DNA from: Acidobacteriota bacterium
GTDB taxonomy: Bacteria; Acidobacteriota; UBA4820; DSQY01
DNA length: 25,253 nt
Assembly: GCA_037443845.1 (NCBI GenBank)
Contig: JBBINO010000015.1
Span: forward strand, 12,575-37,827
Direction of reading: 5' to 3'
Numbering within the stretch: the first letter of the stretch is position 1; each line of letters begins with the position of its first letter. Shown here one piece after another: positions 1-25,253 of this stretch. A program made the translations under genes and the position numbers. The notes under the pieces were generated by a model. That model ran no database searches. It was not told where the DNA came from and saw nothing but the letters and a program-made list of their open reading frames with translations.

Positions 1-1122
1 GAGATAGTAAGGGGCTTCGTGAAGAAACGCATCTCCGGCGGAGAGGTGATGGGCGAATATCCGCTCGACGCGCCTCCGATGACCTTCGAGACCGAGGGCT
101 TCTGGGTGGCCGCGCCCGAGGCCGCTTCGGAGCTGATAGCCCAGAGAGGGCTTCACGTCATGGGGGGGCTGCACGCCTTAGAGCACGCCCTCATAGGGAT
201 TTTTCCGTTGCTGGCGCTGGCGGACAGGTGGGACCTCGGGGGGATATCGTTCGCCCACCACCCGCAGGTCAATGGCCCGGCAGTCTTCGTTTACGACGGC
301 TATCCAGGTGGCGCGGGGCTGTGCAGAAAGGGCTACGAGCTCTTCGAGCGGCTTCTTCAGGCGACGTCCTCTCTGGTGAAGGATTGCCCCTGCGAATCGG
401 GGTGTCCCGGCTGCATCCAGTCGCCGAAGTGCGGCAACGGCAACAGGCCATTGGACAAGGAAGCCGCGCTCCTCTTGATGGAGGTTCTCTCCGGTGGCGT
501 CGCGGTCGCGCCGAAAAGGCGCGCGCAGCCACGCCCCCGCGTCCGGACTGGACAGCCGGCCTCCGAACCTATGGAAAAGCCCGGCAGGCTCGTCTTCGAC
601 CTCGAAACGCAGAAACTAGCCGATGAGGTGGGCGGCTGGGGGAATATCAGCAGGATGAAGCTTGCGCTCGCCGTGGCGTGGGACCTCGACAGCGGGCGGT
701 GGCGCGTCTATTTTGAAAAGGACGCCGGCGCGCTCGTTGACGACCTGCTGGAAGCGAAGGAGGTGATCGGCTTCAACGTGCGCCGCTTCGACATCGAGGT
801 GCTCAGGCCCTACACCCGAAAGGACCTCTCGCGGGTTCGGATTGTGGACCTCCTTGAAGTCGTGAAGGAGCGGCTCGGCTTCCGCCTCTCCCTCGCCTCG
901 CTGGCCGAAGCCAACTTCGGCGAATCGAAGAGCGCCGACGGCGTGCAGTCGGTACAGTGGTACAGGGAGGGCAGGCTGGACCTCATTGAAAAATACTGCC
1001 GGAAGGACGTCGAGCTGACGGGGCGGCTCTATCTAAAGGGGATCGAGGAAGGGCACGTGCTCTTCACGGACAAGCGCTCGAACCGCCTTCGCATGGAAGT
1101 GAACGGCTGGCGGACCGGCTGA
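1..1122 (+). CDS. 3' portion of a larger gene that runs off the window. It encodes a DUF1998-type Cys-rich domain (the C-terminal domain of MrfA/YprA-like DEAD/DEAH helicases) fused to a DnaQ-like DEDD 3'-5' exonuclease domain.
   Basis: Frame 1 is open from nt 1, so the N-terminus lies outside the window. Cys cluster DCPCESGCPGCIQSPKCGNG is typical of DUF1998. The downstream domain has exonuclease motifs FDLETQ (Exo I), GFNVRRFDIEV (Exo II) and YCRKD (Y-x3-D, Exo III of DEDDy type). Stop TGA at 1120-1122. Confidence 0.7.
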   Translation, partial: EIVRGFVKKRISGGEVMGEYPLDAPPMTFETEGFWVAAPEAASELIAQRGLHVMGGLHALEHALIGIFPLLALADRWDLGGISFAHHPQVNGPAVFVYDGYPGGAGLCRKGYELFERLLQATSSLVKDCPCESGCPGCIQSPKCGNGNRPLDKEAALLLMEVLSGGVAVAPKRRAQPRPRVRTGQPASEPMEKPGRLVFDLETQKLADEVGGWGNISRMKLALAVAWDLDSGRWRVYFEKDAGALVDDLLEAKEVIGFNVRRFDIEVLRPYTRKDLSRVRIVDLLEVVKERLGFRLSLASLAEANFGESKSADGVQSVQWYREGRLDLIEKYCRKDVELTGRLYLKGIEEGHVLFTDKRSNRLRMEVNGWRTG

Positions 1123-1151
1123 CGGCGCGCCGGCGTTTCATCCTTTCTAGC

Positions 1152-1181
1152 TTTACACGCCGGGCCTCTTGCGGGCATAAT
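1152..1181 (+). promoter_or_regulatory. Candidate sigma70-like promoter for the histidine kinase gene (TTTACA-N18-CATAAT).
   Basis: TTTACA at 1152-1157 and CATAAT at 1176-1181. The 18-nt spacer is longer than optimal. It lies 40-70 nt upstream of the ATG at 1224. Confidence 0.3.
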
Positions 1182-1223
1182 TTAGTTCGCCAGGCGTCTG
1201 GCTTGGGGCGACGGGGTGAAATC

Positions 1224-3515
1224 ATGGCCGACGAGGCGCGCGAGTACAAGCTCCTCCTTGAGAACATCCTGGACGTAGTAGTCATTCTCGGGCGCGACGG
1301 CATCGTGCGCTACGTCAGCCCTTCGGCGCGGCGCCTCCTGGGGAGGGAGCCCTCCGAGCGGGAAGGACGAAGCGCCTTCGACTACATTCACCCCGACGAC
1401 ATACCGGCGGTCAAGGAGGTTTTCCGCCAGGCGCTCACGACGCAAGGGCCAATCGAGCCCGTGACGTTCAGGATGCGGCACAAGGATGGGCGCTACGTTT
1501 ACCTCGAAGCGGTCGGCAACAACAGGCTGGAAGACCCCGAGGTTCAAGGCGCCATAGTCGTCCTAAGGGACGTCACCACCCAGGAAACGGCGCTGAGGCA
1601 ATTGGCCGAGAGCGAGGAGAGATTCCGTAAGGTCGCGGAAACGGTCTCCGCCGCCATCATGATCCACCAGGACGGCCAATTCCGCTACGTCAACAGGCAC
1701 ACCGAATTGCTCACCGGCTACACTCAGGATGAGCTTCTCAAAATGAAGTTCTGGGAACTGGTCCATCCCGACCATATGGAGATGCTCAAGGAACGCGGGA
1801 CCGCCCGCCAGAAGGGCGACGCTGTCGTAAACCGTTACGAGTTCAAATATCTGACCAAGCGCGGCGAGACGCGCTGGCTCGACCTGTCCGGCGAACAGAT
1901 GGAATACGGCGGCAAGCCCGCCGCCCTGGCCATAGGCTTCGACGTGACCGACAGAAAGAAGACCGAGGAGGCGCTTCTCGAATCGGAGCTGAAGTTCCGG
2001 ACGCTCTTCGACAAGGCGCTCGACGGCATATTGATCGCCGACCACGAGACTCGCCGGTTCGTCATGGGCAACGGCGCGATATGCAAAATGCTCGGATGCA
2101 CCATCGAAGATTTGCTTGCGTTGAGCGTCGGTGACATCCACCCCCAGAGCGCCCTCCAGCACGTCGTCAACCAGTTTGAAAGACAGATGCGGGGCGAAAT
2201 CGCCATGGCGGAGGAGATCCCCGTCCTGAGAAAGGACGGCTCGATCTTCTTTGCCGACATCAATTCGAGCGCCATCCTCTTCGGCGGAAGACCCTGCTTG
2301 ATGGGCGTCTTCAGGGACATCACCGACCGAAAGCTCGCGGCCGAGGAGAGCAGAAGGGTGGCCATCCAGCTCCAACAGGCCCAGAAGATGGAAAGCCTCG
2401 GCGTGATGGCCGGGGGCATAGCTCACGACTTCAACAACCTCCTGGTGAGCGTCCTGGGCAACGCCGACATCGCGCTGAGGGACGCCTCCCTGCCGGCCAC
2501 GGCGCGCCACAGGCTCGAAGAGATCAGGACCGCCGCGGTGAGCGCGTCCGAGATGACGAGGCAGATGCTCGTCTGCGCCGGCCGTGGCCAGCTAGCCGTG
2601 AAGCCAATTGACCTCGGCGAGCTGGTCGAGGGTGTGTCGGGAGTGATGGAGGCTTCGATATCCAAGAAGGCGGCTCTCCGGTTTAATTTCCCGGAGGGGT
2701 TGCCGGCGGTGGAAGGCGACGCGGCGCAGTTGCGCCAGGTCGTCATGAACCTCGTAAGAAACGCGTCGGAGGCGATCGGGGACAAGAGCGGCATAATTTC
2801 CATCTCGGCGTCGCTCGTTTCGGCCGGCCCGGGGTTCTTTTCGGACGCGATCCTCGGGGAGGCTCTCGGCGCTGGCGAGTACGTCTGCCTCTCCGTTTCG
2901 GACACCGGCTCCGGCATGGAGCCCGCTGTTCTGCCGAAAATCTTCGAGCCTTTTTTCACCACTAGGTTCGCGGGCCGGGGGCTGGGGCTGGCCGTCGTTC
3001 TCGGAATCGTCAAGAGCCATCAGGGCGCCATCCGGGTCTTTTCGGAGCCCGGCCGCGGCAGCCGGTTCGATCTCTATTTCCCCGCAAGCCTTCGCGGCGC
3101 CGTGCGCGAGGAGGAGGCGGAGGAGCCTGGGCAGGCCGGGAAGGCTTCGTGGACCCTGCTTTGCGTCGAGGACGAAGCCGCCGTCAGGGAGGTCGAGGTC
3201 ACGATGCTTGAAGGCCTCGGGTTCAACGTGATAGCCGCCTCGACCGGGCAGGAGGCGCTGGCACTCTTTGGCGAGCGCAAGAGCGAGATCGGAGCCGTTC
3301 TGCTGGATTTCAACATGCCTGAGATGAACGGCGAGGACGTTTTCAGGGAACTGCGGCGTCTTGGTGAGTCGGTCCCGATCATCCTGGTCAGCGGCTATTC
3401 CGAAGCCGAGGTGAAGCAGCGCTTCAAGGAAGGCGAGCTGGCCGGTTTCCTGAAGAAGCCTTTCCGCCGCGCCGAACTCGTGACGGCCGTCATGAAAATC
3501 CTAGGGAAAAAGTGA
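1224..3515 (+). CDS. Hybrid sensor histidine kinase: three PAS domains, HisKA, HATPase_c and a C-terminal receiver domain.
   Basis: ATG at 1224 is preceded by GGGGTGA. The ORF track starts at an in-frame TTG at 1203. There are three PAS-like segments, each ending in a conserved DVTDRK / DITDRK motif. H-box IAHDFNNLL. ATP-lid motifs (DTGSGM, GLGL). REC segment LLCVEDEAAVREV...LLDFNMPEMNG...ILVSGY. Confidence 0.85.
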   Translation: MADEAREYKLLLENILDVVVILGRDGIVRYVSPSARRLLGREPSEREGRSAFDYIHPDDIPAVKEVFRQALTTQGPIEPVTFRMRHKDGRYVYLEAVGNNRLEDPEVQGAIVVLRDVTTQETALRQLAESEERFRKVAETVSAAIMIHQDGQFRYVNRHTELLTGYTQDELLKMKFWELVHPDHMEMLKERGTARQKGDAVVNRYEFKYLTKRGETRWLDLSGEQMEYGGKPAALAIGFDVTDRKKTEEALLESELKFRTLFDKALDGILIADHETRRFVMGNGAICKMLGCTIEDLLALSVGDIHPQSALQHVVNQFERQMRGEIAMAEEIPVLRKDGSIFFADINSSAILFGGRPCLMGVFRDITDRKLAAEESRRVAIQLQQAQKMESLGVMAGGIAHDFNNLLVSVLGNADIALRDASLPATARHRLEEIRTAAVSASEMTRQMLVCAGRGQLAVKPIDLGELVEGVSGVMEASISKKAALRFNFPEGLPAVEGDAAQLRQVVMNLVRNASEAIGDKSGIISISASLVSAGPGFFSDAILGEALGAGEYVCLSVSDTGSGMEPAVLPKIFEPFFTTRFAGRGLGLAVVLGIVKSHQGAIRVFSEPGRGSRFDLYFPASLRGAVREEEAEEPGQAGKASWTLLCVEDEAAVREVEVTMLEGLGFNVIAASTGQEALALFGERKSEIGAVLLDFNMPEMNGEDVFRELRRLGESVPIILVSGYSEAEVKQRFKEGELAGFLKKPFRRAELVTAVMKILGKK

Positions 3516-3530
3516 GGGGCGCCGGCGCGC

Positions 3531-3590
3531 GAGAAGAATGTTCACCACAAAGGCCACAAAGGACACGAAGGGAAAGATAGAACCACAGAG
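3531..3590 (+). repeat. Dispersed repeat element R1, copy A (purine-rich, built from CACAAAGG / ACACGAAGG / CCACAGAG sub-repeats).
   Basis: Core AAGGACACGAAGGGAAAGATAGAACCACAGAG at 3559-3590 recurs nearly unchanged at 4068-4099 and 25182-25213. The 5' part GAAGAATGTTCACCACAAAGG matches 25155-25176. Confidence 0.7.
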
Positions 3591-3614
3591 GCGCCGAGGC
3601 ACGGAGGAGAAAAA

Positions 3615-3643
3615 GTGTTTGGTGTCTTGTGTCTGGTGTTTTG
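3615..3643 (+). repeat. GTGTNTN heptanucleotide tandem array of four units.
   Basis: GTGTTTG GTGTCTT GTGTCTG GTGTTTT G. Its reverse complement resembles the CAC-heptad array at 6766-6800. Confidence 0.6.
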
Positions 3644-3702
3644 TAGGCCCGGCGTTGATTTGATCCGCCCGTAGTCTCCAAGGTGCGCGGGCCACAGAGG
3701 GG

Positions 3703-3852
3703 CAAGGCCGATGGGCGCCCTCACTTCGTTCAGGCACGAATCCGCTTCCGAGCCGTCTCGAAGCGTTCATTCGCACGTCAGATTCGCTTGACGCTTCTCC
3801 CCGCATCGTTCAGCGGCTTCTGGCCAAGTTCCTTGGCCGCCCATCGGCCTTG
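3703..3852. repeat. 150-bp element bounded by perfect 15-bp terminal inverted repeats (MITE-like), or alternatively a structured RNA locus.
   Basis: CAAGGCCGATGGGCG at 3703-3717 and its exact reverse complement CGCCCATCGGCCTTG at 3838-3852. The interior contains nested short inverted repeats (GAAGCG...CGCTTC). The same 16-mer CAAGGCCGATGGGCGC recurs at 25123-25138. Confidence 0.5.
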
Positions 3853-4067
3853 ATTGCGCCCCCCCTACTCCCCCTTTGGGGGACGCCGGCGGCGTCGGAC
3901 CATCTGCTTTGTCAAACTTCGCGGTCCGAGGCCTCCGAGTACGAAAGTACGAGTCGGCCTCTGCCCGCTCGTTTTTCGCGCATCTGGCCCAACGGCGCCG
4001 GAACGCGCATTCCTCGCTTCGCTTCGGAATGCGGCCTGCGCCGCGCTTCTGAAAATGCTATTTTGGA

Positions 4068-4099
4068 AAGGACACGAAGGGAAGGATTGAACCACAGAG
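4068..4099 (+). repeat. Dispersed repeat element R1, copy B (core only).
   Basis: AAAGGACACGAAGGGAAGGATTGAACCACAGAG, near-identical to the 3559-3590 and 25182-25213 cores. It is followed by a CACTGAGGCGCAGAGGGAAG tail. Confidence 0.7.
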
Positions 4100-4256
4100 A
4101 CACTGAGGCGCAGAGGGAAGATTATAGTTGCGTTACATGCGCGAAGGTCACGGAGGAAAGGAAGCCTTCCTTGAAGTGCGTTCGCGTCGTTGGTTCGCGC
4201 CGCTCGTAGTTCGCTTGGTGCGCGGGCAACAGAGGCGCGAGCGGGATGCGGGAAGA

Positions 4257-4396
4257 GGTGAGACGTGAAAAGTGAGAGGTGAAAAGGCAAAGGGTGAAGC
4301 GTGAAGCGTGAGTGGTGGCGACGCTTAACCTCTTTACCCTTAACTCTTAACTTGTGAAGCGTGAGACGTGAGAAGTGAGACGTGAGAAGTGAGACG
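4257..4396. repeat. Heptanucleotide (GTGARRN) tandem arrays arranged as array, inverted array, array, forming a long imperfect palindrome.
   Basis: GTGAGAC GTGAAAA GTGAGAG GTGAAAAG ... GTGAAGC GTGAAGC GTGAG, then CTTAACC TCTTTAC CCTTAAC TCTTAAC (reverse-complement heptads), then GTGAAGC GTGAGAC GTGAGAA GTGAGAC GTGAGAA GTGAGAC. The same architecture recurs at 8231-8382 with about 85% identity over the inverted segment. Confidence 0.7.
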
Positions 4397-4531
4397 GCAG
4401 CCAAGAGACGCACGCTTGATGGACTGCTAGAAAGCAAGATTTGACCCCGCTCCTTTCCCTTCGCAGGCCAAAACGCATAAGTGACTCAGGGCCAGGGAGC
4501 GGGCGCGCTGCGTTGGCCTTCTCGCGGAGTT

Positions 4532-4999
4532 TTAGTCGGCCTGCCATGTGAGGTTGAAATCACAATGCTCCGCGGGGCGATATTTCGACTCGTACTCCGC
4601 GAATTGTGCGGCAAGCCAATGGTCTCCAGGGTTGCCGGTGTGCTTCACAATCACGAGAAAGTTAGGCGTTAGGCCTAGCCGATCGAGCGCCTGCAGAACG
4701 AATATGCCTTCTACAATGACGGGACAATTTGCCTCTAAGCGAGAGTTAAGAACCCAGCGGAGTTCGTTTTCTCGAAGATCGTAGCCCTGGCATGGGCGCT
4801 TGAGAAATGTGTCGAGTTCAATTGCTGGCATTGCGAGTTGCCATGCCAAATACCGGGCAACGGTTGTCTTGCCGACGCCATGGCGACCATCGACTGCAAC
4901 GATGAAACGACTCCAAGAGGGCAACGCATTCCAAACCGCGTCACGGAGCTCTCGGTACTTCGGCGTTTCAGGTCGCTCCGGTCTTGCTGCGATCATCAC
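4532..4999 (-). CDS. Small P-loop NTPase with a nucleoside/nucleotide-kinase-like Walker A (155 aa).
   Basis: Walker A IVAVDGRHGVGKTTVARYL and a Walker B-like PVIVEG. GTG start at 4999 (ATG at 4996) with AAGGAG 5 nt upstream. It lies in the low-GC segment. Confidence 0.7.
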   Translation of the reverse strand: MMIAARPERPETPKYRELRDAVWNALPSWSRFIVAVDGRHGVGKTTVARYLAWQLAMPAIELDTFLKRPCQGYDLRENELRWVLNSRLEANCPVIVEGIFVLQALDRLGLTPNFLVIVKHTGNPGDHWLAAQFAEYESKYRPAEHCDFNLTWQAD

Positions 5000-5142
5000 G
5001 TCAACTCCTTGCCGTTTACTTGACCCAGATATCTTTTGCGAAGGCTATCCGAGCAAGAAGGCCTCGAAGGCCATCTGTGCCGGAGCGTGATTGGGTCCAA
5101 TGCAACGAGCTGTTAGGCACTGGTGCTCTTTTAACAAAGGGC

Positions 5143-5697
5143 TTACCGATTGGCCAGTTCTTGGAACGCTGCCCACATGGTGGGAAGCACACAGTCAACG
5201 TGTAGTGCCAGCCTACTGAGACGTTCCATATCACTTTGGGCGGCGGCATGGTCAGACTCCGTGGTGCGAATCATTAAAGAAATCAAATTCCATCTTTCCT
5301 CGTGTTTACCTTCCTTTTCAAGCGCGGGCCATCGGGACCAGTTTCTAAGGAATTCTTGGAAATATGCGGAAGTATTGTTGAGAGAATCCTGGCGATTTGC
5401 AGAGGGGCCAAAGAAGTCCAGGGGACTTTCACCCGCAATGAATCTCGCTGCTTGTAGGCAGCCATCAAGCATGGGTTCTGGCTGAATGTGCTTCTTCTCG
5501 TCGTAAACAAGCGCTGCGCTCACAACAGCGCTAAAACAAAAGAGTAGGTAGCGATACCGTGAATCTGGTAGATCGAATTGAAGAGGCGCGGGTGCATCTT
5601 CTGCCCCGGGGATGGTATGTAGATAAAGATTGGTAGCAACTGTAGCAGCAGCCTTAACGTATTTCATCTGTGTTGGTTTACGGGAGAACCAGCTCAT
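5143..5697 (-). CDS. Hypothetical protein (184 aa) with no recognisable motif.
   Basis: ATG at 5697 with AGAGGGG RBS 7 nt upstream. It is co-oriented with the flanking genes in the low-GC segment. Confidence 0.55.
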   Translation of the reverse strand: MSWFSRKPTQMKYVKAAATVATNLYLHTIPGAEDAPAPLQFDLPDSRYRYLLFCFSAVVSAALVYDEKKHIQPEPMLDGCLQAARFIAGESPLDFFGPSANRQDSLNNTSAYFQEFLRNWSRWPALEKEGKHEERWNLISLMIRTTESDHAAAQSDMERLSRLALHVDCVLPTMWAAFQELANR

Positions 5698-5770
5698 TGC
5701 CTACCCCTCTTGAGTGCTGAAGACCCGACTCTACTATGGGTCGACATGCACCACCCGCGTTCTAGCCATG

Positions 5771-5833
5771 GGCGGCCTCCTTTCAGAGAATGGGCATTCC
5801 GAGTATGGCACAACGCCATACCCGGAGGCCGCC
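5771..5833 (-). promoter_or_regulatory. Intercistronic nested stem-loop between island genes 3 and 2.
   Basis: Perfect 10-bp inverted repeat GGCGGCCTCC (5771-5780) / GGAGGCCGCC (5824-5833) encloses an inner TATGGC-N5-GCCATA hairpin. On the transcribed strand the right arm contains GGAGG and precedes a mini-ORF ATG. Confidence 0.4.
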
Positions 5834-5844
5834 TCTATTGGCTG

Positions 5845-6528
5845 TTAGGCGAATCTCTTCGGAAGCCTTTCACGACAAGCCCCTAGATGATTGTGGATGA
5901 CCTTGTTGGCCGCTTTCGTGGAAAATCTATAAGACCTGTAGTTCGACGACGGTATTAAAAGGAGGAAATCGGTAATGCAAGCTTTCAAGATAGCAGTTTC
6001 CTCGTCAGTAATTCGATCAGTTACATAGTTGTAAAGGAGGCCCACCGTGAGTGGTAGCAAGACGAGATTAAAGCCCAAAGAAATCTGAAGGTCGCATTGC
6101 CAACAACCGCTTTTCTTGAACATGCCAAAGGTATATTGCCCGATTCCCTCAATAGAATCCACGTCACCCAGATCCTCAGCATAGATCGTCGGAGGAAGCA
6201 GGGGATACTTAAATTGGTCGTCAAAGGCCGACTTCTCCATTTTCGTAAACGTTCGGTATACTGCTTGTAAAATATCTGATGTGAGCTGATTTGGAGGGGC
6301 ATAGCTTTGGAGGTGGTCTGTGAGAACAGAGGCTACTGGCACAACATGGCGTTTCTCACATGCATAGAAGAACCTTGCGAGGAAAAGGACATAGGCAATC
6401 ACAAAGTGGAGCCCCTCATCTGCGACGGAATCGGCTTGGCATTTGAAAAATGCATACCCGTAACCATAGGTAATCTGGATACGTAATAGCGGCCTCTTGT
6501 ACAGCATGAAGCTCGGTGGCCATTTCAT
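5845..6528 (-). CDS. Hypothetical protein (227 aa). No family assignable by eye; hydrophobic central segment.
   Basis: ATG at 6528 with AAGGAGG RBS 7 nt upstream. It is the first gene of the three-gene low-GC module. Confidence 0.6.
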   Translation of the reverse strand: MKWPPSFMLYKRPLLRIQITYGYGYAFFKCQADSVADEGLHFVIAYVLFLARFFYACEKRHVVPVASVLTDHLQSYAPPNQLTSDILQAVYRTFTKMEKSAFDDQFKYPLLPPTIYAEDLGDVDSIEGIGQYTFGMFKKSGCWQCDLQISLGFNLVLLPLTVGLLYNYVTDRITDEETAILKACITDFLLLIPSSNYRSYRFSTKAANKVIHNHLGACRERLPKRFA

Positions 6529-6578
6529 CAGGTGACCTCCTTGCCAGGCAGTGCCCTAACGAATATCCGGCGTCAAGT

Positions 6579-6609
6579 GGTGACGCCAAAGCTTGGTGAC
6601 GTCAAAGCT
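6579..6609. promoter_or_regulatory. Tandem 15-bp direct repeats containing a perfect TGACGTCA palindrome, 50-80 nt upstream of island gene 3. Candidate regulator binding site.
   Basis: GGTGACGCCAAAGCT (6579-6593) and GGTGACGTCAAAGCT (6595-6609). A third related unit CTTGACGCC sits at 6571-6579. Confidence 0.3.
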
Positions 6610-6712
6610 GGCTACTGTTTTTGCGTATTATTTTACCGCTTCCTCTCTCATCCATCCAAGTTCAATGTAGCGCCCATCATCCGCGAAGTCAATGTCGAAC
6701 GTCTCCTAAACA

Positions 6713-6742
6713 CGGGCGGGGGGTAGGAACTGCCCCCGCCCG
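6713..6742. repeat. GC-homopolymer hairpin (10-bp stem, 10-nt loop) at the right edge of the low-GC segment.
   Basis: CGGGCGGGGG (6713-6722) pairs with CCCCCGCCCG (6733-6742). The same style of hairpin occurs at 22688-22719. Confidence 0.5.
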
Positions 6743-6765
6743 CAGCGTTCTTCATGCCGTCCTTT

Positions 6766-6800
6766 CACCAAACACTAAACACGAGACACCAAACACGAGG
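6766..6800 (+). repeat. CACNNNN heptanucleotide tandem array (reverse-complement orientation of the GTG heptad arrays).
   Basis: CACCAAA CACTAAA CACGAGA CACCAAA CACGAGG. About 18/20 identity to the reverse complement of 3615-3643. Confidence 0.6.
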
Positions 6801-6819
6801 CGCCCGCTCACGCGCAATC

Positions 6820-6899
6820 GGCATCTGGAGATGCCTCCTACAGGGGCGGGTTCGCCGTGACCGAACGGCCATCCTTTGTAGGAGGGTTCTCCAGAACCC
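6820..6899. repeat. Cluster of three consecutive short hairpins. Possible structured RNA or palindromic-element cluster.
   Basis: GGCATC-TGGA-GATGCC (6820-6835). CCTACA...TGTAGG (about 6837-6881). GGTTCT-CC-AGAACC (6886-6899). Confidence 0.35.
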
Positions 6900-6939
6900 G
6901 ATAGCGGCTGTCTTTCGCGCCGCGCGTGTCTTGCATCGT

Positions 6940-6990
6940 TCACTTCTCACGTCTCACTTCTCACTTCTCACTTTTCACTTCCTTCACGCC
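6940..6990 (-). repeat. GTGARRN heptad tandem array in minus orientation. It overlaps the last codons of the downstream gene.
   Basis: The plus strand reads CACTTCT CACGTCT CACTTCT CACTTCT CACTTTT CACTTCC TTCACGCC. Confidence 0.65.
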
Positions 6991-7688
6991 TTCGTGACGG
7001 GCGGCTTGGGGGTCCCAATGTCGCCGGTCGCGGGCGTGGCGCTTCCGCCGCCGTTCTTCTTGGCTTTGGCTGCGGGGCGGAAGAAGCTCTCGGCCTTTTT
7101 GGGGTTCTTGTAGTACATGTGGACGAGAGCGCGGTAGTCGAGCTTGTAGGCGTCGAACCAGTTGATCTTCTCCTGTTCGCAGAGGCCGTAGGCCTGAAGC
7201 TCGGCGTCGTGGGCGGCGCGGTGGGCGTCAACGGCGTGGGCGAGCGCGCCCGACGCGGCTGAAAGCGTTCCCGCGAATCCTTTCAGCTCGGCGTCCTCCT
7301 CTTCTCCAAGCTTGCTTACCAGGACGCTGACCTTCTGAAGCTCGGCCTCCAAGGGAGCGTTCACGACCGGCGTCATGCCATCTGGAAAATAGGTTAGCCA
7401 GAGCGGCGACTTCCGGTTGTTGCCGCACTTCGAGAGCACGGCGAGGCTGAAGCGGCGCACCACCTCGTCGAGCGCCTCGTCCTCCCCGTCGCGAACCGCC
7501 ATCGCGGTCATCGCCGCGGCCTGCGCCGCCTCGTGGGCCGCCACTCTTGCCGCCAGCCGGTCCTGGCACTTCTGCCACGCCCCGGCCATCTCCGAAAGCT
7601 CCCTCTCCGCTTTCAGCCTCGCCAAGTGGTAAAGTCCGTACTCCTTGAGCAACGTTGAAGCGCCTGTCGTCGGGTGTGGAACCTGCAT
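6984..7688 (-). CDS. Hypothetical protein (234 aa), Ala-rich with a Lys/Pro-rich C-terminal tail.
   Basis: ATG at 7688 with GGGAGGG RBS about 6 nt upstream. High-GC codon usage like the host genes. No motif I recognise. Confidence 0.55.
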   Translation of the reverse strand: MQVPHPTTGASTLLKEYGLYHLARLKAERELSEMAGAWQKCQDRLAARVAAHEAAQAAAMTAMAVRDGEDEALDEVVRRFSLAVLSKCGNNRKSPLWLTYFPDGMTPVVNAPLEAELQKVSVLVSKLGEEEDAELKGFAGTLSAASGALAHAVDAHRAAHDAELQAYGLCEQEKINWFDAYKLDYRALVHMYYKNPKKAESFFRPAAKAKKNGGGSATPATGDIGTPKPPVTKA

Positions 7689-7811
7689 GGTACCCTCCCT
7701 TCATTCCGCTGGAACATTGGGTTTTGGGCCTGCGGCCCGGGGAAGCGGGAGCCGGAGGGAGGCAGAACAGCCCCCGGGGCCCGCGAAACGGCGAAAACGG
7801 TCAAGAAAATC

Positions 7812-8046
7812 ATCTCGGAGGCTTGAGACGGGTAAACCAAGCGTTAAATTGCCTTCTCGAAGGTTCGAGACGCCGGTCCAACGCTTTGGATTGCCATCTC
7901 GAAGCCTTGAGACGGGAAAGATAAGCTTTGGGGAGCCGTCACGAAGGTTCGAGACGGAAAAACCAAGCTTTGGGGAGCCGTCACGAAGGTTCGAGACGGG
8001 AAAACTAAGCTTTTGGGAGCCATCCCGAAGCCCCGAGACGGCCTTC
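7812..8046. repeat. Tandem array of about six units of a 41-43 bp repeat (minisatellite-like), degenerating toward both ends.
   Basis: Units begin at about 7839, 7880, 7923, 7965 and 8007. Units 7923-7964 and 7965-8006 differ at roughly 3 positions (AAGCTTTGGGGAGCCGTCACGAAGGTTCGAGACGG(G)AAAAAC). The conserved core is TCGAAGGTTCGAGACGG. Confidence 0.7.
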
Positions 8047-8230
8047 CAAACGGTTTTCTCACCTTTTCTCGCCCCCCGAGGGCCAAAAACGGGCAAACTG
8101 CCCCCAAAACCGGCCCCGGAAACCCAAAGAGGAACAAAACGCGACATATCACGCCCCTCCGCTTCCCCACAGCCGAACCCCTCCAAGGTGCTAGAAAGGA
8201 AGTATACCACCGAAAGAAACCGGGCGGAAG

Positions 8231-8382
8231 ACGTGAAAAGTGAGACGTGAGACGTGAGAAGGTGAAGCGTGAAGGGTAAAGGGTAAAGCGTGAAGCGTAA
8301 AGGGTGAAGGGTAAAGCGTGAAGGGTAAAGGGTGAAGCGTGAGCGGTGGCGGCTCTTCACCTCTTCACTCTTAACTCTTCAC
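8231..8382. repeat. Second large GTGARRN heptad array (about 16 units) followed by an inverted heptad segment. Together they form an imperfect long palindrome.
   Basis: GACGTGAAAAGTGAGACGTGAGACGTGAGAAGGTGAAGCGTGAAGGGTAAAGGGTAAAGCGTGAAG..., then GAGCGGTGGCGGCTC, then CTTCACC TCTTCAC TCTTAAC TCTTCAC. Homologous to 4257-4396. Confidence 0.7.
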
Positions 8383-8495
8383 GGTCCAGGCATATCGTCC
8401 GGCGCGGCCATGTCCCGCTCTTAGGCCAGGATCCTAATTCGGGGCCACCCCGCCTCGCTTTGAATGGGCGCTTCGCCTTCATCCATCGTGCTTCA

Positions 8496-10583
8496 TCAGC
8501 TCTTCGTCAAATCTTTCAGCGGGTCCTGCGCTTTCTGCTTGCCGGTTGGTGTCTCTTGGGGCGCAGCGGCGATGAGCTTCGTGAAATAGGTGGAGAGCAG
8601 GCCGCCCAGGTTGTCTCCGCCCTGAACCAGCAAGTCCGGCGTCACCTTCACGTTGCCGGAGGCGATCTGCTTGGCGATCTCGATGGCCGTTACTCCCTGC
8701 TGGCCGATGGCCTTGTTCTGAAGCTCGTAGGCTTTGGCGGTCGCTTCGCCGATGGCTAGAATCTTCGACCCCTCGGCCTCGCCTTTCGCCCTGATTCCCT
8801 TCGCCTCGCCCTCCGCCCGAAGCCGCAGGCTCTCGCCCTCGCCTTCGGCGAAGCGTATCGCCTTCGCCTTGTTCTGCTCGGCGATCTTGACGCCGATTTC
8901 CGCCTCGACGAGGTTCTTCTGCTGGTCGGCCTCCGAACGCGTCTTCTCCATTGCTATGCGCGTCTGCTCCGCCTTCTGCTGGTCCTGGTACATGGCCTGC
9001 TGCTGCTGGGCGATGATCTTCTTCGTCTGCGTATCCATGAGTTCCTGAGGAAGGTTGATCTGGCAGATCAGGACCGAAACACATTCGACGTGGTATCTCT
9101 CGAGTTCCGCCTTCGCCCTCTCCTCGGCCTTGCGCTGCTCCTCCTGCCTGTCCTGCATGAAGTTCATGGCCGAGGTTGACGAGGCCTGGTTTCTGAACGA
9201 CGAATCTATCATCGGGTGGATGACGTGCAGGATCAGGTTTTCGATCGAGCCGATCTTCGCCACCATGTATGGAGCCTGGTCGGGCCTGACCCTGATAACG
9301 ACCTTTACCGAAACGCTAATCTGGAAGCCGTCCCTCGAAATGACTTTCAGCGGGTCGAAGCGCGTCTCCTTGCTGTCGTCCCAGTCGATCGTGATGTTTG
9401 TCGTGTCAACGATGTAGGCCATGTAGGCGCGCCGGTTAAGGTAGTAGAAGCCGGGGCCGATTACCTCCTGCTGGATGCCGCGAAAACCGTTTGGAACGAC
9501 GTAGCGCTCGATGCCTGGCACGACGCGCGACTCGGCGTTTCTCGCCTCCTCGTCGCCAGCCTCCTCTTTCGCCGCGAGCGCCGTAAGCTCTTTTATCTGC
9601 TTCGGCTCTTCTCCGACGTTCGAGACGACGACGGCGACCTGGCCCCTCTCCACGACCGCCACGTCGTCAAGCTCGGCCTTGAACAGAAGGGGGTTGATGT
9701 AGTAGGTGCCCGGCTTCAGGACGTCGAACTGCGGGCCGCGCTGGCCCTTCGACTCCAGGAAGGCGGCTGCCGCCTGATAATCGCTGTGTCCGGCCACTGG
9801 GGTCGCCACGTACTCCTTTTCTGGAAGAGGCTCGCCGTCGAGCGCCGTGACGAGGCCCACCTTCATCGCCGGCACTATCGTCGCTTCGCGGATTTCCACG
9901 TGGAAGAGGTCGGTATTGATGCGGTAAGTGCCCGGAAGAAGGATGTCTATCTGAGGCCCCTTCTGCCCGCCGTTGTTCAGAAAGGCCTGGCCGTCCTCGA
10001 AGTTGCTGTGGCCATCAACGCGAGAAGCAAGCAGCCTTCCCGGAGGGATCGGCTGGCCGTCCATGCTTGTTACGGTGCCTATCCTGCCCTTGTCTATTAT
10101 GACCGAAGGAACCTTGCGGACCCTGAACAGTACGGGGTTTATCCTGTACTGGCCCGGGGGCAGCATCTGGGTCTGCGGCCCTTTTTCGCCGCTATTCTTG
10201 AGGAAGTTCTCCCCGTCCTGAAAGCTGTTGTGGCCGGAGACGACCTTCGCGAAAATTTTCCCCGGCGGAATGGAGAAACCGTCTATTGATTCGAGAAGCC
10301 CGACTTCATCTTCCGCGATCATCGTGAATGGATATTTCGTCACCGAAAAGAGAAAAGGAATCAGCAGATGGAGGCCCGGTCCCAGCGTTTTCGCCTGGAT
10401 GCCGACCTCCCCGGCCAAGGCCACCACGCGGCCCTGCGGCATCTGCCTGCCAAGGTATTTTCTTTCAAGAACGGCGATCTGCGTGCCGCCGACGATGACG
10501 ACGGAGTTGTAAAGCAGCAACAGAGCGACCAAACCGCCCGCGTAAGGCCATGCCACGTTTACGAAATGAAGAAAACTTTCCAT
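8496..10583 (-). CDS. SPFH/Band-7 (flotillin/YqiK-like) family protein with an N-terminal TM segment, about 3.5 internal repeats of roughly 75 aa, and a C-terminal coiled-coil plus flotillin-type tail.
   Basis: ATG at 10583 preceded by GAGGAGGGAGAG. The ORF track extends to 10640, but that start has no RBS. N-terminal hydrophobic WPYAGGLVALLLLY. Repeats carry GH..F.DG..FL...G.KGPQ...L.PG.YRIN..LF.V. SPFH core ISRDGFQISVSVKVVIRV. EA-rich coiled-coil and AIRFAEGEGE...KGEAEG tail. Confidence 0.8.
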   Translation of the reverse strand: MESFLHFVNVAWPYAGGLVALLLLYNSVVIVGGTQIAVLERKYLGRQMPQGRVVALAGEVGIQAKTLGPGLHLLIPFLFSVTKYPFTMIAEDEVGLLESIDGFSIPPGKIFAKVVSGHNSFQDGENFLKNSGEKGPQTQMLPPGQYRINPVLFRVRKVPSVIIDKGRIGTVTSMDGQPIPPGRLLASRVDGHSNFEDGQAFLNNGGQKGPQIDILLPGTYRINTDLFHVEIREATIVPAMKVGLVTALDGEPLPEKEYVATPVAGHSDYQAAAAFLESKGQRGPQFDVLKPGTYYINPLLFKAELDDVAVVERGQVAVVVSNVGEEPKQIKELTALAAKEEAGDEEARNAESRVVPGIERYVVPNGFRGIQQEVIGPGFYYLNRRAYMAYIVDTTNITIDWDDSKETRFDPLKVISRDGFQISVSVKVVIRVRPDQAPYMVAKIGSIENLILHVIHPMIDSSFRNQASSTSAMNFMQDRQEEQRKAEERAKAELERYHVECVSVLICQINLPQELMDTQTKKIIAQQQQAMYQDQQKAEQTRIAMEKTRSEADQQKNLVEAEIGVKIAEQNKAKAIRFAEGEGESLRLRAEGEAKGIRAKGEAEGSKILAIGEATAKAYELQNKAIGQQGVTAIEIAKQIASGNVKVTPDLLVQGGDNLGGLLSTYFTKLIAAAPQETPTGKQKAQDPLKDLTKS

Positions 10584-10670
10584 CTCTCCCTCCTCGCCAA
10601 CAACGGGCGGCGCCGCGGCCGGCACCTGCCGAAAACCCAAGCGGCCGCTTTGCCTAGAATCCTACCACCC

Positions 10671-10685
10671 GCGCTGAATCAGCGC
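10671..10685. promoter_or_regulatory. Perfect 7-1-7 inverted repeat about 90 bp upstream of the SPFH gene. Candidate operator.
   Basis: GCGCTGA-A-TCAGCGC. Confidence 0.25.
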
Positions 10686-10812
10686 AAGAGCCAGGAAAGC
10701 CCGGCCTCGCGAGCCCGAGCTTCATGCGTCCGCTTCTGTTCTTCTTTGCCATCATTTCACGCGATTTTGCCTTTATGCGCAACGCCCCGCTCTCCATCGC
10801 TTCGTGCCCCCC

Positions 10813-10841
10813 TTTTCAAATCGAAATTTCTTCGTTATGAT
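10813..10841 (+). promoter_or_regulatory. Candidate sigma70-like promoter for the DUF4388 gene (TTTTCA-N17-TATGAT).
   Basis: -10 TATGAT at 10836-10841. Weak -35 TTTTCA at 10813-10818. The ATG at 10861 is preceded by GGAGGGGG. Confidence 0.35.
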
Positions 10842-10860
10842 AGCCTCTTCCGGAGGGGGC

Positions 10861-11964
10861 ATGGGCGAGCGGATCCTCGAAGGTTCCCTGAAAGCCATCA
10901 GCGTTCCGGACGTGCTGACTTTCGTGAACCTTTTGAAAAAGACCGGCACGCTTACGTTTCGCAGCGGGAAACTCGTTCGCAGGCTCTATTGGGATAAGGG
11001 CGAGCTTGTTTTCGGAACATCTTCCAAGCCTGAAGAGTCTCTTGGCAACTTCCTCGTCCGTCACGGAAAGATCACCGGGGAGCAGAACCTCCAATCCGGA
11101 CTCCAAGTCGAGCCCGGCAGGAGGCAGGGCAAAATCCTCGTCCAGATGGGCATTCTCACTCCGAAGCAACTCTGGTGGGCCGTAAAGAACCAGGTCCTGG
11201 AGATTATCTACGGACTTTTCACGCTAAACGAAGGCCTCTTCTTCTTCGAGGAAACGACCGAAGCCAACGAGGAAAAGATCAAGCTCTCGACCTCGACCAC
11301 GAATATCATCATGGAGGGAATCAGGCGGCTTGACGAGTGGCCCCGGATCAAGGAGCTAATTCCCACCGACGGCATCGTTCCACTTCAGGCGCCTAGCGAG
11401 ATCAGGGACAAGGGCGTCCGATTCATGGAGGGCGAGTTCGAGATACTGGCGCTCGTTGACGGCAAGAGGTCGGTGCGCGAGATCATCCATCTTGCAAGCC
11501 TCGATGAGTTCGAGACGCTCAGAATCCTCATGGCCTTCGTTCTGGCCAGATATATCCAGATGCCCGGGGCCCCGGCCGAAACGGCGGAGGACGAATTCGA
11601 GGACGCCCAGGCGCTGACAACGCTGATCGAGGACTACAACGGCCTCTTCTCGAAAATCTCTTCCACGGTTGCCAAATCGCTCGACAGCAAAGGGCGCGCC
11701 ATGCTGTTCAGCGGAGCTTTGGATGCCGCAAGGACGGGCCTGATTGAGGGAACCGGTTTCGATGCCCAGGGCCGGCTCGACGCCAAGGCCCTTACGGCCA
11801 ACGTCGCGGACCTTCCATCGGAAAAACGCCGAGAGGCGCTGCATGGAGCGCTTGATGGCCTGCTCTCTTTCTTGCTATTTGAATCGAGCAAGCACCTCGC
11901 CCCAGACGAGCGCTCTCTTCTCTACAAGCTGGCCGAAGAGAGGGCTTCCGTCTCTGCTCGCTGA
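10861..11964 (+). CDS. DUF4388 domain-containing protein.
   Basis: The N-terminal segment GSLKAISVPDVLTFVNLLKKTGTLTF...GELVF is characteristic of DUF4388. Strong RBS. The track's longer start at 10804 lacks an RBS. Confidence 0.7.
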   Translation: MGERILEGSLKAISVPDVLTFVNLLKKTGTLTFRSGKLVRRLYWDKGELVFGTSSKPEESLGNFLVRHGKITGEQNLQSGLQVEPGRRQGKILVQMGILTPKQLWWAVKNQVLEIIYGLFTLNEGLFFFEETTEANEEKIKLSTSTTNIIMEGIRRLDEWPRIKELIPTDGIVPLQAPSEIRDKGVRFMEGEFEILALVDGKRSVREIIHLASLDEFETLRILMAFVLARYIQMPGAPAETAEDEFEDAQALTTLIEDYNGLFSKISSTVAKSLDSKGRAMLFSGALDAARTGLIEGTGFDAQGRLDAKALTANVADLPSEKRREALHGALDGLLSFLLFESSKHLAPDERSLLYKLAEERASVSAR

Positions 11965-11975
11965 GGGATCTTTTC

Positions 11976-12851
11976 TTATGCCGGCGGAGGCTCCGGCTGC
12001 CGGCCCGCGAGATACGCCACCTGGCTTCTCATTTCGGCGACCCTCAGCCAAGCCATCGCGAAAAGGGCAACCTGGAAAAGAAGCCACTTCAGAATGCTTC
12101 CGCCGTAGGTCACGGCGAGCGGAAGAACCAGTACGGCGGCGGCGAAAACTGCGATCCTCAGCGCGAAGAAAGACCACGTCATGGCCTCAACCCCGGCGAA
12201 CCTCCTGAAAGAGAATCTCAATCCGGCCAGATAAGCCCTCGCTATGTTGCCCTCTCCCATTCTTGACGCCGTGGCCGCCTTTGCGAAGCCGCCGGCGGCG
12301 GAGGCGACGTTCCAAAAAATGGTGACCGCGACGAGTTCCGCCAGAAATAGGTGCCAGGCCGGGCCAGGATCGGTATTATCTTTGAACTTAAAATGCATGG
12401 CGGCAAAAGGTATCGCGAGAAATACCGCCACGACGCCCCAGAGAATAGCGTTTAAAATCGCAATCACGAGAAACTTGGGAAGCAGCTTCGTCGCTTCGGG
12501 CCAGAGCCTCCGCCAAGGGTTCCTCGTTTCGTCCGGCATGGCGAGTGAGTACGCTCCCGCCTGCGCCCACAACCCAAGGATGACGGAAAGCAACAGCATA
12601 GGCAGGAAAAGCGAGAAGCCCGCCGCCCAGAACGCCGGCTGACGAAGGCCGGTTTCCGACAACAGGTCGAGCCCGCCGCCGTTGAGCAATTCGGAGGCCG
12701 CCGGATACCTGTCGAAAGCGGCGTGCAGCCCCGACCGCAACGGGGAGCCAGCGAGGAACGACATCGCCAGAGGGACGCAAAAGAGAACGATCGCGCTGGC
12801 CAGTTTGCCTTTGCCTCCGAGCCCTACCCTGACCGCCTTCGCCAAAGTCAT
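11976..12851 (-). CDS. Polytopic integral membrane protein of unknown function (at least 6 predicted TM helices).
   Basis: ATG at 12851 with AGGAGG RBS. Repeated long hydrophobic stretches (e.g. FLVIAILNAILWGVVAVFLAIPFAA). Confidence 0.6.
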   Translation of the reverse strand: MTLAKAVRVGLGGKGKLASAIVLFCVPLAMSFLAGSPLRSGLHAAFDRYPAASELLNGGGLDLLSETGLRQPAFWAAGFSLFLPMLLLSVILGLWAQAGAYSLAMPDETRNPWRRLWPEATKLLPKFLVIAILNAILWGVVAVFLAIPFAAMHFKFKDNTDPGPAWHLFLAELVAVTIFWNVASAAGGFAKAATASRMGEGNIARAYLAGLRFSFRRFAGVEAMTWSFFALRIAVFAAAVLVLPLAVTYGGSILKWLLFQVALFAMAWLRVAEMRSQVAYLAGRQPEPPPA

Positions 12852-12964
12852 GAAAACCTCCTAGCCGTCATGGCGCCATAAGAGCGCAATTCCGCCGTGG
12901 GGAGTTCCGCCCCCGGAGGTGATTGCGCTATCCCGGGCGCGCTCTCACGCTCCAACCGGGAAAT

Positions 12965-13020
12965 CGCGGCAAAAAGAAACGGACTCAAAACAACCCCGAG
13001 GCCATCGCGTACAAGGCCTC
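12965..13020 (-). terminator. Candidate intrinsic terminator overlapping the M1 peptidase stop codon.
   Basis: On the minus strand, GAGGCC-N11-GGCCTC (13020-12998) is followed by GGGGTTGTTTTGAGTCCGTTTCTTTTT. Confidence 0.35.
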
Positions 13021-14949
13021 GAAAAATGAACTGAAGCGCAGGGCCAGAGCGGAGGCCGGCGCGCCGTCCTCCTTGGCCTGCCAGCCGTTGTTGAGCCTGG
13101 ACAGGTCAAGAGGCACTTTCCCCTTCGGGTCAATGACGACCTCCGTTACCTTTTTGGGATATTTGAAAGTGACGTAGCGCTCTTCCCCGTTCCAGGTTTC
13201 AAGCTTCGTCGTCTTGTCCGAAAAGGTCACTAGAATCTCCACGGGGAGAACCACCTCTCCTTTCCTCTGGATGGTGACGTCGGCTTCATATGCGCCATCC
13301 GTTCCGGCCTTCTTCGGCTGCTTTTCCTTCGAGAAGAGCTCCGGCCGCGCCTTCGTGAGGTCGAATCCGGCCGGCCGCTCCACTGGCCTGTTGCGAACTC
13401 CGGCCACCTTGAAATCAATCGTTCCGGTGCCGTAAAGCAGCGGGCCGAGAATAGGCGAAAGATCGCGCCCGGCCGCTTCGGAGGTGATCCTAACGAAGTC
13501 GCCGGTGGCCGGGTGCGTGAATTTCACCTTCATGAAGAAGGCCCGCATGACTTCGTCCATCTTCTCGGTTCCGAGGATGTTTTCGAGCGTCTTTAGCACC
13601 ATGACCGGCTTGCTGTAACTCATGACGGAATAGGATCCGTTCGAAAAGTACTTCCAGGCGGGAAGCACCACTGGGTCCATGTCTGGAATACTGAAATACT
13701 GGACCCTCTGCATAGCCACGTCGCCCATGTGCAGGCCACAGAACCCGTTCAGGATGGAGCGATCCGGCCCGAACCAGGCGTCCATTATGCGCGTCTCGTA
13801 ATAGCTGTTGATTCCCTCGTCCAGCCACGCTTCCTCGAATTCGTTGTTCGCCTCCATGCCGTACCAATACTGGTGGCCGAATTCGTGCACCACGACCATT
13901 TCAGGCATCAGCACCGATCGGGGCATGAACGGGCTCGCTCCGCCCGTTATCAGGGTCGGATACTCCATCCCGGCCGCTCCCATTCCGTTTGCCGGCGGGT
14001 CAACGATCGTTATCTGCTGGTAAGGGTACTTCCATATCCATTTGGCGAAAAGACCCAGCGCCTCTTTGATGGCGGCCATGTACCTCGGAATCGAATCCCT
14101 GTTGCCAGGCTGCATCAGGATTCTTATACGGACTCCCTCCCACGAGCCATCCTGTTCGACAAAATCAGGCGAGGCGGTCCAGGCGAAGTCGTGGACGTCC
14201 TCCGCGTGCAGGTGGACCGTCTTGTTGGCCCCGGAAATATTCTCGTCTCCCCACTCCACGCCGGTCGAGCCGACCACGTAATTCCTGGGAACCGTCACGG
14301 CCACGTCATAAACGCCGAAATCCGAGAAGAACTCTGAATTGGCGTGGTATGCGTGGCAGTTCCACCCTTTGGTTCCCTGAAACACGCCCAGCTTTGGAAA
14401 CCATTGGCCCGCCATTACGAAATTCCCGGCGTAACCGGCGCGCGCAAATACCTTCGGAAGCATGTCTTCGAAAGATACGTCCAGCGTGATTTGGCCGCCC
14501 GGGGGAACCGGGGAAGGCAACTCGGCGCGCATGACCGTCATGTCAAGACCCGGGAAGAGCTGCTTTAGCGGAACCTTCGTCCCGTCCGGATTCAACAGCG
14601 CAAGCGAGGTGACCCTGCAGAAGCCCCAGTGTTTTCTGTCCGATGTGTCGCCACGCAACCTGCCGCCGGACTCCTTGAAAAAGTCCGACTGGTTGTTGGC
14701 GAACGCGTTCAGGTAGAGGTGAAACCAGGCGTCCGAAGCCGGGGCGGTTGTTATGTTTCTCCAGACGATTCGCTCGTGCCCATTGAGCGTGTGGGCGGCC
14801 GCGTCGAGCGAAACCTCGATCGCGTAGTTGGCGTTTCGCTGGGACATCGGCGGATTAAAAAGGACGGGCGGAGTGGAGGCAAGTGGATCGGCGGCCCACG
14901 AAACCAATGTAACGACGAAGAGACCAGCCAGCAAATTCATTGATTTCAT
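12985..14949 (-). CDS. Secreted M1-family zinc metallopeptidase (aminopeptidase N-like).
   Basis: HEFGH-X18-E (WLDEG) zincin signature and a GMEY(P) variant of the GAMEN motif. Signal peptide MKSMNLLAGLFVVTLVSWAADP. Start chosen at the ATG at 14949 with GGGGAG RBS; the track's 15027 start lacks one. Confidence 0.85.
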   Translation of the reverse strand: MKSMNLLAGLFVVTLVSWAADPLASTPPVLFNPPMSQRNANYAIEVSLDAAAHTLNGHERIVWRNITTAPASDAWFHLYLNAFANNQSDFFKESGGRLRGDTSDRKHWGFCRVTSLALLNPDGTKVPLKQLFPGLDMTVMRAELPSPVPPGGQITLDVSFEDMLPKVFARAGYAGNFVMAGQWFPKLGVFQGTKGWNCHAYHANSEFFSDFGVYDVAVTVPRNYVVGSTGVEWGDENISGANKTVHLHAEDVHDFAWTASPDFVEQDGSWEGVRIRILMQPGNRDSIPRYMAAIKEALGLFAKWIWKYPYQQITIVDPPANGMGAAGMEYPTLITGGASPFMPRSVLMPEMVVVHEFGHQYWYGMEANNEFEEAWLDEGINSYYETRIMDAWFGPDRSILNGFCGLHMGDVAMQRVQYFSIPDMDPVVLPAWKYFSNGSYSVMSYSKPVMVLKTLENILGTEKMDEVMRAFFMKVKFTHPATGDFVRITSEAAGRDLSPILGPLLYGTGTIDFKVAGVRNRPVERPAGFDLTKARPELFSKEKQPKKAGTDGAYEADVTIQRKGEVVLPVEILVTFSDKTTKLETWNGEERYVTFKYPKKVTEVVIDPKGKVPLDLSRLNNGWQAKEDGAPASALALRFSSFFEALYAMASGLF

Positions 14950-15041
14950 CCGGCTCCCCTTTTTCATTCGCAACAAGAGCGGCGAATGATACGAGAATTT
15001 TACGGCAACCTGGGTGGAATGTTTCATTTGCCCTTTTCGGC

Positions 15042-15078
15042 TTGCAAGTTTAAGCGAGTAGGGATATGATTTCTCATA
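15042..15078 (+). promoter_or_regulatory. Sigma70-like promoter TTGCAA-N17-TATGAT for the ArsR gene, with a 5-4-5 inverted repeat overlapping the -10.
   Basis: TTGCAA at 15042-15047, TATGAT at 15065-15070, and palindrome TATGA-TTTC-TCATA at 15065-15078. Confidence 0.45.
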
Positions 15079-15131
15079 AGGGAGCGGCTCGAACGGGCTG
15101 CCACCTCAGAGATGGTTGAGGAGGGGGAATC

Positions 15132-15593
15132 ATGGAAAAGGCAACTCCGGATAACGGTGGTTACGATCCTCGCTACGTCAACGCCGGCTTCTTCAAGGCG
15201 CTCGGCGACACCACCCGTCTGAGGCTTATGGTGGCTCTCGCGGCGTTCGACGTGCCCCTCTGCGTCTGCGAGCTAGTCTACGGCCTGAAAATACCTCAGT
15301 ACTGCGCCAGCAAACATTTGGCGGTTCTCGGCCATCACGGCCTCGTAAACTCGGCCCACAGGGGAACATGGGTCATGTACACGCCTTCGCCCAGCCTGCC
15401 GGCCGCCTTTGCCGGTTGCATGAAAGCTCTCGGAGAAGCCGAGCCCTATCGAACCGACATAAAGAGAATATGCGACCGTCGCCTGCTGAGAGACGGCCAG
15501 GGCTTCTGCGCGGTGGGCTTCGTCCAGGAGGAAAAGGTTGACGCCCTCATCAAAGAGGCCCGTTCCAAGCTTACGACCATTCGGCGCCAATAG
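15132..15593 (+). CDS. ArsR/SmtB-family metalloregulator with an alpha3-type CVC site and a C-terminal Cys-containing extension.
   Basis: HTH region LGDTTRLRLMVAL and an ELCVCD-like PLCVCEL metal-binding motif. RBS GAGGAGGGGG. Confidence 0.8.
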   Translation: MEKATPDNGGYDPRYVNAGFFKALGDTTRLRLMVALAAFDVPLCVCELVYGLKIPQYCASKHLAVLGHHGLVNSAHRGTWVMYTPSPSLPAAFAGCMKALGEAEPYRTDIKRICDRRLLRDGQGFCAVGFVQEEKVDALIKEARSKLTTIRRQ

Positions 15594-15626
15594 CGGGATT
15601 CAATCCAGAAGCGATTTCCTACGGAC

Positions 15627-16262
15627 TCAACCTCTTCTGACGTAAACTCCCGCGGCAAGCTCCCTGTCAACGGCGAATTGAGAGTTACCGCACTTGAATA
15701 CCACCGTGGGCGATTTTCTGACGAGCGTGACGCGGTCGCCGGGATGAATTCCCATGGAGAGGAATTTGTCCAGGTCCTCATCTCCCCCGGTCGCAAGGTA
15801 GGCGATGGCGCCTTCTTCTCCAGGCCGGAAACGCGTCAACGGCGCCAGCGCCGCGTCAAGCTGCGACCGCTTCTCCAGGCAGCAGGTCCCCTCTGGAATC
15901 TTGTGTCCGTGAGGACAAACCCTTGGGTGGCCGAGGAAAGTGCATACGCGCTCGGCAAACCCCTCTACGAGGGAATGCTCAAGCATGCAGGCTTCCTGCT
16001 CCCCCGCCACGTCCGACACGCCGAGCACGTCTGACAGAAGCCTCTCGGCCAGCCGGTGGCGCCTTATCGCCCTCGCTGCCTGGCGCTTTCCTTCGGGCGT
16101 AAGCGCCCGGCCGCCGTCAGAGAGCCAGCCCAGGCGGATCAAATCCTGCCTGTCGTCGCCCGAGAAGCGTTCCCATTCCATCGGGCGGCCCTCTTCCTCG
16201 TACTGCCACAGGGCTTCGAGGATTTCCTGCTGCGCTTCACTCGTTTCCTGCTGGTGAACCAT
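15627..16262 (-). CDS. DtxR/IdeR-family metal-dependent repressor with a C-terminal SH3-like (FeoA-type) domain.
   Basis: N-terminal ETSEAQQEILEALWQYEEEG (DtxR HTH start). Central metal-site residues (CMLEHSLVEGF...H). C-terminal SH3-like GDRVTLV...VVFKCGNSQFAVDRELAAGVYV. Confidence 0.8.
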   Translation of the reverse strand: MVHQQETSEAQQEILEALWQYEEEGRPMEWERFSGDDRQDLIRLGWLSDGGRALTPEGKRQAARAIRRHRLAERLLSDVLGVSDVAGEQEACMLEHSLVEGFAERVCTFLGHPRVCPHGHKIPEGTCCLEKRSQLDAALAPLTRFRPGEEGAIAYLATGGDEDLDKFLSMGIHPGDRVTLVRKSPTVVFKCGNSQFAVDRELAAGVYVRRG

Positions 16263-16398
16263 GGCCGAAGCCCCTCCAAAGCTTTTTCAGTTTCTCCCGC
16301 GCGTCCTTCAGCGGGCGCTGGTTTTCGTAACCGCAATACGGGCAGCGGACTTTGCCGCACCCGGTGCCCAAAAGACTGCATCCCTGGCAGGCGTTCAT
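16237..16398 (-). CDS. Small Cys-rich zinc-ribbon-like protein (53 aa) between feoB and the DtxR gene.
   Basis: ATG at 16398 preceded by GGCGAGGAG. Five Cys (CQGC...C-x4-CPYC). It overlaps the DtxR start by 26 nt. An alternative upstream ATG at 16437 lacks an RBS. Confidence 0.4.
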   Translation of the reverse strand: MNACQGCSLLGTGCGKVRCPYCGYENQRPLKDAREKLKKLWRGFGHGSPAGNE

Positions 16399-16448
16399 CG
16401 TCTCCTCGCCCTTGGGGTCGAACGATTTCCTGCACATCGCGCACTCGA

Positions 16449-18419
16449 TCACAACACCGCCCCGCTCAGAAGGAGAATCTGATTGAGCGCCCAGCCGATG
16501 GACAACGCGAGCGCGAGAATGGCCGCGCTCATGGCGAGCGTGACCTTCCAGCCCCTTTCCCGCTTCATCATCAGAAATTGGGCGATGCAAGGCAGAAAGA
16601 GCGTCAGAGTCACGGCGGAAACGAGAAGCTGCACCCCATCCAGCTTGCCCGCCTTTTGCAACTCGTACAACCCGGCCGCCCCGTAGTCGCGCCGAAAGAA
16701 GCCGAAGAGGAAGGCCTTTGACGCGGCGCCCGGCAGCCCCAGCGCCTTCATCACTGGCTCTGTCGCGGCAACAAGCTTCGGGAAAAGCCCGGTAATGTTG
16801 CCTATCCAGACAAGCACCGACGCGAGGACGAAAAGCGGGACCACTTCGAGGAAGTACCATCCCATCCTGCTCGCCGTTTTGCTGGCCACGTTCTTCATGG
16901 ACGGCCATCTCAGAGGCGGCAGTTCCATGAAGAAACGCGCCTGCTTGCCAGGCATCAGCCGCGCCATCAGCGTCCCAGAGACGAGGAAAATAGCAGCAAC
17001 CGTCATGACCCATAGGGCCATGGCCGCCGGGTGTCCGCCAAGAAGCCCCAGAATCAATCCGATCTGCGCTGAACATGGGATGGCCAACGCGAGCAGGAAA
17101 GTCGCTATTATCCTTTCGCGCTTGGTTTCAAGGACCCTCGTCACCATCGTCGCGGTCGTGTCGCATCCGAAGCCCAGAATCAGAGGAATCACGGCGCGCC
17201 CGTTGAGGCCTATCACCCTGAAGAGGCGGTTCAGCATCAGGGCCAGCCTGGGCAGGTAGCCCGAATCCTCAAGCACGGAGAACGCCACGAAAAAACTCCC
17301 GACGACAGGAAGTATTATGGCGACGGCGTAACGGATGCCCATGGTCAAGATGCCGTCATCGCCGACGAAGAGGTCTCGCATCGTCGCCCATGGGACGTAG
17401 TGGGCGAACAAGGCGGAGAGCCACGGGTTGACGTGCGACAGGAAGAGGTCGTTTTCCAGCCAGCCGACGACCACCTGGCCGCCGAACACCCCGACGAACT
17501 GGTAGAGGCCCAGATAGAGGACGAGAGCCAGAAGCGGGAATCCGCTCCACGGATTTAGGAGAATCGCGTCGAGATTCTCTCGCCAGCGCGAGGCTCGCCC
17601 TTTCCCTTGAACGAAAACGTCTCTTAAAGCAGCCGAGGCCATCTCCCTGAACTGCCTGGCGGCTTCCGCGCAGACGGCGGAGGGACGGGCATCCGCTAGC
17701 AGTGCCTTGGCCCGCGCCAGAATCGCCTGGTCAACAGGGGCGACTTCCGCCGAGGCGGCGTCGCCTTCAAGATGAAGCAGCGCCTTGAAGCGCGCGGCGC
17801 CCGCGCCGCCAAGCGCCTCCTCTATGACGAGCGACGCCTCGCGAAGAGGGCCGGAGAAGTCAACTCTTCTGGCGGGCGCGGCCGAGCCAGAGGCAAGAAG
17901 CCGCTTCAGCTCGTCCACTCCTTCTCCTTTCGTGGCGACCGTCGCCACGACCGGAATTCCCAATTTGTTCGAGAGTTCCTTCAAATCCAGGCTCACCCCT
18001 GCCGTTTCGGCCTCGTCCATCAAGTTGCAGACCAGAATCATCGGCCGGCCGAGAAGGGAAAGCTCGATGGTCATGGGGAGAAGCCTCGGGAGGTTTTTCG
18101 CGTCCACGACGCTGACTACCACCCCCTCGTCCTTGAGCAGCAGATCCCTGGCTACACGCTCCTCCTCCGTGATCGGCCTGAGCGAGTACATTCCAGGCGT
18201 GTCTATCACCTCCCACTCGGCGTCGCCGAGCACAACTTTCCCCCTTGACACCTCGACAGTAGTGCCGGGATAGTTTGACACCACGGCGTAGGAACTCGTG
18301 AGGGAATTGAAGAGGACGCTCTTGCCTACGTTGGGATTTCCGACAAGAAAGAGGCGCCTTCCGTTCTCCGCCGGGAGCGTCGAGTTCCGCGAGTCATGTT
18401 GCGATGCCGACAATGGCAA
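16449..18419 (-). CDS. feoB: Ferrous iron transport protein B (FeoB).
   Basis: TTG start at 18419 with AGGAG 6 nt upstream. G-domain motifs GNPNVGKS and DTPG. Multi-pass membrane C-terminal domain. Confidence 0.9.
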   Translation of the reverse strand: MPLSASQHDSRNSTLPAENGRRLFLVGNPNVGKSVLFNSLTSSYAVVSNYPGTTVEVSRGKVVLGDAEWEVIDTPGMYSLRPITEEERVARDLLLKDEGVVVSVVDAKNLPRLLPMTIELSLLGRPMILVCNLMDEAETAGVSLDLKELSNKLGIPVVATVATKGEGVDELKRLLASGSAAPARRVDFSGPLREASLVIEEALGGAGAARFKALLHLEGDAASAEVAPVDQAILARAKALLADARPSAVCAEAARQFREMASAALRDVFVQGKGRASRWRENLDAILLNPWSGFPLLALVLYLGLYQFVGVFGGQVVVGWLENDLFLSHVNPWLSALFAHYVPWATMRDLFVGDDGILTMGIRYAVAIILPVVGSFFVAFSVLEDSGYLPRLALMLNRLFRVIGLNGRAVIPLILGFGCDTTATMVTRVLETKRERIIATFLLALAIPCSAQIGLILGLLGGHPAAMALWVMTVAAIFLVSGTLMARLMPGKQARFFMELPPLRWPSMKNVASKTASRMGWYFLEVVPLFVLASVLVWIGNITGLFPKLVAATEPVMKALGLPGAASKAFLFGFFRRDYGAAGLYELQKAGKLDGVQLLVSAVTLTLFLPCIAQFLMMKRERGWKVTLAMSAAILALALSIGWALNQILLLSGAVL

Positions 18420-18428
18420 TGATAACTC

Positions 18429-18782
18429 CTAGCGGTTGCGGATGAATTCAGTTACGTGGCGCCGCGCCTCGTCAAAGAGCCTTTCAATGTGCGGGTCGTC
18501 AAGAAAGTAGTAGGCCCTTTGCCCTTCGCGCCGGAATCGGACGAGCCCCATGTTGCGAAGCACCCGAAGCTGGTGCGAAACGGCGGAAGCGGAGACACCG
18601 GCGATCGCGGACAGCTCGTTCACCGTGCGCTCCTCCCCCGACAGGGCGTGAACCAGCCTTGCTCGCGTCGGGTCACCCAGGGCGCGGAATGTATCGGCGA
18701 TGGCGCCGTAGCCCCTTTCCGAGACCGCCAGCTTGCCCGCCGCTCCGTTCTTCTTCACCCCTGCCGCCACTGACACCTCCAT
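18429..18782 (-). CDS. ArsR/SmtB-family regulator with a Cys-free, alpha5-type D-x-H-x10-H-x2-E site. First gene of the feoB operon.
   Basis: HTH LGDPTRARLVHAL...VSHQLRVLRNMGLV. C-terminal DDPHIERLFDEARRHVTE. The stop is 9 nt before the feoB TTG and the feoB RBS overlaps it. The start is either ATG at 18782 (no SD) or in-frame GTG at 18770 (GGAGG 5 nt upstream). The long track ORF reaching 19112 was rejected. Confidence 0.7.
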   Translation of the reverse strand: MEVSVAAGVKKNGAAGKLAVSERGYGAIADTFRALGDPTRARLVHALSGEERTVNELSAIAGVSASAVSHQLRVLRNMGLVRFRREGQRAYYFLDDPHIERLFDEARRHVTEFIRNR

Positions 18783-18802
18783 ATCTGAGCAACTGCTCAG
18801 AT
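18783..18802. promoter_or_regulatory. Perfect 9-2-9 inverted repeat ATCTGAGCA-AC-TGCTCAGAT abutting the ArsR-family gene start. Probable autoregulatory operator.
   Basis: Exact palindrome. It lies at the predicted transcription start of the promoter below. Confidence 0.5.
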
Positions 18803-18807
18803 GTTCC

Positions 18808-18836
18808 AATATACTCCCATCATCGAGGCCTGTCAA
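18808..18836 (-). promoter_or_regulatory. Near-consensus sigma70 promoter on the minus strand: TTGACA-N17-TATATT.
   Basis: Reverse complement of TGTCAA (18831-18836) is TTGACA. Reverse complement of AATATA (18808-18813) is TATATT. Exactly 17 nt between them. Confidence 0.55.
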
Positions 18837-19017
18837 GTGCTGCGCCAGCCCGTTGCCGCGATAACCATGCCCGGCGGACCGCAATTGAATCCGGCGCTCG
18901 CGCGACCGCGGCACGATGCGACCCTTCGGTTCGCGCATCCTCTTCGTCTGGCCAGCCTGGCGCTCTTTCGCGCAAGGGGCCGATGTGGTAGGCTCTTTAT
19001 GGAGGAGGAGCGGCCTC

Positions 19018-20070
19018 TTGGCGACAAAAGCCGTCGTGCTGTTATCCGGAGGGTTGGACTCCACGCTGGCGGCGCTGCTTCTCAAGGAGCAGGGAATCGA
19101 GGTCCACGGCATTCATTTTTCAACAGGATTCTGCCTCTCCGAGCACAAGCGGACGATGTCGCTGTTCGGGACAACGCATGACGAAGTCCGCTCCGAGGCA
19201 GCGCGTGCCCAAAAGAATCTGGGGGTTCCCGTCAAGAGCGTGGATTTGGGCGAAGAATATCTAGAGACGGTGCTCCATCCCAAGCACGGCTACGGAGCGA
19301 ACATCAACCCCTGCATAGATTGCCGGATCATGATGCTCCGCAAGGCTAAGGCCTACGCCGACGAGATCGGCGCCCAGTTCGTCGCCACTGGCGAGGTGAC
19401 GGGCCAGCGCCCCATGTCGCAGCGCCGCGACACGATGCGCGTAATCGAGAAGGAATCCGGGCTTGAGGGCCGCCTGGTGAGGCCTTTATGCGCCAAGAGG
19501 CTGCCGCCCACCGAGCCCGAGAAGCAGGGGCTGTTGGACAGGACGCTGTTGCTCGATTTCTGCGGCAGGGGGCGGCGCCCCCAGATGGAACTGATAGCCC
19601 GAAAAGGAATAAGCGACTATCCCCTTCCCGCCGGCGGCTGCTGCTTCTTGACCGACAGGAGCTACGCGGCGCGTTTCAGGGATCTGCTCTCTCATTCTGC
19701 CGGGAGGAAGATAACCAGGGATGACCTTGTTCTTCTAAAAACGGGAAGGCACTTTCGCCTTTCCCAAACTCTCAAGTTAGTCGCCGCGCGCGACGAGGGG
19801 GAGTGCAGGTTTTTGGAACTTTTCTCAGAGGGCCGCGTTCGCTTTGAAGCAGTTGAGGCATCAGGCCCCGTTGCTCTTTCCGACGGGCCGCCTCCCTCCA
19901 AGGAAGAAGAGCTTCTCTGCGCGCGAATCGTAGCCCGGTTCTCCGCCGGCAAACACCGCCCCGAGGTCGAGGTGGAGGCGCGCGGAGGCGACGGGGAACC
20001 GAGGATTTACAAGGCCGCCCCGATATGGGACGAAACGGTTTTGGCGAACCTGCGCATACTGTCCGAATGA
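19018..20070 (+). CDS. PP-loop ATP-pyrophosphatase superfamily protein, MnmA/ThiI-like tRNA thiolation enzyme fold.
   Basis: TTG start at 19018 with GGAGGAGGAG 7 nt upstream. SGGLDS PP-loop. NINPCIDC and FVATGEV resemble the MnmA NPDILCN and ATGHY motifs. A second conserved Cys pair GGCCFL lies about 110 aa later. Confidence 0.55.
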   Translation: MATKAVVLLSGGLDSTLAALLLKEQGIEVHGIHFSTGFCLSEHKRTMSLFGTTHDEVRSEAARAQKNLGVPVKSVDLGEEYLETVLHPKHGYGANINPCIDCRIMMLRKAKAYADEIGAQFVATGEVTGQRPMSQRRDTMRVIEKESGLEGRLVRPLCAKRLPPTEPEKQGLLDRTLLLDFCGRGRRPQMELIARKGISDYPLPAGGCCFLTDRSYAARFRDLLSHSAGRKITRDDLVLLKTGRHFRLSQTLKLVAARDEGECRFLELFSEGRVRFEAVEASGPVALSDGPPPSKEEELLCARIVARFSAGKHRPEVEVEARGGDGEPRIYKAAPIWDETVLANLRILSE

Positions 20071-20089
20071 AAAGGAGAGTTTCGGCCGA

Positions 20090-20776
20090 ATGAACTTCGA
20101 CTTCAGCCCATTGACGCTTCTCAACGTCGCCTACTTCATCCTCATTATCCTTTTGTCGCTCTCGATTCACGAGAGCGCCCACGCCTGGGCCGCTTACAAG
20201 CTGGGCGACCCGACGGCCAAGATGCTCGGCAGGGTGACGCTCAATCCCGTCCCCCACATTGACCCGTTCGGCACGCTTCTTCTGCCCGCCATGTTGGCGC
20301 TCTTCGGGATGCCGGTCTTCGGCTGGGCGAAGCCCGTGCCCATCATCAGCCGGAACTTCAAGCACATACGGAGGGACGAGGCGCTCGTGGGAGCGGCGGG
20401 CCCTCTGAGCAACCTGCTTCTCGCCATGGTTGTGAGCGTCGTTCTTGTGGCTATGGCCATGGCGACGAGCGCCCAATCGGTCTACGTGCAAATGCAGCAG
20501 CAGTACACACCGGCGTGGGCGATTCTCCAGTTCGGGGTCCTCAACCTGGCGCTCGCCGCTTTCAATTTCATCCCCGTTCCTCCTCTCGACGGTTCTCACG
20601 TTCTCTCGGCGCTGCTGCCCCGCGAAGTGGAGGCTTTCTACCAGAAAATCCAGGCGCTGGGACCGCTCATTCTAATAGTGCTCTTCATGACCGGAGCTTT
20701 CTCGATCGTCCTCGGCCCGCTGCTTGGGGGCCTTGAATACCTCTTCTACGTTCTCCCGCTCCAGCTGCTGGCATGA
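20090..20776 (+). CDS. Site-2 protease (peptidase M50) family membrane metalloprotease.
   Basis: HESAH within a TM helix plus an LDG motif (PVPPLDGSHV). Multiple TM segments. Confidence 0.8.
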   Translation: MNFDFSPLTLLNVAYFILIILLSLSIHESAHAWAAYKLGDPTAKMLGRVTLNPVPHIDPFGTLLLPAMLALFGMPVFGWAKPVPIISRNFKHIRRDEALVGAAGPLSNLLLAMVVSVVLVAMAMATSAQSVYVQMQQQYTPAWAILQFGVLNLALAAFNFIPVPPLDGSHVLSALLPREVEAFYQKIQALGPLILIVLFMTGAFSIVLGPLLGGLEYLFYVLPLQLLA

Positions 20777-21576
20777 GAGAAGAGGCGGCGGCCAATTCCG
20801 ACGGCGCGCTCGCGGCCATCGCTATCGCCGCGAGGAGCATGCTTACCCACTTGACCGTCTGGTTCGCCACCGGAATTCTTGGGACTTTGACGATCATCCT
20901 CACCTTCTTCTTCCCCAAAAAGACCGTAACCAACCTGGGCTGGCTCTGGAGCTGGCTGATTCTTAAGGCGAGCGGCGTCGAGCTTGAAATCAACGGTCTG
21001 GAGAAACTACCGGCAGGTTGCGCGGTGCTCGTCGGGAACCACTCGAGCAATTTCGACATCTACGCGGTGATGCTTGCCCTCAGGCCGCACTATTACAGGT
21101 TCGTAGTCAAGAAGGAGCTCCGATGGCTCCCTGTATTCGGCTGGGCGCTCTGGGCGGCCAGGTTCCCATTCGTGGATAGGCAGCGCTCCCCGCGAGCGAG
21201 GCGCGTCATGACGAGGCTAATGGAGAGAATGCGCGCCACTTCCATGAAAATCGTCATGTTTCCGGAAGGGACCAGAAACCGCCATCTCGGGTTGCTCCCC
21301 TTCCGAAAGGGCGCCTTCGTTCTAGCCATTGACCTAGGCTCCCCGATCGTCCCAATGGTAATCAACGGCGCGCGCAGGACGCAAAGCCGCCACGGTTTCG
21401 CCGTTCACCCCGGACGGATGAAGATCACCTTCCTTGATCCCATCGCAACAAATGGGATGACTTACGACGACAGGGACGCGCTCATGAAGAATCTCCGCGA
21501 ACTGATATACGACAGGCTTGAAGCGGACGAGAAGGGTCAGGCACCCGACGCCGGTGCTATTAGCAACGATGATTAG
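20773..21576 (+). CDS. plsC: 1-acyl-sn-glycerol-3-phosphate (lysophospholipid) acyltransferase.
   Basis: H-X4-D motif NHSSNFD, FPEGTR motif, N-terminal TM helix. The start overlaps the previous stop (ATGA). Confidence 0.75.
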   Translation: MREEAAANSDGALAAIAIAARSMLTHLTVWFATGILGTLTIILTFFFPKKTVTNLGWLWSWLILKASGVELEINGLEKLPAGCAVLVGNHSSNFDIYAVMLALRPHYYRFVVKKELRWLPVFGWALWAARFPFVDRQRSPRARRVMTRLMERMRATSMKIVMFPEGTRNRHLGLLPFRKGAFVLAIDLGSPIVPMVINGARRTQSRHGFAVHPGRMKITFLDPIATNGMTYDDRDALMKNLRELIYDRLEADEKGQAPDAGAISNDD

Positions 21577-21622
21577 CTTTTTAGCTGTAATAGGCTCTTA
21601 TATATAGATAATTAGGAGTAGC

Positions 21623-22630
21623 ATGCCTTTCATCTTTCGCCAGTCTTCTGAAACCTTTCTCGTCGAGGAGATCCCCCTCTTCCCTACCTGCGGCAGAGGC
21701 GACCACCTCTACCTCACCATAAAAAAGAGGGACATCTCCACTCCTCATTTGTTGAACGTGGTTCGAAAGGCGGCGCGCCTTTCCGAGGAGGACATCGGCT
21801 GTGCCGGGTACAAAGACCGTGACGCGACGACGATCCAAACCATTTCCATCCCCGCCAGGGCGGAAAAGCTCGCGGTAATGGCGGTGCAATCGCTAGGCGC
21901 CGGTCTCCTCTCCTCCGCCTTGCACACGCATAAGCTGCGTACCGGGAAGCTCGCCGGCAACCGGTTTGAGGTCAGCCTTTCAGGCGGGGAGCGGGAAGAC
22001 GCCGCCACCCTTGAGCGGGCCGTGGCGCAAGCCGAAAGGGAGGGGATGCCCAACGCCTTCGGCCCTCAGCGCTTCGCGGACGGCAGCTCTATAGAACAGG
22101 GACGGCTTCTCTTCCTGGGGAGGCGCTCTTCAGGCCCGTTCCGCAAGGCTCGGTTCGCCGTTTCGGTCTTCCAGGCTCACCTCTTCAACAAGGTTCTCTC
22201 GGAAAGAAGGCTGCGCGGGTTTTATCCGGGGCCACTTGACGGGGATCTGATGAAGAAGCATGAGACCGGCGGAGAGTTTCTAGCGAGCGCCGCCGACCCC
22301 CAAATCTCGCCGAGGCTCGCTTCGCTCGAAATAAGCCCCACCGGTCCCCTACCTGGCAAGAAAATGGCCTGGCCCGAGGGAGATGCCCTCGCATTGGAGC
22401 TTAACATCCTTAAATCATTGGACATTTCGAGAGAGCGGGCCGAGTTGGCGAAAGTCCCCGGCGCCAGACGCTTTCTTCGCGTGCCGACCGGAAAAATCCT
22501 GATTTACCAGCAGTCTTCATCGAACGTCAAGCTGAAATTTTCTTTGCCGCCCGGCTCTTACGCGACGGTGTTACTGGAGGAACTTGGCGTAAAGCTTTCG
22601 ATTCCTGAACGTCCATCCAGGCATTCATAA
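21623..22630 (+). CDS. truD: tRNA pseudouridine(13) synthase TruD.
   Basis: Hallmark GYKDRDA (GxKD) motif. Length about 335 aa. AGGAG RBS preceded by an AT-rich tract. Confidence 0.8.
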   Translation: MPFIFRQSSETFLVEEIPLFPTCGRGDHLYLTIKKRDISTPHLLNVVRKAARLSEEDIGCAGYKDRDATTIQTISIPARAEKLAVMAVQSLGAGLLSSALHTHKLRTGKLAGNRFEVSLSGGEREDAATLERAVAQAEREGMPNAFGPQRFADGSSIEQGRLLFLGRRSSGPFRKARFAVSVFQAHLFNKVLSERRLRGFYPGPLDGDLMKKHETGGEFLASAADPQISPRLASLEISPTGPLPGKKMAWPEGDALALELNILKSLDISRERAELAKVPGARRFLRVPTGKILIYQQSSSNVKLKFSLPPGSYATVLLEELGVKLSIPERPSRHS

Positions 22631-22687
22631 GAAGAAAGCATATAACAGCCTTATTCTAAAGACAAAATGCCATGACTGGAATAGGAA

Positions 22688-22719
22688 GGGGGGCGGGGCT
22701 TTGGCGCTCCCCGCCCCCC
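22688..22719. terminator. GC-homopolymer hairpin between the convergent truD and aconitase genes. Likely a bidirectional terminator.
   Basis: GGGGGGCGGGG - loop CTTTGGCGCT - CCCCGCCCCCC. On the minus strand it is followed by TTCCTATTCC. Confidence 0.5.
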
Positions 22720-22735
22720 CCTTAAGTGAAAGTCA

Positions 22736-25003
22736 CTAGCTCTTGATTGTGTTCAGCGCGCTTCCCGCCTTGAACCAGCCGATCTGCTCGGCGTTGAGGC
22801 TGTGGTTCAGCATGAACTCGTCCTTCGTCCCGTCGGAGTGGTCAATCCGGCACGCAACGGGCTTGCCCGGGGCCAATTCCTTCAGTCCAAGGATGCTAAC
22901 CCTGTCATCGGCCTTTACCTTGTCGTAGTCAGCCGGGTTCTGGAAGGTCAGAGGAAGCACCCCCTGCTTCTTGAGGTTCGACTCGTGAATGCGGGCGAAC
23001 GACCTCGTTATGACAGCGGCGGCGCCGAGGTATCTCGGCGACATGGCGGCGTGCTCGCGGCTCGACCCTTCACCGTAGTTCTCGTCGCCCACGGCGACCC
23101 AGCGCAACCCTTTGGCCTTCAGGTCGCGCGCGATCTTCGGATAGGCCAGTCCGGCCTCCTTCGTCAGAGGGTGTACGCCCTTTCCCGCCTCGCCCGTGAA
23201 GGCGTTAATGGCTCCCGTGAACATGTTGTCGGAGATTTTATCCAGGTGGCCTCTATACCTCAGCCATGGGCCGGCCGGCGAGATGTGGTCGGTCGTGCAC
23301 TTGCCCTTCGCCTTGAGAAGGACCGGAAGTTTCTCGTAATCGCCGCCCTGCCACGGGGCGAACGGCGTGAGCACCTGCAAACGCTCGCTCTGCTCGGCCA
23401 CGGCGACGACAACCTTGGAGGGGTCTTCAGCCGGGGCCTGGAATCCCTTCGTGTCCTTTATGAAGCCCTTCGCGGGAAGGTCAGGAGCGGGCTTCGGAGG
23501 GGTCAAGACAAACTTCTTCCCGTCCTTCGCGGTCAAGGGCTCCTTCGTCGGGTCAATGCCCAGCCGGCCGAAGAGCGCGAAGGCGACCACGACCTCCGGG
23601 CTCGAAATGAACGAGGCCGTCGCCGGGTTGCCGTCATTCCTCTTCGGAAAGTTTCTGTTGAAGGACGAGATGATGGAGTTCTTCTCGCCCTGTTTGATGT
23701 CGTCACGCTTCCACTGGCCGATGCAGGGGCCGCAGGCGTTGGCGAGCACCACCGCGCCGATCTTTTCGAGCGCCTCCATCTGGCCGTCGCGGCGGATCGT
23801 CTGGTGAACCTGCTCGCTTCCCGGCGAAACCATCAGCGGAATCGCTAGCTTTAGCCCCTTCGACGCCGCCTCTCTTGCCACCTCGGCGGCGCGCCCCATG
23901 TCCTCGTACGAGGAGTTGGTGCACGAGCCTATCAACGCGAAGGTGAGGTTGTCGGGATAACCTTCCTTCGGAACGGCTGCCTTCAGCTCGCCGAGGGTGC
24001 GGGCCAGGTCCGGCGTATGCGGCCCCACGACGTGCGGTTCGAGCTTTGAAAGGTCAATCTCCACCACCTGATCGAAGAACTTCTCCGGCGACGCGGCCAC
24101 CTCGTCGTCTGCGCGAAGAAGATCGGCGTTCTTGGCGGCGATCTCGGCCAGCGCTCCCCTTGCGGTCCCCTTCAAGTAATCGGCCATCCTGGCGTCGAAC
24201 GGAAACACCGAAGTCGTCGCCCCAAGCTCAGCGCCCATGTTTGTTATCGTCGCCTTGCCGGTGCATGAGATCGCCTCGACTCCCGGGCCGAAATACTCTA
24301 TGACGCGGTTTGTCCCGCCCTTGACGGTGAGAATGCCGAGAAGCTTCAGGATGACGTCCTTGGGCGATGTCCAGCCGGAGGGCTTTCCCGTGAGCCTGAC
24401 TCCCACTAGCTTGGGATAGAGGACCTCCCAAGGGAAGCCGGCCATCACGTCAACGGCGTCCGCGCCGCCCACGCCGGAAGCGAACATCCCCAGTCCTCCC
24501 GCGTTGGGCGTGTGACTGTCCGTCCCGATGATCATCCCTCCCGGGAAGGCGTAGTTTTCAAGCACCACCTGATGAATGATCCCGGAGCCCGGCTTCCAGA
24601 AGCCCATGCCGTACTTCGAGGCCGCCGAAGCGAGGAAGGCGTAAACTTCCCTGTTCTCGTCCTCGGCCTTCGGCAAGTCAACGCCCGCGCCTTTGTAGGC
24701 TTGAATCAAGTGGTCGCAGTGGACCGTAGTCGGCACCGCGACCCGCGGCCGTCCCGACTGCATGAACTGCAAAATGGCCATCTGCGCCGTCGCGTCCTGC
24801 ATGGCAACCCGGTCGGGCCTCAGATAGATGTAGCTCTTTCCAGGAGAAAGCTCCGCCTTCGAGACGTCGTCCAAGTGGCCGAACAATACTTTCTCGGCGT
24901 AGGTAAGCGGCCGCGAAAGCCGCTTGCGGATGACTTCCAGGTTTTTTCTCGTCCTGGCGTAGGCCGCCCCCACGAATTCGGGAGTTGATTCAATATTTGC
25001 CAT
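22736..25003 (-). CDS. Aconitate hydratase (aconitase family, about 755 aa).
   Basis: Aconitase motifs (ACGPCIGQW, SFNRNF, IGSCTNSS). ATG at 25003 with GGAGGAG RBS. The track's 25081 start was rejected. Confidence 0.85.
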   Translation of the reverse strand: MANIESTPEFVGAAYARTRKNLEVIRKRLSRPLTYAEKVLFGHLDDVSKAELSPGKSYIYLRPDRVAMQDATAQMAILQFMQSGRPRVAVPTTVHCDHLIQAYKGAGVDLPKAEDENREVYAFLASAASKYGMGFWKPGSGIIHQVVLENYAFPGGMIIGTDSHTPNAGGLGMFASGVGGADAVDVMAGFPWEVLYPKLVGVRLTGKPSGWTSPKDVILKLLGILTVKGGTNRVIEYFGPGVEAISCTGKATITNMGAELGATTSVFPFDARMADYLKGTARGALAEIAAKNADLLRADDEVAASPEKFFDQVVEIDLSKLEPHVVGPHTPDLARTLGELKAAVPKEGYPDNLTFALIGSCTNSSYEDMGRAAEVAREAASKGLKLAIPLMVSPGSEQVHQTIRRDGQMEALEKIGAVVLANACGPCIGQWKRDDIKQGEKNSIISSFNRNFPKRNDGNPATASFISSPEVVVAFALFGRLGIDPTKEPLTAKDGKKFVLTPPKPAPDLPAKGFIKDTKGFQAPAEDPSKVVVAVAEQSERLQVLTPFAPWQGGDYEKLPVLLKAKGKCTTDHISPAGPWLRYRGHLDKISDNMFTGAINAFTGEAGKGVHPLTKEAGLAYPKIARDLKAKGLRWVAVGDENYGEGSSREHAAMSPRYLGAAAVITRSFARIHESNLKKQGVLPLTFQNPADYDKVKADDRVSILGLKELAPGKPVACRIDHSDGTKDEFMLNHSLNAEQIGWFKAGSALNTIKS

Positions 25004-25049
25004 TGTCTCCTCCAAGTGCGCCGGCGGCATCCCCGCCCGGCAGGCGCCT

Positions 25050-25078
25050 ATTATAGCCACCCCCGCCCCCGCGTTCAA
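25050..25078 (-). promoter_or_regulatory. Near-consensus sigma70 promoter TTGAAC-N17-TATAAT for the aconitase gene.
   Basis: Reverse complement of GTTCAA (25073-25078) and of ATTATA (25050-25055). The 17-nt spacer is G-rich. Confidence 0.55.
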
Positions 25079-25122
25079 CACGCCCGGCTGAAAAGGAGAT
25101 TTTCCACCAATACTTCAAGGCG

Positions 25123-25213
25123 CAAGGCCGATGGGCGCGCCGCTTCGCGGCGCGAAAGAAATTCTCACCACAAAGGACACCAAGGACACGAAGGGAAGGA
25201 TTGAACCACAGAG
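25123..25213 (+). repeat. Composite repeat: a copy of the 16-mer CAAGGCCGATGGGCGC, then a GCGCCGC-TTC-GCGGCGC hairpin, then R1 copy C.
   Basis: 25123-25138 matches 3703-3718. 25155-25213 matches R1 at 3531-3590 and 4068-4099. Confidence 0.65.
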
Positions 25214-25253
25214 ATGGGATGAGGAGGCCGGCTCCAGCGGAGTCCATTAAAAT

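Follow-up and report, generated by a model that had tools for sequence, protein, structure and literature searches.

The heptad arrays in this stretch of DNA are heptanucleotide SSRs, members of a class that has already been described in many bacteria and is over-represented in non-coding DNA. They are probably polar, purine-rich tracts (with far more G than C) that slippage has generated at the ends of genes, where they may serve as hairpins or insulators. The whole stretch of 25,253 nucleotides is referred to as the window in this text. An earlier note had described strict 7-bp arrays anchored on GTG or CAC at five sites, and this description stands with slightly refined coordinates. Its statement that no described family matches them is wrong at the class level, because GGGAATC, GGGGAYT, STRR, TAACTGA and the Geobacter sites are known.

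Heptanucleotide arrays in the window

TRF and a phase scan showed that the arrays in the window consist of exact 7-nt head-to-tail units, 4 to 16 per array:

3615–3642, plus strand: GTGTNTN array, 4 units (GTGTTTG GTGTCTT GTGTCTG GTGTTTT)
4258–4285 and 4294–4321, plus strand: GTGARRN array, 4 + 4 units with a 1-nt phase slip between them
4324–4352, minus strand: reverse-complement heptad block, CTTAACN/CTTTACN x4 on the plus strand
4354–4396, plus strand: GTGAGAC/GTGAGAA array, 6 units, 14-mer periodicity of 100%
6762–6796, minus strand: GTGTTTN array, 5 units, CACNNNN on the plus strand
6937–6978, minus strand: GTGAGAA-type array, 6 in-phase units, 2 bases apart from a GTGAAGG unit at 6981–6987
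8229–8345, plus strand: longest array, 16 units of GTGARRN/GTAAAGN, 4 (8233–8260) + 12 (8262–8345)
8353–8382, minus strand: reverse-complement heptad block, CTCTTCAC-type x4 on the plus strand

Runs of at least four GTG units at exact 7-nt spacing occur eight times in the window and in none of 50 shuffles. The phase scan detected no further GTG-anchored period-7 run in the remaining 17 kb of the window, and TRF reported a single weak period-7 row (4.1 copies, 4254–4282) that overlaps the array at 4258. The longest array starts with GTGAAAA and GTGAGAC and continues with GTGAAGC, GTGAAGG, GTAAAGG and GTAAAGC; it displays super-periods of 14, 21 and 28 nt and a single 1-nt slip at 8261. The array at 4354–4396 is complementary to 6940–6978 at 92%. 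A CRISPR array was considered and rejected, since the 7-mers are contiguous and have no spacers, whereas CRISPR repeats are about 24–48 nt long and alternate with unique spacers.

Position and polarity relative to genes

All arrays in the window lie outside credible genes. To this extent they are intergenic, as had been claimed, but the GTGAAGG unit at 6981–6987 contains the stop codon of ORF 6984–7688. The TGA (6986–6984) of this 234-aa ORF on the minus strand sits within the unit (read 6987–6981), so that the array 6937–6987 begins inside the stop codon. It is the only array in the window that abuts one. The array at 3615–3642 lies 100 nt past the stop of a PAS-histidine kinase gene (1203–3515, plus strand), with its G/T-rich strand as the sense strand of that gene, and the purine strand of block 8353–8382 is the sense strand of an SPFH gene (8496–10640, minus strand) whose stop is 114 nt away. 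The array at 6762–6796 has the 234-aa gene upstream and the low-GC operon downstream. The last low-GC gene (4532–4999, minus strand) has its stop 136 nt before a further array (4354–4396), which is antisense to the nearest gene end. Five of the six window arrays point outward from a neighbouring gene.

Three ORFs that cross arrays (3865–4437, 7701–8360 and 7645–8250) have no Pfam matches. They are spurious and exist solely because the pyrimidine strand of the arrays is open in all frames; the arrays therefore explain the long ORFs 3865–4437 and 7701–8360. The 234-aa protein is predicted to form a long helical bundle (pLDDT 86), and its predicted fold has no significant match among solved structures (best Foldseek E = 0.4).

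The same polarity was found in 120 listed genome loci with GTGARRN arrays, in which genes were called by a crude longest-ORF procedure. For the 63 arrays with an upstream gene on the same strand, the median distance from stop to array was 4 nt, compared with 94 nt from array to next gene (52 vs 7, p = 1e-9). The array started no more than 15 nt from the upstream stop in 47 of the 63, and in 25 cases the stop codon fell within array units 1–3, often being the array's own TGA. Among arrays at most 20 nt from the 3' end of a gene, 49 were sense and 11 antisense (p = 8e-7), the purine strand being the sense strand of the upstream gene. This strand is closed in all frames across the 120 loci, and the flanking ORFs are real genes. 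The 61 neighbour genes are unrelated housekeeping genes: they contain 105 Pfam families, none of which occurs in more than two members.

Paired arrays form hairpins

In two blocks (4277–4352 and 8289–8383) a forward array faces a reverse-complement array, and each folds into an imperfect hairpin. In the first block, the array 4258–4321 provides the 5' arm and 4324–4352 the 3' arm, which faces 4290–4321 across the loop GTGAGTGGTGGCGACG. In the second, the 3' part of the array 8229–8345 is the 5' arm and 8353–8382 the 3' arm. Folding of 4254–4400 gave -29 kcal/mol (z -4.0) for the minus strand and only z -1.2 for the plus strand, and folding of 8240–8385 gave -47.3 and -32.4 kcal/mol (z -3.2 and -3.9). 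These values bear out the earlier suggestion of two long imperfect hairpins. Structured RNA, which had also been proposed, or structured DNA is supported for the paired blocks only; the unpaired arrays (6930–6995 and 3610–3650) yielded no structure on folding. A scan for the terminator consensus flagged neither paired block, and no clear U-tract follows the hairpins; long stems are present.

The segments 4277–4351 and 8308–8382 are 80% identical over 75 nt in direct orientation, including the non-repeat loop GGTGGCGRC, and the paired blocks stand on either side of a 4-kb variable segment. Pairing is directional in the other loci as well. A reverse-complement partner array lies downstream in 22 of 114 cases and upstream in one (22 convergent vs 1 divergent), and most of these pairs fold with z of -5 to -12. 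In four loci (L080, L097, L105 and L106), the partner arrays have only the GTGA core in common and are not fully complementary.

A REPIN-like true hairpin was also noticed at 6809–6906, between two arrays of the window.

Distribution in other genomes and viruses

The earlier note had recommended a search for the same heptads in related genomes. Four consecutive GTGARRN units were found in at least 120 genome stretches from most bacterial phyla, where about one chance match is expected. The hosts include Gemmataceae, Pirellulales, Prevotella, Saprospiraceae, Nitrospirota, Gemmatimonadota and Betaproteobacteria, as well as Desulfonema, Chloroflexota, Acidobacteriota, cyanobacteria, Bacillota and others. 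At least 120 viral contigs also carry such arrays. However, composition-matched permuted heptads are almost equally common in viral contigs (82, 90 and at least 120 stretches vs at least 120 for GTGA), so GTG is not the mark of a family of its own, contrary to the earlier note. The other tandem repeats in the 120 listed loci lead to the same view: 98 have a period of 7, 33 of 8, 14 of 9 and 3 of 6, and the 98 further period-7 arrays comprise many different units.

Array turnover in relatives

Both arrays that follow the 234-aa gene are kept in the related locus L134, with changes in units and copy number. For example, the GTGTTTN x5 array at 6762–6796 has a GTGACTN x5 array as its positional orthologue in L134, the change being concerted over the same five units, and the counterpart of 6937–6987 follows the same stop. 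The GTG anchor is kept between the two loci while positions 4–5 are altered in concert, and the hairpin between the two arrays is 82% conserved. Relatives of the window mix arrays of 7, 8 and 9 nt, and the number of copies of an 8-mer array differs between L135 and L136 (4 vs 5).

Several breakpoints coincide with arrays; they are a handful of cases, with no control. The sequences of L140 and L142 part within the first heptads, L140 lacks a 380-nt segment between stop and hairpin, and an island in L123 has (CTTCAGC)n on both flanks. This anecdotal evidence goes some way towards the recombination hotspot that the earlier note had considered.

The position-specific conservation of GTGA within arrays, together with the retention of the GTG anchor in orthologues, exceeds what pure neutral slippage would give and could reflect a binding factor.

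Comparison with known repeats

The STRR of cyanobacteria are heptanucleotide tandem repeats. A class of heptameric intergenic SSRs was reportedly noted by Mrazek in 2007. Rehm et al. 2015 (PMC4692102) characterised the heptameric intergenic repeats GGGAATC in Xanthomonas and GGGGA(C/T)T in Nostoc and give a slippage hypothesis for heptamers. There are 70–75 convergent plus/minus pairs per genome that are able to form stem-loops; the repeats are rare between divergent genes, their neighbours have no functional theme, and their length and sequence differ between close relatives. The present arrays share with them the exact 7-nt tandem units, one G-rich strand and a strong intergenic bias. The hallmarks of heptameric SSRs are all found here: units of 7 nt, a non-coding site, convergent pairs, and variation in length and sequence. 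A G-rich coding strand no more than 50 bp from the upstream stop, or overlapping it, is found as well, in the window at 6937–6987; the other sense arrays are 100–114 nt away.

There are also differences. G-quadruplex formation is an emphasised property of the GGGAATC and GGGGAYT repeats (PMC4692102). In contrast, the present units (GTGARRN, GTGTNTN) lack G-tracts and are unable to form G-quadruplexes: apart from sporadic unit joins, GTGARRN, GTAAAGN and GTGTNTN contain no GGG, whereas the quadruplex criterion asks for at least four tracts of at least three G. Moreover, the GTGA units close every frame with a stop codon, and they are distributed over most bacterial phyla and viral contigs instead of two lineages.

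TAACTGA direct repeats are found in Beggiatoaceae, cyanobacteria and Bacteroidetes, mostly just upstream of start codons, with one indirect repeat noted (PMC4679880). Like STRR, they resemble our arrays as non-coding tandem heptamers with many copies per genome that occur in distant phyla with no evident transfer mechanism. TAACTGA differs in its site upstream of starts and in its unrelated unit sequence. The 'global regulator binding sites' of Geobacter metallireducens consist of 4–5 hepta- or octanucleotides in tandem, most of them arranged as inverted pairs (PMC2700814). They too have tandem units of 7–8 nt, paired on opposite strands at many intergenic sites, but their consensus sequences are MTYCTGA, GTTGCTYN and GGACCGG, and the regulator role is a prediction. 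REP, BIME and REPIN elements likewise occur in many copies between genes, often on the 3' side, and form hairpins. However, REPs are palindromes of fixed, imperfect form that carry a GTAG head and are mobilised by RAYT transposases, not short-period tandem arrays.

The omega protein of pSM19035, a ribbon-helix-helix protein, has operators and parS sites made of direct and inverted runs of WATCACW heptads (PMC9499535). These are contiguous 7-bp units in both orientations, and their core ATCAC/GTGAT resembles GTGA(R). Omega sites are plasmid promoter and centromere elements next to the omega and delta genes, whereas our arrays lie on chromosomes, are linked to stop codons and have unrelated genes as neighbours. 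An omega-type operator or parS was rejected: the core is GTGA(A/G) and not GTGAT, the arrays follow stops, and no ribbon-helix-helix or ParA protein was found among the window ORFs or the 61 neighbour genes of the other loci.

Origin of the arrays and alternative explanations

Replication slippage or unequal exchange would create and homogenise the arrays. Such a process accounts for the strict 7-nt period, the super-periods of 14, 21 and 28 nt, the 1-nt slips, the differences in copy number and the concerted unit changes. It is rather unlikely that the heptads are tandem sites of a sequence-specific protein, with one subunit or dimer per 7 bp, either of the omega type or a single-strand binder with a footprint of 6–7 nt such as a cold-shock-domain protein. 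The strict phasing, the conserved GTGA core with variable positions 5–7, and the direct and inverted arrangements would suit such a protein, as would the four pairs of partner arrays that have the core alone in common and the orthologues in which the anchor outlasts the concerted shifts. There are precedents in the omega heptads (PMC9499535) and in the cold-shock, S1 and CsrA proteins proposed for the TAACTGA repeats (PMC4679880). However, no gene recurs among the 61 neighbours of the arrays, and the adjacent 234-aa protein has no significant fold match, so that the earlier proposal of protein-binding arrays finds no support in the local gene content, although a factor acting in trans is conceivable. 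The near-equal frequency of permuted heptads, the occurrence of arrays with many different units in almost every phylum, and a polarity that follows stop codons and not promoters also argue against it.

The identity of the two paired blocks, loop included, and their direct orientation around the variable segment could suggest a non-autonomous foldback or MITE-like element with heptad terminal inverted repeats, inserted at 4277–4352 and 8308–8382. Hairpins of a similar kind are also present behind the orthologous gene of L134 and L140. Nevertheless, we regard such an element as very improbable: the blocks show no target-site duplication, the ORFs covered by the Pfam scan include neither a transposase nor RAYT, and the loop motif is absent from the 139 loci searched and from the metagenome collection. 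Loops and arm lengths vary freely between loci, and the arms grade into long one-sided arrays (8229–8345), which is unexpected of a transposon end. Assembly artefacts, i.e. collapsed or chimeric low-complexity joins, can be dismissed with near certainty, even though assemblies do break here. A Logan contig (L122) from an independent assembly of run SRR11582168 matches 4419–6774 of the window with 0 mismatches and ends at arrays on both sides, and many of the at least 120 genome matches lie at contig ends; this leaves the copy numbers obtained from short reads uncertain, and the arrays explain the fragmented assembly of this locus and its relatives. But assemblies of other samples (L134, L140 and L157) have arrays at the same place behind the orthologous gene, arrays of the same kind lie inside complete chromosomes (Parabacteroides sp. 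ASD2025, Luteimonas sp. R10, Desulfonema magnum and Methylotuvimicrobium sp. KM1), and the imperfect, position-specific variation of the units is unlike a collapsed repeat.

Possible roles at gene ends

In the 120 loci, and in five of the six window arrays, the arrays are polar: the G-rich strand reads outward from the neighbouring gene. In the loci it typically starts at the stop or a few bases from it, and 21 nt of GTGA units hold a TGA for each of the three frames. Where arrays anchored on the two sides meet, the resulting convergent 5'-GTGARRN...NYYTCAC-3' pairs into a long hairpin that tolerates register shifts and may act as a REP-like 3' stem-loop, a terminator or an insulator. With a single array, the outgoing transcript would contain an unstructured tract poor in C, and any incoming or antisense transcript one rich in C and poor in G. 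Rho-type termination would then act preferentially on transcription that enters the gene. Cyanobacteria, which are not known to have Rho, carry many polar heptamer arrays, so that this idea cannot be general.

As blocks of microhomology, the arrays may also be preferred endpoints of indels and insertions. This would explain why they bracket the variable low-GC module and the hypothetical gene. They lie at the borders of a variable segment that was probably acquired horizontally.

A pan-bacterial, orientation-dependent gene-boundary signal, as opposed to neutral slippage debris, is an unlikely though conceivable reading. Its elements would be the outward start at the stop codon, the stops in all frames, the C-rich tract as a loading site on incoming or antisense transcripts, and the hairpin of paired arrays. 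It would imply a common factor or constraint, for example a protein of termination, recycling or RNA binding with a 7-nt footprint. Since the same polarity occurs with non-quadruplex units, the quadruplex explanation of the Xanthomonas and Nostoc repeats would then not be general.

The stop-anchored polarity and convergent pairing of G-quadruplex-type heptamers extend to non-quadruplex units across most phyla, and the bacterial excess of heptamers therefore looks like one general phenomenon.

Structure and context of the heptad arrays

The strict 7-nt periodic arrays described in an earlier note were confirmed, well beyond chance, by reading of the sequence, Tandem Repeats Finder and a phase scan. 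The phase scan counted eight runs in the window in which four or more GTG units are spaced by 7 nt, as compared with none in 50 shuffles, and gave no further run of that kind in the rest of the 25-kb window.

Heptad arrays and reverse-complement blocks in the window
3615-3642, plus strand: GTGTNTN, four units (reading, Tandem Repeats Finder, phase scan)
4258-4285 and 4294-4321, plus strand: GTGARRN, four and four units with a 1-nt slip between them
4324-4352: short reverse-complement block
4354-4396: GTGAGAC/GTGAGAA, six units
6762-6796, minus strand: GTGTTTN, five units
6937-6978, minus strand: heptad array, plus a GTGAAGG unit at 6981-6987
8233-8260 and 8262-8345: four and 12 units
8353-8382: short reverse-complement block

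The blocks at 4277-4351 and 8308-8382, loop GGTGGCGRC included, share 80% identity. The same note had proposed that a forward array and the reverse-complement array facing it can fold, which we could reproduce: the paired blocks form imperfect hairpins (z of -3.2 to -4.0 in three of four strand folds). Unpaired arrays of the window are unstructured on folding. G-quadruplexes were rejected as a candidate, being impossible for the window's heptad units. Scans of the window with Rfam (gathering thresholds) and for tRNAs gave no match.

The arrays occupy a 5-kb gap between the convergent genes of a PAS histidine kinase (1203-3515, plus strand) and an SPFH protein (8496-10640, minus strand). A low-GC module in this gap (4532-6528, 47-52% GC versus about 62% in the flanking genes) comprises three orphan minus-strand genes of 227, 184 and 155 aa. 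Pfam, PADLOC and NCBIfam yielded no informative match for them; the last gene's 155-aa product alone showed a P-loop kinase signal, and a weak one. In an independent assembly, the module is a separate 2.36-kb contig, consistent with recent acquisition.

The neighboring hypothetical 234-aa ORF (6984-7688, minus strand), likewise in the gap, uses the TGA within a GTGAAGG heptad as its stop codon, and the array at 6937-6987 thus begins inside that codon. With a 7-nt period, GTGA units supply a TGA once per 21 nt in each of the three frames. The strand complementary to GTGA arrays is open in all frames and gives rise to the spurious ORFs 3865-4437 and 7701-8360.

Array turnover beside the 234-aa gene

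The 234-aa protein has 43 homologues, most of them encoded on very short contigs; the named ones are proteins of Acidobacteriota MAGs with 53-62% identity. Neither Pfam, PADLOC nor NCBIfam gave an informative match. Structure prediction gives a confident helical bundle, to which no PDB entry is significantly similar and, as this model matches no DNA-binding fold, the protein was dropped as evidence for a DNA binder. The gene family (the window and loci L123, L131, L134 and L138) is found in variable, defence-island-like settings (N6_N4 methylase, KAP NTPase, Mrr_cat, caspase-kinase, putAbiC). The downstream "cargo" differs per genome and is the low-GC three-gene module in the window.

Upstream of the gene we noticed a 42-bp tandem repeat (7813-8041, 5.5 copies), present in the family in 3-7 copies 100-150 bp upstream (L134 207-452, L135 4174-4331, L138 2681-2880, L140 1-156, L154 3619-3904, L156 227-442, L157 651-833). 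Each unit contains an inverted repeat, e.g. TCTCGAAGGTTCGAGA. Period and position are kept across the family, while the unit sequence has almost completely diverged. This looks like a putative co-evolving operator or iteron array.

In L134, an assembly from another sample (79% amino-acid identity), the stop codon is followed by a heptad array, a REPIN-like hairpin and a second heptad array, in the same order as in the window. The first arrays differ in units and length; the second ones both have five units and the GTG anchor, with positions 4-5 altered in concert (GTGTTTN to GTGACTN). In the assembly L140, which is 90% identical to L134 in nucleotides across the gene, a convergent hairpin of heptads lies 10 nt past the stop codon and the 380-nt intervening segment is missing. 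L142 equals L140 through the first heptads and consists of unrelated DNA thereafter. Between L135 and L136, an 8-mer array differs in length by one unit, and L123 carries an 11-kb defence-like island with (CTTCAGC)n on both flanks. From the comparisons of L134 to L142 and from L123, we therefore conclude that the arrays stay in place, turn over fast and coincide with endpoints of rearrangements. In more distant orthologues, the stop codon is followed by GC-rich hairpins of the ordinary kind rather than by heptads.

The window's REPIN-like hairpin (6809-6906) is 100 nt long and near-perfect (-56 to -59 kcal/mol, z about -6). It consists of two inverted units with a GTAG head, each beginning TGTAGGAGG followed by a small palindrome; it is 82% conserved at L134 1415-1507, and L135 has a related motif. 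The hairpin at 4258-4396 was also compared with that of L134, since orthology of the two would give a date for the low-GC insertion; this idea was discarded, as there was no sequence match beyond the heptads.

Placement relative to genes

Placement was analyzed in 120 loci among the GTGARRNx4 genome matches listed, with genes taken as crude longest-ORF calls and arrays masked; all counts in this section, other than that for the window arrays, refer to these listed matches. An upstream gene on the strand of the purine strand was found for 63 arrays. The stop codon lay inside array unit 1, 2 or 3 in 25 of the 63; in about 20 others it preceded the array by no more than 14 nt, frequently within a degenerate edge unit. 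Among the 25 cases there was no preference for the first heptad (13, 6 and 6, not significantly different from uniform). Stop codon and array were a median of 4 nt apart, as compared with 94 nt between the array and the gene that follows (52 versus 7, p = 1e-9), and arrays within 20 nt of a gene's 3' end were sense in 49 cases and antisense in 11.

A reverse-complement array followed the purine array within 120 nt downstream in 22 of 114 cases and preceded it in one, hence the arrangement 5'-GTGARRN...NYYTCAC-3'. Most paired arrays fold into long hairpins (z between -5 and -12), and a few have the GTGA core alone in common. One rule covers both polarity and pairing: the G-rich strand is directed outward from the nearest gene. 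Five of the six window arrays conform, the exception being 4354-4396.

The 61 genes ending at arrays matched 105 Pfam families (ALAD, ATP synthase, FliP, TrpA, TrkH and others), each in at most two members. The array-flanking ORFs are real, and there is no associated partner gene among these 61.

Distribution and known repeat classes

In the species-representative genome set, at least 120 stretches carry GTGARRNx4, with about one expected by chance, and at least 120 viral contigs match it as well; the genome matches listed are spread over most bacterial phyla. Heptads permuted at constant composition were also frequent in the viral contigs (GAGTRRN, at least 120 stretches; TGGARRN, 90; GGTARRN, 82), and the GTG anchor is not special. 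In 854 kb around the listed genome matches, period 7 dominated the non-seed tandem repeats (98 arrays, with very diverse units), as compared with 33 arrays at period 8, 14 at period 9 and three at period 6.

The suggestion that the pattern matches no described family has to be withdrawn, as a class of heptameric repeats is already in the literature (PMC4692102, PMC4679880, PMC2700814). Among bacterial SSRs, heptamers are over-represented, as stated by Rehm et al. 2015 (PMC4692102) with reference to Mrazek 2007. GGGAATC and GGGGAYT lie upstream of genes on the non-coding strand, form 70-75 convergent inverted pairs per genome, are scarce between divergent genes and vary between close relatives; their neighbor genes share no functional theme and no function is established (PMC4692102). 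These reported features recur in the window arrays, which are members of the known class. Further members are the TAACTGA repeats (PMC4679880) and the paired hepta- and octanucleotide sites of Geobacter (PMC2700814). Modestly new are the breadth of distribution and the combination of polarity and convergent pairing without quadruplex potential.

Origin and possible function

The arrays show super-periods and phase slips, change in copy number and evolve in concert, all of which supports an origin by slippage. According to a hypothesis quoted in PMC4692102, 7 nt corresponds to the footprint of the polymerase active site, favouring slippage. Paired arrays could act as 3' stem-loops whose pairing tolerates register shifts, and single arrays might leave outgoing RNA with a C-poor tract and incoming RNA with a C-rich one. 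Every array would offer microhomology for rearrangement.

Alternatively, the heptads could be tandem sites for a sequence-specific protein. The best precedent at 7-bp pitch is the omega heptads of pSM19035 (PMC9499535), beyond which a literature search for the exact heptamers returned nothing relevant. GTGA is conserved and some partner arrays match in the core only, as binding sites might; however, no local partner gene is present, and the adjacent 234-aa protein is a predicted helical bundle without a DNA-binding fold match. We consider this reading improbable. That the paired blocks are MITE copies is very unlikely, because neither a duplication nor further copies were found; the hairpin loop motif had no match in the loci compared or in metagenome contigs.

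The arrays clearly hinder assembly. A Logan contig of SRR11582168 covers window 4419-6774 without mismatch and ends at arrays on both sides, as would be expected if they were assembly artefacts. Such an explanation is nevertheless scarcely conceivable, given the same array positions in assemblies from other samples and arrays of the same kind inside complete chromosomes.

Related short repeats

In relatives of the window, purine-rich arrays of 7, 8 and 9 nt are intermixed. The window itself has purine-rich 8-9-nt tandem units (CCACAAAGG, ACACGAAGG, CCACAGAGG, CACGGAGG) after gene ends at 3545-3607, 4067-4116 and 25169-25194, which are probably the same phenomenon as the heptads with a different period. 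Similar 9-mers occur in L123, L138, L156 and the Anaerolineae contig L006. The composite intergenic segments 3558-3713 and 4067-4248, about 510-535 bp apart, share sub-blocks of 86% (50 nt) and 73% (64 nt) identity, thus suggesting a duplicated mosaic of short repeats.

In three loci from Prevotella/Prevotellaceae MAGs (L072, L075, L119), GTGAAGA/GTGAAAA arrays are followed by a common motif, ATTTGCTGCCGC (ATTTGCTACCGC in L075), which may represent a terminator element particular to this lineage and set within heptads. In L119, the motif is the inner palindrome of a hairpin of very high stability (z of -11.9) followed by a T-run.
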